This document shows, piece by piece, positions 1 to 64,000 of a stretch of 64,000 nt of DNA. Numbering within the stretch: position 1 is the first letter of the stretch; every line of letters starts with the position of its first letter. The position numbers and the translations under genes are program-made. The notes beneath the pieces are model-generated. The model did no database searches. It worked only from the letters and a program-made list of their open reading frames with translations, and was not told where the DNA came from. Origin of the DNA: a virus (Duplodnaviria; Caudoviricetes); the IMG/VR virus record IMGVR_UViG_3300021411_000005, positions 1 through 64,000 of that record. One strand, written 5' to 3'.

Positions 1-587
1 TTCCGGGGACCGGTGTCCATCTTGATCTTCGTCCCCTTCAGGACGCCTTTCCTGAACGCCGGGCGCCGCTCCGACCCCGGGGAGGAGTAGATGGCGCCCG
101 CGTCGCTGGGCTGCTCCACCTGCGGGACGCCGTCATGGAAGCTGACGACTCCCGGGACGCAGGTGTACACGCCGTCGTTCTCCGACGCGTTGTCGGCCGC
201 CACGGAGACCGTGCTGGACCCGTCGCTCACCGCCATGGACACGGCGTAGCGGCGGAAGCTGCCGGACCCGTTGGACTGCGCGGAGTAGGCCCAGAAAGCC
301 ACGCTCTGGATCTCCGGGTCCGGGTCCACGGTGATGGTCTCCGTGGCCGTTCCGGCACCCCGTGCGGCGTCCCCGCCGTGGCGCACGGTCCCGTTACGGG
401 ACACGGCCTTGGGGGGCAGCCCGGACGCCCCGAAGGTGGCGATGGACTCCGTGGACCCGTCGGTGTACGAGATCTCCGCTCCCAGGTCGTAGTCCGTGGC
501 CGCGGGCCAGGAGACCTCCGCCGTGATCCGAGTGCCCTTGGACAGCTTGACCGGGCCGCTGTCCTTCGTCAGGTTGATCGTTGCCAT
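1..587 (-). CDS. TerD-like (tellurium-resistance/stress family) protein, 3' end runs off the window
   Basis: Manual translation from ATG 587 (RBS GGAAGAGGAAG): MATINLTKDSGPVKLSKG...VAFWAYSAQSNGSGSFRRY...VYTCVPG. No stop before base 1, so it is absent from the ORF track. Family call from motif memory. Confidence 0.6.
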   Translation of the reverse strand, partial: MATINLTKDSGPVKLSKGTRITAEVSWPAATDYDLGAEISYTDGSTESIATFGASGLPPKAVSRNGTVRHGGDAARGAGTATETITVDPDPEIQSVAFWAYSAQSNGSGSFRRYAVSMAVSDGSSTVSVAADNASENDGVYTCVPGVVSFHDGVPQVEQPSDAGAIYSSPGSERRPAFRKGVLKGTKIKMDTGPR

Positions 588-619
588 GCTTCCTCTTCCC
601 TTTGACCGGCTGTACGGAG

Positions 620-692
620 TGCGCCCGATCGGACTCGAACCGATGACGTACCGCTTAAGAGGCGGTCGCTCTGCCAACTGAGCTACGGGCGC
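620..692 (-). tRNA. tRNA-Lys(CTT), CCA not encoded
   Basis: GCGCCCG/CGGGCGC acceptor stem, TAGCTCAGTTGGCAGAGC D arm, ACCGC-CTCTTAA-GCGGT anticodon arm, GGTTCGAGTCC T arm. Confidence 0.95.
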
Positions 693-737
693 ATGTGTCC
701 GGCCAGGACAGTCTCCCGTCCTGGCCGGTAGTGCTGA

Positions 738-860
738 CTAACAGGGGTTGCCGCACTTCGTGCACCTGCCGACCCATTCACCGGAAGTACCCCCGGTGTG
801 GTCCCCGCCGCTCGGGCAGTTGCCGAAGACCGTGGCCATCAGGCGCAGGAACTTGTTCAT
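738..860 (-). CDS. 40-aa Cys/His micropeptide (possible Zn-binding)
   Basis: Strong RBS GGAAAGAGGAAACC-ATG; MNKFLRLMATVFGNCPSGGDHTGGTSGEWVGRCTKCGNPC; fills the gap between two tRNAs. Confidence 0.65.
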   Translation of the reverse strand: MNKFLRLMATVFGNCPSGGDHTGGTSGEWVGRCTKCGNPC

Positions 861-891
861 GGTTTCCTCTTTCCTTCGTCGGGACGGTGCG

Positions 892-965
892 TGCCCCCGG
901 CTGGAATCGAACCAGCGGCCTCCGGGTTTTCACTCCGGCGCTCTCCGCGTCTGAGCTACAGGGGC
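892..965 (-). tRNA. tRNA-Phe(GAA) with atypical anticodon arm
   Basis: GCCCCTG/CGGGGGC acceptor stem, GGTTCGATTCC T arm, anticodon arm CCGGA-GTGAAAA-CCCGG. Confidence 0.9.
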
Positions 966-1000
966 GGGGTGGCCGGGCGGTCGCCCGTCCGGCCGGTGGA

Positions 1001-1255
1001 TCAGGTGGCGCGCAGCTCCTTCAGGTCGGGTGCCACGCGGTCCGCTTCGTTCCCGGCCAGCTTGGAGTATGCACCGATGACCTGGACCTCCACGACCTTG
1101 ACACCACCGACGGAGTCAGGCGTGGTGACCTCCACCACGCTGTCCTCCAGGTGGAGGCGCAGGCCGTCCGCCAGGTCCCGGCGCGGGGGCATGGCCCGGC
1201 GGCCGGTGACTTCCACGTCCACGGTGATGGTCACTCGCTGGATCTTGCGTGCCAT
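1001..1255 (-). CDS. hypothetical protein (84 aa)
   Basis: RBS GGAGGAACGAGGAACC, ORF track, GC3-rich codons. Confidence 0.75.
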   Translation of the reverse strand: MARKIQRVTITVDVEVTGRRAMPPRRDLADGLRLHLEDSVVEVTTPDSVGGVKVVEVQVIGAYSKLAGNEADRVAPDLKELRAT

Positions 1256-1351
1256 GGTTCCTCGTTCCTCCGGTTATTTAGTTCGACCGGTTCGAGTAAA
1301 TCAGCGGACGGCCCTGCCGGACAGCGGGGCCGCGTAACGGACTGGTCACGA

Positions 1352-1639
1352 TCAGCCGCGGCTGACCATGTAACGGCTCCAGGGGGACGCGGCCAGCCTG
1401 ACCGTACGCCCGGCCTGGTCCTCCCCCGCCAGGTAGTACACGGCCTTCGGGAAGCCGTAGTAGGAGGTCTCCCCCAGCATCTTCCGGGTCACCAGAGTGG
1501 TCCGGCCGGTGATCCCGGGGCCGTCGGCGAAGTTCTCCAGGATGCGGTCTCCGGGGACGATCTGGGCCGGGCCCAGGCGCAGGAGACTGGCGTCCCCGGC
1601 CGCGTCCAGAAGAGCAGCGGTGTCAAGCATCTGTCCCAT
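1352..1639 (-). CDS. hypothetical protein (~95 aa)
   Basis: Start reassigned to ATG 1639 (RBS GGAAAGAGGAAAA) inside track ORF 1352..1795. Confidence 0.65.
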   Translation of the reverse strand: MGQMLDTAALLDAAGDASLLRLGPAQIVPGDRILENFADGPGITGRTTLVTRKMLGETSYYGFPKAVYYLAGEDQAGRTVRLAASPWSRYMVSRG

Positions 1640-2024
1640 TTTTCCTCTTTCCCTGGGGGCCCTGACGGCTGGAGTCCAGCCGCCCAGCCCGCTGTTCGCG
1701 GCTGTGCACTGCGTTGGCCAGCAGACACTTCGGGTCCGCCGGTTCCCTGCGGGCAAGATGCCGCAGGTAGGCGGCGCGGTCCCCGCAGTCTTCATACATC
1801 CCGATCAGGCCCCGGCACATCCCGATATGGACGGCCTGAGCTGCCACAGCGGCTCCCAGCTTGACCAGGAGCCGGTGTCCGGAGGACGCGGCGCCCTTCT
1901 CGGTGATCTTCCACTCCCGGGCCATCGCTGCGTACGTCTTGCCCTGGGCCAGAGACCAGAGACAGGCCGTCTCCCGAGCGGTGAGCGGCTGGCCGAACTT
2001 CGGCCGTCCGCTGTGGCCGGTCAC
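1623..2024 (-). CDS. LuxR-type helix-turn-helix DNA-binding protein
   Basis: LTARETACLWSLAQGKTYAAMAREWKITEKGAASSGHRLLVKLGA...AQAVHIG matches the LuxR/GerE HTH pattern. Confidence 0.75.
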   Translation of the reverse strand: MTGHSGRPKFGQPLTARETACLWSLAQGKTYAAMAREWKITEKGAASSGHRLLVKLGAAVAAQAVHIGMCRGLIGMYEDCGDRAAYLRHLARREPADPKCLLANAVHSREQRAGRLDSSRQGPQGKRKNGTDA

Positions 2025-2027
2025 CGG

Positions 2028-2261
2028 TCAGTCCACCTTCGTCATGATGACGGAGCCGTCTTCGTCCGTCACCAGCTCGAATTCGTCGCCGACGTCCAGT
2101 CCGCTGTTCCGGTGACCGGTGCACCCGTTGCACAGACTGACTCCCTGGAAAGCCTCCAGGGTCAGTTCGGCGATTGTCTCCGGATCGGTTACCCCGTCGG
2201 GGATCTCCACTTCCACTGAGATGTTGGCCCAGGTCGTCATGGGCACCACGTATTTGGCCAT
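2028..2261 (-). CDS. hypothetical protein (77 aa)
   Basis: MAKYVVPMTTWANISVEVEIPD, start at ATG 2261 with RBS GGAGGAAACAGCC. Confidence 0.7.
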   Translation of the reverse strand: MAKYVVPMTTWANISVEVEIPDGVTDPETIAELTLEAFQGVSLCNGCTGHRNSGLDVGDEFELVTDEDGSVIMTKVD

Positions 2262-2287
2262 GGCTGTTTCCTCCTTCCTTGTTCCAG

Positions 2288-2359
2288 AGCCCCCGGCAGG
2301 ACTTGAACCTGCGGCCAGCCGACTACGAAACGGCTGCTCTGCCACTGAGCTACGGGGGC
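2288..2359 (-). tRNA. tRNA-Thr(CGT) with atypical anticodon arm
   Basis: GCCCCCG/CGGGGGC acceptor stem, TAGCTCAGTGGCAGAGC D arm, GCCG-TTTCGTAGT-CGGC anticodon arm, GGTTCAAGTCC T arm. Confidence 0.9.
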
Positions 2360-2394
2360 GGTACGGCCGGACGGTTGCCCGTCCGGCCGGTTGT

Positions 2395-2481
2395 TCACCG
2401 CGGCCGGGGACCGCGCGGGTAGGGGTCAGGACCGGGATTCGGTGTGCCGGGCTTGGGGTCCGGCTTCGGGCCCTTGATCAC
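2395..2481 (-). CDS. 28-aa proline-rich micropeptide
   Basis: GTG start overlaps the upstream TGA (GTGA); MIKGPKPDPKPGTPNPGPDPYPRGPRPR. Confidence 0.4.
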   Translation of the reverse strand: MIKGPKPDPKPGTPNPGPDPYPRGPRPR

Positions 2482-2579
2482 TTGCCCGGAGGGGTCTTCG
2501 GCAGGAGCGGGCCCCGGATCTCCCGCTTTTCCGCGTCGGTCTTCGGGCTCCTGATCGGGCCGGGCTGTGCCTTCGCCAT
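2478..2579 (-). CDS. 33-aa Pro/Lys-rich micropeptide
   Basis: RBS AGGAAAGAGGAAGC-ATG; MAKAQPGPIRSPKTDAEKREIRGPLLPKTPPGK. Confidence 0.55.
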   Translation of the reverse strand: MAKAQPGPIRSPKTDAEKREIRGPLLPKTPPGK

Positions 2580-2595
2580 GCTTCCTCTTTCCTGG

Positions 2596-4194
2596 TCAGC
2601 GATTCGTGGCATCCGCCAGATTCGCGCAGTTGATCGCTCGGTACGACGGGGCCCCACTGCTCCAGCGGAGCAGGTCAGTGGCCGACGACGTCTGACCGGA
2701 GTCTCCCCGGTAGACGTAGCACCCGTCGTAGATGAAGCTCCCCTGCGTCTGCGCCGGGCCGTCGTACTGGTGGTATCCGGCGAAGGAACAGGATGTGTAG
2801 CGCACCGTGGGCCCGTTGCCCTGGTTCCACCAGGACTGGCCGGAGTACCGGTGCATGTTCCGCGTCAGGGACGCGGTGTTCTGCATTGACCCGTGGTCGG
2901 AACAGCCCTCGAACTGGACCATCCCCGATCCCCACGAACAGTCAATGATCTTGTGGCCGTCGCCCTTCGGCTCGAACTTCACGCCGCGGACAGCCAGGTT
3001 GGTGGCGCCCCTGTTGTTGCTGGAGGCGTTCGGCATCAGGAACCAGGTGATGCTCCCGGACGCCGATGCAGCCGACCAGGACCCGTTGTCCACCCGGACG
3101 TTCCCGCCCTTGTCGAGCCGGATCACCGTGCCGGAGGTCAGGGTCAGGCAGCAGTCGGAGAACCAGTAGTTCAGGAACTGGTTCTGCTGGTTGTAGAGCC
3201 CGGAGATTCCGCCGGAGCGGAAGAAGGCGTCCCGGAAGACGCTGTTCGTGGAGGTGAACAGCCGCCGGAAGGTCATCTCACTGTTCAGGTTGGCGGTCGC
3301 TCCGCCGTCGATCCCGAACACCCTGTCCCAGGAGCCCTGGAACTCGATGTCCTCCACCTTCCAGCCCTGGTTGTAACCGGACGTGTCGCCGACCATGTAG
3401 ACGAACCGGTTCTTGACCCCGTTGCTGATCACGGAGAAGCCCCCGATGTCAGCCCAGCGCAGGCGCCGGACCGCGGTGATCAGGTTGTTGGCCATGGGGT
3501 CCGCCGGAGCGTCGGCCGCCGGGTTGTCCCAGTAGAGCTGGGTGGCCCGCATGCCCTGGCCGCGGACCGACAGGCCCGCGATCTGGACCGTGTTGGCCGC
3601 CGCGGAGCTGATCAGCGGCTGGGTCAGGTGGAAGTTCCCCGGCGGGAAGACCAGGGTCTTCCGGGCGGCCCCGCCGGTCACGCTGGTCAGGATGTCGGCC
3701 ATGGCCGCCTGGACGGCCGCGTCGTTGAAGCCCTCCGCCACCAGGACCCGCTCAAACGGCCTGGCGGTACCTGTGACGGTCCCGGCCGGGCCCGGGTCTC
3801 CCTGGATGCCCTGGTCCCCCTTCGCGCCCTTCAGGGACGCCAGGAAGTCCCCCGGGGAGCCGTTGCTGTTGCCCGGCTGGTTGCGCCATTCGTCGTACGC
3901 GCTAGCTCCGTCCTCCCCGTCGTCTCCGTCGGTCCCGTCCGTTCCCGGACCGCCCTTCAGGGACGCCAGGAAGTCGGCCTCCGACTTCCCTTCGTTGCCG
4001 GGCTGGAGGAGCCAGAGCTGATAGGCGCTCTGGCCGTCGGCGCCGGACGGGGGGTTGGCCTCCCACTCCTCCACGGCCGACTTCACCGGGGCGAACGCCT
4101 CCTGAGTGGGGACCTCCACCTGGACGCACAGGTCCAGGGTCTGTCCGCTGACCTCCACCGGTTCGTGGGTCGTGACCATCACCGTGTCCGGCAT
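2596..4194 (-). CDS. collagen-like/SAYQ-repeat protein with C-terminal pectin-lyase-like beta-helix (fibre/depolymerase-like)
   Basis: GADGQSAYQLW and GEDGASAYDEW repeats, Gly-X-Y run (GAKGDQGIQGDPGPAG), LVFPPGNFHL and GQGMRATQL beta-helix entry motifs; ATG 4194 with AGGAGG. Confidence 0.7.
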   Translation of the reverse strand: MPDTVMVTTHEPVEVSGQTLDLCVQVEVPTQEAFAPVKSAVEEWEANPPSGADGQSAYQLWLLQPGNEGKSEADFLASLKGGPGTDGTDGDDGEDGASAYDEWRNQPGNSNGSPGDFLASLKGAKGDQGIQGDPGPAGTVTGTARPFERVLVAEGFNDAAVQAAMADILTSVTGGAARKTLVFPPGNFHLTQPLISSAAANTVQIAGLSVRGQGMRATQLYWDNPAADAPADPMANNLITAVRRLRWADIGGFSVISNGVKNRFVYMVGDTSGYNQGWKVEDIEFQGSWDRVFGIDGGATANLNSEMTFRRLFTSTNSVFRDAFFRSGGISGLYNQQNQFLNYWFSDCCLTLTSGTVIRLDKGGNVRVDNGSWSAASASGSITWFLMPNASSNNRGATNLAVRGVKFEPKGDGHKIIDCSWGSGMVQFEGCSDHGSMQNTASLTRNMHRYSGQSWWNQGNGPTVRYTSCSFAGYHQYDGPAQTQGSFIYDGCYVYRGDSGQTSSATDLLRWSSGAPSYRAINCANLADATNR

Positions 4195-4226
4195 GCTGCC
4201 TCCTGATTTAGTCCGATGGAGCCAGC

Positions 4227-4472
4227 TTAATCCCGGACGTCCTTCACCAGGACATAGCCGGTCTTCCACGGCTTGCCCATGAGGGTGTTCCGGTTCTCAT
4301 GCAGAGACGTAACGGAGATCCTCCGGTACCGGACCGGGTAGCCGTCCTGGACGGACGCAACCTCCACCCGGTGCTTCGGATCCCACCGGTCATCAGTGAC
4401 CCGGATCCGTGTCCGGACCCAGCTCCGGTGGAAGTCCGCAGCTTCGTACTCCTGGCCCTTCTTCACTGCCAT
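4227..4472 (-). CDS. hypothetical protein (81 aa)
   Basis: ORF track, RBS GAGGAAGGA. Confidence 0.7.
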   Translation of the reverse strand: MAVKKGQEYEAADFHRSWVRTRIRVTDDRWDPKHRVEVASVQDGYPVRYRRISVTSLHENRNTLMGKPWKTGYVLVKDVRD

Positions 4473-4549
4473 GGCAGTCCTTCCTCTCCGGGCCGATCAC
4501 CCGACAGGGGGAGCACGGACGGTTTCCCGCCCGCGCCCCCGACTGGAGA

Positions 4550-4690
4550 TCAGCTCTTGCCGTCGCCCTTCCTCTCCTCCTGGCGCCGCTTCCCGGCGCT
4601 GCTCTTCGTCTCACGGCCGGTCGGGTTCTTGCCCACCATGTCGCGCGGGTCCTTCGGACCCTGCCCCGGTGCGCTCGGCTGTCCTGCCAT
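4550..4690 (-). CDS. 46-aa charged small protein
   Basis: RBS CAGGAAGCGAGGAAG; MAGQPSAPGQGPKDPRDMVGKNPTGRETKSSAGKRRQEERKGDGKS. Confidence 0.55.
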   Translation of the reverse strand: MAGQPSAPGQGPKDPRDMVGKNPTGRETKSSAGKRRQEERKGDGKS

Positions 4691-4765
4691 ATGTGCTTCC
4701 TCGCTTCCTGTGCTGAGTGTCCAGAAGGGCGCGCGTACTCTCCAACGCGCGCCCTCCGTGGACGA

Positions 4766-4999
4766 TCAGTTCAGCGCGGCCAGTGCGGCCTGGACGGCCA
4801 CCTGGTAGTTCACCGCCGTGGCCAGCGGCTGGCCGACGGGGCACAGGGCCTCCGTCAGGCCGCAGCCGCCGGACGCTTCGTCCATCACTGCGAAGCACCG
4901 GGCGCACCCGGTGAGGTGGAAGGTCCACTCCGCGTAGACCGGCCAGTACGGCAGGGTCTCCAGCCGGTGGACCACCGGCAGCTCCAGGGGCGTGCTCAC
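4766..4999 (-). CDS. hypothetical protein with H/CxxC motif (77 aa)
   Basis: GTG start coupled to the upstream TGA; HLTGCARC...C...LC. Confidence 0.6.
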   Translation of the reverse strand: MSTPLELPVVHRLETLPYWPVYAEWTFHLTGCARCFAVMDEASGGCGLTEALCPVGQPLATAVNYQVAVQAALAALN

Positions 5000-5367
5000 T
5001 GCGCACCCCCGAACACCGGGACGTACCGCGGTCCGGCGGAGAGGTAGCCGCAGGCCGCCTGCTCCGCCGTCTCCCGGACGAACTCCAGCGCAGCGGCCAC
5101 GGGGACCTTCCGGGACGCCGGAGACACCCAGGGGGCGTTCTGGCGCTCCGTCCAGTAGACCGGGCGGCCGGTCATGGCGATATCCACCGCAGTGAAGACC
5201 GGGTAGGAGGGCGAACCCCACCAGCTCTCCGGGGTTCGCTCCGGCGTGACCTTCACCAGGCTGTACGGCGGGGTGAACCGGCCGCGCCCCGTCTGGGTCC
5301 AGCCAGCCCCCGCCAGGACTGCCAGCGCGTCCTTCAGCTTGTCGTACGGCGTCTGCCTGGCCATCAC
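4996..5367 (-). CDS. hypothetical protein (123 aa)
   Basis: ORF track; ends overlap both neighbours. Confidence 0.7.
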   Translation of the reverse strand: MMARQTPYDKLKDALAVLAGAGWTQTGRGRFTPPYSLVKVTPERTPESWWGSPSYPVFTAVDIAMTGRPVYWTERQNAPWVSPASRKVPVAAALEFVRETAEQAACGYLSAGPRYVPVFGGAQ

Positions 5368-5903
5368 GCCACGTTCCGTCCGGGGAACATCCGGTCCACG
5401 GCGCGGTCCGCGGCCAGACCGGCCGGGGACTCCGGATCGGAAGCCAGGAGCATGTGGGCCAGGTGGCGGACCACGACCGGCTGCGCCGGTCGGCGCCGGA
5501 CGGTCATGCTCCGGACCGTGAGCGGCGTCGGCCGGTCGGCCGCTGCGTACTCCGCGGCGCGCTTGACCTCCGCCTTGGTGGGGACACCGCTCTTCGGCTT
5601 GGAGACCGGGACGGGGTACAGGTGGCGGGACTTGTTCCCGCCGACCGTGTACGCCTTGATCCGGTCCAGGCGGAAGCTGCGGACCTCTGCCTCCGGCCGG
5701 TCGGCCGTCGGACGGTCCATCGCCCGTACGTAGTCGTCACCCGTGCTGTTCTGGGTGAGGGTGTAGGGCTCGATCGTCCGGAGGATCTCCGACCCGTTCG
5801 CCCGGGTGTACGTGACCGTGACCGGCCGCCGCAGCCGCATGGCACGGATGATGTCGGCCTTCAGCCGGTCTCTGCTGGCTTCGGTGCTGGTGACCTTGCG
5901 CAT
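5364..5903 (-). CDS. stand-alone WYL-domain protein
   Basis: IIRAMRLRRPVTVTYTRANG...RTIEPYTL...YVRAMDR...EVRSFRLDRI is the WYL signature. Confidence 0.85.
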   Translation of the reverse strand: MRKVTSTEASRDRLKADIIRAMRLRRPVTVTYTRANGSEILRTIEPYTLTQNSTGDDYVRAMDRPTADRPEAEVRSFRLDRIKAYTVGGNKSRHLYPVPVSKPKSGVPTKAEVKRAAEYAAADRPTPLTVRSMTVRRRPAQPVVVRHLAHMLLASDPESPAGLAADRAVDRMFPGRNVA

Positions 5904-5937
5904 GGCTTCCTCGTTTCCTGGGTGCTGCTGTGGTCCT

Positions 5938-5966
5938 ACTGTCCCGCGTCGAACGACCTATGTCAA
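5938..5966 (-). promoter_or_regulatory. sigma70/HrdB-like early promoter for the WYL operon
   Basis: TTGACA-17-GACAGT followed by the shared leader ACAGCAGCAC. Confidence 0.7.
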
Positions 5967-5979
5967 GTTGAGACGTAGA

Positions 5980-6391
5980 TCAATAAGAACTGCGGCCGGG
6001 CCGCCTGTCTCGGCTGCCGGACGGGTGTGAGTCCCGGAGGGTTCGTGCCACCCGGCCCACCGGAGGGAGTCCGGCCCGGCCGCTGTTCAGTACCCCCGGT
6101 GCGCCGTGACGCGCCTGCCGTCCGTGGTGACCGGCTGCCGGGGGTCCAGGGCCACCGCCTTGCGTTCGCATCCAGTGCGTTTCGTCGGCGGTGGTCCGTT
6201 CTGGGGTTTTCGTCGTTCCGTCCGTCGGGGTGCGGTGATCGCTTGCGCGTCGCTCCCGGTCCCTCCGGATTTCGCTGCCAGTTTTTCGTGGGGACTTGGT
6301 GGTCCGTCTCCCCCTTGCCAAGGTGGGGTTCCCTCTCCCGGTCTCCCGGGCCGCGCCCCTTGCGGGGCCGGTTCTTCGCTTTCCTTGGTAC
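5980..6391 (-). ncRNA. putative ~410-nt structured non-coding RNA of unknown class
   Basis: Own promoter immediately upstream, no RBS-led ORF, GNRA-capped hairpins, nested long-range stems, 5' GTACC pairing with GGTAC near 6090, T-rich end. Confidence 0.65.
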
Positions 6392-6397
6392 GGCTTA

Positions 6398-6426
6398 AGC
6401 TTCTCAGTAATCAGGGTCCGTGTCAA
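6398..6426 (-). promoter_or_regulatory. promoter driving the putative ncRNA; -35 lies within a 15-bp inverted repeat
   Basis: TTGACA-17-GAAGCT; TCAGGGTCCGTGTCA-AGTTT-TGACACGAACCCTGA (14/15 match). Confidence 0.7.
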
Positions 6427-6475
6427 GTTTTGACACGAACCCTGACCTGCGACGATGAAACTAGTTCATGATTCT

Positions 6476-6679
6476 TTAGCTGTGGTGGACTTCATGGGGC
6501 CGCGCATCGTTCAGTACGACGGCCACGGAGGACGCCGTGGACAGCTCGGTGTACCGGCACACGATGTCCTCCACGGTGTGCATGGAGCCCTGGCGCTTGG
6601 TCTCCGACCGGCGGACCACGACGGCATCCATCAGGCGCTGCCGGGCTTCGTAGCGGACAGTCTTCTTCAGGGCTGGCAC
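6476..6679 (-). CDS. hypothetical protein (67 aa)
   Basis: GTG start with RBS AGGAATCC; MPALKKTVRYEARQRLMDAVVV. Confidence 0.55.
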   Translation of the reverse strand: MPALKKTVRYEARQRLMDAVVVRRSETKRQGSMHTVEDIVCRYTELSTASSVAVVLNDARPHEVHHS

Positions 6680-6849
6680 TTCGGATTCCTGTTCTCTCGG
6701 ATGTGGTCGGCCGCTATGGCCAGGTTCTCTTCCACAAAGCGGGTGTGCTGCTCCGGCAGGCAGTCCGGCCGGTCGCACTCGACAGCCTCCCGGATGACCT
6801 CCGCGGCGAACTGCGCGGTCTGCTCCACGGGCGTGCTGATCAGGCCCAT
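6667..6849 (-). CDS. hypothetical protein (60 aa)
   Basis: RBS CAGGAAACGAGGAACG; ORF track. Confidence 0.65.
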   Translation of the reverse strand: MGLISTPVEQTAQFAAEVIREAVECDRPDCLPEQHTRFVEENLAIAADHIRENRNPKCQP

Positions 6850-6882
6850 CGTTCCTCGTTTCCTGGGTGGTCAGTGCTGAGC

Positions 6883-6936
6883 GCCTCCGGCGCGCCGTGA
6901 CGCGCATGCCGTCTGTGGAAACCGGCCGCCGGAGGC
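6883..6936 (-). repeat. second copy of the structured RNA module at 6093..6144
   Basis: 38-nt interior is 32/38 identical to the first copy and is closed by a different but still paired stem (GCCTCCGG/CCGGAGGC). Confidence 0.75.
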
Positions 6937-6942
6937 TCTGCG

Positions 6943-8763
6943 CTAGGACTCCATCAGGTTCTTCAGTACGGGCCCGTACTGCCGACGCTGGCCCAGGAGG
7001 CTGTTCTCCACCAGGGTGTCCACGAAGCGGCGCGCCATCGCGTTCCCGTGCCCGGCGCGGACCGCGAACGCAACGGCGTAGACGATCTCCCCACTGGGCC
7101 CGGCTTCCCGGGCAGCCTTCTGCGCGGCCAGCACGCCACGGCTCCAGGCCAGGGCCTCCCCGCTGTCCCAGTTGACCGCCATGGACCGCGGGACCGGTAC
7201 GCCGTAGTAGACGCCGGTCGGGTGCACGCTCCCGGTGCCCGCGTCCCGGCCGGTCGCCAGGGAAGCCTTCAGGCCGGACACCTGGGCTGCGACAGAATCC
7301 GGGATCGGGATCAGCCGGTCGGCATCCGTCTTCAGGTCGGCGGTGAACGGCGTCCCGTCCGGCAGCGTGCCGGTCATGTCCGGCCCTTCCCAGGTGGCCG
7401 CCATGGAATCGGCGGACGGGTCGCGCCGCGGTCCGCTGCCGGGCGTGAGGCCCAGATGCGTCTGGACGATCTCTCCGGCCACCCGCAGGGACTCCGGAGC
7501 ATCCGCCCCGTGGACGGGGCACGACGGGTGTCCGTTGCAGCTCCAGGAGTTCGTCCCCGGGTTCCAGAGACACCGGATGTCCGCCATGGGCAGCTCTTCG
7601 CCGGTCGGCATGGAGACCCGGTACTGGCAGTCGGGCGCGTGCCCTTCGCCAACGGAGCACGCGCAGCCGAGGAACCGGGCGCTGACCGGTCGGTCTCCCT
7701 GGAGCCGGTGCACTGTCGGCAGGCTGGCCTCCGTCTCGATCACCCAGACCCGGGAATCGGCCAGCACGTACACGGTGCCTTCGTGGCAGTGAACCTGGGA
7801 GCCGCGGTCTGTCTGAATCCGGTACTCCACGGTTCCCAGAACCGTCTTCACGCGGTCCTGGCCGGACGGTCCGTGACTCCGGGCGGACGGCCCGGCCCAG
7901 CGCAGCGTCACCCGGGTGATGCGGTCGCTGGCCAGCCAGCCCACCGGGACATAGGAGGCGATGACCGGGAAATCCCGCAGCCGGAGGAAACCGGGGTACG
8001 GCGCATGGACCTCTTCCTCCGTCAGGTCCAGCACCGGGGAGCAGTCAGCGCAGTGCCCGCACGCGTCCAGGTCGGCCGCGTCCACAGCGCCGCACCGGCC
8101 GTCCTCCACCAGCTCCCGCGCGGTCGGAACCTCGGAGTACGCCGTCTCCAGCGCCTCCTCTTCACTGAACCGGTCCGGGTCGGCCGGACGCTCGATGCCC
8201 AGTACCTCCCGGGCGTAGGACCAGCCCTCCGCGGTCAGCACCGGGTAGTGCCACGGGGCGCCGTTGTTGTCGGCCACGTTGTGGTCCCGGGTGACCAGGC
8301 CGCGCGTGATCAGCGCGTCCAGCGTCTTGCTGGCCGCGTAGGCCACGGTGCCCTGGTGGCTGTTCTCCGCGGCCTGGCGGATCTCACCCTTCATGTTGTC
8401 CGTCAGCCGGTCGTTGCCGCCGTTCTGGAACACCGGCTTGTCGGCCGCGGGGGCAACCGGCGCGGTGCCTTCCTTCTCGGAGACCAGGAGACCGCCGTAC
8501 TTGTGGTCGGTGACCGTGTACCGGTCCTCCAGCGCCTTGGCGTAGGAAGCAACAGCGGCTGCACGCCGGGTGTTCTGCTGCTCCGCGGTCTGGCGCCGGG
8601 AGTCGTCCCCGCTGACGAACTCCACCCGGGCGCTGTCCCCGGCCTGCGTCACCTGGAAGCCGGGGGAGTAGTTCTGCCAGCCGCGGATGGCCGTGGAGAA
8701 GGACTCACTGCGCTCGAACGACTTCCCGAGGAACCGGGAGATGGTGCTGGCCTTGACCGTCAT
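6943..8763 (-). CDS. large modular early protein (606 aa) with a winged-helix-like module
   Basis: ATG 8763 follows the promoter, leader and RBS; KTLDALITRGLV...LTAEGWSYA module. Confidence 0.75.
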   Translation of the reverse strand: MTVKASTISRFLGKSFERSESFSTAIRGWQNYSPGFQVTQAGDSARVEFVSGDDSRRQTAEQQNTRRAAAVASYAKALEDRYTVTDHKYGGLLVSEKEGTAPVAPAADKPVFQNGGNDRLTDNMKGEIRQAAENSHQGTVAYAASKTLDALITRGLVTRDHNVADNNGAPWHYPVLTAEGWSYAREVLGIERPADPDRFSEEEALETAYSEVPTARELVEDGRCGAVDAADLDACGHCADCSPVLDLTEEEVHAPYPGFLRLRDFPVIASYVPVGWLASDRITRVTLRWAGPSARSHGPSGQDRVKTVLGTVEYRIQTDRGSQVHCHEGTVYVLADSRVWVIETEASLPTVHRLQGDRPVSARFLGCACSVGEGHAPDCQYRVSMPTGEELPMADIRCLWNPGTNSWSCNGHPSCPVHGADAPESLRVAGEIVQTHLGLTPGSGPRRDPSADSMAATWEGPDMTGTLPDGTPFTADLKTDADRLIPIPDSVAAQVSGLKASLATGRDAGTGSVHPTGVYYGVPVPRSMAVNWDSGEALAWSRGVLAAQKAAREAGPSGEIVYAVAFAVRAGHGNAMARRFVDTLVENSLLGQRRQYGPVLKNLMES

Positions 8764-8801
8764 GATCTTTCCTCTTTCCTGTGTGGTGCTGCTGTAGGTC
8801 C

Positions 8802-8855
8802 ATACTCCCGCGCCGAAGGGGTCCGTGTCAAGTTCTGACACGGACCCCTTCGGCG
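8802..8855 (-). promoter_or_regulatory. early promoter overlapping a perfect 20-bp inverted repeat (may also terminate the upstream gene)
   Basis: TTGACA-18-GAGTAT; CGCCGAAGGGGTCCGTGTCA-AGTTC-TGACACGGACCCCTTCGGCG. Confidence 0.8.
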
Positions 8856-8864
8856 TACAGCCGG

Positions 8865-9839
8865 TCAGCGTCCGCAGTCGGCCGTCTCCGGGTACTCCGG
8901 CTCCAGGTCGGTCACGAACTGGCGGGAGTTGCTGATCCAGGGGGTCCGGCCGGTGGCGTCCAGTGCCACGGTCACGTAGGCCAGACCGAAGTTCGGGTGG
9001 TCCGCCTTGGTCACCGTTCCGCGGTTGTCCTCCTGGACCGTCCCGGTCTGGCCGGTGTGCTGGGTGTTCGCGCCGGACTGGATCCGGACCCGGGTACCGG
9101 GGAGCGTCAGGTCTGCGGCCGGAGCGGGCCAGTCCGGCAGTCCTACCACGGTCTGGGTCCAGGACAGCGGGACGTCGTGTCCGTCGATGTCCAGACCGGT
9201 CCGGCGGGCCAGGTCGGCCACCGCCAGCGCTTCGTCCATCGGAAGGCGGCCGGACCGGACGGAGACACCGGAGGCCGGGATCTCGTTAACGGGAGTCTGC
9301 TCCGGCCGGGCCACACCAGCCCAGTCGTACGCCGCGTCGGTCAGGACTACCACGGCGCTGTCCCGGGTGGTCTCCCACCGGGCGAAGCCACGGAAGACCA
9401 GCTCCTGGGAGATGTCGGAGTAGTCACCGGCCAGGAGGCCCTTGCCGTACCGGGCGGAGCTGACCAGGCACGCCTGGACTTCGGACTCCGCCACCATGGC
9501 GCCGTTCCCGGTGATCATTACGTCGTCCAGCGCTTCGCCGACCGTCAGGCGCCCTTCGTCGGCCGGACGGTCCATGCCGTACTCCGCCTTCAGCCAGGCC
9601 CAGCCCGCGGGGGTGATGTCCCAGAGGTTCAGGATGTTGTGCACGTAGTACGACCCGCTGTCCGTCGTCTCGCAGACCGTGGCGGTCTCCGCCCACTCGA
9701 TCATTCCGCGGCGCTCCAACGCCTTCAGCGTCCGCGCCTCCGGCTCCAGGTGCAGGCGGTAGGCACCGCGGCCCATGTAGACCAGCGCCTCTTCCATGGT
9801 CGGGCTGAGCTTCGGGGACTTGGCGGCCGTGGTGTTCAT
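8865..9839 (-). CDS. early protein (324 aa) sharing the winged-helix-like module with 6943..8763
   Basis: RTLKALERRGMI...ITPAGWAWL...GMDRPAD; ATG 9839 after the promoter leader. Confidence 0.75.
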   Translation of the reverse strand: MNTTAAKSPKLSPTMEEALVYMGRGAYRLHLEPEARTLKALERRGMIEWAETATVCETTDSGSYYVHNILNLWDITPAGWAWLKAEYGMDRPADEGRLTVGEALDDVMITGNGAMVAESEVQACLVSSARYGKGLLAGDYSDISQELVFRGFARWETTRDSAVVVLTDAAYDWAGVARPEQTPVNEIPASGVSVRSGRLPMDEALAVADLARRTGLDIDGHDVPLSWTQTVVGLPDWPAPAADLTLPGTRVRIQSGANTQHTGQTGTVQEDNRGTVTKADHPNFGLAYVTVALDATGRTPWISNSRQFVTDLEPEYPETADCGR

Positions 9840-9880
9840 CGGGTCCTCATTTCCTGGGTTCCTGTGCTGCTGTAAGACCA

Positions 9881-9909
9881 ATACTCCTCCCCCGGAGGAT
9901 GTATGTCAA
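9881..9909 (-). promoter_or_regulatory. early promoter
   Basis: TTGACA-17-GAGTAT followed by ACAGCAGCAC. Confidence 0.8.
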
Positions 9910-10019
9910 GTCAGGACAGAGACGCTGACCTGCAACGACGAAACCGGTCCATGATTCTTTACAGCAGAAAGCGGGCTCCGGGACCGGAGTCCCAGAACCC
10001 GCACCATGGATCCGGCCTG

Positions 10020-10424
10020 CTACTTCCGGCGCCGCCCGGTCTTCGGGGTCTCGCGCATGTTCCGTATCGCAGCACTGCCTCCCAGCATCAGGACAGCCAC
10101 CGCTCCGGTAGCTGCCGCGACGGACAGGACCAGCGCCACCAGGGATCCCAGGATGCCCATGATGACCGGGACCAGAAGGACTCCCAGGCCGACCACGGCA
10201 CCGCAGATGATCACTCCGTACAGGCCGACGATGAAGTACGGGGTGTACTTCGCCAGCACGTCGGTGTCCGGGTTCTGGTCCACCGGCCCCGACGTGACCG
10301 GAGCCTGGTGGTAGTGGACGTGGACTTCCGTGGCGCCCGGCGGGACCAGGCCAGCGGCTCTGCGCTGCTCCACTTCCCGCCGGGCGTATTCGGTGAGTTC
10401 CGCCAGTCTCGGGTCTTCGCTCAT
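10020..10424 (-). CDS. membrane protein, Spd-like (spread)
   Basis: Two long hydrophobic segments; lies downstream of TraB. Confidence 0.6.
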   Translation of the reverse strand: MSEDPRLAELTEYARREVEQRRAAGLVPPGATEVHVHYHQAPVTSGPVDQNPDTDVLAKYTPYFIVGLYGVIICGAVVGLGVLLVPVIMGILGSLVALVLSVAAATGAVAVLMLGGSAAIRNMRETPKTGRRRK

Positions 10425-10428
10425 TTCC

Positions 10429-10533
10429 TCACTTCCAGTTCGAGATGATCCAGACGGCGGCCAGGAAGATGCCGACGATCAGGACCAGGTTGCGGTTGGC
10501 CCGCCGCCGCGCCCGGCGGCTTACCGGCGCCAC
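10429..10533 (-). CDS. 34-aa single-pass membrane peptide
   Basis: MAPVSRRARRRANRNLVLIVGIFLAAVWIISNWK: basic N-terminus plus one TM segment. Confidence 0.5.
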   Translation of the reverse strand: MAPVSRRARRRANRNLVLIVGIFLAAVWIISNWK

Positions 10534-10748
10534 GGTGAAGCGGTCCGGCGGCTGCCCAGAGCGCGGGCGAACAGCGACAGCGGGACGGTCACCAGCGCGT
10601 CGGCGACTCCCACCAGGACGATGCCGAGAAGGGCGCCGGAGACGCTGGTGTTGACGTTGTCCCCGGGGGTCAGGGAGAAGAGCAGGAACAGCGCCAGGAG
10701 CGCCGCACCGGCATGGACGAAGTAGATGATTTCCTTGATCACTCGCAT
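10521..10748 (-). CDS. small two-TM membrane protein, Spd-like
   Basis: Two hydrophobic helices; RBS GAAAGGAAAA. Confidence 0.6.
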   Translation of the reverse strand: MRVIKEIIYFVHAGAALLALFLLFSLTPGDNVNTSVSGALLGIVLVGVADALVTVPLSLFARALGSRRTASPWRR

Positions 10749-10772
10749 GATCGTTTTCCTTTCTCGGGCCCG

Positions 10773-10896
10773 CTGACACGGGATGTGCCAGTCAGGAGGA
10801 GTGCCTTAGCTCGGAGCGGGTGTCAGCGTCTGACTGACACCCCTGACAGACCGTCTGACACCGCATCTGACATGCGGTTTGTCAGACGGTCTGACA
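10773..10896. repeat. CTGACA array directly downstream of traB (candidate clt or operator array)
   Basis: CTGACA at 10773, 10834, 10843, 10855, 10867 and 10891; TGTCAG at 10821 and 10880. Confidence 0.6.
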
Positions 10897-10899
10897 AGA

Positions 10900-12906
10900 T
10901 CATCCGGTGTGCTGGCCGTTGGCCATCCGGGACTGGATCCGGTACGGCGGCTTGCCGTCGTGACGGGTCAGCCGCCCTTCGTCCACCAGCCGGTTCAGCT
11001 CCCCGTAGACCCAGCCGCGGGTCCGGCCGGTCACGGTCGTCAGGTCGGCCAGGTCGGAGAATCCCAGGCCGGTCTCCCCGGCCGCGTCCAGCTTGTCCAC
11101 GCGGTCGGACAGCGCCTGGCGGGCGTCCTCCGTGGACATGCGGGCCATGGCCGGATCCCGGAGCGGGAACGGTTCGCTGTGCTGCGGTTCCGGCAGTCCT
11201 GCGGTCACGTCGGTGGTTCCTTCCTCGGTCGGCACGGCGGTCAGGTCAACCGCCGTCAGCTCTTCCGGCTCCTGCTCCTGCGCGGTGTCACCGGACACCG
11301 GCCGGTCTGCGGGAACCGCCTTGATTCCCCTGCTCAGGCACAGGTAAGTGCCCTGGTCCAGCTCCGCCCACTGGGCCCGGCTGGCATCCAGCTCCGCCCG
11401 CTTCTGCGCCCGGCTGAGCTTGAACGCCCGCCCTTCCACCGGCCACTTGTCCCTGGGGGTTCCCAGCGTCTCCGCGTAGAGCTTCCCGGGTGCGTCGGCA
11501 CCCCACTTCGTCGGGTCCGCCCCGGCCTCCAGCGTGGCCTTGGACAGGGTGAACCGGGCGTCGTAGTCCTCCATGCAGCCGAAGGCCAGTGCGTTGGTGA
11601 ACATGCCGCGGGTCTTGCGGTCAATGTTCTGGTTGTGGGCGGTCTGCATGGACGCCACGATCGGCAGGCCGACGGACCGCGCCGTACGGATGGCCTGGTC
11701 GAATTCGTCGTCCCCGCTGCCCAGGACGGATGCGGCCTCCTCAATGTCCACCAGGCACAGCGGGATCCGGTGCAGCGTCCAGCACTCCGGCTCCCACTGC
11801 GGGTAGCCGATCGTGCCGTCCGACCTGGGGAGAGTCCCCAGGAGCTGGGCCCGGTACCGGATGGCGTCCGGCAGGTTCCGGATGAGCTGCTGCGTCTGCG
11901 CCTTGTCCACGGCGGCAAAGGACAGGGTGTCCGCGATCTCCCCGAAGGACTGCTGGAACTTCTCCGGGTCGCCGACCACGGCGCAGAAGTCGCGCCGGGA
12001 CCGGCCGTCGATGATGACCGTCTTGACCGCTTCGGTCTTCCCGGCGCCGGGCACCCCGGTGACCAGGGTGTGAGGCAGTGCGCGCGGGTTCTCCGCGTCG
12101 TCGTCCCCCACCACCCAGATGGCCATGTAGGAGCCGTCCGACCGGCCGCCGAAGACCAGCGCGCCGTCCGCGATGGAGGCGCCCGCCAGGGACGGCCCCG
12201 TCCAGTGCAGCGTCCTGGCAGAACTCTCCTTCGGCTCGAACGCCAGGAGCACCTGGTCCGCGCGGCCGGGGACAGCCGTCACGGACACTTCGTTCGGGTC
12301 CATGCCGACCGCGCTGGCAATCCGGTCCTTGTCGTTCTGGACGTCCGAAGCCGTGCCCTCACCCGGCTTGAGCTGGACCTTTGCCTCCACCCGGGTAGGG
12401 CTCTCCTTCACCTTCTTCGTACGCGCCCCGGCCAGTGCGGACACCCGCTGGAACAGCGGGTCGCGGTGTCCCTGGGCCTTGTCCTCTTCGTGGTGCGGGG
12501 ACATCGACGCGTGCCGGATGTTCCAGGCCAGGGACAGGACAACGGACCCGTAGCCCCAGGTGACAGCCATCATGTGGTCCAGCGGACCGGTGGCCGACGC
12601 CAGCGCGAACCAGCCGGTCACCGCTCCGCAGAAGGTCGTGGCCAGCGCCCGGGTGTGCTCATGACGGCGCGACCAGGTCAGGTGTGTGTAGCCGGTCAGG
12701 ACGACCGCTCCGGCGCCGGTCAGTACCGTCATGACCGGGTCGTCGCTCAACTGCCAGTTGGCCAGCAGCGCTGCGGGCATGGCGGAGCCCGTGATGCCCC
12801 AGGGGACCAGGTGCGGGAGCAGCCGGGAACCGGCCAGCTCCGCCACACCCAGACGCTTGGTACGAACGTTCGACCTGCCCTTTTCCTTGCTGCTCACCGT
12901 GGTCAC
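10900..12906 (-). CDS. traB: TraB-type FtsK/SpoIIIE conjugative DNA translocase
   Basis: N-terminal TM helices, Walker A VTGVPGAGKT, Walker B LVDIEEA, C-terminal wHTH (TGRTRGWVYGELNRLVDEGRL): the Streptomyces plasmid TraB layout. Confidence 0.85.
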   Translation of the reverse strand: MTTVSSKEKGRSNVRTKRLGVAELAGSRLLPHLVPWGITGSAMPAALLANWQLSDDPVMTVLTGAGAVVLTGYTHLTWSRRHEHTRALATTFCGAVTGWFALASATGPLDHMMAVTWGYGSVVLSLAWNIRHASMSPHHEEDKAQGHRDPLFQRVSALAGARTKKVKESPTRVEAKVQLKPGEGTASDVQNDKDRIASAVGMDPNEVSVTAVPGRADQVLLAFEPKESSARTLHWTGPSLAGASIADGALVFGGRSDGSYMAIWVVGDDDAENPRALPHTLVTGVPGAGKTEAVKTVIIDGRSRRDFCAVVGDPEKFQQSFGEIADTLSFAAVDKAQTQQLIRNLPDAIRYRAQLLGTLPRSDGTIGYPQWEPECWTLHRIPLCLVDIEEAASVLGSGDDEFDQAIRTARSVGLPIVASMQTAHNQNIDRKTRGMFTNALAFGCMEDYDARFTLSKATLEAGADPTKWGADAPGKLYAETLGTPRDKWPVEGRAFKLSRAQKRAELDASRAQWAELDQGTYLCLSRGIKAVPADRPVSGDTAQEQEPEELTAVDLTAVPTEEGTTDVTAGLPEPQHSEPFPLRDPAMARMSTEDARQALSDRVDKLDAAGETGLGFSDLADLTTVTGRTRGWVYGELNRLVDEGRLTRHDGKPPYRIQSRMANGQHTG

Positions 12907-13403
12907 CCCCCTGTCGAAATCGTGAAGCGCTTCGGCTTCGCGGGCTTGTTCCGGCCGTCCATGATCTCCCCGAAGACCTGTTCGAACGTGGTCCAGGCGG
13001 CTACGAAACCGGCCGCCGCGCTGCCGAAGTCCCCGGCGGAGCCGTTCAGCTTCTTCGTCACCCGGCGCATCTTGAACACCGCACCCCAGGACCGGTTCAG
13101 GTGGCCCATCTCCTTCGCCCCGGCCTCCAGCTCCCCGGCTGCCAGTGCGGTGACCACAGCCAGGTAGTGGGCCAGCTTCCGGCCGGATTCACAGAACTGG
13201 TGGAGGTCGTGCTGGTCGGTCAGCTCGATGTCGTCCATCGCCTTGACCAGCGCGTCCAGCTTGCTGGAGCCGGACGACCGGCTGGAGCCTCCGCCGTCCG
13301 GGATGCCGTCCATCCGGAGTCCTCTCTCCCGGGCGTCCTTCTCATCCTTCGGACGGCTGCCCCGGGTGCTGTTCTCCCCCGGCTTGATCTTCGGTTCGGC
13401 CAT
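12903..13403 (-). CDS. transfer-associated hypothetical protein (TraA-like position)
   Basis: Helical protein coupled to the traB start; ATG 13403. Confidence 0.6.
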   Translation of the reverse strand: MAEPKIKPGENSTRGSRPKDEKDARERGLRMDGIPDGGGSSRSSGSSKLDALVKAMDDIELTDQHDLHQFCESGRKLAHYLAVVTALAAGELEAGAKEMGHLNRSWGAVFKMRRVTKKLNGSAGDFGSAAAGFVAAWTTFEQVFGEIMDGRNKPAKPKRFTISTGG

Positions 13404-13417
13404 GGTCCTGTCCTCCT

Positions 13418-14278
13418 TCACGCTGACTGAGCCAGAGCGCTGCGCGCCCGGCGGATGCTGGTGTTGATCGTGTTCGGCTTGGTGTCCTCACCGAACTCCG
13501 TCCGGACCATGTCCTTCAGGACGCTGTCCGGGGTGTCCTCACTGCGGGACAGGATGTCCTCCACGAAGGACTTCATCGAGCCCCCGGCAACGGTGCGGAC
13601 GCGCGGCGCCGGGACAGTGTCCCGGGACACGGCCGGTACCGGCGGGACAGCGGCCGGGGACACCGCGGCGGGGACAGGGACAGCCGGAGGCAGGACGGGC
13701 GGGACGGGGACAGCGGGACCGGCGTCCTCTGTGACAGCCGGGCTGTCCTGCGGGACATCCTCCGTGGCGCTGTCCCGGGACAGGACACGGGACACGGCGG
13801 TGAGGACAGCCGGGGACGCGGCCAGGTGGAGCAGGTGGCCGAAGACCAGGGCGGGGACACAGGACACGGTGACCATCAGGGTCTGCCGGTAGGTCCAGCC
13901 GTCCCCGGGCTCCCAGCCGGAGCTGTAGAGATGCGCGACCGGCTGAGCGGCCATGGCCGCGGTGATGGACAGGACGGCGCCTACGACGGCCGTGCGCTTG
14001 CCCGGGGCGCCCTTGTCGCGCTTGGTGGCCACGACGGCCGCCACACCCGCGTACATCGTCAGGACGGCGGGCATGCCCCAGGCCAGTTCCTTGTTCCAAC
14101 CGGCCAGGTGCGCCAGGTAATGCTCTCCCGGCGCGCACATCACCAGGACGATGACAGCGACGGCCGGGCGGACCCAGTCCTGGATCCAGGACACCCAGCG
14201 GACGCTGTCCTGGGGGATGTCCTTGTCCTTGCGGGTGTCCTTGGTGTCCCGGTTCTTACGGGACAGTCGGTTCTTCAT
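13418..14278 (-). CDS. SpdA-like membrane-anchored protein with C-terminal DNA-binding helix
   Basis: Three to four TM helices, Pro/Val/Ala linker, C-terminal TPDSVLKDMV...NTINTSIRRAR; typical of Streptomyces plasmid spread genes. Confidence 0.6.
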   Translation of the reverse strand: MKNRLSRKNRDTKDTRKDKDIPQDSVRWVSWIQDWVRPAVAVIVLVMCAPGEHYLAHLAGWNKELAWGMPAVLTMYAGVAAVVATKRDKGAPGKRTAVVGAVLSITAAMAAQPVAHLYSSGWEPGDGWTYRQTLMVTVSCVPALVFGHLLHLAASPAVLTAVSRVLSRDSATEDVPQDSPAVTEDAGPAVPVPPVLPPAVPVPAAVSPAAVPPVPAVSRDTVPAPRVRTVAGGSMKSFVEDILSRSEDTPDSVLKDMVRTEFGEDTKPNTINTSIRRARSALAQSA

Positions 14279-14280
14279 GG

Positions 14281-14378
14281 TGTCCTCCGTATCCGGGACA
14301 GGATTTAATTAAGTTGTCCCATCTAAAGGGACAGCGCCCGGACTGTCAAGGACAGCCGGGCGCCGGATACGGAGGACA
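14281..14378. promoter_or_regulatory. nested inverted repeats/operator upstream of the spdA-like gene
   Basis: TGTCCTCCGTATCCGG (14281) and CCGGATACGGAGGACA (14363); TGTCCC-N7-GGGACA; TTAATTAA; TTGACA on the minus strand at 14344..14349. Confidence 0.6.
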
Positions 14379-14385
14379 GGGACAG

Positions 14386-14739
14386 TCAGTCCCGTGGATG
14401 GATCTTCAGTGTGTCCGGGTCCGCTTCTTCTGTCCCCCAGTCCCTGTCCCGCAGGACGGGGACACCGCGGAAGGACACGGACTGTCCTGCGGGACTGTCC
14501 TCCTCCGCGATCCAGGACACCGCGTCCTCCGACAGCCCGTCCCGCAGTCCCGGGTTGTCCCGGGCCAGTGTTGTCACCATGGAGGACAGCCGGGACGCGG
14601 CCAGCTCCGCAGCCGCCCGGAGACCGGCGAAGGATGTCACCAGGCTGTTGACCGCTTCCGCCGTCCGGCGCAGCCGCGCTTCTTCGGCGGCCTTCAGTGC
14701 GTCCGGGTCAACGGTCCAGCGGTGGACCATGGGGTCCAT
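14386..14739 (-). CDS. hypothetical protein (117 aa)
   Basis: ATG 14739 coupled to the upstream TGA. Confidence 0.55.
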   Translation of the reverse strand: MDPMVHRWTVDPDALKAAEEARLRRTAEAVNSLVTSFAGLRAAAELAASRLSSMVTTLARDNPGLRDGLSEDAVSWIAEEDSPAGQSVSFRGVPVLRDRDWGTEEADPDTLKIHPRD

Positions 14740-14990
14740 CAGATCCTCACCCCGTGCGGCATCTCGGTGTAGACGAAGGACGCCACGTCGGCCGTATCCG
14801 GATTGATGTCCCCGTGCCGGGACATGAAGGACAGGACCACCCGGAGCACCTGTCCCGGCTTGTCCTTCATGTCCATTCCAGCTTCCGATGCCTGGTGTCC
14901 CTGGGCCGTGGTCACGCTGCCGTCCGGGTTGTTGATCACCACGGTGTAGACGTAGATGTTCCGGTCGTCGTAGAACGGTCCCGCTTCCAT
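14739..14990 (-). CDS. hypothetical protein (83 aa)
   Basis: RBS AGGAAACGAGGAAAG. Confidence 0.7.
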   Translation of the reverse strand: MEAGPFYDDRNIYVYTVVINNPDGSVTTAQGHQASEAGMDMKDKPGQVLRVVLSFMSRHGDINPDTADVASFVYTEMPHGVRI

Positions 14991-15004
14991 GCTTTCCTCG
15001 TTTC

Positions 15005-15382
15005 CTAGGTTCTCTCCGCTGCACGCCGGGCTTCGGCGTCCCCGATCAGGTCACTGATCTCCGCCAGGTAGAACTGGAGGACGGCGCGGTCCTTCGGAGC
15101 CATCGAGTCCAGGAACCCGCTGGCCTTGTCGTAGTCCTCCTGGATGACGGCCATGAGGATCTCCGTCTCCAGGAAGACCGGCACCGAAGTGGCCGTCCGC
15201 ATCCGACGGACCTCCTCCGGGGAGGCGTCCAGTCCGGCCACGTCGGCCGCTATGTCGTGCGGACCCGGCCGTCCGGTGAGCTTCCGGGCCCTGGCTTCGT
15301 ACGCCCGGAGCCGGTCATGCGCCTTCTGCGTCCGCCACCACGGCTTCGGGGTGTCGCCTTCAGATGCTCCGAAGCTGTTCAC
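15005..15382 (-). CDS. hypothetical protein (~125 aa)
   Basis: GTG start coupled to the upstream TGA, within track ORF 15005..15451. Confidence 0.55.
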   Translation of the reverse strand: MNSFGASEGDTPKPWWRTQKAHDRLRAYEARARKLTGRPGPHDIAADVAGLDASPEEVRRMRTATSVPVFLETEILMAVIQEDYDKASGFLDSMAPKDRAVLQFYLAEISDLIGDAEARRAAERT

Positions 15383-15522
15383 CGGGTGCCCTCCAGCCAC
15401 TTGAGGTACGGGTCCAGGAACCAGCCGGGTTCGCGGCCGGAGACCATCCACACCAGAAGCTCCACGACGGCTCCGGCCGATATCACCGGGATGAGCGTCA
15501 GCCTCTTCAAGAAACCGGTCAC
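15379..15522 (-). CDS. 47-aa membrane peptide
   Basis: GTGA coupling at both ends; MTGFLKRLTLIPVISAGAVVELLVWMVSG. Confidence 0.5.
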   Translation of the reverse strand: MTGFLKRLTLIPVISAGAVVELLVWMVSGREPGWFLDPYLKWLEGTR

Positions 15523-16178
15523 ATCGGTACCCCGATCCCTGCCGTGTTGCCCTTGTGGACGTGCCAGAACCAGGTCTTCCGGTCCAGGTGCTCGAACTTC
15601 GCCCCGGCGTCCAGGAGCCTGATCAGATAGCCTTCGTCCTCCCCGCGGTACCGGCCGTCGGCCAGGTGGACCCCCTCCGGGAAGCCGCCGATTTCCTTCA
15701 CCGGGCCGGTCCGCACCAGGTGGGTCATCGGGATGAACGACCCCTGGCGCCGCAGGTGCGCCTCCTGGTCGGCTCCGAACCGGATCCCCCAGGGAAGTGT
15801 GAGCTGGCCCTGATAGGTGACCGCGGTCGGGTCCACCCCGCCCACCATCCTCGGCACCGGGTAGACCAGGGTCGTCCCCGGGTTCCTGGTCAGGATCCGC
15901 ATGCAGGAGATCAGGTGCGTGTCCATCAGTTCGTCGTCGTCGTCCAGCCAGGCCACGACGTCGGTATGCACCCGGGCCAGCGCCCGGTTGCGCGCCTGCG
16001 CGGCGCCGGTCCGCAGGCTGTCACGCTCCACCACCACCTGGTCCGGCTTCCGGCGCTGGGCCCGTACGGACGCCAGCGCCCGCTCCAGCAGCTTCTCCCG
16101 GCCGGGAATGGTCGGGATGACCACCGCCACAGTCAGCCGCTCCGGTGCCCGTCCGGCGCGCCTCCTGGCCTCACCCAT
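15519..16178 (-). CDS. glycosyltransferase family 2
   Basis: VVIPTIPGR..LLERALASVRAQ, ARNRAL, WLDDDD (DxD motif), EDEGYLIRL. Confidence 0.85.
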   Translation of the reverse strand: MGEARRRAGRAPERLTVAVVIPTIPGREKLLERALASVRAQRRKPDQVVVERDSLRTGAAQARNRALARVHTDVVAWLDDDDELMDTHLISCMRILTRNPGTTLVYPVPRMVGGVDPTAVTYQGQLTLPWGIRFGADQEAHLRRQGSFIPMTHLVRTGPVKEIGGFPEGVHLADGRYRGEDEGYLIRLLDAGAKFEHLDRKTWFWHVHKGNTAGIGVPM

Positions 16179-16578
16179 GGTTCTCGCCTCCTTCGTCCTT
16201 GACGACCGGCTCCATGCCGGTCACGGTCACCGTTGCAGACCCGTCCGGGTTCATACGGAAGTCCCCGATCCGGAGACCGACGGCATCCGGATGGGCCGTC
16301 CTCACCTCCCGGACCATGTCACTGATGAACTTCCCGATTGGGAACCGGGCGGGGTCTTCGTCGGCAGGGGCCCTGACCGAATAGTCCTTGATCTCCACGG
16401 GGATGCGCTTGGCGGTCTTCTGGACCATCACGCGGTGCCCGGTGAAATCGCTGTGCTCGGTAGCCCAGCGGTTCCGTTCGTCCGGGTCGCTGAAGGGCTG
16501 GGGCAGCGGGGATCCGGAGCAGTCCACGCACAGCGCCAGCCACCAGGTGACGTCCATGACGGCAGGGGTATCGGCCAT
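16171..16578 (-). CDS. hypothetical protein (135 aa) with CxxC...H motif
   Basis: ORF track; overlaps neighbours. Confidence 0.6.
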   Translation of the reverse strand: MADTPAVMDVTWWLALCVDCSGSPLPQPFSDPDERNRWATEHSDFTGHRVMVQKTAKRIPVEIKDYSVRAPADEDPARFPIGKFISDMVREVRTAHPDAVGLRIGDFRMNPDGSATVTVTGMEPVVKDEGGENHG

Positions 16579-16580
16579 CG

Positions 16581-17477
16581 TCAGTCCTCCCAGGGCATGG
16601 CGCGGTTGATCCCCTGGGCCAGGCGGATCTCCGGTACGTAGATCGAGTCCATCCGGCCGGTGTAGCCGACGCGGTACGCCACGCCGGTCGGCTTGCCGGT
16701 CAGCTCCTGGACCCGCGGGCTGTACCGCGCCTGCGCGGTGACCCGGGCAGCCAGGTCACGGAAGGACGTCGGCACGCCGTTGCAGAGGTTCACCGGTAGC
16801 GGCGTCCCGTCCCCGGCCACTGCCAGGGCGCCCTTCACCACGTCGTCCACGTGGATGAAGTCCCGGACGCAGGACCCGCACCAGATGTCGAACGGGTCGT
16901 CCCGGCGCAGCGCCCGCTCCACGAAGGCCGGGAAGGGATAGGTGGTGTCCTGGTCCTCTCCGTAGCCGGAGAACGGCCGTACGACCGTGACCGGAACTCC
17001 GGCCGCCCGCAGCTCCGCGGCCAGGATCTCCCCGGTCAGCTTGGACCAGCCGTACACCTGGTCGGGCTTACCCCGGAACGGCTGGCCGGGGCCGGTCAGG
17101 TACTCCTTCAGCCAGCCGTATTCGTCGTCCTCCTGGAACTCCACCGGGTAGACCGCGGAGCTGGAGAGGTAGAGCACCCGGCCGGGCTTCGCCACGGCGG
17201 CCCAGCGGAACATCTCCGCGTCCAGGCTGAAGTTCACCGCGGTCTCCAGCGGGGAGCCGTCGATGACCTCCCGGCCGCCGACCACGGCAGCCGCGTGGAC
17301 CACCAGGTCGTAGCGGCCGGGCACCCGCGCTCCGATGTCCCGGCCGAAGTAGCGTCGGCAGTCCTGGGACGGCGCCCGCTTGATGTCCAGACCGGTCACG
17401 TCCCAGCCGCGCGCCTCCAGCTCCGCCTTGAAATGCCGTCCCAGGAACCCGCGGTCCCCGGTCACCAGTGCCTTCAC
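16581..17477 (-). CDS. NAD(P)-dependent nucleotide-sugar epimerase/dehydratase/reductase (extended SDR)
   Basis: GTG 17477 with GGAGG; ALVTGDRGFLG, VHAAA, YLSSSAVY, YGWSK (YxxxK), VRPFSGYG, RDFIHVDD. Confidence 0.9.
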   Translation of the reverse strand: MKALVTGDRGFLGRHFKAELEARGWDVTGLDIKRAPSQDCRRYFGRDIGARVPGRYDLVVHAAAVVGGREVIDGSPLETAVNFSLDAEMFRWAAVAKPGRVLYLSSSAVYPVEFQEDDEYGWLKEYLTGPGQPFRGKPDQVYGWSKLTGEILAAELRAAGVPVTVVRPFSGYGEDQDTTYPFPAFVERALRRDDPFDIWCGSCVRDFIHVDDVVKGALAVAGDGTPLPVNLCNGVPTSFRDLAARVTAQARYSPRVQELTGKPTGVAYRVGYTGRMDSIYVPEIRLAQGINRAMPWED

Positions 17478-17584
17478 AGCCGCCTCCACAGATCCCGCTG
17501 GCTCTCCAGTGCCGACCGCCAGTCGGCAGCCGTCCGGCGGACGCCGGTTATCCACTCCCGGGCCCATGCCCGGACGGTCCTCAC
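17474..17584 (-). CDS. 36-aa small protein
   Basis: GTGA coupling at both ends. Confidence 0.4.
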   Translation of the reverse strand: MRTVRAWAREWITGVRRTAADWRSALESQRDLWRRL

Positions 17585-17784
17585 CAGCCCTCCCGGAAGT
17601 GCGGGGCCCGCGGCGACAGGTACCGATGATCCCCCAGCGGCCGGGCTCTCTTCCAGTCCAGCCGGGGGTGGAGGGTCTTCGGCCCGTAGCAGTGTCGGCA
17701 GATCCACCGGCGCCAGCCCTGGGGCTCGAACCCGTGCGGTTCGACCTGGTTCTCCCCTGCTCCCGTACGGCGTGTCCTGGCCAC
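17581..17784 (-). CDS. hypothetical CxxC protein (67 aa)
   Basis: WICRHC...HP motif; part of track ORF 17581..17913. Confidence 0.5.
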   Translation of the reverse strand: MARTRRTGAGENQVEPHGFEPQGWRRWICRHCYGPKTLHPRLDWKRARPLGDHRYLSPRAPHFREGW

Positions 17785-17804
17785 CCTGGCGTTCTCCCAG
17801 CCGG

Positions 17805-18404
17805 TCACCAGCGGTCCCCGCTTCCGGACGTGTTGCCGTCGTGCCAGTTCCAGCACCAGGTCCGGCCGCTGTGATGGACGAACTTGGCCCCTTCGTTCAG
17901 GCACTTGATCCACATACCCCAGTCCTCACACGGGTTGGAAGGGTCTCCGCGGTGCTGGAATCCGCCGACGTGCCGGAGGAGCTGCGTCTTTGCCAGGACC
18001 GTGATCGGGATGTAGTTCTGGGCACCCCGGATCAAGTCGGCGTCGAACGGCTGGCCCTCCCGCTCCGGCCAGGGATCCCAGCCGCGCGGTACGTCGAACC
18101 ACGGATAGACCACGTCCGCCGCGGTGCTCCGTGCAGTCTCCAGGAGACTCTGGACGTGCCGGGGGTACCAGACGTCGTCCGAATCCAGGAAGGCTGTCCA
18201 CTCCGTCTGTACGGTCTCCAGGGCGCGGTTCCTGGTGACCGCCGCGCCGTCGTGCGTGCTGTCCACCGCAACGGCCACGGCGGCCACTGCGACGGTCTGG
18301 GACATGACGCTGGACAGCGCCCGGGACAGCATCCCGTTCGCCAGGTTCGGCAGGTGTGCCGGGATGACCGCCGTGACCTCTCCGGCCCGGTACCGGCGCG
18401 CCAT
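17805..18404 (-). CDS. glycosyltransferase family 2
   Basis: AVIPAH, ALSSVMSQT, TRNRALETV, AFLDSDDVWYP, CEDWGMW. Confidence 0.85.
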   Translation of the reverse strand: MARRYRAGEVTAVIPAHLPNLANGMLSRALSSVMSQTVAVAAVAVAVDSTHDGAAVTRNRALETVQTEWTAFLDSDDVWYPRHVQSLLETARSTAADVVYPWFDVPRGWDPWPEREGQPFDADLIRGAQNYIPITVLAKTQLLRHVGGFQHRGDPSNPCEDWGMWIKCLNEGAKFVHHSGRTWCWNWHDGNTSGSGDRW

Positions 18405-19057
18405 CAGTACGCCGTCCACATCTGGAAGCGGTAGACGTCGGCCGACACCGGGGTGAAGATCCGGTGATCCGTGACCCGCCACCCGGCCTCATGAAGCATG
18501 CTGCTCACGGCTTCGGCGTCCCAGCCCCAGTAGTGCTCCACGTTGCCCCCGCCGTCGGCGCTGGGCTGCTCCCCGTCCGGCGTGGTGAGCAGGAGGTAAC
18601 GGGACTTCTCGCGCGCTGCCCGGAGATAGGCGTCCGGGTCGTCCAGGTGCTCCAGCGTTTCGGAGGAAACGAACAGGTCCACCGGGCGGTCCTCCAGGGA
18701 CGCCATGGTCTGGTCCAGCGTCCCTTCCCAGAAGACGATCGACTCCGGCCAGGAGCCGTTCCGGTCAAGGGAGGAGACGATCAGTTCCTTCGGGATGTTG
18801 ACGTCCCCCAGGACGACGCGGTGGATACGCGCACCCGGGGTCTCCACGATCCCGCGCGCCACGGCGCCGTCCCCGCAGGACAGATCCGCCACGGAGTTGA
18901 CCAGGCCGTCGGTCAGGAGCCCGCGCGCGAAGTCCACCGTGGCCGCCACCCGCTCCACGTGGTCGGGCCACCGGTCGTGGTGGTAACCGCCGGGGTAGCG
19001 CTCTGAGTAGAAGGCCGCGGTGTCGGCGTGCACCGGACGGAGCCTGACGCGCATCAC
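18404..19057 (-). CDS. class I SAM-dependent methyltransferase (probably sugar-modifying)
   Basis: VADLSCGDG motif I, DLFVSSETLEHLDDP, LLLTTP; sits between two GT genes. Confidence 0.85.
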   Translation of the reverse strand: MMRVRLRPVHADTAAFYSERYPGGYHHDRWPDHVERVAATVDFARGLLTDGLVNSVADLSCGDGAVARGIVETPGARIHRVVLGDVNIPKELIVSSLDRNGSWPESIVFWEGTLDQTMASLEDRPVDLFVSSETLEHLDDPDAYLRAAREKSRYLLLTTPDGEQPSADGGGNVEHYWGWDAEAVSSMLHEAGWRVTDHRIFTPVSADVYRFQMWTAY

Positions 19058-19731
19058 CGGGCGTACTCCGCCCGGACCCGCTCCACGGCGCCGTCCAGCT
19101 CATCCCGCTCGAACTGGAGCCAGCGCGTCCGGTCGGCGCTGTCCACCGCGGGGGCGTTGGCCTCCCGGTAGCCGTCGTCCATCTCCGCCTTGCCCGCGGC
19201 CGGGTGGATGTGCTCGATGGTGACGTCCGGCAGGTAGACCAGACCCCCCAGCCGCTCACCCAGCACCTTCCAGTAGTTGTCCAGGTACAGGTGGACCATC
19301 CCGGACGGGACCATCGAGCGGAGCGCGCGGACGATCCCCGCCTGCATGAAGACGGCTGTCGGCAGGTTGGCGCCCTGGAGCAGGTCGTCCCCGTAGACGA
19401 TCCGGGGGTCCGGGCTGTCCAGTGCGTTCAGGACGGCCGTGTCCCAGCCGTAGCTGCGCGGGAGGTGGTCGTCCCCCATGAACCCCAGCGCGTCGTAGCT
19501 GTCCATGTACCGGACGGCCACGCTGTTGAGCGTCGGGCCCAGCCGCTCCCGGTGGACCACCTCCACACGCATCAGGCCCAGCCGCAGATAGTCCATCGCC
19601 TTCGGGTCGTCGTCGTCCACCACGTACAGGAAGTCCGTCTGGCTGTCGGCCGCCGTGTACAGGCGTGCCTTCTCCAGCCGGGCTGCGTTCTCCGGCCGTC
19701 CCCGGGTGGGGACGATCACCAGCATCTTCAT
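19054..19731 (-). CDS. GT-A fold glycosyltransferase
   Basis: LVIVPTRGRP, YVVDDDD, GFMGDDH (DxD-type motif), IEHIHP. Confidence 0.8.
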   Translation of the reverse strand: MKMLVIVPTRGRPENAARLEKARLYTAADSQTDFLYVVDDDDPKAMDYLRLGLMRVEVVHRERLGPTLNSVAVRYMDSYDALGFMGDDHLPRSYGWDTAVLNALDSPDPRIVYGDDLLQGANLPTAVFMQAGIVRALRSMVPSGMVHLYLDNYWKVLGERLGGLVYLPDVTIEHIHPAAGKAEMDDGYREANAPAVDSADRTRWLQFERDELDGAVERVRAEYAR

Positions 19732-19734
19732 GGG

Positions 19735-20013
19735 TCAGTTCCTCGTTTCCTCGGTCTGTCCGATCGCGTTCATCCGCTGCTCCAGGTCCGCCATCGAGCG
19801 GGCCAGGGTGAGGACCATCCGGGAGCTGACCATGGCGGACATCGGCTGGCCCGTGATCAGGCACAGCTCCGCGATGGCCAGCGCGTTCTCCTCCCCGTAC
19901 TCGAACCCGGAGATGAACCAGCTCCATGTACGGGATGACATGAACTGGCCCGGTTCCGCGTTCTCCGCCAGGAAGTTCCGGATCTCCTGCTCCGTCGGCC
20001 GGTTCAGGGGCAC
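19735..20013 (-). CDS. hypothetical protein (92 aa)
   Basis: GTG 20013 (MPLNRPTEQEIRN), within track ORF 19735..20292. Confidence 0.55.
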   Translation of the reverse strand: MPLNRPTEQEIRNFLAENAEPGQFMSSRTWSWFISGFEYGEENALAIAELCLITGQPMSAMVSSRMVLTLARSMADLEQRMNAIGQTEETRN

Positions 20014-20255
20014 GGCTGCTCCGTTTCGGTGCTCCAGACGGAAAAGCCGGTCCCGGACAGGCAGCGCTTCACCCGGCCGACCTTCCGGAGCCGGTCCAGG
20101 GCCAGGTAGGTCAGGCTGGGGTCGATACCCAGAGCAGCCGCAATGGCGTTCCGGGTGTCTGCTCCGTGCTCCTCCAGGTAGCGGAACACCGCGTCGTCCC
20201 GCTGGATGCTCTCCTCCGGCCTGGGGCGACCCCGGCGGGATGTCTCTTCCGTCAT
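20004..20255 (-). CDS. winged helix-turn-helix DNA-binding protein
   Basis: VFRYLEEHGADTRNAIAAALGIDPSLTYLALDRLRKVGRV. Confidence 0.75.
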   Translation of the reverse strand: MTEETSRRGRPRPEESIQRDDAVFRYLEEHGADTRNAIAAALGIDPSLTYLALDRLRKVGRVKRCLSGTGFSVWSTETEQPCP

Positions 20256-20301
20256 TGGCCTGTTCCTTTCGTTTGTTCGATCCGCTTAACAATAGACCAG
20301 G

Positions 20302-21054
20302 TCAGGAGGTCCGGCCCTCCAGGAACCGCTGAACGGTGTAGAGCCGGAACAGGTCGGCCGGGGTGACGTCTCCCTCCCACCGGCCGTCCGTGAACAGGTG
20401 CCAGCCGCTGATGTCCGCGGCGCGGTCGGCAAGCTGGGAGCAGATCAGATGGCCGGAGGAGCGGATGTACCTCTTCAGGAGCGGCGTCGGGATGTGCGCC
20501 CGGTGCAGCGCCAGGGCTGCATAGTCGGCGACGCTGTACGGCGTCCCGCGCAGCTCCAGCGCGGCGGCTGCCACCGCCTGGCGCTTGTCCTCCGGGCAGC
20601 GCAGGTACACCGGCTCCAGGCCGTCGTAGCGGGACAGCGGGGAGAGCAGGGCACCGCCGGGCATGGCCTCTATGATTTCCGGCCCGGTGTTCCAGTCCTC
20701 CTCCGTCTGCGCACGGACCACGACGAAGGCGTGTTCGTAGTCCTCAAAGCCGTCTCCGTTCAGCCACTGGCCGAAGCGGATCAGGCGGCCGACCGTGCCA
20801 GGCATCCGGACGATGCCGATGTCCCCGGGCTGCGGGGCGTAGGGGCTGGCCATGGAGTTCTTCTTCCTTTCGGGTACGCACGGACCCGGGTGGTCCGGCG
20901 GGAGAACGCAGGACAGGCCGCTGCGCGGTCCGCGCCAGCGGTAGTTCGGCGTACGGCCGGAAGGATCCGCCGTCAGATCAGCGGGCAGGCACGGGCCGGA
21001 GTGGCCCGGGTCGCGCAAGACGCACACGATGTGCGAACCGTTCAGGTGCGGCAT
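20302..21054 (-). CDS. permuted papain-like (NlpC/P60, YaeF/YiiX-type) amidase; second in-frame start at 20853
   Basis: QPGDIGIV, YEHAFVV (His) before LICSQLA (Cys), GTPYS; the N-terminal extension has two C-x-L...H-x-G-P-C repeats. Confidence 0.75.
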   Translation of the reverse strand: MPHLNGSHIVCVLRDPGHSGPCLPADLTADPSGRTPNYRWRGPRSGLSCVLPPDHPGPCVPERKKNSMASPYAPQPGDIGIVRMPGTVGRLIRFGQWLNGDGFEDYEHAFVVVRAQTEEDWNTGPEIIEAMPGGALLSPLSRYDGLEPVYLRCPEDKRQAVAAAALELRGTPYSVADYAALALHRAHIPTPLLKRYIRSSGHLICSQLADRAADISGWHLFTDGRWEGDVTPADLFRLYTVQRFLEGRTS

Positions 21055-21187
21055 CCGTCCTCTTCCGGGAATGAGGCAGGGCCCGTGAGGTGAGGGTGTG
21101 GGACTTCACCTCACGCCACGGGCCCCGGCTGAGCGGGTGATGCGATTTAGTTAAATCGGTTCGACTATACCGGCCTGGATCCGGCGG

Positions 21188-21649
21188 TCAAGACCCTGCG
21201 TCCCAGCGCGCCAGCGCGGCCTTGAACTCCGGGTCGTACTCCGCGGACTGCTCCAGTGCGCGCCGGACCACATGAGAGAGGAACCGGCGCCCGGTCTCCT
21301 CTGCCGTGCCGGACATCAGGAAGACGGCTTCGTAGGCGTCCCGGGCGCTCTGCCACTTGATCCGGTCGTCCTCCCCCGGAACATCGGACATGCCCACGTT
21401 GTAGATCAGGCACGGACCGCTCCCGGCGGATTCCCGGAAGACGCGGGTCTCGAACCACCGGCAGGCCGGGCACCTGCGCCGGTCGGGGACGAAGTTCCCG
21501 GGGTGGCTGTGGCTGTCGCTCCGGGTGGACGCGGCGCCGGTCAGCAGTCCCCGGAACTCGATACTGTCGGCGCCGCTGCTGACCGGCAGGACCCAGAGGT
21601 CCGTACGGCCCACGTCAGCCTCTTCGGGGTACTCCATCACAGCCGCCAT
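21188..21649 (-). CDS. hypothetical protein (153 aa) with H-x-H and CxxC motifs
   Basis: HSHP...RCPACRW; ATG 21649. Confidence 0.65.
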   Translation of the reverse strand: MAAVMEYPEEADVGRTDLWVLPVSSGADSIEFRGLLTGAASTRSDSHSHPGNFVPDRRRCPACRWFETRVFRESAGSGPCLIYNVGMSDVPGEDDRIKWQSARDAYEAVFLMSGTAEETGRRFLSHVVRRALEQSAEYDPEFKAALARWDAGS

Positions 21650-21693
21650 CTCCCTGGATCGTGATTTCCTCCCTTCAGTCAACCACGGAGGAT

Positions 21694-21897
21694 CTAGCCG
21701 GGCTGCTCCTGCTTCACCTCCTCCGGAAGGTCCGGCGTGACGCTGTCCGACGTCAGGTAGGCGTCCAGTGCCCACCGGACCACGACGGACGGGTCCACGC
21801 CGAACCTGGCCGCCACCCGGCCGATCTTCTCCTTCACCTCGGGACGAACCTTCGCGTGGACGTCCCCCGTGTACTTAGCTGTTCCTTTGAGTGCCAT
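21694..21897 (-). CDS. ribbon-helix-helix (CopG/Arc-like) DNA-binding protein
   Basis: VHAKVRPEVKEKIGRVAARFGVDPSVVVRWALDAYL. Confidence 0.75.
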   Translation of the reverse strand: MALKGTAKYTGDVHAKVRPEVKEKIGRVAARFGVDPSVVVRWALDAYLTSDSVTPDLPEEVKQEQPG

Positions 21898-21947
21898 GGT
21901 GAAACAATACCCGAGAGATGTCCGGTTACGCCAGATCGGGAGACGTT

Positions 21948-22595
21948 ATGACACAAGAGCCAAGGGTCCTGGGACTGGACCTCTCCATCACCAGCACCGG
22001 GGTGTGCCGACCTGACGGGACCACGTTCCTGATCGTCCCGAAGAAGGTGACCGGGGACGCACGGATCAACTTCATCAGGGACGCCGTCCGCGGAGAGCTG
22101 ACCGGCGTGGACGTGGCGGTCGTGGAGGACTTCCCCGCCATGCTCCAGGCGGCTGCGGCCAAGGCAATCGGGATCGTCCAGGGCGCCGTACGGTCGGCGC
22201 TGATGGACGCAGGCGTCCCCTACGCCGTGGTGCCCCCCAGCACCCTGAAGAAGTACGCCACGGACAACGGGTCGTGCTCCAAGACGGACATGGCGCTGGC
22301 CGCGTACAAGCGCGGCGCGGTCGAGTTCGAGAAGGATCCGAACGGTGACCGGTGTGACGCCTGGTGGCTGTTCGTGGCCGGGCTGGACCGGTACGCAGCA
22401 CACCCGCCGCTGGGCGGCCTGCCGAAAGGCCAGCGCGCCGCGCTGGACAAGGTGGACTGGCCGGAGCCGCGGCCGCGGCCGGATGACGGGATGACGGAGC
22501 AGGAGGTCCGGGAGGACGCCGGGTTCGGTCTTCCGGTGTGCCCGGCCTGCGAAGGCGACCCCTTCGCCGACCACCTGGAGGGCTGCGGAGCCTGA
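21948..22595 (+). CDS. ruvC: RuvC-like Holliday junction resolvase
   Basis: RVLGLDLSITSTG, VVEDF, PPSTLKKYAT, DRCDAWWL. Confidence 0.85.
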   Translation: MTQEPRVLGLDLSITSTGVCRPDGTTFLIVPKKVTGDARINFIRDAVRGELTGVDVAVVEDFPAMLQAAAAKAIGIVQGAVRSALMDAGVPYAVVPPSTLKKYATDNGSCSKTDMALAAYKRGAVEFEKDPNGDRCDAWWLFVAGLDRYAAHPPLGGLPKGQRAALDKVDWPEPRPRPDDGMTEQEVREDAGFGLPVCPACEGDPFADHLEGCGA

Positions 22596-22604
22596 GCACG
22601 CGGA

Positions 22605-22639
22605 AGGGCCCCGCACCAGCCGATCCGGTGCGGGGCCCT
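22605..22639. terminator. bidirectional hairpin terminator between convergent genes
   Basis: AGGGCCCCGCACC / GGTGCGGGGCCCT 13-bp stem. Confidence 0.7.
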
Positions 22640-22658
22640 CCGTCTGCGGTGGAGCAGG

Positions 22659-23237
22659 TCACTCCGCGTCGGCGAAGGGGTCCTCCTCCATCAGCGCGTC
22701 CGCGGCCTTGGCGTTGTCGGACGCCTTGGTCCACACCGCGGTGAAGTTGTGGGAGGCGAACTCCGCGCCCTTCCTGACACTGCTCTGGGTCCGGGTGACC
22801 GAGATGTACGCACCCTTCTCCAGCTTGCCCCCGGCCTCCTTCTTCGCCTTGTTGATCGCGGTCTGAAGGTTGCCCTTGACGTACAGGGTCCGCATGCCGT
22901 CGTCCTCCTCCAGGGGGACGGGGATGTACTCCTTCGTCTCCCAGGTCTCGAACGTGGCCTCCGACTGGACTTCCAGGAGGAGCTGCATCACCGGGTTCTT
23001 GCGGCTGTCGGTCGGCCGCATCTCGTTCTCCAGCTTGCGCTTCTTGCCGACCCAGAAGAGCAGCTCACCGGTCTTCATGTCGGTCTGCTGCCGCATGCTC
23101 CAGCCGGTGATGGTGCCCTCGAACGTGTACCCCACCTTCGGGAACTTCGCGGAGATGGAGCCCCCGCCGGAGAGGAAGCTCTCCGCGTCCCTGGTTTCGT
23201 CGTCGTCCGTTCCGTTGCCGAACGGGTCAACTGCCAT
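22659..23237 (-). CDS. actinophage-type single-stranded DNA-binding protein
   Basis: GGGSISAKF...GTI...QLLLEVQ...DDGMRTLYVKG, acidic tail EEDPFADAE; next to the exonuclease gene. Confidence 0.65.
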   Translation of the reverse strand: MAVDPFGNGTDDDETRDAESFLSGGGSISAKFPKVGYTFEGTITGWSMRQQTDMKTGELLFWVGKKRKLENEMRPTDSRKNPVMQLLLEVQSEATFETWETKEYIPVPLEEDDGMRTLYVKGNLQTAINKAKKEAGGKLEKGAYISVTRTQSSVRKGAEFASHNFTAVWTKASDNAKAADALMEEDPFADAE

Positions 23238-23389
23238 GTCTGTGATCCTTTGTTCGTGTGTACCTGTGTCGGGGTGGGAGGACCGGCCCGGTACAGCCGT
23301 GTCTCCGGGAGTGGCCTGGCAAGGCTGCTCCGGTCCTCCGGTGGTGCGCTGGCCAGTCTACCGGTTTTCGTTCGACCGGTCCATCTATG

Positions 23390-26062
23390 TCAGAAGGGAA
23401 TCAGAGCGCTCTGCCCGATCTTGATCAGCTCCAGGATGCGGGCCTTCCCGACCTCCTCCTCATGCTTCCTGACCTCCCGGTACAGCGCGGACGCCTCCGC
23501 CTTGTCCTTCACCGCGGCAAAGCGGTCCTCCCAGGTCGGCTCCGGCGGAGCGGCCGGTGCGGAAGCCGCCTTGATGGCCTCCTTCCCGATGCCGACCAGA
23601 TCGGCCAGCCGGGTGGGGGTGATGCTGCTGTCGGCCTTCGCCTGCCGGTACAGATCCAGCGCCCCGGCCCTGTCCTTCACCACGCCGAAGCGCTGCTCCC
23701 AGGTGACCACTGGCGGGGCCGCAGGTGTCTGGGGGTCCTTCGCCAGAGCCGGAGTGTCCTCCTCCAGGCCGATGGCTTTCCGGCCGATAGCCTTCAGGTC
23801 GGCCAGCCGCTCCGGGGAGAGCCCGGCCGATTCGGCTTTCTTGTACATCCGGAACAGGTCCCCGCCCTCCCGGCAGGCGGAGAAGCGGTCCTCCCAGGTC
23901 GGGTCCGGCAGCTTGACCCGCTCCGGCGACGGCAGCGGGACGTCCACGGCAGCGCGCTCCAGCGCCTTCTTCGCCACGCCGACCAGCCTCTTCAGCTCCG
24001 CAGCCGGAAGTTTGTCCTTGAACTCCTGGTAGAGCGCGGACGCCTCCGCCTTGGTGGTGACCGCGTCGAACCGGTCCTCCAGGACCGGCCAGGGATCAGC
24101 GGCCATGTCCTGTTCCAGCGCGACCGCGGCGGCCGACGGCTCCGGCTGGTCGCAGAAGACGCAGAACGACCCGCTGTGCCCGTTGCCGTCGTCCAGGTAT
24201 TCGTACCTGCACGGTTCCGGAGCAGCGGGGCAGAGCTGCTGGCCGGGCTCTTCGTCCTGGAGATCGGCGCCTCCGGCGGACCCGTGCGCGTTGGCCAGGA
24301 CGTCCGCAGCGGACCGGCCGCCCTTCTTCACCGACGGGTGGCCGCTGTCCATCTGCGCGGCCGACGGCCTGGCGTAGCCCTCCGGACCGGTGGCCGCCGT
24401 GGCCAGCGCCCGGTCCAGGACGACCGTGGACACGGTGGGAGTCTTGGTCCTCTGCCAGTCGGAGATCCGCTGGCAGAGCTGTGCGCCTTCCCAGCCCTTG
24501 GCGATGTCCACGGCGTACAGGAGGCAGCGTTCCTCCCCGTACGGCATGTGCATCACGATGGCCACATCGTTACGGACCTCCGGGACAGCCGGTCCGGGCG
24601 GGTTATCGGTGTCGTGCCGCTGCCAGGACCACTTCACCGGACGGCCGACCGGCACCGCGATACCGGCGGTGTTCACGCCGTTGGCGTAGAGCGCCAACTG
24701 GATGATGATCTCCATCCAGTTGTAGTCCAGGTCCGCGCCGGTCTTCACGTCACCGATGACGTGGTCCCCGGCTTTCAGGTCAATGAAGTTGCCCGTACCG
24801 GCCTCCACGGTCACGTCCCGGACCACCTTCAGGATCCGGTCGAACGTCCCGACCACACCCAGTTCCAGCACCGCGGTGGACCGCTCGATCAGGTGCTCCA
24901 CCACAGCGAACGGGGAGGTCTCCATGCGGTTCCGGTAGGCGACCACGTCACGGACGAATTCGTCCGGGATCTCCTCCAGCGCCTGAGTGCCTTCGTCGGC
25001 CTTCTCGGTGTGCGTGTGAAGGATGGTCCCCTTGTTGGCCCGGGTGCTGGCACCGGCCGCGGTCTTGGCCCGGTCCACCAGCCGGTTCAGTGCCTCGCGC
25101 CGGGACTTGGCCAGTTCGTACGGAGCCTGTCCGTTCTCCCGGCCGTCCTTGACGATCTCCCGGGCCTTGCGCCCCAGCTCCAGATCGGAGACCAGGCCCA
25201 GCACGGTCATCCGGTTGCCCCACAGCTCCAGCGCGAACCGGTCGGACGCTTTCTTCACGAAGTTCGTTGCCCGGGTGGCGGTCCACTTCTTCCCGGTGTG
25301 CGGGTTCGGAGCGTGGTAACGGCCGTTGACGACGCGCAGCTTCGGGCGCAGGAGCGGCTTGTCCTGCTCCGCGTCGGAGTCCCCGCAGCAGTCCTCTCCC
25401 TCCCAGCCGCCGGAACCGTCGGCGCGGATCTGGTCGCCTTCGTCAAAGTGGTCACCGCAGGAGGAGCACGATCCGTCGTAGCGGGCGGGGAAATACGGCG
25501 GGTCGTCCTCCTCTTCGTCGTCGTCACCGCCGGGCCCGCCGTTGCCGTCCAGGAACGCGTCAGCGTCGCCTCCGCTGGCTCCGGAGCTGCCGGACGGCCC
25601 GCCATTCAGGAACGCCTCTGCGGGGTCCTCTGCGGCCTGCTCAGGCTCCGCGGCGGGGTCCTGCGCCCGCAGCCGCTCCGTACGGCCGGGCGCATTTTCC
25701 GCGGGAGTCCCCGGCTGCCCGGTGCGCGCCTGCGCGTCGGTGACCGGCGCCCGGTGCGGGTTGGGGCCGCCGTGGTCCGGCCGCGTGCCGTACTTCGTGG
25801 CCCGGTCAATGATCTCCTCCGCGGCGGCCGTCACGTCGGCCGGTGCGTCCGGTGCGGCCAGCGCGGTGTTGGCGTCCCGGAACTCACGGGCGTACGGGCG
25901 CAGATCCCCGGTGGCCTCCTCCGCGCCCTTCGGCAGGTCACTGCCTCCGGCGCACCGGTTGTCCCGCGGTCCGTGCGTACGGATCCGTCCGTTGGCGGTC
26001 AGGGCGCAGTCCGCATCGCAGACCTGGCACTTCCCCCGGCCGAAGTCCTGTCGTGCTGCCAT
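23390..26062 (-). CDS. PD-(D/E)XK (RecB/Cas4-like) exonuclease with Cys/His motifs and four C-terminal helical repeats
   Basis: GTILHTHTE, GTFDRIL, GDVKTG, QLALYA; N-terminal CxxC...H..C; WEDRF repeats. Confidence 0.8.
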   Translation of the reverse strand: MAARQDFGRGKCQVCDADCALTANGRIRTHGPRDNRCAGGSDLPKGAEEATGDLRPYAREFRDANTALAAPDAPADVTAAAEEIIDRATKYGTRPDHGGPNPHRAPVTDAQARTGQPGTPAENAPGRTERLRAQDPAAEPEQAAEDPAEAFLNGGPSGSSGASGGDADAFLDGNGGPGGDDDEEEDDPPYFPARYDGSCSSCGDHFDEGDQIRADGSGGWEGEDCCGDSDAEQDKPLLRPKLRVVNGRYHAPNPHTGKKWTATRATNFVKKASDRFALELWGNRMTVLGLVSDLELGRKAREIVKDGRENGQAPYELAKSRREALNRLVDRAKTAAGASTRANKGTILHTHTEKADEGTQALEEIPDEFVRDVVAYRNRMETSPFAVVEHLIERSTAVLELGVVGTFDRILKVVRDVTVEAGTGNFIDLKAGDHVIGDVKTGADLDYNWMEIIIQLALYANGVNTAGIAVPVGRPVKWSWQRHDTDNPPGPAVPEVRNDVAIVMHMPYGEERCLLYAVDIAKGWEGAQLCQRISDWQRTKTPTVSTVVLDRALATAATGPEGYARPSAAQMDSGHPSVKKGGRSAADVLANAHGSAGGADLQDEEPGQQLCPAAPEPCRYEYLDDGNGHSGSFCVFCDQPEPSAAAVALEQDMAADPWPVLEDRFDAVTTKAEASALYQEFKDKLPAAELKRLVGVAKKALERAAVDVPLPSPERVKLPDPTWEDRFSACREGGDLFRMYKKAESAGLSPERLADLKAIGRKAIGLEEDTPALAKDPQTPAAPPVVTWEQRFGVVKDRAGALDLYRQAKADSSITPTRLADLVGIGKEAIKAASAPAAPPEPTWEDRFAAVKDKAEASALYREVRKHEEEVGKARILELIKIGQSALIPF

Positions 26063-26081
26063 CGTTTCCTTCTTTCCTTGA

Positions 26082-26594
26082 TCAGTTGTCGGTGTCGTGG
26101 TGCAGCCGGTTGCGCAGCCGCCGTTCCACGTCGCGCAGTGCGGTGTTCTGGGAGGGAAGCGTATCCGCCAGGTCCGACAGGATGTCGGCCAGCTCCTGGC
26201 GGACCACCCGGCGGATCAGCGCGGACTGCCGACGGCCCCGCTCCTGGTCCGCGCGCTGCTCCACGTAGTGGCGGTGGAGCAGGGATTCGTTCCGGATCTG
26301 TTCCTCCGTACGGAACCTGACCACCGCGTCCGTCACCCGGATGTCCACCTGGGACTGGTCGGTCCCGGGGAAGAACGTCCGCATGATCCAGGCTGCACTG
26401 ACGTCCCCCTGCAACCGGGCCGCAGCCTGGCTGATGTCCTCCGTGGGGAAGCTGTAGCGGAAGGTCCGGTTCTGGGTGCAGTAGGCAGCTTTCCCGGCAG
26501 GAAGGGTTCTCCGGACGTCACTCATCAGGACTTCATCCGCGTCCGCGTCCATGTCCACGCCCCGGAACTCGATGCTGACGTCGTAGAAGGGCAT
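26082..26594 (-). CDS. hypothetical protein (170 aa)
   Basis: ORF track; operon packing. Confidence 0.7.
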   Translation of the reverse strand: MPFYDVSIEFRGVDMDADADEVLMSDVRRTLPAGKAAYCTQNRTFRYSFPTEDISQAAARLQGDVSAAWIMRTFFPGTDQSQVDIRVTDAVVRFRTEEQIRNESLLHRHYVEQRADQERGRRQSALIRRVVRQELADILSDLADTLPSQNTALRDVERRLRNRLHHDTDN

Positions 26595-26596
26595 GA

Positions 26597-27028
26597 TCAG
26601 CCGGTCCTTTCGAGATCGGCCGGACGCAGCGCGCCGTCAGGCTTCCGGATCCGGTACGTTCCCCAGTCGGGCAGCGGGCCCGGAAGGCCCAGGAGCTGGG
26701 CCAGTACGGTGCAGTCCGCCAGGGCGGTCCCCAGCCGCTCCTTCAGCGGGTGCCGGACCGTGATCCCGGCGGCCGACACCGTGGCGGTATGGCCGGTCTC
26801 GCGCTCCTCCAGAATGGTGCTCACCGCGTCCGGCTCCGGGCACTTCAGGAAGGAGCAGGTGACGTATCCCCCGTCCCCCAGGAACAGGGTCTCCCCGCAG
26901 CCCATCGGGCAGCGGCCCTTTACCGGCTGGTATGCGCTCACGTCGGTCTCCTTCCGGCTGGCCAGCTCCTCCCGGACAATCCGGCGGATCCGGTGCTCCA
27001 GCAGTTCGTTCCGGTTCAGTGTTGTCAT
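26597..27028 (-). CDS. hypothetical protein with CPMGC...C...C motif
   Basis: ORF track. Confidence 0.7.
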   Translation of the reverse strand: MTTLNRNELLEHRIRRIVREELASRKETDVSAYQPVKGRCPMGCGETLFLGDGGYVTCSFLKCPEPDAVSTILEERETGHTATVSAAGITVRHPLKERLGTALADCTVLAQLLGLPGPLPDWGTYRIRKPDGALRPADLERTG

Positions 27029-27034
27029 CGGTCA

Positions 27035-28732
27035 TCACACCTTCGCCGCATGCGGATCGAGCGCCCGGGACGCCAGCTTCACGGCCATGGCGTCACTGAT
27101 CACTCCCTGGGTCATGGCGTCGGTGACGCGCAGGCCCATGGACTTCGCCTTGGTCACCATCGCCCGGGGCGGGGTCCTCCTCCGCCAGGTGGCCTGGCGC
27201 TGGACTCCGAAGGACGCATGCTCCTCCGCTTCGGTCTCTGCCCAGGCAGTCGCCATGCCCAGTGACAGGCCCTTGTGGAGCCTCCGCGGCCGGGCCTGGG
27301 AAGTAACCCGCTCCGGCCAGCCGTAGACGTCCCAGGTACCGTTCTCGCGCGGCCAGAGCAGGACGAAGCCTCCGCCCACCGGGATGAACATCACCCCGCC
27401 CGCCGTACGCAGCCAGACGTGGCTGGACGCGGTGAAGATGTCCAGGTCCCGGTGTTTGAGCAGGAAGGCAGTGTTCCCGGTGTGGTGCTCCACCCGGTCG
27501 GCGTGCTCCTCCTGCCGGATGTACGCCTCTGCCAGGGACTCCCCGTCGGCCGGTGCGGTGACCAGGCCGGGCTCCAGGTCTATCAGGGTGGAGATCCGGC
27601 CGCCGGTCCCGGCCAGGTCGATAACCAGCGCGTCGGTCTTGCCCGGCCACGGCCGGAGCACCCGGCCCACCATCTGGATGAACAGCGGTGCCGACTGGGT
27701 GGGGCGCGCGATCACCGCGCAGTCGGCCATGGGGAAGTCCGCGCCTTCGGTGAGGACCATGCAGTTGACCATGACCGTGATCCCGCCGGAGCGGAAGGCG
27801 GAGTAGATGGCCAGCCGCTCCTCCCGGGGGGTCGCTCCCGAGACGGCCGCGCAGCGCACCCCGCGCTTGTCCAGCTCCCGGACGGTCTCCGCAGTGGTCG
27901 CCACGGTCGGCGTGAAGACGATGGTCCGGCGCTCCGGAGCGTGCTGGAGGACGGTCCGCGCGATCAGCGCGGGGCCGCCGGACTCCATCAGCGCGTCTCC
28001 GAGCGCCCCGGCCGCGTAGTCCCCGCCGGTCTTCTTCACCGACGCCAGGTCCATGCCGGACTCGATCTCCCGGCCGCGGACATCCACCAGGTGGCCCTGG
28101 CTGATCATCCACAGCACCGACCGGCTGTAGACCACATCGTTCCAGACGTCTCCCAGGCCGACGCCGTCACCACGCTTCAGGGTGGCGGTGAAGCCGACGC
28201 ACTTGGTCCCGGCGCGGTAGTCCTCTTCGTCGTCCTTCAGGCCGCTGTAGCACCCGAGCGCGGCCATGATGTCCCGGTAGCTCTTCGCGGTGGCGTGGTG
28301 GCATTCATCCACGATCACCAGGCCGATCTCCCCCACCGCATCGGCCGCGTCCAGGAGCTGGCGCATCCGGCGCTCCCGGGCCAGCGTCTGGACCGAGCAC
28401 ACCATCACGTCGGCTGTCACCTCGTTGTCGGCAGCCTTCACCTTGCCGATGACCAGGTCCGGCGCCGCGGTACGCAGCTTGTCGATGGCCTGGTCAGCCA
28501 GTTCGTCACGGTGCACCAGGACCACGACCCGGTAGGGCCGCCCCCAGGATGCGTTCGTGGACGGTTTCCAGACCTCCACGAACTGGCGGATCAGGCCGGA
28601 GAAGACCACGGTCTTCCCGGAGCCGGTCGGCAGGACGACGGCCGGGCGCTGCATGCCGCTGGCCCAGGCGGACCAGGCGGCGCCTACGGCCTCTTCCTGG
28701 TACTCCCGCAGGTGGATCCCGGTGGCTGTCAC
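27035..28732 (-). CDS. SF2 DEAD/DEAH-box helicase
   Basis: LREYQ, LPTGSGKT, IVDECHH, FTAT, LTEGADFP, QMVGRVLR; GTG 28732. Confidence 0.92.
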   Translation of the reverse strand: MTATGIHLREYQEEAVGAAWSAWASGMQRPAVVLPTGSGKTVVFSGLIRQFVEVWKPSTNASWGRPYRVVVLVHRDELADQAIDKLRTAAPDLVIGKVKAADNEVTADVMVCSVQTLARERRMRQLLDAADAVGEIGLVIVDECHHATAKSYRDIMAALGCYSGLKDDEEDYRAGTKCVGFTATLKRGDGVGLGDVWNDVVYSRSVLWMISQGHLVDVRGREIESGMDLASVKKTGGDYAAGALGDALMESGGPALIARTVLQHAPERRTIVFTPTVATTAETVRELDKRGVRCAAVSGATPREERLAIYSAFRSGGITVMVNCMVLTEGADFPMADCAVIARPTQSAPLFIQMVGRVLRPWPGKTDALVIDLAGTGGRISTLIDLEPGLVTAPADGESLAEAYIRQEEHADRVEHHTGNTAFLLKHRDLDIFTASSHVWLRTAGGVMFIPVGGGFVLLWPRENGTWDVYGWPERVTSQARPRRLHKGLSLGMATAWAETEAEEHASFGVQRQATWRRRTPPRAMVTKAKSMGLRVTDAMTQGVISDAMAVKLASRALDPHAAKV

Positions 28733-29244
28733 CTCTGATCCTCCCAGCGGTCCGGCGCTGTGATGTTCGGACCGGTCGCCAGGTATCCGGTCAGGTGCCA
28801 CCTGGCCCACTCCGGGATCCTGTCGATACCCACGACAGCCAGCGCTTCGGCGAACAGGCGGTTGTCACCGGACGGGTCCTCCTCTTCGGTGAAGGAGAGG
28901 GGTCCGATGCCTTCGTTTGCCAGTGCTGCGTCACACCGGATCAGGAGGTCCGCCACCGCAGAGGACATGGCCGGGCGCCGGACCGGTGTGTACGGCTCTG
29001 CCTTCCCCCGCGTGAGGATGCGGTGGACCAGGATCCAGCGCTGTGCCCCGCCGGGGTAGTCGGCCGTCCGCTTGTGCACGTCGATACGGCAGGACTCGAT
29101 GTCCTGGTCCGTCGGCTGGGTCTTCCGCCGCGGGACGATGAAGGAGGACCAGTGCGAGTGCTCGAACCGGTAAACGGTCCCGTTGATAACCCGTTCCCGG
29201 TTTTCCTGGCGATGGGTGACATTCTTGTCCACTCCGGTGCTCAT
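28729..29244 (-). CDS. hypothetical protein (171 aa)
   Basis: ATG 29244 with GGAGGGG, within track ORF 28729..29385. Confidence 0.6.
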   Translation of the reverse strand: MSTGVDKNVTHRQENRERVINGTVYRFEHSHWSSFIVPRRKTQPTDQDIESCRIDVHKRTADYPGGAQRWILVHRILTRGKAEPYTPVRRPAMSSAVADLLIRCDAALANEGIGPLSFTEEEDPSGDNRLFAEALAVVGIDRIPEWARWHLTGYLATGPNITAPDRWEDQR

Positions 29245-29450
29245 TCCCCCTCCTTCGTTTTCTTGTTGTAGGTGACGCCGACCGTGGATTCGGCCATTAC
29301 CGTATGACCAGTAATCCTGGCGTGCACCGCAGCAATTCCCATGGAATTGCGGGTGTCCGATTTCCACACGCATTCTGCGCACCACGCCTGGGCACCCAGC
29401 AGTCCCGAATGCTTGGTCGGCGGGGTACCGCGGGTCCGCCGGGCCGCCAT
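29241..29450 (-). CDS. small CxxC...H..H protein (69 aa)
   Basis: AWCAECVW...AVHARITGH; lower GC3 than its neighbours. Confidence 0.6.
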   Translation of the reverse strand: MAARRTRGTPPTKHSGLLGAQAWCAECVWKSDTRNSMGIAAVHARITGHTVMAESTVGVTYNKKTKEGE

Positions 29451-30028
29451 CAGCAGTCCCCGTAATCCACGGACCCCTGCATGGACACAGCGGCCGGGTC
29501 CTGGAGCCAGGCGGAGTAGGACAGACCGCTGTCCGCCAGAAACTTCTTCAGCCGCCACTCCAGCGCCAGGTCCACACCCGCCGGTTCGTGCACGGTGTGG
29601 AACTCCCCCTCACCGCACCGGCACAGGCCGTGCAGCCGGTCGGCGCCGCTCCAGCCGTGGCGGTAGGCCGGAGCCGGGGGCATGGCGGCCACTCCGCGGC
29701 GGATCTCCATCTCCGCCAGGAGCAGCGCGACGGCAGCCGTCTGGACCAGCTCTTCCAGCCGGTCGCGGCCGGGAGCCGCGGTGAAGGCTTCGTAGACCTC
29801 CTCCAGGAGCACGGCGTCCCCGGTCCGGGTTCCGGTCTCGATGGCCGCGTCGTTGTACGCCTTGAACATCGCAGCCCAGACACCGTAGGACCGGCCGGTC
29901 AGGACGATCTCCTGCTCCGCGGTGCCGGTCAGCGGGTACTGCTGGACGCCGAACTTGTCGTCCTGGGCCCGGCGCTCCCGCGCGACGGCGGCCAGGAGCT
30001 TCATCACGATTACCTTGCTCTGGTCCAT
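29450..30028 (-). CDS. possible MazG-like all-alpha NTP pyrophosphohydrolase
   Basis: ERRAQDDKFG...LLEEVYEA...LEELVQTAAV acidic helix pattern. Confidence 0.5.
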   Translation of the reverse strand: MDQSKVIVMKLLAAVARERRAQDDKFGVQQYPLTGTAEQEIVLTGRSYGVWAAMFKAYNDAAIETGTRTGDAVLLEEVYEAFTAAPGRDRLEELVQTAAVALLLAEMEIRRGVAAMPPAPAYRHGWSGADRLHGLCRCGEGEFHTVHEPAGVDLALEWRLKKFLADSGLSYSAWLQDPAAVSMQGSVDYGDC

Positions 30029-30034
30029 GATCTG

Positions 30035-30439
30035 TCAGACCTTCCTCTTCAGGACGTTGTGGACATACCACCGGCCGGACCGGTGCCGGACGGGAACGCG
30101 CTCCCCGTCGGTCCGACCGCAGTCGGCACAGACCTGGAGTTCGTCCCTCCAGGCCGGATTGCGCTTCCAGCCGCAGTGCTTGCACCGCCACACCGTGCAC
30201 AGGGCGCATGCGGCTCCGTGGCGCCGGGCGGGCCTGGGGGTCCTGCGGACGTTGGCCGGGCCGGTGAACCCGGCCGCGGAGCGGAACCGGATCCGCAGCT
30301 CCTCCAGTGTGGTGGCGCAGCGGTCGCACATCGGGTGGCTGTAGGACACCTGGTCGGGGTCCATGGTCCACGCCCGGCAGCGCAGGCACCGGGGCCCGCG
30401 CGCAGCGACGGCGGCCAGGACGGCGGGGAAGTTGCTCAC
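30035..30439 (-). CDS. Cys-rich hypothetical protein with several CxxC pairs
   Basis: CLRC, CDRC, CALC, CKHC, CADC. Confidence 0.6.
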   Translation of the reverse strand: MSNFPAVLAAVAARGPRCLRCRAWTMDPDQVSYSHPMCDRCATTLEELRIRFRSAAGFTGPANVRRTPRPARRHGAACALCTVWRCKHCGWKRNPAWRDELQVCADCGRTDGERVPVRHRSGRWYVHNVLKRKV

Positions 30440-30861
30440 TCCTCCACATCCCAGGTGACCATTTTCGGAAGGCTCCAGCACGGGTTCTTTCCGGCGTGCG
30501 CGGCCTGGACCGACCAGTCCTTGAACACCCGGGGACCGGCGGGGCCGCTCTCCGTGGTGACCTCCCGGCGGTCCGGGTGGATGTCGATCTCCAGGAAGAA
30601 GATCCCGGCCTTCAGCATCGACACGAAGTAGGCGACCGGCTCCCGGTGGCGGTACAGCTCCCCGGCCACCACCAGGTGGCTGCCGACGATTCCGGCGCTG
30701 TCCATGAAGCCCAGGACCAGGCCGTGGCCGGGACCGGCAGCGGGCGCCAGGACCGGCGCCCTGCCGCGGTACAGGATCTTCTCCGCGGGAGTGTCCAGGA
30801 CCCGCCGGTCGGCGGTCGGGCTGTACAGCTCCGCCACGGCGGCCAGGAAGCGGGTGGTCAC
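30436..30861 (-). CDS. hypothetical protein (141 aa)
   Basis: GTG 30861 coupled to the upstream TGA. Confidence 0.55.
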   Translation of the reverse strand: MTTRFLAAVAELYSPTADRRVLDTPAEKILYRGRAPVLAPAAGPGHGLVLGFMDSAGIVGSHLVVAGELYRHREPVAYFVSMLKAGIFFLEIDIHPDRREVTTESGPAGPRVFKDWSVQAAHAGKNPCWSLPKMVTWDVEE

Positions 30862-31061
30862 GGTTTCACCTGCCGGTACCGCTCGGCAATGCCCCAGAAG
30901 GCTCCGGTCTTCAGCTCCAGCGCGTCGGCCAGGCCGTAGACCGCGATGATCGCGCTGGTGATCTTCTCCGCGTCGTACCAGTGCGGCGCGGTGGTGGTGC
31001 CGTTCAGGCGGAGCTTCACCGACGCCAGGACTTCGCTCCGGTTGTCCAGGGCCTTCAGCAC
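30858..31061 (-). CDS. hypothetical protein (67 aa)
   Basis: GTG 31061 with GGAGG. Confidence 0.55.
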   Translation of the reverse strand: MLKALDNRSEVLASVKLRLNGTTTAPHWYDAEKITSAIIAVYGLADALELKTGAFWGIAERYRQVKP

Positions 31062-31447
31062 GGCTCCTCCGTCCGGCGCAGCGACCAGGTGTGCCCGTAC
31101 ATCGGGTGGTGCCAGTGGCCTCCCCCGGCGGTGAGCACCGGGGATCCGGTGGCCTCTCCGCCGCAGCCGCACAGGGCGTAGGCGTAGACGGAGGAGAGGC
31201 AGCACACGGTGGCCGGGCGGGACGGCTGCCCGAAGGACGGGTACAGCGTGATCTCCGTGCCGGGCTCCGGGTGGCGGTACTCCGCGGCCAGGATCTGGAA
31301 GTCCTCCCGGTTGACCGCGTCGGGGTGCCGGGCGCCGTACGTCTCCAGGTAGGAGCTGGCGACGGCCGACAGGTTGTACTGGCCGTCCAGCTCCAGCACC
31401 CGGTTCCGCACCAGTTCCCGGACCTGCCGTTCACTGAAGGATGTCAT
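31055..31447 (-). CDS. hypothetical protein (130 aa), first gene of the leftward arm
   Basis: RBS CAGGAAAGAGGAACCG after the promoter at 31477..31505. Confidence 0.7.
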   Translation of the reverse strand: MTSFSERQVRELVRNRVLELDGQYNLSAVASSYLETYGARHPDAVNREDFQILAAEYRHPEPGTEITLYPSFGQPSRPATVCCLSSVYAYALCGCGGEATGSPVLTAGGGHWHHPMYGHTWSLRRTEEPC

Positions 31448-31476
31448 CGGTTCCTCTTTCCTGTATCAGTAGGGCC

Positions 31477-31534
31477 ACCGTACGGGCACTGCCAGATGCT
31501 GTCAATCGCTGCCACTCGATGCTATGGTCCCGGC
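31477..31534. promoter_or_regulatory. divergent promoter pair at the strand switch
   Basis: Minus strand: TTGACA-17-TACGGT. Plus strand: TATGGT 6 nt before ATG 31535 with no RBS (leaderless). Confidence 0.75.
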
Positions 31535-31723
31535 ATGAATGACACTCTGATCACCCGGAGGGAAGCGGCCGACAGGGCATCTGTCGGCCTGCGGACCGTG
31601 GACCGGTGGCTGGCCGAAGGACGGCTGACCCGGCACAAGGACGGTCTGGGCCGTGTGACGATCAGTCCCCTGGAGCTGGACGAACTGACGACCCCCAGGC
31701 CCGTCAGTGCCACCGGCCGGTAG
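31535..31723 (+). CDS. MerR/Xis-like (HTH_17) DNA-binding protein
   Basis: LITRREAADRASVGLRTVDRWLAEGRL...GRVTISPLELDE. Confidence 0.8.
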   Translation: MNDTLITRREAADRASVGLRTVDRWLAEGRLTRHKDGLGRVTISPLELDELTTPRPVSATGR

Positions 31724-31745
31724 ACCTGCGAGGAACGAGGAAACC

Positions 31746-32219
31746 ATGGCTGCGCGCATCAAGGCCATTGAGACCCAGTACGCGGGGTGCCGGTTCCGGT
31801 CCCGCCTGGAGGCCCGCTGGGCCGTGTTCTGGGACACCCTGGAGTGGCCCTGGGAGTACGAGCCGCAGGGGTTCGCCCTGCCGTCGGGCAACTACCTGCC
31901 GGACTTCCGGGTCCACGTCCCGGACAGCTCGAACGGGCCCGTGTGGTTCGAGGTGAAGCCGCCCGGCGTGCCGGACGACCCGCGGTGGCCGGAGCTGGCC
32001 GCCATGACGGACGCAATGATCATCGTGGCCAAGGGCATGCACCGGTCGGGGGATTCGTGCAGGAGCGCGCACACCGCTGACGCGTACAGCGGGACGGCGG
32101 TCGGCAGGGACCTCAAGCTGTGGATGCACAGCCCTGCGGCGGCCTGGGACGCGGCGTCCGGCGCCCGGTTCGAGCACGGGGAATCGCCGGTCACCCGGCG
32201 CGGCCGGAGGAAGCGGTGA
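31746..32219 (+). CDS. PD-(D/E)XK endonuclease-like protein
   Basis: FRSRLEARWA..WEYEP.GF...YLPDF...WFEVK. Confidence 0.75.
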   Translation: MAARIKAIETQYAGCRFRSRLEARWAVFWDTLEWPWEYEPQGFALPSGNYLPDFRVHVPDSSNGPVWFEVKPPGVPDDPRWPELAAMTDAMIIVAKGMHRSGDSCRSAHTADAYSGTAVGRDLKLWMHSPAAAWDAASGARFEHGESPVTRRGRRKR

Positions 32220-35200
32220 CGGCCGCCGCGGTGACGGAGGTCTCCCCCGTCCATGCGGAGGAACTGGCATCGAGCTGCATCGGGGCGGACCACATCGCAG
32301 CGCGCGGCTACCGCACGCTGTACGGCAGCGACGACGACCGGGCGGAACTGAAGACCCTGCGGATCCCGCGGTTCATGTGGCGCCACGACACGGCGTTCCC
32401 CGGGCTGCTCATCCCGGAGTACCGGGTGACCGGGGAGCTGATCGGCTACCAGTGGAAGCCCGCGGTCCCGCAGCGGAACTCCGACGGGAAGCCGGTGAAG
32501 TACGCCTCCCAGTCGGGGACGCCGAACCACCTGGACATCCCGCCGCTGGTCAGCGACAAGGTAAGGGATCCCAGCAATCCGCTGTGGATCACCGAAGGCG
32601 TGAAGAAGGCGGACTGCCTGGCCACGCTGGAGAAGGCCGTCATCACACTGACCGGCGTCTACAACTGGCGGAGCAAGCTGGGCACGCTGGGGGACTGGGA
32701 GGACATCCCGATCCAGGGGCGGACCGTCGTGGTCTGTTTCGACTCCGACGCGCGCAGCAAGCGGCCGGTCATGCTGGCCATGCGCCGTCTGGGGCTCTGG
32801 CTCCAGTCCAAGGGCGCCGCGGAGGTCCGGTACCTGATCGTCCCCTCCGAGGTTCCGCAGGGGGAGGACCGGGCCGCCGTTGAGGTCAAGGGCGTGGACG
32901 ACTACTTCCACGCCGGGGGAACCCTGGAGGATCTGGGGGGCCACGCGGCGCGGGAGCTGCCGGTGGACGGCGCACGGGACGCGGCCTTCTCGGACGCGGT
33001 CCTGGCCGACACGGTGTGCAGTGAGGAGCTGGAGGGCCAGTACAAGTGGTCGTCCGGCCTGGGCTGGATGGTCTGGACGGGGAAGTTCTGGAAGAGCGCG
33101 GAAGACGTCACGGTGACCGAAGCCGTACGGCTGTGGGTCCTGTCCCAGTTCCACCGGGTGATCGACCTCCAGGGCGCGGACCCGAACCGGGACATGCGCT
33201 CCCAGATCGATGGCTGGCGCAGTGCGCTGGCCGCGTCCAAGCTCAGCAGCCTGGTCAAGCTCAGCCGGGGAATCCTGGAGTGCGACGCATCGGATTTCGA
33301 CTCCGATGCGGACGTCCTGAACTGCCCGAACGGCATTCTGGACCTGCGCACGGGCGTGCTGACGACGCACGACCCGGACCGGCTGATGACGAAGATGGCC
33401 GGGGTGGACTACGTCAAGGGCGCGCAGCACCCGGACTGGGACACTGCGCTGACCGCCCTGCCCGCCGATGTCCTGGAGTGGTTCCAGCTCCGCATCGGAC
33501 AGGCCCTGACCGGCCACCTGACCCCGGACGACCTGGCCGTCATCTGCCAGGGAGGCGGGGAGAACGGCAAGTCCACGGTCTTCAACGCGCTGACCACGGC
33601 CGCGGGGAAGTACCACATCACCGTGGCGGACCGGGCGATGCTGGGCAACGCCAGCGACAACCACCCCACGGAGATGACCGATTTCCTGGGTGCACGGTTC
33701 GCCATTCTGGAGGAGACCCCGGAGTCCCGGCGGCTGGACACCAACCGGCTGAAGAAGCTGGTCGGCACCCGGGAGATCACCGCCCGGAAGATCCGGCAGA
33801 ACGACATCACGTTCACCACGACACACAGCCTCTTCGTGAACACGAACTTCCGCCCGGTGGTGGATGAGACCGACCACGGGACCTGGAGGCGCCTGGCGCT
33901 GCTCATCTTCCCGTACACGTACCGGAAGACCCCGGCGGAGGTTCTGGGGCCCCAGGACCGCCTGGGGGACGGCGCGCTGCGCCAGCGGATAGAGACCCAG
34001 CCGGTCATGGAGGCCGCACTGGCCTGGGCCGTCCAGGGCGCTCAGCGCTGGTACGACATGGAGCGGATCATGCCGGACATGCCGGACCGGGTGCGGGGGG
34101 ACACCCTGGGGTGGCGGAAGGAGAGTGACCCGGTGATGACCTTCGTGGACGAAGAGATCGTGTTCGATCCGGACGCTTTCATCATCGGCTCAGAACTACG
34201 GAGCGTGTTCAACCACAAGATCACGGAGAAGGGCGGCCGGGAGTGGGGCGACAAGACGTTCAGCGCCCGTTTCGGGGGCCATGACCTGGTGGTTCAGCAC
34301 GGTGTGGAGTACAAGGTCACCAAAAACGGAACGGGCCTCTCCACCCGCCTGCGGAACCCCTCTTCGGCGTCCACCGTACGAGCCTGGCGAGGCGTCCGAT
34401 TCTCCGATCCGGACGCCGAAACAGGGGGTGGGGCTGAGAACGACCCATTTGGAAAATCCCCGGTCGGAGGGGGTAACCAAGATCAGGTTACGGCAGTTAC
34501 ATCTGCGCCGATAAGCACAAATCCTGGATCTCGCATAGAGGTTAACCGCCAACGTGTAACTGCTGTAACCGATCTTGAAATCACCCTTCCCAGCGATCAA
34601 GGAAATGAGGAAGAATTGGAGAACTCGATCATGCTTCCCGATGATCCTTTCGGTGAGGCGGAGGACCCCCCGGCCGCTGTGTGGGAGGGCCCGCTGCCGG
34701 ACCGGGTGACATTCGACCTGGAGACCGCTTCGGCCGACGAAATGTTTACTTACGGTGACGGTTTCGTCCGGCTGGCGGGCTTCGCGGCCGACGACGGAGA
34801 ACCGCGCACCGGGGTGGATATCGGGCAGCTTGTCTGGCTGCTGGAGCGCGTCCCGTCGGCCAGCCACAACGGCATGCAGTTCGACGGTCCGGCGCTGGCC
34901 TACCACCACGGGATGGACTGGGAGAAGTTCAGCGCGCTGGCGGAGGACACGGAGATCAAGGCCCGGCTGGCCGACCCCCCGCGGTCCAAGGAAACCGGCG
35001 GGTCGGACGACAAGTACGACCTGGACCACACCGCGGAGAAGCTGGGGGTCCGGGGCAAGACCGACAGCGCGAAGCGGCTGAAGAACAAGTTCGGCGGCTG
35101 GGACCGGATCCCGCAGGACGACCCGGAGTACCACGCCTACCTGTCGGGTGACGTGGAGGCCGGGCGCGCGGTGGACCGCCTGCTCCCCGTCACGGAGTAC

Positions 35201-36421
35201 GGGCGCCGGGAGCACCGGCTGGCCGGGCTGGCCGGGCGGATGACGCTGAACGGGTGCCGGGTGGACGTCCCGCTGCTGAAGGAGCGGATCCGGGAGGGGC
35301 AGGAGAAGAAGGCTTCCGCCCTGGAGGCGCTCAGCGGTACCTACAGCCTCCCGCTGGGCCGTGAGGTGATGCGGGGCCGCGGGAAGGCGAAGGCGCCCGC
35401 CTGGGAGCCGTTCAGCTCCCCGCTGGCCACTACGGAGGGCGGCGCCTGGCTGGCCGACCTCTGGAAGCAGTTCGGCGTGGTCCGTCCCCCGCGGACTCCG
35501 AACGGCAACCTGTCCACCGCCGCGGAGCGGCTGAAGGAGGTGGCGGAGAACAGGCACTGCCCGCCGGAGCTGAAGACCGCGCTGGAGCTGATGGGGATCG
35601 TCACCACCACCAGGACCGTCTACCAGACCGTGGAGAAGTACCTGACCGTGGAGGGGCGCGTCCATCCGACGGTCAGCATGCGGCAGGCGTCCGGCCGGTG
35701 GTCCGTCACCAAGCCGGGTCTGACCGTCTTCGGCAAGCGGGACGGCCGCCACATCGAACGGGACGTGATCGTCCCGGAGGAAGGCCACCTCCTGGTGACC
35801 TGTGACCTGGCCCAGGTGGACATGCGCGCCGTGGCCGCGCACTGCCAGGACGAGAACTACATGCAGTTGTTCGAGCCCGGCCGGGACGCGCACGCGGAGA
35901 TTGCGGCGCTGATCGGGGTGTCCCGGCAGGACGCCAAGCCGCTGGGCCACGGCTACAACTACGGCATGGGCCGTGCCCGGATGAAGCGGGACGGCCACGA
36001 TCCGGAACTGGTGGACGCGTTTTTCGACGGCATGGAGAGCCAGTTCCCGGTCAAGATGGCGTGGACCAAGGACGTCATTGCCCGGGGCACCGCCGGGGAG
36101 CTGCTGGACAACGGGTTCGGCCGGATGATGCGCTGCGACCCGCGGTCGGCCTACACCGTGGCGCCCGCGCTGATGGGCCAGGGCGGCGCCCGGGACATCA
36201 CCTGTGAAGTGCTGCTCCGGCTGATCGACCGGCACCCGGAGTACCAGCCCTACCTGCGCGCCTACGTCCACGATGAGTTCGTCTTCTCCGTACCGGAGGA
36301 CCGGGCGGAGGAGATCGGGGCGGAGATCAAGGACGCGTTCACCTGGGAGTGGAAGGGTGTGCCGATCCTGGCCGACCTGTCCGGCCCGGGTCCGTCCTGG
36401 GGTGCGGTGAGCGCGAAGTGA
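32216..36421 (+). CDS. primase (DUF3854/Toprim-like) - D5/SF3 helicase - family A DNA polymerase fusion, 1401 aa
   Basis: ITEGVKKAD, CFDSD, KGVDDY; LNCPNG, GGGENGKST, ILEE, VNTN; ExoI FDLET, ExoII HNGMQFD, ExoIII YLSGDV; motif A DLAQVDMR, motif B KPLGHGYNYG, motif C VHDE. No internal stop. Confidence 0.92.
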   Translation: MTAAAVTEVSPVHAEELASSCIGADHIAARGYRTLYGSDDDRAELKTLRIPRFMWRHDTAFPGLLIPEYRVTGELIGYQWKPAVPQRNSDGKPVKYASQSGTPNHLDIPPLVSDKVRDPSNPLWITEGVKKADCLATLEKAVITLTGVYNWRSKLGTLGDWEDIPIQGRTVVVCFDSDARSKRPVMLAMRRLGLWLQSKGAAEVRYLIVPSEVPQGEDRAAVEVKGVDDYFHAGGTLEDLGGHAARELPVDGARDAAFSDAVLADTVCSEELEGQYKWSSGLGWMVWTGKFWKSAEDVTVTEAVRLWVLSQFHRVIDLQGADPNRDMRSQIDGWRSALAASKLSSLVKLSRGILECDASDFDSDADVLNCPNGILDLRTGVLTTHDPDRLMTKMAGVDYVKGAQHPDWDTALTALPADVLEWFQLRIGQALTGHLTPDDLAVICQGGGENGKSTVFNALTTAAGKYHITVADRAMLGNASDNHPTEMTDFLGARFAILEETPESRRLDTNRLKKLVGTREITARKIRQNDITFTTTHSLFVNTNFRPVVDETDHGTWRRLALLIFPYTYRKTPAEVLGPQDRLGDGALRQRIETQPVMEAALAWAVQGAQRWYDMERIMPDMPDRVRGDTLGWRKESDPVMTFVDEEIVFDPDAFIIGSELRSVFNHKITEKGGREWGDKTFSARFGGHDLVVQHGVEYKVTKNGTGLSTRLRNPSSASTVRAWRGVRFSDPDAETGGGAENDPFGKSPVGGGNQDQVTAVTSAPISTNPGSRIEVNRQRVTAVTDLEITLPSDQGNEEELENSIMLPDDPFGEAEDPPAAVWEGPLPDRVTFDLETASADEMFTYGDGFVRLAGFAADDGEPRTGVDIGQLVWLLERVPSASHNGMQFDGPALAYHHGMDWEKFSALAEDTEIKARLADPPRSKETGGSDDKYDLDHTAEKLGVRGKTDSAKRLKNKFGGWDRIPQDDPEYHAYLSGDVEAGRAVDRLLPVTEYGRREHRLAGLAGRMTLNGCRVDVPLLKERIREGQEKKASALEALSGTYSLPLGREVMRGRGKAKAPAWEPFSSPLATTEGGAWLADLWKQFGVVRPPRTPNGNLSTAAERLKEVAENRHCPPELKTALELMGIVTTTRTVYQTVEKYLTVEGRVHPTVSMRQASGRWSVTKPGLTVFGKRDGRHIERDVIVPEEGHLLVTCDLAQVDMRAVAAHCQDENYMQLFEPGRDAHAEIAALIGVSRQDAKPLGHGYNYGMGRARMKRDGHDPELVDAFFDGMESQFPVKMAWTKDVIARGTAGELLDNGFGRMMRCDPRSAYTVAPALMGQGGARDITCEVLLRLIDRHPEYQPYLRAYVHDEFVFSVPEDRAEEIGAEIKDAFTWEWKGVPILADLSGPGPSWGAVSAK
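34487..34569. other. candidate replication origin inside the helicase-polymerase linker
   Basis: GTTACGGCAGTTAC (34487) and GTAACTGCTGTAAC (34556) form a 13/14 inverted repeat around an AT-enriched spacer. Confidence 0.55.
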
Positions 36422-37130
36422 TCGAGAGAGAGAGAGAGAGAGCGGTGTCCGGCCCCGGATCCTGGATCTTTTCGGAGGCGGAGGCGGGGCCGCCATGGGG
36501 TACCACATGGCTGGATGGGATGTGACCGGCGTGGACCTGGCGCCGCAGCCCAACTACCCGTTCCGGTTCGTCCAGGCCGATGCGCTGACCTTCCCACTGG
36601 ACGGCTACGACGCTGTTCACCTGTCCCCGCCCTGCCAGGGGTACGGGCGGCTGCGGCACCGGTCGGGCGGGAAGGTCTATCCGCGGCTGATTGCTCCGAT
36701 GCGGGAACGCCTCTTCCGGGAGGCGCCGGACATGCCGTACGTGATGGAGAACGTGGAGGACGCGCTGCCCCATCTGATCAGTCCGGTGATGCTCTGCGGG
36801 TCGTCGTTCGGCCTTCGGGTGCGTCGACACCGGTATTTCGAAACGAACTGGAAGCTGGTCCCGGTCGGCTGCGATCACGGCTGGCAGGACAGGCACAAGC
36901 CCTACCGGCTGTACGTCGGCAAGGCCCGGACCAACGGGCTCGGGTATCGGGAGAGCGGGATCCAGCAAGTGTTCGGCGGTAACCACAACGTGGGCGGCCG
37001 GTCGCACTTTTTCAAGTCGGTGGCCATGGGGATTGACTGGATGACTGAAACCGAGCTGAACGAGTCGATCCCTCCGGCGTACACCGCTCTGGTGGGAACA
37101 CAACTGATGGAGCTGGTGAGTGCGAAGTGA
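36418..37130 (+). pseudogene. C5-cytosine DNA methyltransferase (short phage type), frameshifted at its 5' end as sequenced
   Basis: Motif I RILDLFGGGGG (36456..36488) lies upstream of the first in-frame ATG (36495), and an in-frame TGA sits at 36408. Downstream motifs SPPCQ, ENV and RRHR are intact. Confidence 0.8.
36424..36442 (+). repeat. (GA)9G simple sequence repeat at the 5' end of the methyltransferase
   Basis: GAGAGAGAGAGAGAGAGAG; the only such tract noticed in the window. Confidence 0.95.
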
Positions 37131-37372
37131 CCGGCTTGCTGGGCCTGGCCGTACGGGTGATGCGGCACGGCATGCTGCCGACACGGGAGCACCTGTCCTG
37201 GGCCCTGGAGGCGGAGGAGTACGTCATCCGGGCGCGGGCGCTGGGGTACAGCCGGGAGGAGGCTGTGGTCCTCCTGCACGAAGCCGTCCAGCGCGGCGGG
37301 TACACGGATCTGGCGCTGCGGCTGATGAAGACCGGCTGGAGGCCGGTGGACCAGGGAGTGAGGAAGACATGA
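37127..37372 (+). CDS. hypothetical protein (81 aa)
   Basis: GTGA coupling. Confidence 0.65.
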   Translation: MTGLLGLAVRVMRHGMLPTREHLSWALEAEEYVIRARALGYSREEAVVLLHEAVQRGGYTDLALRLMKTGWRPVDQGVRKT

Positions 37373-37788
37373 GTGATCAGTCCGAATACCCGCCCGGGGT
37401 GGAAGACCGGGACGGCTACGACGCGATGACGTACCTGGAGGGCGGTACGGAGGAGGCCATGGCCGCAGCCGCGCGGATGGACCTGCGGGCAGCGGCCCGT
37501 GCCGTGGACCCGTCGGGCCTGGTGGGGCGGACGGTCAGGATGAACGCCTTCTGCTCCCGGGAGACGAAGCGGGGTGCGGAGCTGGATCTGTACGCGCAGT
37601 ACGGCGCGGCGCTGGGGTTCAGCCGGGAGCGGGCTCTGGAGATCCTGGAGGAGACCGGGAGCCCGGAGCGGGCCAGGGCGAAGATGTGCGACGGGAGCAT
37701 CCGGGCCGTGAACGCCCTGGTGGCACTGGCTCCGTCGGCTGTCCCGCTGCTGCTCCGGGCCGTCCGGAGGTGGAACCGTGGACGCTGA
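37369..37788 (+). CDS. hypothetical protein (139 aa)
   Basis: ATG 37369 with GAGGAAG. Confidence 0.6.
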   Translation: MSDQSEYPPGVEDRDGYDAMTYLEGGTEEAMAAAARMDLRAAARAVDPSGLVGRTVRMNAFCSRETKRGAELDLYAQYGAALGFSRERALEILEETGSPERARAKMCDGSIRAVNALVALAPSAVPLLLRAVRRWNRGR

Positions 37789-37993
37789 GCAGGCCGATCG
37801 GATAGCCCGGACCAGCGTCCACCCCGCGGCCGTCATCCTGGGGTGCCCCGTGGTCCTGATGGCTGCGGGCTGCCCGGCGGGGGAGGCCGACCGGCTGACC
37901 GAGCAACTGGCCGGTGTGGACCACCGGCCCTACTCGCTGGCCCAGGTTGTCCTGGCCATCGCACTGGTGATGAAGGAAGGCACGGAGTCATGA
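37778..37993 (+). CDS. hypothetical protein (71 aa)
   Basis: GGAGG RBS; ORF track. Confidence 0.6.
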   Translation: MDAEQADRIARTSVHPAAVILGCPVVLMAAGCPAGEADRLTEQLAGVDHRPYSLAQVVLAIALVMKEGTES

Positions 37994-38697
37994 GGAAGTT
38001 CTGGAAGCGGGAAGGCTACTCGGCACGCTGGAACCGGGCGGTGCAGGAGGCCGATGTGGGAGGCGCCATGCGGCGCGGCATGGAGCAGGCCGACCGGGTG
38101 ATGAAGGCGTTCGAGCGGGGCCGGATGTACGAGCGGAAGCAGTGGGAGGCGGCCGTCCGGCTGGGTGCCGGTGCAGCCCGGGACTTCACCCGGCAGATGG
38201 AGGAGCTGCGCCGGATGCCCGGGACCGGTGAGGAGGATCTGGCCCGGGTGAAGGGGCGCGTCCTGGACATGAGCCAGGGCCTGGATGCCGTGAGGAACAG
38301 TGGCCTGACGGCGGAGGAGGCCGACCGGTCGCTCCGGGCCTGGGCCGGTGGCGGAGCCAGCGCAGCATCTCTGGACCGGCAGCGCTGCCCGGAGTGCGGC
38401 TGCACGGACCACAAGTCCTTCGGGCCCTGCTCCTCCACCGGGTGCTCCTGCTCCGGCCTGCCGTTCGGCGTGCTGTCCGAAGAAGCGGAGGCCGGGAGCC
38501 TGGACGGTCCGTGCCGACTGCCGCTGATGTGCTACCACCCGGACCAGACGGCGCGGTGGCGGGTGTCGCTCGATCCGGCCCGGCCCGGGGCGTCGTTCAG
38601 CATCCATGAACGGCGGTGCCCGGACTGCGCTGCGGAGACTGCGGCCTGCGGCCGGGAAGCCGCTCCGCTGCCTCCCTGGATGGTGCCGGGCCAGTGA
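37990..38697 (+). CDS. hypothetical protein with C-terminal Cys-rich motifs (235 aa)
   Basis: ATG 37990; CPECGCTDH...C...CSC; CPDC. Confidence 0.6.
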   Translation: MRKFWKREGYSARWNRAVQEADVGGAMRRGMEQADRVMKAFERGRMYERKQWEAAVRLGAGAARDFTRQMEELRRMPGTGEEDLARVKGRVLDMSQGLDAVRNSGLTAEEADRSLRAWAGGGASAASLDRQRCPECGCTDHKSFGPCSSTGCSCSGLPFGVLSEEAEAGSLDGPCRLPLMCYHPDQTARWRVSLDPARPGASFSIHERRCPDCAAETAACGREAAPLPPWMVPGQ

Positions 38698-38724
38698 TCA
38701 TTACCACGCGGTCATAATCAGATC

Positions 38725-39294
38725 ATGACGTTGGTGATCATCCCGCGGTGCCCTACGCTCCAGCCCAACGGCCGGATGTGCATGCAGCCTGCCGGGAGCC
38801 AGACGGGACACAAGGGCTGGGGCCGGTGCTTCTGGCACCGCGGCCGTACGGCACCGGTAGAGGAAACGTGGAGGAACGCCATGGAGCTGGCCGAACAGCT
38901 CGACATGAACCCGCTGGAAGCGCTGCTCCACTCCGTCAGGGTGGCCGCCGCGCACGCCGCCTGGTCGGACACGCATCTCCGGGAGGCGGTCAGGGCGCAG
39001 GGCGGGGAGCCGGGCGACGAACCGGGGTCCGCGGTGAAGGCGTGGCTGATCGAGTCGCGGAAGGAGCGCACGCTGTTCGCCAAGATCTCCAAGGCAGCGG
39101 TGGACGCAGGGGTGGCCGCCGCACTGGTGGCCAGGGTGGACCTGGAGTCCATGGCCGCAGCCGAAGCCATCCTGGCCGCGGTGGACTCCCTGGAGCTGGC
39201 ACCGGACCAGCGCCAGCGCGCACTGGAGGCGGGGCAGGCGCGGCTCCTGGCCATCGCGGGTCCGGAGGGCTCCGATATGGGGGACTTCGGCTGA
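38725..39294 (+). CDS. possible terminase small subunit-like protein, leaderless start
   Basis: C..C.QPAG..TGH.G.GRC.WH N-terminal motif followed by helices; CATAAT 6 nt upstream of the ATG. Confidence 0.45.
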   Translation: MTLVIIPRCPTLQPNGRMCMQPAGSQTGHKGWGRCFWHRGRTAPVEETWRNAMELAEQLDMNPLEALLHSVRVAAAHAAWSDTHLREAVRAQGGEPGDEPGSAVKAWLIESRKERTLFAKISKAAVDAGVAAALVARVDLESMAAAEAILAAVDSLELAPDQRQRALEAGQARLLAIAGPEGSDMGDFG

Positions 39295-39416
39295 CCCTGT
39301 CAAGGGGCTGCGCCCCATCAATTGCCCTTCCGTGACCTGCCGGTTCCTGTTATCCGGACGGTTCCGGGAGGGCAATTGCGTGCACCGCCCCTTAGACTCC
39401 CCGGACCGACCGATAA

Positions 39417-40061
<645 letters not shown>

Positions 40062-40091
40062 TACGCTGCCGGTACTGCCTGGCCGCAGACG

Positions 40092-40132
40092 AAGGACCGC
40101 AGGTGCCCGTGTGGGGCGCGCCTGCGGTCCTT
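40092..40132. terminator. bidirectional hairpin between convergent genes
   Basis: AAGGACCGCAGG / CCTGCGGTCCTT. Confidence 0.7.
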
Positions 40133-40146
40133 TGCTGTACAGGGGG

Positions 40147-40659
40147 TCAGATCATTCCGCCGGTCCGCTGCTGCGCCGGAGCCACACCCAGGCGGGCCAA
40201 TGCCTCCCGCGCCCGGTCGCGGACCGTACGGGCCGCGCGCAGCTCCGCGGGGACCGGTTCGTCGGTGTTGGCGTCGATGCAGTAGACCGCGTACTCCACC
40301 AGCATCTCCAGTACCGCCGTGCTGGCGGTGACGGTCAGGTAGTAGCTGCGCCCGGCTGTCCGCTGGACGGATGCCTCCATGGCCAGCCGCAGGGCCAGGC
40401 ACTCGCTGTCGCTGTCGTCCTGGCCCTGCGCCACGCCGGTACCGGTGAACCAGTCGGCGAAGGCGCCGGGGACCGTGATCTCCGTGACCGGCTCCGGCGC
40501 GGCGGTGACCGTGGCCTCCTGCCGGGCGTCGAATGCGGCCAGAACCTCCTTCATCTCCGCGTCACCGGCTTCGCGCTGCGCGGTCCGGTTCGCTTCGGTG
40601 GGGTTGGCGGCGTACGCGGCTTCGGCGGTCCGGCGGGCGGCGGTGGAGGGGAAGTCCAT
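40147..40659 (-). CDS. hypothetical early-type protein (170 aa), opposite to its neighbours
   Basis: ATG 40659 after RBS AGGAAGAAGGAAATC and the ACAGCAGCAC leader. Confidence 0.75.
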   Translation of the reverse strand: MDFPSTAARRTAEAAYAANPTEANRTAQREAGDAEMKEVLAAFDARQEATVTAAPEPVTEITVPGAFADWFTGTGVAQGQDDSDSECLALRLAMEASVQRTAGRSYYLTVTASTAVLEMLVEYAVYCIDANTDEPVPAELRAARTVRDRAREALARLGVAPAQQRTGGMI

Positions 40660-40696
40660 GATTTCCTTCTTCCTGGTCTGTGCTGCTGTAGGACCC

Positions 40697-40725
40697 ATAC
40701 TCCTCCGCCGATGGGTGTATGTCAA
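40697..40725 (-). promoter_or_regulatory. early promoter
   Basis: TTGACA-17-GAGTAT; TGTCA-AGTCA-TGACA palindrome over the -35. Confidence 0.8.
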
Positions 40726-40907
40726 GTCATGACACACTCTTTGACCAGGCGTTGGAGGTGGACATGGTCCACCTGTACTGTCCTTCCGGGCACAAGCGCG
40801 GGGTGCACCCGGAGCAGGGGCGGGGACCGGCCGGGCGCAGAGGTACTCCGCCGGGCGCTGGCGCAGGGGCGGCCCCGGTGCAAAGGCAGAGGTACCCCGG
40901 ACACGGC

Positions 40908-40935
40908 GAAGCCCCCGGTTGGCGCCGGGGGCTTC
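40908..40935 (+). terminator. GC-rich hairpin
   Basis: GAAGCCCCCGG / CCGGGGGCTTC. Confidence 0.55.
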
Positions 40936-41028
40936 TGGGTGCTCACCATCCATGCCCGTGAGGAGCAGCGCCAGACTACTCCGGATCGGGCAGTATCGTA
41001 AGATCAGTCCGCCGAAAGGAATCAGCCA

Positions 41029-41880
41029 ATGCCGGATGAAATGGTCACCACCTACGAACACGTCTACACCCCGACGGACCGGCGGCTGGGCCGCCACGTC
41101 CGGCACGACAGCCGGTCCCTGCGTCACGCTGTCGGCGTGCTCCCCCGCAGCGCCATCAAGGCGGTGAGCTGGACCCGGCGCATTCCGATCCTGGACCAGG
41201 GCCAGATCGGGGACTGCGTCCCGAACGCGCTGACCGGCATCCTGGGCACCGACAGCGAGCAGCGCACCGGCCTGGCCCAGGTCACCGTGAAGGCCGATCC
41301 GGGCGGTGTCTTCCAGGGCGGGCCGTACCCGCTGAACGAGTCGTTTGCCGTGCGGCTCTACAGCCTGATCACCGCACTGGACAGCTATCCCGGCCAGTAC
41401 CCGCCGGACGACACCGGCAGCGACGCGCTGGGGGCCATGGCTGCGGCCCAGGCGCTCGGGCTGGCCGGTGAATACCAGCACGCGTTCAGCTACACCGCGG
41501 CGCAGTCGGCCGTCCAGAAGGGCCCGCTGATGTGGGGCACGGAGTGGCTGGAGTCGATGTTCGACACGGACCGCAACGGCTTCCTGGTGGTGGACCGGAA
41601 GAGCGGCGTGGCGGGCGGCCACGAACTGGTGCTGTCCGGGTACGACCCGGACACGGACGTGTGGCAGGCGGACAACTCCTGGGGCACATCGTGGGGTGCC
41701 GACGGCCGGGCTTCCGTCACCGGGGTGAACCTGCGCTGGCTGCTTACCCAGGAAGGGGACATCACGCTGCCGACCTGGATCACGTCCCCGGTCACCCCGC
41801 CCGGCCCGGCGCCGTTCACCGACGCGGAGTTCTGGGAGTACGCACAGCAGTGGGCAGCGGGCAAGGGGTTCACGTCGTGA
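41029..41880 (+). CDS. papain-family (C1) cysteine peptidase
   Basis: ILDQGQIGDCVPNA (Gln, Cys), GGHELVLSGYD (His), DNSWG (Asn). Confidence 0.88.
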   Translation: MPDEMVTTYEHVYTPTDRRLGRHVRHDSRSLRHAVGVLPRSAIKAVSWTRRIPILDQGQIGDCVPNALTGILGTDSEQRTGLAQVTVKADPGGVFQGGPYPLNESFAVRLYSLITALDSYPGQYPPDDTGSDALGAMAAAQALGLAGEYQHAFSYTAAQSAVQKGPLMWGTEWLESMFDTDRNGFLVVDRKSGVAGGHELVLSGYDPDTDVWQADNSWGTSWGADGRASVTGVNLRWLLTQEGDITLPTWITSPVTPPGPAPFTDAEFWEYAQQWAAGKGFTS

Positions 41881-42092
41881 GCTGGCTGCGCCGTACGAGG
41901 GAGCTTCCGGCCGGGCACTTCGTCAGCTACGCCGCATGCCTGGTCCGGCAGGGCGGGGACGGGGTGATCGAGCTTCACGGCTACAGCATGGAGGACGTGA
42001 TCAAGTATCTGGCCTTCCTCCAGAACGGACTCCAGGACGACGTCCCGGACGCCGATTCTCTGGACCTCCTCCGCAACCGGCCGCACCCGTGA
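41877..42092 (+). CDS. hypothetical protein (71 aa)
   Basis: GTGA coupling. Confidence 0.5.
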   Translation: MSWLRRTRELPAGHFVSYAACLVRQGGDGVIELHGYSMEDVIKYLAFLQNGLQDDVPDADSLDLLRNRPHP

Positions 42093-42271
42093 CCGGCCAG
42101 TCGGAGACCGGCGTCTACTCGGTTGTCACCGATGCTGAGTTCCCTCACGGCCTGCGGTGCAGCGACTGCATGACCGTCATCGAGCCCGGCCAGCTCTACC
42201 GCAGCACACCCGACAGCATGACCGGCGACGGTACCCCCGTGGAGCGCCTGGTCTGCGACCAACACCCGTAG
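42089..42271 (+). CDS. small CxxC protein (60 aa)
   Basis: GTGA coupling; CSDC...C..H. Confidence 0.5.
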   Translation: MTGQSETGVYSVVTDAEFPHGLRCSDCMTVIEPGQLYRSTPDSMTGDGTPVERLVCDQHP

Positions 42272-42283
42272 ACAGGACTGATC

Positions 42284-43306
42284 ATGAAGCGCGTACTTCT
42301 CACCGGAGCGGCCGGGTTCGTCGGCAGCCACGTCCTCCGGCACATCCTGATGGAGACGGACTGGGAGGTCGTCTGCCCGGTGACCTTCCGGCACAAGGGC
42401 ATCCCGCCGCGGATCCACAGTGCCCTGGACTCCGTGACCGGAGCAGCCGCGCGCGTCTCCACGGTGATCCTGGACCTGACCGCCCCAGTGGACCCGATCA
42501 CCACGGCGCAGCTCGGGCGCATAGATGTGATCATGAACGTGGCCAGCAACAGCCATGTGGACCGCTCCCTGGAGCGGCCGGTCCCGTTCGTGCTCGACAA
42601 CGTGGCCATCATGCTGAACACGCTGGAGCTGGCCCGGGTGCTCCATCCGTTCATGTTCCTCCAGATGAGCACCGACGAAGTGTACGGACCGGCGCCCGCC
42701 GGTTACGACTCCGTGGAGTGGGATCCCATCGTCCCGTCCAACCCGTACTCCGCCAGCAAGGCCGCGCAGGAGGCGGTGGCCATCAGCTACTGGCGCAGCT
42801 ACGGCGTACCGCTGGTGATCACCAACACCATGAACGTCATCGGGGAGATGCAGGACCCGGAGAAGTTCGTGCCGATGATCATCCGCAAGGTGCTGGCCGG
42901 AGACCCGGTGCCGGTGCACTGCGCCCCGGACGGGACCGCGGGCAGCCGGTTCTACCTCCATGCCCGCAATCTGGCCGACGCCTGGGTGATGCTGGCCGGG
43001 AGCCAGTCCGATCCGGTGGAGCGGTACGCCGACGGGGCGACCAGGCCCGCGCGGTACAGCGTGGTCGGTGAGCTGGAGCTGGGCAACGACGAACTGGTGA
43101 CCATGATCGCCGACATCCTGGGGCGCCCGGCCTTTATCGACCGGCAGACCTTCCATGCCACCAGGCCGGGGCACGACCTGCGCTATGCCCTGGACGGAAG
43201 CAAGATCTGGGAGCGCTTCGGATGGTCCCCGCCGGTCCCGCTGCGGGATTCGCTCAAGCGCACCGTGGAGTGGACGCTGGCGCATCCGGAGTGGCTGGAG
43301 CTGTGA
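42284..43306 (+). CDS. rfbB: dTDP-glucose 4,6-dehydratase-like
   Basis: LTGAAGFVG, ASNSHVDRS, STDEVYG, NPYSASKAA, RPGHDLRYALD. Confidence 0.88.
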   Translation: MKRVLLTGAAGFVGSHVLRHILMETDWEVVCPVTFRHKGIPPRIHSALDSVTGAAARVSTVILDLTAPVDPITTAQLGRIDVIMNVASNSHVDRSLERPVPFVLDNVAIMLNTLELARVLHPFMFLQMSTDEVYGPAPAGYDSVEWDPIVPSNPYSASKAAQEAVAISYWRSYGVPLVITNTMNVIGEMQDPEKFVPMIIRKVLAGDPVPVHCAPDGTAGSRFYLHARNLADAWVMLAGSQSDPVERYADGATRPARYSVVGELELGNDELVTMIADILGRPAFIDRQTFHATRPGHDLRYALDGSKIWERFGWSPPVPLRDSLKRTVEWTLAHPEWLEL

Positions 43307-43503
43307 GACGGCGCCGGATCTGCTCCTGGTGCGCGGCCTGGCTCGACTGGCGGAGCAGGCTCCGGCTGTGCGCCTTCTCCCGGTGCGGGTACTGCCGGGA
43401 CTGCCACTCCTACGGGTGCACGGAGTGCGGGATCTACCTTCAGAACGGCGGGCCGCCGTACCGGAACCACGCCAGAGCAGCGATGTGGGAAGTGAGGCAC
43501 TGA
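43303..43503 (+). CDS. Cys-rich small protein (66 aa)
   Basis: Four CxxC-like pairs; GTGA coupling. Confidence 0.5.
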   Translation: MRRRRICSWCAAWLDWRSRLRLCAFSRCGYCRDCHSYGCTECGIYLQNGGPPYRNHARAAMWEVRH

Positions 43504-43643
43504 TGCCCAGAGCAGGGAACAGCAAGCTGAAGAAGGCGGTTCGCGCCAGGATGAAGCAGACCGGGGAGAGGTACACCACGGCACTGGTTGCGGTAAAGGC
43601 GGCCTGGGCTCAGGCGGGTGCCGACGCTGCACGGAAGCGCTGA
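43503..43643 (+). CDS. 46-aa basic protein
   Basis: KLKKAVRARMKQTGERYTTA; TGATG coupling. Confidence 0.55.
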   Translation: MPRAGNSKLKKAVRARMKQTGERYTTALVAVKAAWAQAGADAARKR

Positions 43644-43858
43644 TGAGCGAACAGCCGGTCTTCGCCCGGCAGGACGTCCCCGTGGCGGTCATGCAGGGGC
43701 GGGGGCTGATGGATGTTCTGGACGTGATCCGCTTCCTGGAGTCGGCGTCCGGAGTGCTCAGCCGGGATCCGTGCACGGCAGTGGCCGGGGAAGTGTTCCG
43801 GCTGGAGAAGGAAGCGCTGATCAAAAAGGCGAGAATGGCGGGGGACCAGCGGTTCTGA
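43643..43858 (+). CDS. hypothetical protein (71 aa)
   Basis: TGATG coupling; ORF track. Confidence 0.6.
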   Translation: MSEQPVFARQDVPVAVMQGRGLMDVLDVIRFLESASGVLSRDPCTAVAGEVFRLEKEALIKKARMAGDQRF

Positions 43859-43873
43859 CAACCGGGAGCAGCC

Positions 43874-45283
43874 ATGGCGACGGACGTACAGCGGATAGCA
43901 GCCGGAGCCGCACGGCACCTGGCCCGCGGCATGGCCTCCACCCGCTGGACGCCGCTCCCCCACCAGGTGCCCCCGCCCGGGGAGTGGTACGGCTGGCTGC
44001 TCATGGCCGGGCGCGGCGCGGGCAAGACGGACGCCTGTGCGGAGTACATGATCCAGCACGTGAAGGGCCCGCCGTGCCTCCCCGGTCCCAGTCCGCACTG
44101 GATGGGCATTATTGCCCCGACGCTCGGTGACGCGGCCACGTCGTGCTTCTCCGGTCCGTCGGGGATCCGGGCGCACGATCCGTCGGCGCAGATGGTCACC
44201 ACCAAGGGCGGTACGGTCGTCCGCTGGCCGAACGGCAGTGAAGCCAAGCTGTTCGGTGCGCACACGGAGGAGGAGACCGACCGGCTGCGCTCCGGCGGCA
44301 ACCGGTGCCTGATGTGGCTGGAGGAGCTGGCCGCCTGGCGCTACCTGGACGAAGCCTGGGCCCAGATGCGGTTCGGCCTCCGTGTAGGTCCGCACCCGCA
44401 CTGGATCGGCTCCACCACACCGAAGACCCGGCAGTTGATCCGGCGCCTGCATGAGGGCAAGGTCCGCAACACGGTGCTGACCAGGGGGTCCATGTACGAC
44501 AACCCCCACCTTTCGGAGGAAGTGCGCATAGCGCTGGAGGAGGAGTACGCCGGTACGCCGCTGGGGCGCCAGGAGCTGATGGGTCTCCTGATCGAGGAAG
44601 ACGAAAACGCGCTCTGGAGCCGGAAGGTGGTGGACGCAGGCCGGATCGACCCGCGGAACCTGCCGGACCTGGGCCGGATCTCCGTCGGCGTGGACCCGTC
44701 CGGCGGTGCCGGTGAGCAGGGGATCATCGTGGTGGGCAAGTCCAAGCTGATGCTGCCCCCGGTGGTCATGCCCCCGGACATCCTGCCGGAGGGCAGTCCG
44801 GCGCAGCCGATGAACGCCCGGCACCGGGGATTCGTGCTGGCCGACCGGACCGTCCACCTCAAGCCGGAGGGCTGGGGCCGTGCCGTGGTGAAGGCCGCGG
44901 TGGAGTGGGATGCTGACGAGATCTTCGTGGAGGTCAACTACGGCGGGGACATGTGCATCTCCACCGTGGGCTCCGTGCTGGAGTCCGAAGGGCTGCACAT
45001 CCCGATCCGGCCGGTGCGCGCCACGCGGGGCAAGGCCATCCGCGCGCAGCCGGTCAGTGCGCTGTCGTACCAGGGTGCGTGGTCGCACGCCGGGGAGTTC
45101 CCGGAGCTGGAGGACCAGATGACCACCTGGACCCCGGAGTCCGACTGGAGCCCGGACCGGCTGGACGGATCCGTGTGGAACGCTCACGGGCTGCGCCTGG
45201 TGGGCCCCACGATCCGCGGCAAGGGGCAATTCGGTGGTTCAATGGCATCAAAGCAAATCGCTGCCCCGGGAAGAGTCCGATGA
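43874..45283 (+). CDS. terminase large subunit
   Basis: LMAGRGAGKT, MWLEE, GSTTPK, VGVDPS, DRLD. Confidence 0.93.
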   Translation: MATDVQRIAAGAARHLARGMASTRWTPLPHQVPPPGEWYGWLLMAGRGAGKTDACAEYMIQHVKGPPCLPGPSPHWMGIIAPTLGDAATSCFSGPSGIRAHDPSAQMVTTKGGTVVRWPNGSEAKLFGAHTEEETDRLRSGGNRCLMWLEELAAWRYLDEAWAQMRFGLRVGPHPHWIGSTTPKTRQLIRRLHEGKVRNTVLTRGSMYDNPHLSEEVRIALEEEYAGTPLGRQELMGLLIEEDENALWSRKVVDAGRIDPRNLPDLGRISVGVDPSGGAGEQGIIVVGKSKLMLPPVVMPPDILPEGSPAQPMNARHRGFVLADRTVHLKPEGWGRAVVKAAVEWDADEIFVEVNYGGDMCISTVGSVLESEGLHIPIRPVRATRGKAIRAQPVSALSYQGAWSHAGEFPELEDQMTTWTPESDWSPDRLDGSVWNAHGLRLVGPTIRGKGQFGGSMASKQIAAPGRVR

Positions 45284-45462
45284 TCACCCTGTCACTGTCC
45301 GCGCTGCTGATCTTCATCGTTGTCTGCCTGGCCGTGGCGCGGGACCGGCTGGTGGTGCTGGTGGCCATGCTGTCGGTGACCGCCGGGGTGCTGCTGGCCA
45401 ATTCCGCCTTCGGCCACTTCGTAGGGGACGCCAGCTCCGCACTGGTGGGGATCTTCGTCTGA
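45280..45462 (+). CDS. small two-TM membrane protein (60 aa)
   Basis: Hydrophobic throughout; ATGA coupling. Confidence 0.6.
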   Translation: MITLSLSALLIFIVVCLAVARDRLVVLVAMLSVTAGVLLANSAFGHFVGDASSALVGIFV

Positions 45463-45509
45463 CCGGGTAACGTCTTCCGTGAACCGGTCAAACGAAGTGA
45501 GAGGCTGAC

Positions 45510-45875
45510 ATGAAGATCTTCGGCAGAGAGCTGGCCGTCTGGCTGGCCACGATCGCAGCGGTGTTCCAGGTGGTGACGTCCTTCGGGTTCGACCTGGACG
45601 GCCAGTGGCAGGGCATCGTCACCGCGGTGATCGTGTTCGTCTTCGGCGTGGTCACCGCCATCAGGTCCCATGACGGGATCATCGCCATGGCAACCGGCGT
45701 GGTCACCGCGCTGTTCTCGCTGTTCGCGGCCTTCAATCTGGACTGGAGCCCGGAGCGGCAGGGCTACATCATCGGCGCCATCACCCTGATTCTGGGCTTC
45801 TGGGTCCGCGACCGCGTCACCTCCCCGGTACCGGCGTCCGTCTCCCCCGCCGGAAAGCTGGTCACCCGGGCATGA
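45510..45875 (+). CDS. holin-like membrane protein
   Basis: MKIFGRE start, four TM helices, basic C-terminus (RDRVTSPV). Confidence 0.7.
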   Translation: MKIFGRELAVWLATIAAVFQVVTSFGFDLDGQWQGIVTAVIVFVFGVVTAIRSHDGIIAMATGVVTALFSLFAAFNLDWSPERQGYIIGAITLILGFWVRDRVTSPVPASVSPAGKLVTRA

Positions 45876-46160
45876 GGCTTCCGCACTGGCTGGACCGGCT
45901 GCTGGGCATCCAGCGGCCGGGCCGCCCCGCTTCCCCGGATAACATCCGAGACAGCCTGGACTACGTCCGGCGCACCTACGGTGACACCCGGCCGCCGGGC
46001 TGGTACGGGCACGGCGGGCGGTACCGGTGATCATCATCATGCCGTGGTGGCTGGACCGGGTGCTCTTCCGGCTCTTCGGTGTCCGGCGTCCTCATGTGCT
46101 CTGCCAGTTCGTCAACGGCCGGTGCCGCACCAATCACCGGCTCAAATTCTAGGAGACCGA

Positions 46161-46601
46161 GTGCCTGCCTGGACCGTACTGCTGTTCCTCGGGCTGGCCA
46201 CGTACCGGCTGACCCGGCTGGTGGTGAAGGACGATTTCCCGCCCGCGCTCTGGTTCCGCGACCGGATCGCGGGCGGCTGGCGTCCGCTCAGCCGGAAAGA
46301 GCTGGAGACAGCCGGGCTGCCCGCACCGGGCGACTGGTCGGCGGTCATTGCCGGACTGGGACAGACCGAATACCGGGACGGGGCGTACCGGCGGTACGTC
46401 ACCCGCGCATCCTGGTCCCCCGCGTGGCTGGCCGACCTGGTGAGCTGCCCCTGGTGCGCGTCGGGCTGGATCTCGCTGGCGCTCACCGCGTACACCGTGG
46501 CGGTTCCGTGGCCGGGGTCGTTCACCTGGTGGCAGGCCGCAATCGTCTGGCCCGCCGTCTGGGGCGCCGGGTCTCTGCTGGCCAGTAAGGAGTGGGCATG
46601 A
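46161..46601 (+). CDS. DUF1360-like membrane protein
   Basis: LATYRLTRLVVKD...LVSCPWCASGW. Confidence 0.75.
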   Translation: MPAWTVLLFLGLATYRLTRLVVKDDFPPALWFRDRIAGGWRPLSRKELETAGLPAPGDWSAVIAGLGQTEYRDGAYRRYVTRASWSPAWLADLVSCPWCASGWISLALTAYTVAVPWPGSFTWWQAAIVWPAVWGAGSLLASKEWA

Positions 46602-47209
46602 CCGAATGGAAGCTGTTCGACGGAGACGTCCCGTACGTCTCCACCGCGGAGTTCCACGCCGACCGGGAGCGGGCTCCGCACCTGGAGCAGGAGTGGCACC
46701 AGCCGCGCCTGTACCGGGCGGTGAACCTGGTCCGGGACTCGATCACATCCATGCAGGCAGAGGACCCGCTGCACCCGATCACGGTCTCCGACCTGGGATG
46801 CGGAGACGGCGGCCTGCTCCAGGCGCTGGCCTATCCGCTGTCCTGGGGTTACGACTTCGCCCCGGCCAACGCTGCCGGGTGGACGGAGCGCCGGGTCACC
46901 GCCGTGTCGGCCGACGTCTTCGGAGCCGACCAGGACCGGATCCGGCTGGGGGACATCGTGGTGATGACCGAAGTCCTGGAGCACGTGGCCGACCCGCACG
47001 GCGTGCTCCGCTGGCTGAAGGGCTCCGGTGTCCCGGTGATCGTCTGTTCCAGCCCGCTGAACGAGAACCAGCACAACCACAGCCCGGAGCACGCCTGGGC
47101 CTGGGACACCCAGGGCTACGCGGAGATGCTCGCTGCGGCCGGGTGGGTCATCGCCAACCACGAACAGGCCGGACTGTTCCAGGTGGTCAGAGCGGTGAAC
47201 ATCACGTGA
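46598..47209 (+). CDS. class I SAM-dependent methyltransferase
   Basis: VSDLGCGDGGLL, MTEVLEHVADP, VCSSP, EHAWAWD; resembles 18404..19057. Confidence 0.85.
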   Translation: MTEWKLFDGDVPYVSTAEFHADRERAPHLEQEWHQPRLYRAVNLVRDSITSMQAEDPLHPITVSDLGCGDGGLLQALAYPLSWGYDFAPANAAGWTERRVTAVSADVFGADQDRIRLGDIVVMTEVLEHVADPHGVLRWLKGSGVPVIVCSSPLNENQHNHSPEHAWAWDTQGYAEMLAAAGWVIANHEQAGLFQVVRAVNIT

Positions 47210-47457
47210 CGACCCCGCCCAACGGCCAGGCCCGGCAGATTCCTCCGGTCGATCCCGGCAACGAGCTGCTGAACGAAGTCCCGGCGCAGTTGACCACGGG
47301 CCTGGTTCCGACCCCCGGCGGCCAGCGCCTGGTCCTCACCATCCGTACGGCCACCACCACGCTGACCGTGTTCCTGGCGAAGGAGTACGCGGAGAACTGG
47401 CGGGACATCATCGTCAAGGACGTCAGCCGGATGAACGGCCTGATCCTTCCGCCATGA
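47206..47457 (+). CDS. hypothetical protein (83 aa)
   Basis: GTGA coupling. Confidence 0.6.
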   Translation: MTTPPNGQARQIPPVDPGNELLNEVPAQLTTGLVPTPGGQRLVLTIRTATTTLTVFLAKEYAENWRDIIVKDVSRMNGLILPP

Positions 47458-47464
47458 TTGAGAC

Positions 47465-47746
47465 ATGAACAGATTCTGGTCGGCCGCGGACAGTGCACCG
47501 GATCCGCTGGCCGGGATCCTGGTCCAGTACGGCGCCGTCGGGGCAATCGCCCTGATGGCGCTGTTTGCTGTGCGGGTGCTGTTCGCGCGGCTGACCACCG
47601 CGCTGGACCAGCAGACGCAGCGTGCCGACCGGCTGGAGGAGGAGCTGCGTAAACTCAACGAGACGATCCGGAGCGAGTACATCAAAGCGATATCCGACGC
47701 CAACCGCGCCGTTGCCGAAACGCTCGCAACCGTGCGCAGGAGCTGA
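47465..47746 (+). CDS. TM plus coiled-coil protein (lysis-cassette type)
   Basis: ILVQYGAVGAIALMALF followed by a coiled coil. Confidence 0.65.
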   Translation: MNRFWSAADSAPDPLAGILVQYGAVGAIALMALFAVRVLFARLTTALDQQTQRADRLEEELRKLNETIRSEYIKAISDANRAVAETLATVRRS

Positions 47747-47902
47747 TCACCATGGTGAGAGCCAGTCCTGTAGACCGACTGGTGGAGGAGTCGGAGAGGC
47801 TGCGCGGGGTGCTGCTCGAAACGGCCCGTGAACTTACGGCCTTCTCGGATGATCTACTGGCGGAAGCGCGCGCGCTGAACCGCGTGCCGGAAGGAGACTG
47901 CG

Positions 47903-48364
47903 ATGACGGAGCAGACAGAGACTCCGGAGGGGCCGCAGGACGACCGGATGGAACGCCTGATCACTCTGGCGGAGCGTCTGGTCCAGGAGATTGACGAATT
48001 CACCAAGGCAGGCGGGGAGCAGTTCGTCTCCCTGGCGCAGCGCGCCCGGACCAACCGGCGTCTGATCACGCTGGCCATCGGCAGCATCATCCTGGACCTG
48101 GTGATCACTGCGGTTCTGTCGGTCGGCTGGGTCCAGGTGGTGAACAACGATCACCGGATCACCGGACTGACCGAGCGGCTGGACGTGGCCCAGACCGTCC
48201 AGAGGCAGAAGGCGCTCTGCCCGCTCTATCAGCTTCTGCTGGACTCCAAGTCGGCCGCGGGCCGGAAGGCCGCGCCGGACCCGGTGGCCTACGATCACGC
48301 TTTCGTGGTGATCGAATCCGGTTACCAGGCGCTGGAGTGCAGCGACTTCATCAAGGCCCAGTAG
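47903..48364 (+). CDS. membrane protein with central TM and C...C motif (lysis-cassette type)
   Basis: TM LITLAIGSIILDLVITAVL; LCPLYQL...LEC. Confidence 0.65.
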   Translation: MTEQTETPEGPQDDRMERLITLAERLVQEIDEFTKAGGEQFVSLAQRARTNRRLITLAIGSIILDLVITAVLSVGWVQVVNNDHRITGLTERLDVAQTVQRQKALCPLYQLLLDSKSAAGRKAAPDPVAYDHAFVVIESGYQALECSDFIKAQ

Positions 48365-48429
48365 CCGCTCCGGACGGGGCGTCCCGATCATCACGCTACG
48401 CTGTCCCCAGTTGACCGCAGGAGGCAGGC

Positions 48430-50211
48430 ATGCCGTGGTGGAACACATTCGGGATCGGCCGCCGTCCGGAACCTCCGGCCGCTGACCCGGTCCCGGCCGC
48501 GCTGACCGCGGCAGCGGCGCCCGTGAAGAAGCCGCAGTCCCAGTTCCTCCAGCACACCCAGGCGTGGCAGTCCGAAGCATGGGACTTCTACGATGCGTCG
48601 GGTGAGATGAATTACGCCATCACCTGGCTGGCCAACATGATGAGCCAGGTCCGGCTCCGCGCGGCGCGGCTGTCCCCGGAACTGGATGAGCCGGAGATCC
48701 TGAACGACGGCCCGGCCGCGGAGATTGTGGCCGCGCTGGCGGGCGGTGTCGGCGGCCAGTCGCAGATCATGCGCGGCCTGTCCTCCCAGCTCTCCGTTCC
48801 CGGGGACTGCTACCTGATCGGGGAGCAGAAGGGCCAGGCGTACACCTGGTCGGTCCGCAGCACGGACGAAGTACGTGTCCAGGGCACGGATTTCCAGGTG
48901 GTCTCCGACCGTACGCCGACGATCGAATGGTCCAACCTGCCGAAGGACGCCATCCCGATCCGGGTCTGGCGTCCTCATGCCCGCTGGTACCACATCGCCG
49001 ACTCCCCGGCGCGCTCCGCGCTGCCGATCCTGCGGGAGCTGGACCTGGTCAACCGGCACATCACCGCTCAGTACCTGTCCCGGCTGGCGTCCGCCGGAAT
49101 CGTGATCTTCCCCGAAGAGGTGACCTTCCCGGTCCGGGAGGAGTTCGAGGATGCCAACGATCCGTTCATGGCGGAATGGATCGAGATAGCGGCCGAAGCC
49201 ATCCGCACACCCGGCACCGCGTCCGCCGTGATTCCGATCCCGATCCGGGTACCTGCGGAGTTCGTGGACAAGGTCAAGCACATCGACTTCACGCTGAAGA
49301 TTGATGAGAAGATCATCGAGAAGCGGGAGTCCGCGGTCAACCGGCTGGCCACCAAGCTGGACATCCCCACCGAAGTGCTGACCGGCATCGGCCGGGTGAA
49401 CCACTGGACCGCCTGGCAGCTCGATGAAGGCGCGCTGAAGAACCACATTGCCCCGCTGGCGGAGCTGATCTGCCACTGCCTCACGGTCGGCTACCTGGCG
49501 CCCCGGATGGAGGCCAGCGGGGAGAAGAACCTGGAGGAGTTTGTCGTCTGGTACGACATGTCCGAGCTGGCCATGCGGCCGGACCAGTCGCAGAACGCCA
49601 AGGACGCGTACGACCGGATGGAGCTGTCCGGCGAAGCGCTGCGCCGGGAGTCCGGGTTCGGTGAGGACGACAAGCCGAAGCCTGACGAACTGGAGACCAT
49701 CGCTCTCAAGAGCATCATCCGGAACTTCTCCGGGGACGCTGCGGCAGCCCTGGACGCTCTCCTGGGCAAAACCGTGCTCCAGGTGGCCGCTGCGGCACCG
49801 GCAGCCACCGGTACCGGCAGTGCGCCGGAGCAGCCCCCGCCAGGGACCGGTGAGGACCCGCCGTCCGTGCCGAAGACGCAGGGCGCGCCACCGGACGCGG
49901 CGGCCGCCTCGGACCGGATTCTCCAGCAGACCAAGGCGGTGCACGCCATCCGGTTCAGCATGACCAGACCGGGTGAGCTGCTCCATCCGCCGGTCTGCCG
50001 GACGCACGCCTACTCCTGCCCGTTCACCCATGCGGCCTGGAACATCGGCGTACCGGCGCTGACCACTGGAACGTACGAATGCCGTCTGGACGCGTTCGGC
50101 CAGCTCCTGATCGGCCGGAACGCCCCGGAGCTGGACACGGAGTCGTGGACGGTCACCCAGGGCTTCATTGCGACCCGGAAGGGGCAGCTCAATGGCCGTG
50201 CCAAGGTCTGA
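48430..50211 (+). CDS. portal protein
   Basis: WQSEAWDFYD..GE, LSVPGDCYL, IRVWRPH, ADSP; position after terminase. Confidence 0.88.
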   Translation: MPWWNTFGIGRRPEPPAADPVPAALTAAAAPVKKPQSQFLQHTQAWQSEAWDFYDASGEMNYAITWLANMMSQVRLRAARLSPELDEPEILNDGPAAEIVAALAGGVGGQSQIMRGLSSQLSVPGDCYLIGEQKGQAYTWSVRSTDEVRVQGTDFQVVSDRTPTIEWSNLPKDAIPIRVWRPHARWYHIADSPARSALPILRELDLVNRHITAQYLSRLASAGIVIFPEEVTFPVREEFEDANDPFMAEWIEIAAEAIRTPGTASAVIPIPIRVPAEFVDKVKHIDFTLKIDEKIIEKRESAVNRLATKLDIPTEVLTGIGRVNHWTAWQLDEGALKNHIAPLAELICHCLTVGYLAPRMEASGEKNLEEFVVWYDMSELAMRPDQSQNAKDAYDRMELSGEALRRESGFGEDDKPKPDELETIALKSIIRNFSGDAAAALDALLGKTVLQVAAAAPAATGTGSAPEQPPPGTGEDPPSVPKTQGAPPDAAAASDRILQQTKAVHAIRFSMTRPGELLHPPVCRTHAYSCPFTHAAWNIGVPALTTGTYECRLDAFGQLLIGRNAPELDTESWTVTQGFIATRKGQLNGRAKV

Positions 50212-53101
50212 GCAGCTTCACCAGCACGGCCATCACGTACAGAAGGCGCACGGCCGCCGGACTGCGGAGCTGGCTGCCGACGGGAGCCACCTGAGCGGCT
50301 GCATGATCGCGCTCATGCCGGTCGCGGAGGACGCCAAGCGGCTGGCGCTGCGCGGCGGGGAGCGGGCGGCCGACCTCCACCTCACGCTGTTCTACGTCGG
50401 TCCGGACGCCGGAGCCTGGGACGACGACCAGCGCGGGGAACTGACCGCCGGTCTCCGCGGCCTGGTGACGTCGGCACCGTTCGGTTCGGCCAACATCACC
50501 GAAGCGAACATCTTCGGAGCAGCCCACTGGAATGCCGGAGGGGATGCGCCGTCCTGGGTGTGGTCCGTCGGGGACGGTCCGGACGGCCAGGACCCCCTGG
50601 AGCTGTTCCACACACTGGCTGTGGAGGCTCTGGAGTCCATGCACAGCCAGCCGGATATCCCGTCCCAGCACACACCCTGGGTCGCGCACATCTGTGCTGC
50701 ATACACCGATGATCTGTCGCTCCTGCCGGAGATGGAGAAGCGCCTGGGGCCGGTGACGTTCGACCGGATCCGGGTCTCCTTCGGGGACGCCGACACGGAC
50801 ATCCCGCTGAACCAGGACGTGGCGATGACCGCGGGCGCCCGGCCGTTCCGGCGCAGGCCCACGGAGACGGAGCTGGCAGCCACCACGGACTTCGCGCTGA
50901 TGGACTCCGCCTGGAAGACGGCCGTGGACGCCGTCACCGCGGCCTGGGGGCCGGTGCTGGAGGCCCAGCGGACGGAGCTGACCGGCCAGATCCGCACGGC
51001 GGTGGACAGCTACCGCCAGGGGGACCTTGCGGAGCTGTCGGTGAGCACCGCGGCGGCCACTGGGACACTGACCGAGCACATGGCGGCCTTCGCGCAGAAG
51101 GCCGGGGAACAGCAGCAGCGGGAGGCGGAGAACCAGGGGATCAAGGTCGGGGAATGGTCGCTGTCGGAAGACGCGCTCAGCGCGGCGGCGCTCCAGTCCT
51201 TCCTCCACCGGATCCGCTCCTTCGCCCGGGTCACCGCGGGTGCACTGGCGTCCCGGCTGTCCACGTCCGCATCCAGCCGCGCCGTGGTGCTGGCCTCCGG
51301 CACGGACGACGGGGAGTCCGTGGCGCGCCAGGTGGACGACGACCTGTCCGGCCGGTCCGACAGCTACGTCCGGGAGGAACTGGCGGGGGCCATGACCGCT
51401 GCGCAGAACTTCGGCCGCACGGCCGTGCTCCAGGCGGCCCCGCCGGGGCAGTATTTCGCTTCCGAACTGCTGGACAACAACACGTGCAAGCCGTGCGGCG
51501 CGATCGACGGGGAGGAGTTCGAGGATCTGTCAGCGGCGGATCTGGCCTACCCTGCCGGTGGATACGTCAACTGCCAGGGCGGCGGACGCTGCCGTGGATC
51601 CCTGATAACGATCTGGGGAGAGGCCACAACCGCCAGCGCGGTGGAGACCAAGGGAGAGACCATGGCAGGCACCGAACTGGGCGGCAAGCCCAACGAGGGA
51701 ACGAAGAAGGACAAGCGGCTGAAGGAGAACGGCAAGGCGGCCAAGACCACCGTGGAGGAGCACCCCTGGGACGGCGCAGCCACCCTGGGTGAAGCCGTGG
51801 AGCTGGCCCGCGCGGCGCTCCCGGTGGAATCCGTGGAGAATTTCGACGCTCCGGAGACCGTCACCACGGCTCCGTGGAAGGGCCCGCTGGCCATTGAGGG
51901 CACCACGACCGGCGACGGCCGGGAGTTCGCCAAGGACTCCCTGGTCTGGCGGGATCTGCCGGTGCCGCTGCGCTGGAACAAGGAAGACAGTCACGGCGGG
52001 GAGGCGCACACCGTGGCGGTCAACGTTGGCCGTATCGACCGGATTTACCGTGAGGGTGAGCTGGTCATGGGGGAGGGCGTCTTCAACCTGGCGGAGCCGG
52101 ACGGCCAGCGCGCCCACGACCTGGTGGCGGGCAAGTTCCTGCGCGGGGTCTCGATCGACGCGGACCAGATCACCGAAGCCGACGTGGAGTACGTCTGGCC
52201 CGAAGACATCTCCGACGGGGACATGGAGGACGACCCGCTGGCCATGCTGTTCGCGCAGCCGGAGAAGATCATTTTCCACGCCGGACGCATCTCCGCGGCC
52301 ACCCTGTGCGACATCCCGGCCTTCGCGGAGGCGTACGTGGCGCTGGTGGACGAAGAAGGCGCCGTAGTGGCGGGCGGAACCCCCGCCGGGGCGGACGGGA
52401 AGGTCCAGATCCGGGCGGAGCGCAAGCGCACCGTGGACGGCCTGACCGCGCACGGCGGACCGGAGTGGAAGCCCCCGGCGGCTTGGTTCGCGGACCCGAA
52501 GCTCTCGCTGCCGACCGGCATCACGGTGACGGACGACGGCCGGGTGTACGGCCACGCGGCCATGTGGGGCTCCTGCCACATCGGCCAGTCCGACGTCTGC
52601 GTCAGCCCGCCGCAGGAGGACGGTCACCCGTACTACATGACCGGGGAGGTGACCTGCGCGGAGGGCACCCGCCAGGCGGTCGGCCAGATCACGGTGGGCA
52701 CCGGCCACGCTCCGCTGCGCATGGGAGCGGTTCCCGCAACCGAGCACTACGAACACACCGGCCACGCGGTCGCTGATGTGGCGGTCGGCAACGACGCGCA
52801 CGGGATCTGGGTGGCGGGCGCCATCCGGCCGGGTGCGGATCCGCTGCTGGTGCACGAACTCCGTGCGTCCGGGCAGGTGTCCGGGGACTGGCGCCGGATC
52901 GGCTCCGCGCTGCGCATGGTCGGCCTTCTGGCTGTCAACGTGCCCGGCTTCCCGGTGCCGAAGATGGCCGCCCGGGTCGCCTCCGGGAGCCAGGAAGCGC
53001 TGGTGGCCGCCGGGCGGCCGACCGTGGCGCACGGCCAGACGTCCCAGGACGCGCTGCGCACCGTGATGACGGCCCTGTCGGGCCACGTGAAGGGGAGGTG
53101 A
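50192..53101 (+). CDS. 2H-phosphoesterase - MuF-like minor head - capsid maturation protease fusion (969 aa)
   Basis: LHLTLFY and WVAHICAAY (paired HxT/HxC motifs); LDNNTCKPC...CQGGGRCR (MuF); WKGPLAIEG..TGDGR and GDWR protease-type regions. Confidence 0.75.
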   Translation: MAVPRSEQLHQHGHHVQKAHGRRTAELAADGSHLSGCMIALMPVAEDAKRLALRGGERAADLHLTLFYVGPDAGAWDDDQRGELTAGLRGLVTSAPFGSANITEANIFGAAHWNAGGDAPSWVWSVGDGPDGQDPLELFHTLAVEALESMHSQPDIPSQHTPWVAHICAAYTDDLSLLPEMEKRLGPVTFDRIRVSFGDADTDIPLNQDVAMTAGARPFRRRPTETELAATTDFALMDSAWKTAVDAVTAAWGPVLEAQRTELTGQIRTAVDSYRQGDLAELSVSTAAATGTLTEHMAAFAQKAGEQQQREAENQGIKVGEWSLSEDALSAAALQSFLHRIRSFARVTAGALASRLSTSASSRAVVLASGTDDGESVARQVDDDLSGRSDSYVREELAGAMTAAQNFGRTAVLQAAPPGQYFASELLDNNTCKPCGAIDGEEFEDLSAADLAYPAGGYVNCQGGGRCRGSLITIWGEATTASAVETKGETMAGTELGGKPNEGTKKDKRLKENGKAAKTTVEEHPWDGAATLGEAVELARAALPVESVENFDAPETVTTAPWKGPLAIEGTTTGDGREFAKDSLVWRDLPVPLRWNKEDSHGGEAHTVAVNVGRIDRIYREGELVMGEGVFNLAEPDGQRAHDLVAGKFLRGVSIDADQITEADVEYVWPEDISDGDMEDDPLAMLFAQPEKIIFHAGRISAATLCDIPAFAEAYVALVDEEGAVVAGGTPAGADGKVQIRAERKRTVDGLTAHGGPEWKPPAAWFADPKLSLPTGITVTDDGRVYGHAAMWGSCHIGQSDVCVSPPQEDGHPYYMTGEVTCAEGTRQAVGQITVGTGHAPLRMGAVPATEHYEHTGHAVADVAVGNDAHGIWVAGAIRPGADPLLVHELRASGQVSGDWRRIGSALRMVGLLAVNVPGFPVPKMAARVASGSQEALVAAGRPTVAHGQTSQDALRTVMTALSGHVKGR

Positions 53102-53211
53102 CCACCGTGTTCCACCGGACGCAGTTCAGGACGGCGGACGGCGCTGCCGTACGCTGTTCCTGGTTCCAGTTCGGCAGCCTGATCCTCGGCTATCGGCAGA
53201 AGGAGGTCTGA
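53098..53211 (+). CDS. 37-aa small protein
   Basis: GTGA coupling; its 3' end contains the RBS of the next ORF. Confidence 0.45.
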   Translation: MTTVFHRTQFRTADGAAVRCSWFQFGSLILGYRQKEV

Positions 53212-53213
53212 CC

Positions 53214-53270
53214 ATGTGCGGATGCCAGCAGCAGCCCCCGCCCCCACCGCCCCCGGCACCGGCCGAGTGA
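53214..53270 (+). CDS. 18-aa MCGC-polyproline micropeptide
   Basis: AAGGAGG RBS; MCGCQQQPPPPPPPAPAE. Confidence 0.45.
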   Translation: MCGCQQQPPPPPPPAPAE

Positions 53271-53281
53271 CCCCCGGCAGC

Positions 53282-53312
53282 CAGCCCCCGCCCTACCCTC
53301 CGGCGGGGGCTG
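53282..53312. terminator. hairpin terminator between convergent genes
   Basis: CAGCCCCCGCC / GGCGGGGGCTG. Confidence 0.7.
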
Positions 53313-53319
53313 TGCTGTG

Positions 53320-53817
53320 TCAGGAGACAGGCCCGGTGAACACCGCGTCGTTGTGCCCGAAGTCCGGGCTCACCTCCACCTGGATTTCGTGCACCGCGGC
53401 CGGAACGGCGCAGGCGGCTTTGATGCGGTAGCTCTTCCCCGGGAGCAGGTGCCCGTTCGGCAGGTCCAGGCCGTCATCGAACACCCGCTCCGCCGGTCGG
53501 CCTCCGGCGGTGCAGTCGGCCGTCATCCACTCCAGGTCCACGCTCTGGCCGGAGCTGTTGGCCACGGAGACGAAGAAGCTGACGTACTCCGCGTCCGGCG
53601 GGCTGCCGGACTCCCCGGACTTCCCGCGGCCGAATCCGGCCAGCGACACCGACACCCCGTCCCCGTACGTCCAGGTGTCGCGGAGCGTCTTCGCGCCGTT
53701 CACCGTGACAGAGGCGGACGGCGCCGGGACGGGTACTGGATCGGCGTGGTGCCGGGCACCGCATCCGGCCGCGGCCAGTCCGATTACAGTCACTGCCATC
53801 ATTCGCATGGTTTTCAT
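53320..53817 (-). CDS. lipoprotein (DUF4352-like Ig fold), inverted within the head module
   Basis: Signal peptide with lipobox LAAAGC; VSFFVSVANSSG, LLPGKS. Confidence 0.75.
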   Translation of the reverse strand: MKTMRMMAVTVIGLAAAGCGARHHADPVPVPAPSASVTVNGAKTLRDTWTYGDGVSVSLAGFGRGKSGESGSPPDAEYVSFFVSVANSSGQSVDLEWMTADCTAGGRPAERVFDDGLDLPNGHLLPGKSYRIKAACAVPAAVHEIQVEVSPDFGHNDAVFTGPVS

Positions 53818-53934
53818 GGATCCTGACTTTACATTATTCGATTCGATAAACCATTTGATCTTTGGTTATCGAGAAACTGCCTGCTACCTTGACACCAAAC
53901 ATCATCTTCAGGGCCCCGTCAGCGGGAGGACACC

Positions 53935-55722
53935 GTGCCCGAACAGATCGAGAAGTCCGACAAGTTCCCCGCTCCGGACGACCTCACCACGGTCTCCGAC
54001 GCGGATCTCCAGGCTCTGGAGACGGAGGGCGTGGCCGAATTCGATCGGGTTCACGGTCTCCAGGAGTACGCTCCGGCCGATGTGGAGTACGCGCTCCGCC
54101 TGAGCACCGACCTGGACCGGATCAAGGCGGAGCTGTCCGCCCGGAAGGTCCGTGCCGAAACGGCAGCCGCGCAGGAGAAGGCGCGGGCGGACCGCCAGAT
54201 GGCGGAACTCCAGGAGCAGGTCCACGGCCCGGCCGCCGGTACGCCGGAAGCGCTGGCCGCGGAGGCCCAGATGGACGCCTCCCGGGTGGAACAGATCGTG
54301 GCCGCCGCATCCAAGGGCACGGCGGACGCACTGCTCCGGGTGATCGGCGACCGGACCGGCGGCAACACACTCAGCCGTGTCACCCGTACCGGTGTCGCGT
54401 CGCTCGGTGACACCGCAGCGGTCGCCCCGAAGCCGAAGGTCCCGGCCGCGCGGCTGGCCATCACCGCCAGCGCCAACGGACAGGACATCCCTTCGCTGGA
54501 CGCGCTGGCGAAGCTCTTCATCGAGCGGGCCCAGTCCGTACCGACCTCCCAGGCCGGGCGCCAGGCGGCGCGCTACCCGGTGGCGAAGATCCGCAACGAC
54601 TTCGCGCACACCGTGGACGAACGCACCAACCCGGGCGAGATCGAGGAACTGTGGCGGGAGATGGTCACCCCGGAGAGCGCCGGGGCTCTGGTGGCCGGTG
54701 GCGGCTGGTGTGCCCCGTCGGAGATCATGTACCAGTTCTTCAACGTGGCCGACATGGACGGCGCGATCGACCTTCCGACCGTCGGCGTGACCCGCGGCGG
54801 TATCCGGTTCCCGGTCTCCCCCGCCATCGGTGACGTGTTCTTCCAGTCCGCAGGCTCCAACCCGGCCTCCGGTTTCGGCGGCTTCGCGTTCCCCTTCAGC
54901 AACGCGTCCGACCCGTGGCTGTGGACCGAGACGGACGACATCCTGACCGTCACCGGCTCCGTCAACAAGCCGACTCTGCGCGTGCCCTGCGCCAGCTTCA
55001 ACGAAGCCAGGCTGGAGGCGTACGGCATCACGGTCACGGCGGGCAACCTGACCGACAACGCGTACCCCGAAGCCACCCAGAACTTCATCCGGCTCCTGCG
55101 CATGGCCTACGCGCACGCGATCAACGCGCGGCTGATCGGGCTCATGGACACCGCGGCGGGCGGCGCCAACACCATCGGTGCCATCACCACCGACCCGGCC
55201 GCCCCCCGCCTGTTCAATGCGGTGGAGCTGGCTGCGGTGGACTACCGCGCCCGGTACGCCATGAACACCAAGGCCGTGCTGGAAGTCGTCATGCCGTACT
55301 GGGTCAAGAGCGTGATCCGCTCCGACCTGGCGTACAAGACCGGCATCGACTCCACGGAGCTGTACGCCGTGCTGGACGCGCAGATTGACGCGTTCTTCAC
55401 CGCGCGCAACGTCCGGGTCCAGTGGGTCAACGACTATCAGGTCCGCGGAGCTTCCCAGCCCGGCAACGCCACGGTCCAGCTTGTCTGGCCGACCACGGTC
55501 AACTTCCTGGTCTACGCGGCCGGGACGTTCCTCCACGGGACCGGCCTCCAGCTTGACCTGGGTGTCGTCCGTGACTCCGTCCTGAACGCGGAGAACGACT
55601 TCACCGCGGCATGGGCGGAAGAGGCACACCTGATCGCCATGGTGGGTCACGCGGCGCGCAAGTACACGGTGGCCTTCCAGGTCAACGGCGCCAGCGGTGG
55701 CGGTACGGCTGCCCGTGTCTGA
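53935..55722 (+). CDS. major capsid protein with N-terminal coiled-coil scaffold region
   Basis: Coiled-coil N-terminus, LVAGGGWCAPSEIMY, LPTVGVTRGGIRF. Confidence 0.9.
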   Translation: MPEQIEKSDKFPAPDDLTTVSDADLQALETEGVAEFDRVHGLQEYAPADVEYALRLSTDLDRIKAELSARKVRAETAAAQEKARADRQMAELQEQVHGPAAGTPEALAAEAQMDASRVEQIVAAASKGTADALLRVIGDRTGGNTLSRVTRTGVASLGDTAAVAPKPKVPAARLAITASANGQDIPSLDALAKLFIERAQSVPTSQAGRQAARYPVAKIRNDFAHTVDERTNPGEIEELWREMVTPESAGALVAGGGWCAPSEIMYQFFNVADMDGAIDLPTVGVTRGGIRFPVSPAIGDVFFQSAGSNPASGFGGFAFPFSNASDPWLWTETDDILTVTGSVNKPTLRVPCASFNEARLEAYGITVTAGNLTDNAYPEATQNFIRLLRMAYAHAINARLIGLMDTAAGGANTIGAITTDPAAPRLFNAVELAAVDYRARYAMNTKAVLEVVMPYWVKSVIRSDLAYKTGIDSTELYAVLDAQIDAFFTARNVRVQWVNDYQVRGASQPGNATVQLVWPTTVNFLVYAAGTFLHGTGLQLDLGVVRDSVLNAENDFTAAWAEEAHLIAMVGHAARKYTVAFQVNGASGGGTAARV

Positions 55723-55754
55723 TCCGTCCATGACTTAGGCGAAAGGAGGCCCCG

Positions 55755-56036
55755 ATGTCCGCTTTCATCAGCTCGCAGGTCAGCGTGGCCGCCAGTACGC
55801 CCGTGAAGATCGTGGATGCTGACGACTTTGACCGGGTCGTTCTTGTGCTCGATCCGGTCACTGGGATGCGGCTGGCGTTCACTTCTGCGGGTGCATCGGC
55901 AGGGTTCCTGGTCCGGAATCTGGAGTCCGCGGGTGCTACGGCGAACCGGTTCGTTCTCCCGGCGGACCAGGAAGCATGGGTCTACAGCACTGCGGCCACG
56001 GTGACGGAAGTCTTCGTCACTACGATTGCGCGGTGA
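55755..56036 (+). CDS. small virion-associated protein (93 aa)
   Basis: GAAAGGAGG RBS; follows the capsid gene. Confidence 0.65.
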   Translation: MSAFISSQVSVAASTPVKIVDADDFDRVVLVLDPVTGMRLAFTSAGASAGFLVRNLESAGATANRFVLPADQEAWVYSTAATVTEVFVTTIAR

Positions 56037-56039
56037 GCC

Positions 56040-56954
56040 GTGGCCGGGATGCGTCAGGTCGTTGACGGGCCCAGCTTCGCGCCGCTCCCGTACGGGCTGT
56101 GGGAGGCGGTTCAGAAGCCGACTCCCACAGATTCGCACTGGCAGAACGGCATCACGTATTCGGAGTGGTGCGGCGGTGGCGGGACGCTGTACGACGAATG
56201 CATTGCGGTCACCGGGACGGGGGGCGCTCCGCCCCAGGCGGCCATGACCCCCAACATCACCCAGGACAACCGGGGCGCCACGGCCTTCACGGTGTATGCG
56301 GAGTTCGACTGCTCCCGGGTCGGCCTGGGCATCGGCGACGCTCAGCGGATCGCGCTGGAGGCGCTGGACCGGGTGGAGCCGTGGCAGGTGGAAGCGGCCT
56401 TCTGGACCGGCACGGCGGGCAAATCGGGGTCCACCCCCCAGACCACGGTCTTCCCCCACCTGGCCGCCAACGCCACTGTGGTGGACACGGTGGACAGCAT
56501 CACTCTCCAGTCCGCGGCCTCCGTCGTGGCGACCGGCGCCGGGGACGACGTGGTCATCACCCTGGGCCAGCTTGAGGGTGCGCTGGCCGACTGCTACCAC
56601 GGCAAGGGCCTGATCCATGTCCCGTACGAAGCCCTGGCCACCTTCATGGCCTGGGACCTGTTCGAGGCGGACGACACGGGCGCGCTCTTCAGCCCGGCCG
56701 GGCACCGCGTGGTGATCGGGTCCGGCTACCCCGGGACCGGGCCGGACGGCAGCGCAGCTCCGGCCGGGACGTCCTGGGTCTACGCGACCGGTGCCATGTT
56801 CGGCTACCGCAGCGACGTGCGCATTCCGCCGGAGGAAGTCCAGTCGTTCGACCGGGTGGAGAACACGGTGCGGATGATCGCTCAGCGGACCTATGTCCTG
56901 GGCTGGGAGTGCTGCCACTTCGCTGCCCGTGTCAATCTCGGCGTGCCTACGTAA
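56040..56954 (+). CDS. virion structural protein (minor capsid-type, 304 aa)
   Basis: APLPYGLWE..DSHWQNGI pattern; between capsid and tail tube genes. Confidence 0.65.
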   Translation: MAGMRQVVDGPSFAPLPYGLWEAVQKPTPTDSHWQNGITYSEWCGGGGTLYDECIAVTGTGGAPPQAAMTPNITQDNRGATAFTVYAEFDCSRVGLGIGDAQRIALEALDRVEPWQVEAAFWTGTAGKSGSTPQTTVFPHLAANATVVDTVDSITLQSAASVVATGAGDDVVITLGQLEGALADCYHGKGLIHVPYEALATFMAWDLFEADDTGALFSPAGHRVVIGSGYPGTGPDGSAAPAGTSWVYATGAMFGYRSDVRIPPEEVQSFDRVENTVRMIAQRTYVLGWECCHFAARVNLGVPT

Positions 56955-56968
56955 GGAGTTGAGACCCC

Positions 56969-57673
56969 ATGGCCACCACATCGAACTGTGCAACTCCGAT
57001 CAAGGGCACCATGTACCGCATGGTCAAGCTGGACGCCTGCGGCAACCCGGTGACCGGCGCTGCGTCGGTCCAGATCATCAGCAAGGGCTTCGTGCAGGTC
57101 CAGATGGAGCCGCAGTACGAAGACGGAACGGAGTTCTTCGAGCGGACCGCGGACGGTACCCCGTGCGTGAACCAGAAGGACGACCCGGTACTGAAGAGGT
57201 TCCAGCTCACGATCGACTTCTGCGAAGTCAACATCACCGGGGCCTCCTGGATGATGTCGGCGCGGGAGCTGGTGGTCACGAACACCGGCTACGGCTTCGC
57301 GGTCGCGGAGGGCCAGCCGACCAACCGGTACTCCCTGGAGGTCTGGCAGCAAGTCGCGGGATCCGGAGCGTGCGACGCGTCCGGAAACCAGCGGTACATC
57401 TACCACGCCTGGCCGAACTGCGGCGCTACGAAGATCGGCAGCTACACGGTGGAGAACGGGCGCGGCGTCCTTCAGCTCATGTCGGAGACCCGGGCCGGTT
57501 CGAGCGTGGCCACCATCGGATGGAACGACGGGCCCGGAACCGGGACCACGTGGCTGCCCGCCGGGGCCGCCAACGCGGTCGGCGGAGGCACAGGCGCCCT
57601 GGACCACTGGATGTGGAACATCACCACCACGGCCCCGCCTGCGGCGTCCTGCTCTCCGGTGACGCTGACGTGA
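56969..57673 (+). CDS. major tail protein
   Basis: RMVKLDACG.P, YEDGTEF...ADG..CV, YSLEVW, YHAWP. Confidence 0.8.
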   Translation: MATTSNCATPIKGTMYRMVKLDACGNPVTGAASVQIISKGFVQVQMEPQYEDGTEFFERTADGTPCVNQKDDPVLKRFQLTIDFCEVNITGASWMMSARELVVTNTGYGFAVAEGQPTNRYSLEVWQQVAGSGACDASGNQRYIYHAWPNCGATKIGSYTVENGRGVLQLMSETRAGSSVATIGWNDGPGTGTTWLPAGAANAVGGGTGALDHWMWNITTTAPPAASCSPVTLT

Positions 57674-57978
57674 CCATCATCCTGGAGCAGGCGGAACAGC
57701 ACTGGGAGTGCCCGGAGTGCACCGTTACGGCGGTCACCACCGGGCAGCCCAACCGCTTCCACGCCTGCTCCGGGATGGCCGGGCTCCTGGTGGCCATGGT
57801 CCCGGCCGGTACGAAGTGCAAGATGGAGGCCGTGGAGCGCCAGGACTGGGTGGGCGGGGAAGACGTCCAGCTCGATGGCAACGGGCGGCCGGTCATGGCC
57901 GTCATCACCACCCGGGACGACGGGACCGACTGCACGGTGTACGCACCGACCGCTTACGTGAGGGGTGATCCGCAGTGA
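57670..57978 (+). CDS. Cys-rich hypothetical protein (102 aa)
   Basis: WECPEC...FHAC..M.GL..AMV; GTGA coupling. Confidence 0.65.
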   Translation: MTIILEQAEQHWECPECTVTAVTTGQPNRFHACSGMAGLLVAMVPAGTKCKMEAVERQDWVGGEDVQLDGNGRPVMAVITTRDDGTDCTVYAPTAYVRGDPQ

Positions 57979-58490
57979 CCTGGAGCGCAAGCGCGATCTT
58001 CCGGGAGTGGCCGAAGTCGGTCATGGGCCAGGGCCAGACGGCTGCCGTCCTCCCCGCGGCCTACGGCGGCCTGGGTGCCGACACGGTCAAGGCCGCGCTG
58101 TTCGGCACCACGGCCTCCATGACCCCCGACAAGGACGCGTCCCTGGTCACCACCGGATACAACTCCGCCGCGTCCCAGTGGGTCGTGGCCAACGAGAAGA
58201 CCGGCTCCTCCGAATGGGTGGCGGGTGGCCGGACGCTGGCGTCCAAGACGCTAACGACCCCCTCCAGCGGCGTCTTCATGTTCGACGCGGCCGACCTGAC
58301 CGGCGCTGCGTCGATCACCATGTCCGGTGTGGCCGGGTGCCTGGTCTACGACAGCACCATCACCGCCGGGACCGGCGGAATCGCTGCCCAGGGCGTGTGC
58401 TTCAACTACTTCGGCGGGGACCAGTCGGTGACCGCCGGTACCTTCTCCGTCGTCTTCAACGCGAGCGGCGTCTTCCGGTTCACCGTATAG
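57975..58490 (+). CDS. virion structural protein (171 aa)
   Basis: DTVKAALF...GGRTL..KT...FDAADL; tail module position. Confidence 0.7.
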   Translation: MTWSASAIFREWPKSVMGQGQTAAVLPAAYGGLGADTVKAALFGTTASMTPDKDASLVTTGYNSAASQWVVANEKTGSSEWVAGGRTLASKTLTTPSSGVFMFDAADLTGAASITMSGVAGCLVYDSTITAGTGGIAAQGVCFNYFGGDQSVTAGTFSVVFNASGVFRFTV

Positions 58491-58502
58491 GGGTGATCCG
58501 CT

Positions 58503-59855
58503 GTGGCGGTCGCGTTCACGAAGAAGGCTTCCGGCCAGTCCGGAACCGCATCCACCACCATCACTCTCACGCTGGCATCTGCTCCGGCGGCCGGGAGTTT
58601 CCTGCTCTTCGCCATGGCCGGGGACAAGAACACCGGAGCCCTGACACTCAGCGGCTGGACGCAGCTCTTCACCCTGAACTCCACGTCGGTGTCCCTGTAC
58701 TTCTGGTACAAGGTCTCCGACGGGACCGAGACGGCCATCTCCCCGTCCTGGGCCAGCTCTTCGGCCACCGGCAATGCTGCCTGGTACGGAGAATTCGATG
58801 ACGCGTCCGTAGGCGGGAACACCTGGCAGATCTCCGGCCAGGCCAGCCACAATACGGATGAAACCAACGTCACCTCCTGGTCCACCGGGACTACCGGGAC
58901 CATCTCCGCGGCCGGGCTGGCCGTAGCCGTCATCACCATGGATTCCGCGGACTCCGTGGTGGACGGGACCACGGCGTGGACCAACAGCTTCGCCTCCCTG
59001 TTCACCACCCTGGCCAGCGCGGGCGCGCGCGGCGGTCTCCACATGGCCGACCTTCTGGTCAGCTCCGGCGGTACCACGGAGACCACCTTCAGCTTCACTG
59101 CGTCCACCACGCTGCGGGACCAGCTCTCCGGCGCCATCGCGGTCATCACCAAGGTGGCATCCGGGACCAGCGCGCCCGCCGGGCAGGGCGCGGCCACCGG
59201 AGCGGCCCAGGACGCCTCCGCCGCGCTGGCTGCGCTGCCGGATGCACCGGCCGCCGCGGGAGCTGCCCAGGACGCCTCCACGGCGCTGGCTGCGCTGCCG
59301 GACACTCCGTCGGCCGCGGGCTCCGCACTCGGTTCTGTTGCGGCTGTGTCGGCGCTGCCGGATGCACCGGCCGCCGCGGGAGCTGCCCAGGACGCCTCCA
59401 CGGCGGCCGGTGCGCTGCCCGGTGCCCCCACGGGCTCCGGCGCCGCGCAGGACGCCTCCGCCGCGCTGGCCGTACTGCCGGACACTCCGTCCGGCGCGGG
59501 CGCTGCGCTCGATGCCACCGCGGTGGCCGGGACACTGGCCCTGCCGGGAACCGCGGCCGGAACCGGCGCCGCGCAGGACGCCTCCACGGCACTGGCCGTA
59601 CTGCCGGACACCCCGTCGGCCGCGGGTACGGCGTACGGCGCCATCGGATCCAGCTCCACTACGGCGCTGGCCGGGCTGGCAGCCGGTACCGGCACGGCGT
59701 ACGGCGTGAACCAGGGAGCGCCCCAGACACCGCTCCGGGTCCGGGTGCACGGCCGGGAGCCGGTCGGCAGGGCCGGAGGAACGGAGCCGGTATCGTCGTG
59801 GTCGGGGAGAGAGCCCGCTGACCGGGCCTTCGGAGAGGAACTGGGGACGCCGTGA
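58503..59855 (+). CDS. Ala/Ser/Thr/Gly-rich virion protein with ~20-aa tandem repeats
   Basis: GAAQDAS(A/T)ALA(A/V)LPD(A/T)P(A/S)AA repeated about 7 times. Confidence 0.75.
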   Translation: MAVAFTKKASGQSGTASTTITLTLASAPAAGSFLLFAMAGDKNTGALTLSGWTQLFTLNSTSVSLYFWYKVSDGTETAISPSWASSSATGNAAWYGEFDDASVGGNTWQISGQASHNTDETNVTSWSTGTTGTISAAGLAVAVITMDSADSVVDGTTAWTNSFASLFTTLASAGARGGLHMADLLVSSGGTTETTFSFTASTTLRDQLSGAIAVITKVASGTSAPAGQGAATGAAQDASAALAALPDAPAAAGAAQDASTALAALPDTPSAAGSALGSVAAVSALPDAPAAAGAAQDASTAAGALPGAPTGSGAAQDASAALAVLPDTPSGAGAALDATAVAGTLALPGTAAGTGAAQDASTALAVLPDTPSAAGTAYGAIGSSSTTALAGLAAGTGTAYGVNQGAPQTPLRVRVHGREPVGRAGGTEPVSSWSGREPADRAFGEELGTP

Positions 59856-60190
59856 CGGCTGAACTGACGCTTGGCCCGTACGTGACCGGAGAGAAGCCTG
59901 CCCCGCTCCAGTACCAGTTCCAGGACAGCGACGGCGTGGCTATCGACCTGTCCGGCTACACCGTGGACTTCAACGTCTCGGAGCAGTACGGCGCGCCGTC
60001 CACTTTCACCGGCTCCCTGGTGACCGGCGGGACGACCGGCTGGGTCCAGTACACCTGGACCGGAAACGAGTGGCCGACGTCCGGCCGCTACTTCGCTCAG
60101 TTCTGGGTGGGGAACGGAACCAACCGGTTCGCGTCCCTGCGCATGGAATTCGACGTGGCCCAGCCGGTCGGCGTGGTCCCGAGCATCTGA
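59852..60190 (+). CDS. BppU-like Ig-fold structural protein
   Basis: IDLSGYTV.F, GWVQYTW, GRYFAQF.V. Confidence 0.65.
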   Translation: MTAELTLGPYVTGEKPAPLQYQFQDSDGVAIDLSGYTVDFNVSEQYGAPSTFTGSLVTGGTTGWVQYTWTGNEWPTSGRYFAQFWVGNGTNRFASLRMEFDVAQPVGVVPSI

Positions 60191-60202
60191 AAGGCGGGTC
60201 CG

Positions 60203-60520
60203 GTGAGCACTGAATGGACAGACCTGGGGGACGGCCATTTCTACCGCTTCGCCGGATGGTTTCCTGACCGGGACTTGAACCCGCAGTACGACGGCATCCC
60301 CGACGTGGCCAGGTATGCGGCGATGGTCCGGCATCTCACCCCGGCAGGCATACCGTGCATGGGTGGAGTCACCTTTGACAGTGAGACCGCCCGCCGAATC
60401 GAACCGGGGAAGCCGACGTGGACTGTCGAGTCGTGGGAGCCGCTGACTCTGTCTCCGTCACTGCTCTGTAGCTGTGGTGATCACGGATTCATCCGTGACG
60501 GAAGGTGGGTAAAGGCGTGA
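60203..60520 (+). CDS. DUF6527-like protein, lower GC3
   Basis: WTV.SWEPLTLSPSLLCSCGDHGFIRDGRWV. Confidence 0.65.
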   Translation: MSTEWTDLGDGHFYRFAGWFPDRDLNPQYDGIPDVARYAAMVRHLTPAGIPCMGGVTFDSETARRIEPGKPTWTVESWEPLTLSPSLLCSCGDHGFIRDGRWVKA

Positions 60521-61320
60521 CTGCGAACTTCGGGCCCTGCGCCCCCTGGGATCCGATCTGGAACTGTGACGTGTCGGTGAAGTCCCCGACGGCCACCGGC
60601 TACGCTGCGCAGGCCGCCACGGAGATGGTCTGGGCCCTGTCCGGCCGCCGGTTCGGCGCCTGTCCGGTGACGCTCCGGCCGTGCCGGAAATCCTGCTACG
60701 GGGATCCCTGGTGGAGCGCGTACGGCCCGGCCTGGTCCAACGTCTACTCCGGTCCCGGCTACAGCTACGGGACGTCCTGGGGGTTCTGGTTCGACATGGG
60801 CTGCGGGAGCTGCTCCGGCGGCTGCTCCTGCTCCGAAGTGTCGGAGATCGTCCTGCCGACGCCGGTCAATTCGATCGTTTCGGTGAAGATGGACGGTACA
60901 CCGATGGCGACCGGCGCTTATCGGGTGGACAACAACCGGCTGCTGGTGCGCACCGACGGTCAGCGGTGGCCGCGCTGCAACGACCTCTCCAAGAACGACA
61001 GCCAGCCGGGAACCTGGTCCGTCACTGCGCTGTACGGAGAAGACGTCCCGGTGTCCGGGCGGCTGGCCGTCGGAGAGCTGGCCTGCGAGATCCTCAAAGC
61101 CATGGCCGGTGAGGAGTGCATGATCCCGGCCGGTGTCGTCTCCCTGGTCCGCCAGGGGGTCACGATCAATCTGCCGGACCCGGGTGATCTGTGGAAGGGG
61201 GGCAAGACCGGGCTTTACCTGGTGGACGCCTTCACAGCCACGGTCAACCCGGCCGGTCTCAAGCGCCGGTCGCAGGTCTTCAGCGTGGACTACCCGGGGC
61301 CGCGGAGGGCTGGCACATGA
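60517..61320 (+). CDS. head-to-tail adaptor
   Basis: AATEMVWALSGRRFG.C..TLRPC, ELACEI, VRQGVT, TG...VD.F...VNP. Confidence 0.8.
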   Translation: MTANFGPCAPWDPIWNCDVSVKSPTATGYAAQAATEMVWALSGRRFGACPVTLRPCRKSCYGDPWWSAYGPAWSNVYSGPGYSYGTSWGFWFDMGCGSCSGGCSCSEVSEIVLPTPVNSIVSVKMDGTPMATGAYRVDNNRLLVRTDGQRWPRCNDLSKNDSQPGTWSVTALYGEDVPVSGRLAVGELACEILKAMAGEECMIPAGVVSLVRQGVTINLPDPGDLWKGGKTGLYLVDAFTATVNPAGLKRRSQVFSVDYPGPRRAGT

Positions 61321-61817
61321 TGATCACGGGTGACCTGAAGTGGTACGCCGTGGAGAAGATCCTCCTGGACGCGGTCTACAACGGTCTGACCACCAAGCCG
61401 GACCGCTGGGGCATCGTTCCCGGCGCCATCCCCTGGGACGCCTGCGACTGCGGCATGCTGGCAGTCTCCTGGGCCCAGACCTGGCTCAGCGACACTTTCC
61501 CGGATGAGCAGACTGCCGTGGTCGGCAACTGTGACGCGGTCTGGGAAGTGTCGGAGATCGTGATCCAGCTCATCCGGTGCGCGCCGGGTCCGGACAGCCA
61601 GGGCAAGCCGCCGACCTCCAAGGCCCAGGACACCGCGGCCCAGTTGGTGGCGGTGGACGGCAACCAGCTCGAACGCCTGGTCTCCTGGGCCCTGTGCCAG
61701 ATGAAGGAGGACGGCCAGGTCTCGGATGCGATCATGGGGCGGAGAACATCGCAGGGCCCGGAGGGCAACTGCGTAGGGTCGGAACTGCGCGTCTCCGTGG
61801 CGCTCGGAAGGGGCTGA
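61317..61817 (+). CDS. tail completion/terminator-type protein
   Basis: PG.IPWD.CDCGML.V, GPEGNCVG; position after the adaptor. Confidence 0.65.
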   Translation: MMITGDLKWYAVEKILLDAVYNGLTTKPDRWGIVPGAIPWDACDCGMLAVSWAQTWLSDTFPDEQTAVVGNCDAVWEVSEIVIQLIRCAPGPDSQGKPPTSKAQDTAAQLVAVDGNQLERLVSWALCQMKEDGQVSDAIMGRRTSQGPEGNCVGSELRVSVALGRG

Positions 61818-61822
61818 CGGCC

Positions 61823-62194
61823 GTGGCCGAATTCATCACGCTCAACGCCAGCGCTGCCCAGCGGCTGGCTGTGAAGTCCTCCGGACCCCAGGTGGCCAGT
61901 ACGACCCGCGCGGTCGCGCGCTACGCCCGGCTGTACGCCCCGGGCTCGATGAAGAGCCAGATCCGGCCCATCAGCACGGGCGGTCCGTCCCCGATCGGCA
62001 TCGTGATCTGCGACCACCCGGCGTCCGTCTTCGTGCTGCGCGGAACCAAGCCGCACATCATCAAGCCGAAGAAGCCCAAGGGCCGTCTGGTCTTCACCCC
62101 CAGGGGCTCCGGGACCAAGGTCTTCGCCCGGCTGGTGCACCACCCCGGGACCAAGGCGAACAACTTCCTGCTGAAGGCGCTGCGCTCCGTCTGA
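61823..62194 (+). CDS. neck/minor virion protein (HK97 gp10-like position)
   Basis: FVLRGTKPHII.P...L.F...V.HPGTKANNFL..AL. Confidence 0.7.
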   Translation: MAEFITLNASAAQRLAVKSSGPQVASTTRAVARYARLYAPGSMKSQIRPISTGGPSPIGIVICDHPASVFVLRGTKPHIIKPKKPKGRLVFTPRGSGTKVFARLVHHPGTKANNFLLKALRSV

Positions 62195-62231
62195 CCGGCT
62201 CCGGAAAGATCATGGATTTTCCGCCCGTAGT

Positions 62232-62660
62232 GTGATGACCATGAAGGATTTCACGCGGGCCCGGAAGAAGGTCCAGTTCCTGATCGACGCCGACACCTTC
62301 ACTGGTGTGGACGCGCTTCCGGCCGAAGTGATGATGGACTTCACACTCCGGTTCGAGGCCATGGACGAAGAGAGCCCGGCCGACGGCATCAACGCGCTGA
62401 AGGACGTCCTGGACACCGTGCTCCTGGACGACTCCGCAGCGCGCTTCCGGGAGCGCATGGGCAGCAAGACGGATCCGATCGAGCTGCCCCAGGTCAACGA
62501 CGTGGTGATGTGGCTGCTGGAGCAGTACGGGATGCGCCCTACGGAGCAGCCCTCCAACTCTGTGGTTGGGCTGCCATCCCAGGTATCTGGCATGAGCTTG
62601 ACGGGGACTACACCGGCCGTGGAATCGACCTCCTCTCTCTCCCCCTTGACCGGTTCCTGA
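62232..62660 (+). CDS. tail assembly chaperone (G)
   Basis: Upstream of the tape measure; WLLEQYGMRPT followed by a Ser/Thr-rich tail. Confidence 0.8.
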   Translation: MMTMKDFTRARKKVQFLIDADTFTGVDALPAEVMMDFTLRFEAMDEESPADGINALKDVLDTVLLDDSAARFRERMGSKTDPIELPQVNDVVMWLLEQYGMRPTEQPSNSVVGLPSQVSGMSLTGTTPAVESTSSLSPLTGS

Positions 62661-62890
62661 ACGTCGTCTATTACGCCATGCTCCAGCGCCTGGACGCCCC
62701 GGAAGGCAAGGACCCGGAGCAGGCGCGGAGAGAGTTCGACAACAGCCTTGGTGTGTCCGGCTGGAGGACGCCAGGGGCCGGGTCCGAACCGGCCGAAGAG
62801 CGTGAGCCCGGAGCGCCGCTGTGGTGGCAGGGCGAAGAGGAGGCCAGCGCGGCCTTCCTGATGTCGCAGGGGGTAGTCCTGAATGGCTGA
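62510..62890 (+). CDS. tail assembly chaperone T segment (-1 frame, probably reached by frameshift)
   Basis: Overlapping -1 frame GIDLLSLPLDRFLNVVYYAM; ends over the tape measure start. Confidence 0.6.
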   Translation: MAAGAVRDAPYGAALQLCGWAAIPGIWHELDGDYTGRGIDLLSLPLDRFLNVVYYAMLQRLDAPEGKDPEQARREFDNSLGVSGWRTPGAGSEPAEEREPGAPLWWQGEEEASAAFLMSQGVVLNG

Positions 62891-64000
62891 AGAGGTCATT
62901 GGACGCGGACTGATCGAAATCCTTCCCGACTTCCGGAAGTTCGGGAAGGAGCTGGCCGCGTCGATGCGTACCGCGCGGTCCCAGCTCAACGGTTCGGCCG
63001 CCGGACTGCGCGCCAGCGCGGGCACGATCTTCACCTCCATGGCCAAGGTCGGCAAGGGCGTGTCCGTGATCGGCGTCGGCGTGGCCGTCGCGTCGGTCAA
63101 GATGGCCGGTGACTTCCAGGCGGAGACTGCCGTCCTCCAGACCGCGGCCGGGGAGACCGCGGCCAACCTGGGGACGGTCCGCAAGGGGATCATGGACATC
63201 TCCAAGGGCACCGGTACCGGCTTGAAGAACCTCACCGACGGCATGTACACGATCGAGAAGGCCGGGTTCCGGGGAGCCGACGGCCTGAAGGTGCTGAAGG
63301 CCGCAGCCCAGGGCGCGAAGGAAGAGAACGCCGACCTGGCCGACGTGACCAACGCCATGACATCGGTCATGGCCAGCTACCACCTGGGGACCGACAAGTC
63401 CGTCCAGGTGATGAATGCCCTGAAGACGGCCGCGGGTGAAGGCAAGATCACCATGGAGGAGTTCTCCGGTGCGCTGAGCACGGTCCTCCCGATCGCGTCG
63501 GCCAACAAGATCTCCCTGGCCCAGGTCGGCGGCGCCATCGCCACGCTGACCCAGCACGGAACGTCGGCGCGGGAGGCCACCCAGGAGCTGGCAGCCACCA
63601 TCCGCAGCCTGGCCGCTCCGAACAACGTGGCCATCCGGGAGATGGCGCGCTTCGGCATCACCTCCACCGACGTCAGCCAGAACCTGGGGAAGAACGGGCT
63701 CACCGGCACGATCGACATTCTGACCAAGGCCATCACGGCCAAGATGGGCCCCAGCGGGAAGATTCTCCTGTCCGCCTTTGAGGGGACGAAAGAGTCGGCA
63801 AAAGACGCTCAGATCGAGCTGAAGACGATGCCGAAGAGCCTTCAGGACGTCGCCAAGTCCTATCTGGCAGGGAAGATCTCCCTGGAGGACTGGAACCAGA
63901 ACATGAAGTCCACTCCGGTGAACCAGCAGCCGATGCTCCGGAACTTCAAAACCCTGGTGGACCGCAGTCACGGATTCTCCCGTGAACTGAAGGCGGGCGG
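62883..64000 (+). CDS. tape measure protein (5' part; runs off the window)
   Basis: MAEEVIGRGLIEILPDFRKF..., TP901-type core (AGDFQAETAVL...GMYTIEKAG...VLKAAAQGAK). Confidence 0.9.
   Translation, partial: MAEEVIGRGLIEILPDFRKFGKELAASMRTARSQLNGSAAGLRASAGTIFTSMAKVGKGVSVIGVGVAVASVKMAGDFQAETAVLQTAAGETAANLGTVRKGIMDISKGTGTGLKNLTDGMYTIEKAGFRGADGLKVLKAAAQGAKEENADLADVTNAMTSVMASYHLGTDKSVQVMNALKTAAGEGKITMEEFSGALSTVLPIASANKISLAQVGGAIATLTQHGTSAREATQELAATIRSLAAPNNVAIREMARFGITSTDVSQNLGKNGLTGTIDILTKAITAKMGPSGKILLSAFEGTKESAKDAQIELKTMPKSLQDVAKSYLAGKISLEDWNQNMKSTPVNQQPMLRNFKTLVDRSHGFSRELKAG

Follow-up and report, generated by a model that had tools for sequence, protein, structure and literature searches.

What does an early phage promoter produce when no gene follows it? 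The question is raised by the window analysed here, a stretch of 64,000 nucleotides that forms the initial 64 kb of a 75.9-kb viral record in IMG/VR with 68% GC (G000). Within a series of leftward early genes on the minus strand, a promoter had been predicted to fire into a stretch without an RBS-led open reading frame (ORF) and to yield a structured non-coding RNA (ncRNA). The unit in question and the transcription unit that follows it are:

Window 6391 to 5980, minus strand: ORF-less RNA unit of ~410 nt, between a predicted promoter and a predicted terminator
Window 5364 to 5966, minus strand: WYL transcription unit, with an early promoter of its own (-35 at 5966 to 5961), a ACAGCAGCAC leader and the gene of a WYL-domain-only protein (5903 to 5364, 179 aa)

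The 179-aa protein matches Pfam WYL (E 6e-11). Because its relatives sit in Streptomyces and Kitasatospora genomes, the host of G000 is probably of the Streptomyces/Kitasatospora type.

The unit is non-coding

Window 6391 to 5980 is non-coding. Across 5904-6475 the GC level is flat over the three codon positions, with no third-position excess in any frame, which bears out the predicted lack of an RBS-led ORF; the neighbouring genes each reach ~0.9 at the third position. The minus-strand RNA consists of 23% A, 35% C, 35% G and 6.8% U, making it the lowest-U window of 300-400 nt within the 75.9-kb genome, and with ~70% GC it is among the largest non-coding gaps in G000. Its signature is G equal to C, A in large excess over U, and G-C helices joined by A-rich linkers. 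The scarcity of U, and hence of stop codons, leaves a frame of 148 aa open. This frame begins at a TTG (6426) within the -35 hexamer of the promoter, the sole upstream start, which places it ahead of the point where transcription is inferred to begin. No called protein is on record for any of the three longest frames in the stretch, and the 148-aa frame has no homologue among 5.8 billion proteins. Used as a DNA query after back-translation, it returned nothing among the matches listed for viral_contigs, metagenome_contigs and genome_contigs, and a protein search with the opposite-strand frame gave low-complexity matches only.

Blastn of the locus and tblastn of the WYL protein against 50,697 GenBank phages each yielded zero matches, and Pfam and PHROGs supplied no name for ten further neighbouring proteins. 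An RVT_1 match, as expected alongside a retron or DGR template RNA, is absent from the 75.9-kb record. In a 2025 soil metagenome from another study, 5913-6072 and 6090-6323 are present at 0-1 mismatches, the flanks being matched by more divergent contigs only, at a depth of ~3; this match shows presence of the sequence elsewhere and little more. Among public sequencing runs, the carriers listed for the stretch include no RNA sample.

A predicted early promoter precedes the unit

The promoter region comprises the following elements, listed with further promoters of the related phage G001:

Window 6426 to 6421 (-35 TTGACA) and 6403 to 6398 (-10 GAAGCT), minus strand: promoter of the ORF-less unit with a 17-nt spacer, placed by sequence alignment
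Window 6411 to 6445: inverted repeat I3, a palindrome with 16-nt arms, 94% complementary, centred on the -35 region
G001 53874, 55167, 55704, 59050 and 60349, minus strand: five further promoters of the class

The predicted TTGACA-17-GAAGCT promoter is indeed found at 6426 to 6398 of the minus strand, and transcription is inferred to start near 6392-6390. The four other promoters with which it had been contrasted (5966, 8831, 9909 and 40725, all minus) read TTGACA-N17/18-GAnnnT and lead into ACAGCAGCAC-RBS-ATG, a leader that the promoter of the ORF-less unit lacks; their shared pattern is GTGTCAnnACTTGACA-N17/18-GAnnnT. The promoter of the unit aligns with nine members of the class in G000 and G001 and with four in the related contigs L065, L067 and L068, its -10 GAAGCT differing by one base from the GAAGAT of L068. 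The stretch 6450 to 6398 combines TTGACA, a 17-18-nt spacer and GAnnnT with an upstream palindrome or CGCAGGTCAG block, as seen in the 13 other examples that align. A generic sigma-70 scan, which needs a closer match to TATAAT, detects no member of this class. The palindrome at 6411 to 6445 is the probable operator of the class; a comparable one encloses the 8831 promoter, which has the -35 in common with the unit as well.

Several features of these promoters were observed alongside. Their leaders are of two types, either the short ACAGCAGCAC leader or a structured leader that opens with the H1 GNRA hairpin described below, and several of the promoters lie within long operator-like palindromes (16-nt arms at 6411-6445 and around 8831). 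The block AAAGAATCWTGAACnnGTTTCAT...CGCAGGTCAG lies upstream of promoters at window 6440-6476 (minus strand), L003 3340-3375, and L065 2128-2165 and 5585-5620. Because the L065 copy at 2128 comes after a terminator and not after the end of the 67-aa gene, the block appears to act as an upstream promoter element with an imperfect palindrome and not merely as a gene end. In G001, a U-poor structured leader of 125 nt (59020-58890, minus strand) connects a promoter that has no ACAGCAGCAC motif to the 606/632-aa gene homologue, and has a GGCCAACGAGAU-like sequence in common with the L065 leader at 2346-2375. An identical 18-nt stretch, CACCCAGGAAACGAGGAA, occurs in the RBS leaders ahead of the WYL gene (5907-5924) and the 60-aa gene (6852-6869), both on the minus strand.

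The predicted transcript is assembled from modules

Apart from the Y module (6090 to 6147), which is treated separately below, the predicted transcript has these parts, all on the minus strand of the window:

6351 to 6391, minus strand: lineage-specific 5′ extension, with CCAAGG pairing to CCUUGG at 6322 to 6317 and a CCCC-GCAA-GGGG hairpin (MFE fold)
6337 to 6350, minus strand: H1 hairpin, CCCGG-GAGA-CCGGG
6273 to 6355, minus strand: conserved core of ~85 nt (blastn and pairwise alignment with L065, L067 and L068)
6201 to 6272, minus strand: lineage-specific middle domain, A-rich, with CGAAA linkers and a CGC-GCAA-GCG hairpin (MFE fold)
6149 to 6200, minus strand: P hairpin, nested CCACCGCC/GGCGGUGG around CG/CG around CGCA-CUGGA-UGCG, containing the anchor CGAACGCAAGGCGG
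5987 to 6088, minus strand: terminal long hairpin, inverted repeat I1, with GAACUGCGGCCGGGCCG-type arms of 17 nt (6088-6072 / 6003-5987), 94% complementary (MFE fold)
5982 to 5991, minus strand: U-rich tail AGUUCUUAUU, forming an intrinsic-terminator-like site with the terminal hairpin

All three GNRA-capped hairpins of the original prediction (loops GCAA, GAGA and GCAA) are present in the MFE fold, as are the nested CCAG, CCACCGCC and CGCA stems, and the CGAAA motif said to recur occurs four times. The terminal domain that was thought to close the RNA corresponds to the 17-nt arms followed by the AGUUCUUAUU tail, and a terminator scan places a GC-rich hairpin at 6004 to 5992, followed by the U-rich tract AGTTCTTATT, at the base of this same hairpin. 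The hairpin also holds two CCCUCCGG motifs (6066 and 6040). The proposed long-range pairing of GUACC with GGUAC is not supported; the GGGGGUAC segment falls within the Y module, which covaries, as part of its 3′ strand and trailer. Fold energy alone is weak evidence, because the z-score of the unit (-2.7 to -2.8 on the minus strand, -1.15 on the opposite strand) lies only at about the 5th percentile among same-size windows of G000, of which 2 of 38 are as low.

In agreement with the reported lack of tmRNA, RNase P, SRP and group I/II intron hallmarks, no Rfam 15 family, 6S, HEARO and the riboswitches being among those covered, reaches its gathering threshold at the locus, and the covariance-model check gave no family match there even at E up to 10, apart from one chance microRNA hit. 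Elsewhere in the window, only three tRNAs pass the Rfam 15 gathering threshold. As judged by these searches, the RNA and its Y module belong to no known family.

H1, with a GAGA or GAAA loop, lies 8-10 nt past the -10 element in seven early promoters of five related contigs, one of them the WYL promoter of L064. Its general form is CCNGG-GNRA-CCGGG, and sequence variation is confined to the GNRA loop. The RNA of the relatives begins at H1 and lacks the 5′ extension; in G000 the 45-nt extension shifts the hairpin inward. A 15-mer of H1 matched 51 IMG/VR loci, in promoter context in G001 only. The P hairpin is 79% identical to L064 2403-2454, which lies in the 5′UTR of a 102-aa gene; there the inner stem CGCA/UGCG is exchanged for CACA/UGUG with pairing compensated, and the outer stem is wholly different. 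For the middle domain (6201 to 6272) no homologue was found.

These data uphold the single ~410-nt structured ncRNA of the original prediction only in part. The unit is non-coding, strand-specific, built of hairpins, bounded by a predicted promoter and terminator, and conserved in some of its parts, but one integrated ornate fold of ~410 nt is not supported. Homologues exist only for the ~85-nt core, the short CGAACGCAAGGCGG anchor, the P hairpin and the Y module; the remainder is lineage-specific and gives way to other domains in relatives, so that roughly half of the 410 nt lacks any homologue. The covariation called for by the prediction is likewise uneven, being present in the Y module, limited in the P hairpin to one compensated pair plus the replaced outer stem, and absent from the nearly invariant core. 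RNAalifold, applied to three or four sequences, yielded no global fold that could be trusted.

Related phages carry the core ahead of a tRNA

Homologues of the downstream WYL-only protein provided the entry to related phages on contigs from other soil metagenomes; the 64-aa, 606-aa and TraB-like proteins led to no relatives or to one marginal contig. In L065, L067 and L068 (L066 is identical to L065), the slot that separates the 67-aa gene from the WYL gene spans 416-431 nt and holds no called gene. In every case it opens with the same type of promoter followed by the ~85-nt core, and after ~150 variable nt reaches a true tRNA-Glu(CUC), with an Rfam tRNA score of 53 bits in L067 and L068, and then directly the WYL RBS. 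Rfam detects the tRNA and nothing else at these loci, whose RNAs are U-poor as well (9-11%).

By alignment, the core is more conserved than the neighbouring genes: it is found by blastn at E 1e-14 to 1e-17 in L065, L067 and L068 with 82-84% identity (87-90% in pairwise alignment), and the flanking genes show 75-81% identity to the same relatives. A 31-mer, GACGGACCRCCAAGUCCCCACGAAAAACUGG at 6308 to 6278, is kept in all four loci with one variable position. A partial second copy of the core, followed directly by a Y module, forms the leader of the 477-aa gene in L065. The comparison shows that four parts of the unit (H1, core, P hairpin and Y junction) recur in related phages in the same orientation. 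In wider searches, an 18-mer of the invariant core gave chance hits only in JGI metagenome contigs and zero in IMG/VR, and the module pattern GACGGCANGCGCGTCACGGCGC had zero matches in IMG/VR. The RNA family is known from four sequenced loci only; contigs carrying the P0010 protein, which have a gap of 514 nt at the slot, may provide a fifth.

The content of the slot differs among other relatives. In G001, the closest full-length relative, it holds a 68-aa ORF, a tRNA-Glu and a second tRNA, and lacks the core; beyond the H1 hairpin, no homologue of the RNA was found in this genome. An A-rich, U-poor patch at 47.1 kb of G001 was considered as a counterpart and rejected as coding. L070 and L071 have two tRNAs in the slot, L064, L069 and L083 an ORF or almost nothing, and nothing homologous was found in L008. 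Since the G001 slot lacks the core, the RNA is dispensable in the lineage.

The relatives have features of their own. Their long hairpin keeps its shape across the variants ACAGCC/GGCUGU, ACGGCU/AGCCGU and CCCGGGG/CCCGCGGG, pairing being retained in lower stems of different sequence. Their RNA (L065 5830-5860 and the equivalents in L067 and L068) includes an invariant hairpin, GGUCCUCC-ACAGCACG-GGGAGGAG, whose loop resembles the ACAGCAGCAC mRNA leader. In the 3′ domain of the RNA, GAUCCACCUCC and GGAUCAC recall the end of 16S rRNA that bears the anti-Shine-Dalgarno sequence; G000 lacks both features. The second tRNA of the G001-type slot (L003 3813-3896 and equivalents in L070/L071) is 84 nt long and is called tRNA-Arg(GCG) by ARAGORN, which puts its anticodon at position 36; class I tRNAs do not usually have this geometry. 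On the contig carrying P0011, from a related phage, a gene at 2104-2502 lies a few genes upstream of the WYL gene and codes for a Phage_ProQ_C_like protein, the domain being a putative RNA chaperone.

A covarying junction occupies the tRNA position

Between the P hairpin and the terminal hairpin, the unit contains a compact junction that belongs to a family:

Window 6090 to 6147, minus strand: Y module A, a 58-nt three-way junction with an 8-bp closing stem and two hairpins (CM R2, 81.6 bits)
Window 6881 to 6938, minus strand: Y module B, paralogue of A, flanked by the 606/632-aa gene (stop at 6943) and the RBS of the 60-aa gene (CM, 79 bits)
L065 2294-2346, 4010-4062 and 4445-4499; L064 2807-2860; L068 1105-1156; L069 2143-2195; L083 267-319; L202 1501-1551: Y copies outside G000
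L209 (G002 61000-74000) 2340-7840: seven Y copies within 5.5 kb of the complete phage G002

Modules A and B are 80% identical, with changes in the closing stem compensated, and the covariance model retrieved 17 copies in eight contigs, every one in sense orientation. In G002, where the spacing was measured, four of the seven copies lie 4-21 nt past a stop codon. Across the family, 98% of the pair cells are paired, compared with 31-43% when partners are slid, and 10 of the 16 pairs have changed on both sides, including all eight of the closing stem; none of 500 shuffles reaches the observed values. The alignment was fitted to the model, which biases it toward the structure, and the margin is large. 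Copies are 52-58 nt long and fall into a long subtype, with GCGCGUCAYGGCGC as second hairpin, and a short one (GCCCGCGAAGGGC). The conserved first hairpin reads CGGUCNCCACGGACG, and CAC or UAC forms the 3′ trailer. In at least eight phage contigs, early operons contain the Y module as a recurring element between genes. Because Y modules sit between co-transcribed genes, transcription must pass them, and for this reason they are likelier to be processing or stability signals than full terminators.

Y module A lies in the slot that tRNA-Glu takes in L065, L067 and L068. Both have in common a 5′ CCCCCG, ACGGCAG, AGGCGCG at the start of the T-arm position, and a 3′ CCGGGGGUACU with trailer, and alignment to tRNA-Glu outscores every one of 500 shuffles in the case of module A and all but one of 500 in that of module B. 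As a tRNA, module A was rejected: it has no anticodon arm and no T loop, and no tRNA finder accepts it, ARAGORN reporting none at 6147 to 6090 and RF00005 being absent even from an 86-nt search at E up to 10. With an acceptor-like closing stem of 8 bp, a tRNA-homologous position and residual similarity, the Y module is tRNA-like in its alignment features and probably tRNA-derived; these features show resemblance and probable ancestry, not function.

A model for the unit and its alternatives

On balance, and with modest confidence, we favour a model in which the locus is an early, ORF-less transcription unit of a Streptomyces-type tailed phage, homologous along its length to the precursor of structured leader and tRNA-Glu that heads the WYL operon of relatives, its transcript being cut or protected at the Y module to leave a stable U-poor RNA whose core binds a factor. 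Compared with the relatives' precursor, the G000 unit has a 5′ extension, an enlarged middle, a terminator of its own and a Y module in place of the tRNA, and is without their long hairpin. The predicted promoter would fire early, as its class does, and transcription would read through the Y module and halt at the terminal hairpin. The Y module may derive from, or mimic, the acceptor end of the tRNA-Glu held at the slot in relatives, and would serve as a processing or 3′-protecting signal, most likely for RNase P or RNase Z and otherwise for RNase III. The product would be a stable U-poor RNA of about 250-300 nt, in which the invariant core may present a binding surface for a phage or host factor.

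An unlikely but possible alternative is that the RNA has no role of its own and acts in cis as a leader or attenuator, in which folding, or a factor or ligand bound to the core, sets read-through of the terminal hairpin into the WYL gene and beyond. In L065, L067 and L068 the WYL gene lacks its own promoter and directly follows the RNA and tRNA, so that the homologous RNA is the 5′UTR of the WYL operon; in G000, by contrast, a full promoter and leader belonging to the gene itself lie 20 nt past the U tail. H1, core, P hairpin and Y modules also act as 5′ leaders or intercistronic spacers of protein genes: the WYL leader of L064 consists of the H1 hairpin alone, and H1, a partial core and the P hairpin are found in the 5′UTRs of other protein genes. 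The two GGGA and two UCCC segments of the core can form alternative pairs, but the terminator hairpin, with its 17-nt GC arms, faces no obvious competing antiterminator, and there are zero matches to known riboswitch families. Because the G000 unit has become independent of the WYL mRNA, which is served by a separate promoter, a role residing in the RNA itself is favoured over that of a mere leader.

To a similarly low degree, the locus may be a decaying relic, in which the tRNA disappeared from an ancestral leader-tRNA-Glu cassette once the WYL gene had gained its own promoter, the remnant being a non-functional spacer that looks structured from its former RNA modules. The large gains and losses of whole domains relative to L065, L067 and L068 speak for a relic, as do slots that hold an ORF and tRNAs, tRNAs only or nothing in different relatives, yet the core is more conserved than the flanking genes, and the promoter hexamers and operator palindrome are intact. 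That tRNA finders refuse the module at the tRNA position also counts for a relic, but the module is a full-scoring member of a covarying family of 17 copies and not debris. The fold-energy statistic is unremarkable; U depletion to 6.8%, on the other hand, goes beyond that of the relatives and spans lineage-specific parts in which neutral decay should have erased it, and the unit is closed by a proper hairpin and U tail.

That the locus works as a DNA-level element (origin, packaging site or attachment site) rather than as RNA is very improbable. It is among the largest non-coding gaps of the genome and contains repeats and palindromes, but the asymmetry of A and U at equal G and C is strand-specific, all homologous modules are in the sense orientation of their operons, compensatory changes keep intramolecular pairing, and a locus of ~70% GC shows neither iterons nor an AT-rich unwinding region. 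Least probable of all is a protein product, whether the arginine-rich 148-aa frame or a 63-aa piece from an internal AUG at ~6173: 148 codons are open and the purine-rich 5′ extension resembles phage RBS leaders, but the purine-rich stretch leads to no start codon, the low U content (7% on the RNA strand) makes open frames likely on either strand, and codon-position composition, the position of the TTG, the homology searches on both strands and the record of called proteins all speak against it, as described above.

Relation to known phage RNAs

The favoured model of a processed, stable RNA places the unit among two kinds that are already known, phage structured RNAs travelling with tRNAs and tRNA-like processing elements. 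The tRNA cluster of phage T4 yields stable RNAs (species 1 and species 2, or RNA C and RNA D) that are non-coding, structured and of unexplained function, co-transcribed with tRNAs and released by tRNA-processing enzymes. The G000 RNA resembles them as a phage-encoded structured ncRNA that travels with a tRNA, but the T4 RNAs are ~140 nt long, lie in a cluster of eight tRNAs and have no sequence relation to it. The actinophage RNA measures 230-410 nt and heads a protein-gene operon in relatives, and in G000 a tRNA-like junction stands in place of the tRNA.

GOLLD and ROOL, invoked in the original prediction as a precedent for the category, are apter than was claimed, as the homologous unit of the relatives is co-transcribed with a tRNA. 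Both are frequent in prophages and occur near tRNAs, possibly through co-transcription (Weinberg et al. 2017, PMC5737381). Like the G000 RNA they are non-coding, with many stems and unexplained function, but their mean length is 581 nt or more, and their multistem junctions and pseudoknots are conserved, whereas in G000 only ~85 nt and separate modules are conserved, and neither Rfam model matches the locus.

For the Y module, a parallel is offered by tRNA-like structures within longer transcripts, at which RNase P and RNase Z generate the ends of mRNAs or ncRNAs: the t-elements of plant mitochondria (Forner et al. 2007, PMC1920247) and the MALAT1-mascRNA arrangement. The Y module resembles t-elements and MALAT1-mascRNA in its acceptor-like closing stem, its occurrence in a tRNA slot and its location mostly just past stop codons, its own cleavage being putative. 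Whereas t-elements keep the GGTTCRANYCC motif of the T arm, the Y module has neither T loop nor anticodon arm.

A further parallel lies in the intercistronic RNase III sites of the phage T7 early operon. These sites, like the terminators of phage phiC31, shape mRNA ends and stability. The phiC31 early region is reported to have Rho-independent terminators without poly-U tails (Ingham, Hunter & Smith 1995, reference 34 of PMC2602773). The Y module shares with both kinds of element a recurrent and orientation-specific placement between early-operon genes. The T7 and phiC31 elements are simple or bulged hairpins, and the Y module differs in being a three-way junction with conserved loop sequences.

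A broader reading goes further and is more doubtful than either the leader or the relic explanation. Soil actinophages might run a tRNA-punctuation system of early-mRNA processing, in which host enzymes cut a tRNA-derived junction after stop codons, together with a dedicated trans-acting ORF-less RNA that concentrates H1, core, P hairpin and Y module. Such an RNA might, for instance, be a decoy that occupies RNA-decay or processing enzymes of the host, or the RNA partner of the adjacent WYL-only protein.

Phage ncRNAs that travel with tRNAs, such as the T4 stable RNAs, GOLLD and ROOL, have defied explanation for decades. The G000 RNA is a small and tractable example, because the same RNA is caught in several states: as a bare 5′ hairpin before a WYL gene, as a leader with tRNA and WYL gene, and as a free-standing unit in which the tRNA has given way to a compact junction. 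If the relic explanation were true instead, the locus would be a snapshot of a phage tRNA gene decaying into a structural RNA element. The Y module itself, short, multi-copy and strongly covarying, is a candidate RNA-processing or stability signal in Streptomyces-type hosts.

Follow-up and report, generated by a model that had tools for sequence, protein, structure and literature searches.

A GA Repeat as a Candidate Frame Switch of an Orphan C5-Cytosine Methyltransferase Gene in an Actinobacterial Phage

Why would a phage carry an intact DNA methyltransferase gene whose reading frame has no start codon ahead of its cofactor-binding motif? The question is raised by a 64,000-nt stretch of DNA (the window; IMG/VR record IMGVR_UViG_3300021411_000005, Duplodnaviria, Caudoviricetes) in which the gene, hereafter the methylase, carries a run of GA dinucleotides at its 5′ end. 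A preliminary description of the sequence had proposed that this run sets the frame of the methyltransferase and that the copy at hand is OFF, i.e., out of frame. As set out below, the proposal is supported by natural ON (in-frame) and OFF alleles, by selection on OFF gene bodies and by apparently independent repeats in other phages.

The methylase gene and its 5′ end

The features of the locus are collected in Table 1. Direct reading confirmed the earlier observations that no in-frame start precedes the S-adenosylmethionine (SAM)-binding motif I, the frame being closed by the TGA at 36408 and its first ATG (36495) lying past the motif, and that the GTG at 36418, which overlaps the polymerase stop, is out of frame with (GA)9G. 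Beyond the TGA the methylase frame reads ARSDRERERESGVRPRILDLFGGGGGAAM, with no ATG, GTG or TTG until ATG 36495. The GTG at 36418 is the only plausible methylase start; it precedes the tract, is out of frame, and aligns with the ATG of a related phage, L095 (where the overlap is ATGA), and with the GTG/ATG of two others, L012 and L002. The predicted effect of a loss of one GA or a gain of two was borne out by simulation, either change producing MIERERESGVRPRILDLF... in an ORF that is 236 or 238 residues long. Homologs of the upstream gene in L095, L106 and L113 contain the Pfam domains DUF3854, D5_N, DUF5906 and DNA_pol_A, and tblastn matches of the polymerase gene were phage DNA polymerase I genes. 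Downstream, the GTG of the next gene overlaps the methylase stop, which places the methylase in a chain of translationally coupled genes.

Table 1. Features of the methylase locus (positions in the window)
Feature	Position	Strand	Basis or remark
Primase-helicase-family A polymerase gene	32120..36421	+	ORF list; directly upstream of the methylase
TGA closing the methylase frame on the 5′ side	36408-36410	+	Sequence reading
GTG start of the methylase	36418-36420	+	Overlaps the polymerase stop (GTGA); translationally coupled
OFF-state leader ORF, 35 codons, out of frame	36418..36525	+	Ends at TGA 36523-36525
Polymerase stop TGA	36419-36421	+	Sequence reading
(GA)9G, perfect simple sequence repeat, frame-setting	36424-36442	+	Lies between the start codon and motif I; at present exceeds an in-frame length by one unit
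GGCCCCGG, coding the conserved RPR in the methylase frame	36451-36458	+	Not an error site; identical in L002, L012 and L095
C5-cytosine DNA methyltransferase body, intact (224 codons from the R of RILDLF, plus stop)	36456..37130	+	Translation
Motif I (ILDLFGGGGG), SAM-binding loop	36459..36488	+	Alignment to M.HaeIII; lost with a start at ATG 36495
First in-frame ATG, 3′ of motif I	36495..36497	+	Used by gene callers, giving a 211-residue truncated protein (P0002)
Motif IV, PPCQ with catalytic cysteine	36627..36638	+	Invariant in 36 homologs; aligned to PPCQ of M.HaeIII
Motif VI, ENV	36747..36755	+	Homolog alignment; M.HaeIII alignment
Next gene, 81 codons, GTG start overlapping the methylase stop	37127..37372	+	No family match

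The GA tract is neither a chance feature nor an assembly slip. It is the only dinucleotide repeat of >10 nt in the whole 75.9-kb record, and shuffling the sequence would yield a 15-nt GA pattern 0.01 times on average. Independent Logan assemblies of two sequencing runs (X1 and X2) on the likely source sample matched positions 35400-37600 of the window with no differences and no gaps at depths of 12 and 18; these are consensus contigs, and both runs carry the same 9.5-unit allele. A third run (X3) contributed short fragments at low depth only.

The three motifs of C5 enzymes, I (FxGxGG), IV (PCQ) and VI (ENV), were all found in that order in the methylase, as DLFGGGGG, PPCQ and ENV, and residues C60, Q61, E98 and V100 are invariant among 36 homologs. 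The protein matched PHROG 363, "DNA methyltransferase" (E 3e-27), and, in a PDB profile search, M.HaeIII (1dct; E 8e-8). An AlphaFold2 model (pLDDT 95.2, pTM 0.90) was matched over the whole protein by Foldseek to the catalytic domains of DNMT3A/B, the prophage CP-933R methyltransferase 3g7u and M.HaeIII, with probability 1.0 and a TM of ~0.6. Pfam PF00145 gave no hit to the window protein at E 0.01; the scan of relatives took in two proteins, P0005 (20.4 bits) and P0006 (29.9 bits), against a cut-off of 22. From its motifs and the confident fold match, the methylase is predicted to be a compact C5-cytosine DNA methyltransferase. No cognate endonuclease gene adjoins it, flanked as it is by the polymerase gene and by small ORFs that matched no nuclease family, and it thus appears to be an orphan enzyme and not part of a restriction-modification system. 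The best cultured matches have <50% identity; they include Streptomyces phage Faust gp6 and Gordonia phage Malisha gp85, which are annotated as DNA methyltransferases of ~220 residues and belong to the same protein family, PHROG 363 (44-49% identity). A megablast search with positions 30000-42000 of the window found no match among cultured phages.

Alleles in related phages

The methylase layout was found to be common to four related phages, and comparison with these relatives, which the preliminary description had put forward as a check, yielded both ON and OFF alleles of the same gene. In L012 (also recovered as L093 and L094) and in L095 the repeat is (AG)11 and the gene is in frame, or ON, whereas in L002 it is (AG)17 and the gene is out of frame, or OFF, as is the (GA)9.5 allele of the window. 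The fourth relative, L113, has a tract with point interruptions, together with its own AAGGAG ribosome-binding site and ATG, and is locked ON. In the tree, the OFF allele of the window is sister to the ON allele of L012 (support 99/95). When units were added or removed one at a time in simulation, the loss of one unit restored a full-length enzyme in each OFF allele, and any single-unit change abolished it in each ON allele. An IMG/VR DNA pattern scan for the junction turned up only L002.

Across these lineages, in which synonymous sites are near saturation, the perfect GA tracts measure 19, 22, 22 and 34 nt. The tract therefore appears to evolve by length and not by substitution, point interruptions being confined to L113. 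Between the two OFF alleles (window and L002) dN/dS was 0.155 at a dS of 0.76, and the values for all allele pairs ranged from 0.10 to 0.28. These ratios point to purifying selection on the OFF gene bodies and to a gene that is not decaying. The tracts were identical in phages seen twice (L012/L093 and, for the repeat described below, L098/L099), and each pair may share one data set or come from related samples.

The same alleles bear on the possibility of a sequencing or assembly error, whereby the true tract would be 8.5 units long or a C would be missing from the C4 run of GGCCCCGG. Repeats and homopolymers are error-prone, and the metagenome was assembled at modest depth (12-18x). Against this, two independent re-assemblies of two runs gave an identical sequence, and L002, an independent contig from another metagenome, is likewise OFF and has no alternative start. 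The missing C had been the alternative offered in the preliminary description, and it does not hold: L002, L012 and L095 all have the same C4 run, and the ON alleles read it in frame as CGG CCC CGG, which encodes the widely conserved RPR before LLDLF. Moreover, L002 has no start codon after its tract, and so an extra C could not rescue it. We therefore consider an error to be very remote.

Initiation elsewhere is equally hard to credit. Here the enzyme would start at a non-canonical codon before motif I (ATC 36459 or CTG 36462), as some homologs do start there (MLGLF in P0029; MRLLDLF in P0016), or a +1 shift at AAG_TGA would join it to the polymerase, the methylase frame of the window being the polymerase frame +1. 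However, L002 has CTT and CTC at the codons in question, so that a near-cognate start is not conserved, and no Shine-Dalgarno sequence was seen ahead of ATC/CTG. The ON alleles have the methylase at the polymerase frame −1 with its own ATG; since the frame relation between the two genes is not conserved, fusion is not the design.

It is also conceivable, if quite improbable, that the "OFF" alleles are recoded to yield a low, constitutive level of enzyme, either because ribosomes slip by −1 or because transcription slips within the GA tract. One candidate slip would occur with tRNA-Pro on C_CCC in GGCCCCGG, so that ...GP would be continued by RILDLF. The two OFF alleles of the GA clade share their relative frame as well as GGCCCCGG, where CCC could re-pair with CCC one base back, and a Mycoplasma mod gene placed out of frame in (AG)n constructs was leaky in E. 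coli (bioRxiv 10.64898/2026.04.01.715767). However, an X XXY YYZ heptamer is absent, the 81 nt downstream showed no greater folding stability than their shuffled counterparts (z +0.40 and +0.24), and GGCCCCGG is accounted for by the conserved RPR codons and is unchanged in ON alleles that need no slip. The OFF allele of L096, a phage with a different repeat (see below), would require the opposite shift, and leakiness would in any case modulate a genetic ON/OFF switch and not replace one. A programmed −1 frameshift at CCCC was rejected as a candidate, there being no heptamer, no downstream structure and no shift needed in the ON relatives.

Other repeats at the same position, and repeat-free homologs

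Three further repeats were found at the same 5′ position in other members of the methylase family. L096 carries (GACC)7.5 and is OFF, one GACC fewer restoring the frame; L098/L099 carry (AC)12 and L114 carries (AC)5.5, and all of these are ON. The (GACC)7.5 and (AC)12 repeats mark two further branches of the family. In the tree, each of these repeat carriers adjoins repeat-free relatives, which indicates that different repeat types arose independently at the same place on separate branches of the family. Another contig, L097, is 100% identical to L096, and its start coincides exactly with that of the (GACC) tract, a hint, dependent on assembler behavior, of a longer or mixed tract in that run.

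A comparable repeat was absent from ~240 homolog loci at 36-54% identity, nearly all of which start 1-5 codons 5′ of R-LLDLF, and none surfaced in database searches for Faust gp6 and Malisha gp85. Gene callers truncate the family at the Met after motif I. In four repeat-free relatives that were checked, an in-frame start 5′ of that Met had been overlooked. In repeat-bearing alleles, truncated calls hide the upstream start codon and the repeat tract, and such switches are therefore easily missed in databases. Truncated "MGY..." gene calls were rejected as stand-ins for OFF alleles: of nine that were checked, six (P0011, P0013, P0027, P0032, P0035 and P0036) carried no repeat, their in-frame start (ATG, TTG or GTG) having simply been overlooked.

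Could the GA tract be no more than a mutational hazard, with the methylase recently knocked out in the window and L002 and now being lost without adaptive value? Of the four GA-clade alleles with a perfect tract, two are OFF, both consensus assemblies of the source sample show one allele, the methylase is accessory (absent from, or located elsewhere in, other relatives), and the perfect tract has been replaced by an interrupted one in the L113 lineage. A recent, non-adaptive inactivation of the OFF alleles may also be compatible with the measured dN/dS. However, both OFF bodies are intact at the low dN/dS given above, over a dS of 0.76, and the perfect tract has been kept, with length changes, in four diverged lineages. 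In addition, three repeat types at the same 5′ position on separate branches would be hard to explain without selection for mutability, and one-unit changes revert the defect, which makes the knock-out mechanically reversible in either case. On balance, we regard such decay as unlikely.

A proposed contingency locus and its setting

Taken as a whole, the comparison makes it likely, in our judgment, that a slippery GA repeat sets the frame of an orphan C5 methyltransferase, and that the gene is a phase-variable contingency locus. The start would be GTG 36418, where initiation would be coupled to the end of polymerase translation. Ribosomes would then traverse the hypermutable (GA)n tract, whose product, a (Glu-Arg)n stretch N-terminal to the SAM-binding motif, would be short and dispensable. 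As the phage genome replicates, slippage of the strands would add or remove GA units and so bring the body of the enzyme into or out of frame; we infer both the rate and the reversibility of this switching. The majority allele of the contig, with 9.5 units, would be OFF and would yield a 35-residue nonsense peptide, and the loss of one unit or the gain of two would yield the full enzyme. The phage population would then be a mix of methylating and non-methylating genomes, the locus acting on the phage's own DNA modification, and the phage would probably toggle the methylation of its DNA randomly between ON and OFF. The enzyme's methylating activity and its target are presumed here. Any selective benefit would probably lie in hedging between hosts with methylation-blocked restriction enzymes and hosts that cut methylated DNA; methyl-specific restriction is common in Streptomyces-like hosts. 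A wider reading, which we hold tentatively and at slightly under even chances, is that different slippery repeats, (GA)n, (GACC)n and (AC)n, were acquired by actinobacterial phages several times over, in separate events, at the initial codons of a single methyltransferase family, so that each burst would mix methylated and unmethylated genomes in a selected bet-hedge between Type II and methyl-specific restriction.

This is a soil phage whose hosts are taken to be high-GC actinobacteria, and the earlier naming of Streptomyces as the genus is a guess. The closest cultured polymerase is that of Actinoplanes phage phiAsp2 (41% identity), and a prokaryote genome scan for the methylase found only distant homologs (43-54% identity) that gave no host assignment. 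Several restriction sites are avoided in the genome, among them GCCGGC (0 vs. 135 expected) and CAGCTG (0 vs. 56 expected), which suggests that the phage is under restriction pressure. No integrase (PF00589, PF07508) was found in the 92%-complete record, which makes stable residence in the host doubtful, and a phasevarion in the strict sense of a switched host regulon seems unlikely.

Adenine runs in T2 agt and T4 rIIA are known phage contingency loci, and that of agt hedges between TgvAB and McrA/BC (Gomez, Barrick and Waters, bioRxiv 10.1101/2025.10.21.683753). As in agt, the best-studied case, where one state is sensitive to one kind of host restriction and the other state to another, a slippage-prone repeat lies in a phage DNA-modification gene and would cause reversible frameshifts. 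The coliphage tracts, however, are mid-gene homopolymers of 6-9 bases, whereas those described here are di- or tetranucleotide repeats of 19-34 nt at the extreme 5′ end; the gene is a C5 methyltransferase of actinobacterial phages, and the evidence is comparative where that for agt is experimental. According to citations in the same preprint, polyG tracts occur in the receptor-binding genes of Campylobacter Fletchervirus, and one was noted in a methylase gene of phage BPP-1 and not studied further. As far as these citations go, they too are phage-borne hypermutable tracts, in BPP-1 in a methylase gene, but they are homopolymers. Among bacteria, the C5 methyltransferase hpyAVIBM of Helicobacter pylori is switched by AG repeats (PMC3411764), and thus shares with the phage gene its enzyme class, its repeat unit and the setting of frame by AG number. 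Unlike the phage gene, it is chromosomal, belongs to a restriction-modification locus, has 4-5 AG units within the ORF and not at the start codon, and affects host expression. In phasevarions, the phase-variable enzymes are methyltransferases of the Type III mod and Type I hsd kinds; MmyCI of Mycoplasma mycoides, with (AG)12, is an example (PMC3498834; PMC7383803). With these too, a DNA methyltransferase is turned ON and OFF by simple sequence repeats within its coding region. The phasevarion enzymes, however, are N6-adenine methyltransferases of bacterial restriction-modification systems that reprogram host transcription, whereas the methylase appears to be an orphan C5 enzyme in a phage replication module, and the genome it methylates would probably be the phage's own. 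In the literature searched, no repeat-switched phage methyltransferase was found in actinophages.

The convergent repeats at the 5′ end of the methylase offer a ready comparative test set. If the reading is correct, phage contingency loci would extend from the homopolymers of coliphages to long di- and tetranucleotide repeats elsewhere. The methyltransferase genes of phages are commonly viewed as fixed anti-restriction determinants. Should the methylase toggle, a single phage stock would be a mixture of epigenetic types, and the host range, restriction escape and methyl-dependent defense of soil actinophages would need to be reread.

Repeat tract and reading frames behind the polymerase gene

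The methyltransferase locus opens with an initiation codon coupled to the stop of the polymerase gene; next come a repeat coding for a (Glu-Arg)n leader and, after it, the body of the enzyme. Direct re-reading of the sequence agreed with every coordinate of the preliminary description, which had proposed a phase-variable methyltransferase switched by a (GA)n tract. The methyltransferase frame opens after the TGA at 36408, reads ...DRERERESGVRPRILDLFGGGGGAAM..., and contains no ATG, GTG or TTG before ATG 36495, itself 3′ of the SAM-binding loop. Read from GTG 36418, the frame gives MIERERERAVSGPGSW... and ends after 35 codons. Alleles are called ON or OFF here when the enzyme body is in or out of frame, respectively, with the start codon before the repeat.

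The GA tract is the longest dinucleotide repeat, and the only one exceeding 10 nt, in the 75,908-base virus record, whose G+C content is 68%; a GA pattern of 15 nt is expected 0.01 times in shuffled sequence. The region 35400-37600 was reproduced with zero differences and zero gaps in two independent Logan assemblies (two runs, likely of the source soil sample), whose contigs are consensus sequences that report the majority tract length and not minority lengths. Given this agreement, neither the length of the tract nor the C4 run arose as a slip of the original assembly.

A 16-nt direct repeat, GGTGAG[C/T]GCGAAGTGA, closes the polymerase gene (36406-36421) and the methylase gene (37115-37130); both proteins end in VSAK, and the final GTGA of each copy is the start of the next gene. 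The repeat, which is not present in relatives L002, L012, L095 and L113, resembles a scar left behind by cassette insertion or recombination.

Features of the window locus and repeat-bearing alleles of homologous methyltransferase loci
Feature or locus	Window coordinates	Identity	Extent or repeat	Start or adjoining sequence	Frame
Replication (polymerase) gene	32120..36421		1433 codons	TGA stop 36419-36421	
GTG	36418			overlaps polymerase gene stop; then ATC, then repeat	
Perfect tract	36424-36442		(GA)9G		
Window allele			(GA)9.5	GTG 36418	OFF
L012 (= L093, L094)		82% to window	(AG)11	ATG just after polymerase stop	ON, reads MSRERERERVVRPRLLDLF
L095		77% to window	(AG)11	ATG overlapping polymerase stop	ON, reads MIKRERERESRPRLLDLF
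L002		84% to window	(AG)17	GTG and ATG, both out of frame	OFF
L113		74% to window	interrupted tract AGAGGGAGAGAGAGAGGGAG	own ATG after hairpin and AAGGAG ribosome-binding site	locked ON
L096		73%; different genomic neighbourhood	(GACC)7.5	GTG, then repeat	OFF; loss of one unit restores enzyme (simulation)
L098/L099			(AC)12	ATGG, then repeat	in frame, reads MDTHTHTHTRPK
L114			(AC)5.5		in frame

ON and OFF alleles among related phages

There are four related phages in which the methyltransferase gene lies directly 3′ of the same polymerase gene and a GA/AG tract occupies the matching place. The proposal that the tract sets the frame and that the window copy is OFF was supported by this comparison, which found natural ON and OFF alleles; in the tree, the window OFF allele is sister to the L012 ON allele (support 99/95). 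Unit-by-unit simulation confirmed that one GA lost or two gained would give a full enzyme: either change restored the full-length product in both OFF alleles (window and L002), and any single-unit change broke both ON alleles (L012 and L095). As far as the compared alleles show, the predicted (Glu-Arg)n leader is dispensable, gain or loss of whole units switches the frame, and ON and OFF forms both occur naturally.

As a fallback, a simple frameshift or sequencing error had been offered, with one C missing at 36451..36458 (GGCCCCGG). This did not hold, as GGCCCCGG is identical in L002, L012 and L095, the ON alleles read the region as CGG CCC CGG (RPR, which precedes LLDLF in many homologues), and L002 has no start codon 3′ of its tract. 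A programmed -1 frameshift at C_CCC would join ...GP to RILDLF, but there is no slippery heptamer at this site, the downstream RNA of the OFF alleles folds no better than shuffles, ON alleles need no shift, and L096 would need the opposite one. OFF alleles may still be leaky at a low level, by analogy with (AG)n constructs of a Mycoplasma mod gene for which leakiness has been reported (10.64898/2026.04.01.715767). Also rejected were a polymerase-methylase fusion, ruled out by the changing frame relation to the polymerase among alleles, and non-canonical starts for the methyltransferase, which are not conserved in relatives.

The dN/dS of the gene body (Nei-Gojobori) was 0.155 at dS 0.76 between the two OFF alleles and 0.10-0.28 across all pairs; therefore, both OFF lineages kept the enzyme under purifying selection nearly throughout their separate history. 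An accidental loss of function in each OFF lineage, if very recent, would be compatible with these values; we consider it unlikely. Among these lineages, which are nearly saturated at synonymous sites, the tract has remained perfect although its length varies (19, 22, 22 and 34 nt). We infer an evolution through unit gains and losses rather than substitutions, as in hypermutable tracts.

The L113 locus (2948-3000) carries a 55-nt insert between the polymerase stop and the methylase start, comprising a GC-rich hairpin (GGTGGCGCG...CGCGCCACC) and the AAGGAG site; the polymerase-end GCGAAGTGA is duplicated after the insert, and two A-to-G changes break the GA tract. This allele looks like a stabilised, uncoupled ON version. 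RNA just 3′ of the L012 tract (L012:320-400) folds more stably than shuffles (z -2.7; 3/200 as good), a result that may be chance; the matching region in the two OFF alleles has no such stability.

Loci with other repeat units at the matching place (L096, L098/L099, L114) each lie beside repeat-free relatives in the tree, and the AC and GA/GACC groups lie in separate well-supported clades, implying that repeats were gained independently at least three times. No comparable tract was found in the 120 nt before motif I at ~240 more distant homologue loci (36-54% identity; drawn from IMG/VR, metagenomes and prokaryote genomes). At nearly all of them, an in-frame start is present 1-5 codons ahead of R-LLDLF. 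The nearest to such a tract is a short in-frame (AG)5 ~30 nt before motif I in L242 (IMGVR_UViG_3300046837_000247), inside an N-terminal extension (MDEMTATEREARPRLLDLF); this may represent a similar tract at an early stage on an unrelated branch.

Over 2533 nt, locus L097 matches L096 at 100% identity, and its first base is that of the GACC tract. With the 31-mers of Logan assemblies, a break at 30 bases of repeat and one of unique sequence would be expected if the tract were longer or mixed, so that L097 gives a hint of such a tract. Immediately 5′ of the L096 GTG, a methylase-frame ATG leads directly to TGA (ATG ACG TGA; L096:2926-2934), and the GTG overlaps this mini-ORF. Possible slippage sites close to the start also occur in distant homologues of low-GC origin: the frame of L069 (40-100) is broken by a T5 run within the DLF codons, and A7-A8 runs lie in or before N-terminal extensions in L063 (1000-1067), L154, L259 and L145. 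These may be errors or homopolymer switches.

Identity of the enzyme

The protein was assigned to PHROGs family 363, 'DNA methyltransferase' (E 3e-27), and a 36-homologue profile matched M.HaeIII (1dct; E 8e-8) over its N-terminal half, bringing motifs I (FxGxGG), IV (PPCQ) and VI (ENV) into alignment. An AlphaFold2 model of the 224 residues from the R of RILDLF (pLDDT 95.2, pTM 0.90) retrieved only C5-cytosine methyltransferases in Foldseek at probability 1.0 (DNMT3A/B catalytic domains, prophage CP-933R enzyme 3g7u, M.HaeIII). The window protein gave no match to Pfam PF00145; of two homologous proteins scanned at the 22-bit cut-off, P0006 passes and P0005 falls just below. Given the known role of motif I, the product of ATG 36495, which lacks it, should be inactive. 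No endonuclease partner was found among the neighbouring genes and no integrase in the virus record; we therefore read the gene as a predicted orphan methyltransferase, sited within the replication module of a phage that is probably lytic. Among cultured phages, the closest polymerase is that of Actinoplanes phage phiAsp2 (41% identity).

Gene calls commonly start at the conserved Met 3′ of motif I (MGYH...), even where an in-frame ATG, GTG or TTG lies upstream (database proteins P0002-P0004, P0009-P0011, P0013, P0027, P0032, P0035 and P0036). Because callers start after motif I, database proteins of this family are often ~15-25 residues short and lack the SAM-binding loop.

Restriction pressure and proposed phase variation

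Restriction pressure is evident from the extreme avoidance of 6-bp palindromes in the whole record: GCCGGC (135 expected), CAGCTG (56), GAGCTC (35), AGGCCT (16), CTGCAG (10), CTCGAG (10) and AGTACT (8) are each found 0 times, and ATCGAT (17 expected) and GTCGAC (11) once each. Several are recognised by enzymes originally discovered in Streptomyces and Nocardia. The pattern suggests that Type II restriction weighs heavily on the phage and that its host is an actinomycete. Slippage in phage DNA replication would yield minority ON genomes from the OFF majority of the window, and the reverse. To our knowledge, actinobacteria lack MutS and MutL, and their NucS repair pathway is poor at indels, so that slippage would be favoured.

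Repeat-switched methyltransferases are well known in bacteria, as Type III mod and Type I hsd (PMC3498834; PMC7383803), and the bacterial AG-repeat C5 enzyme hpyAVIBM (PMC3411764) resembles the phage locus in joining a C5 methyltransferase to an AG repeat. Phage contingency loci were described in 2025 as adenine runs in T2 agt and T4 rIIA, T2 agt hedging between TgvAB and McrA/BC (10.1101/2025.10.21.683753). No description of a repeat-switched methyltransferase in actinophages was found in the literature searched. Methyl-specific restriction has been documented for Streptomyces coelicolor and S. avermitilis (cited in PMC4365076). The strongest points of the finding are the natural ON and OFF sister alleles and the convergent repeat types, and the benefit of such a switch would probably be hedging between restriction blocked by methylation and restriction targeting methylated DNA.
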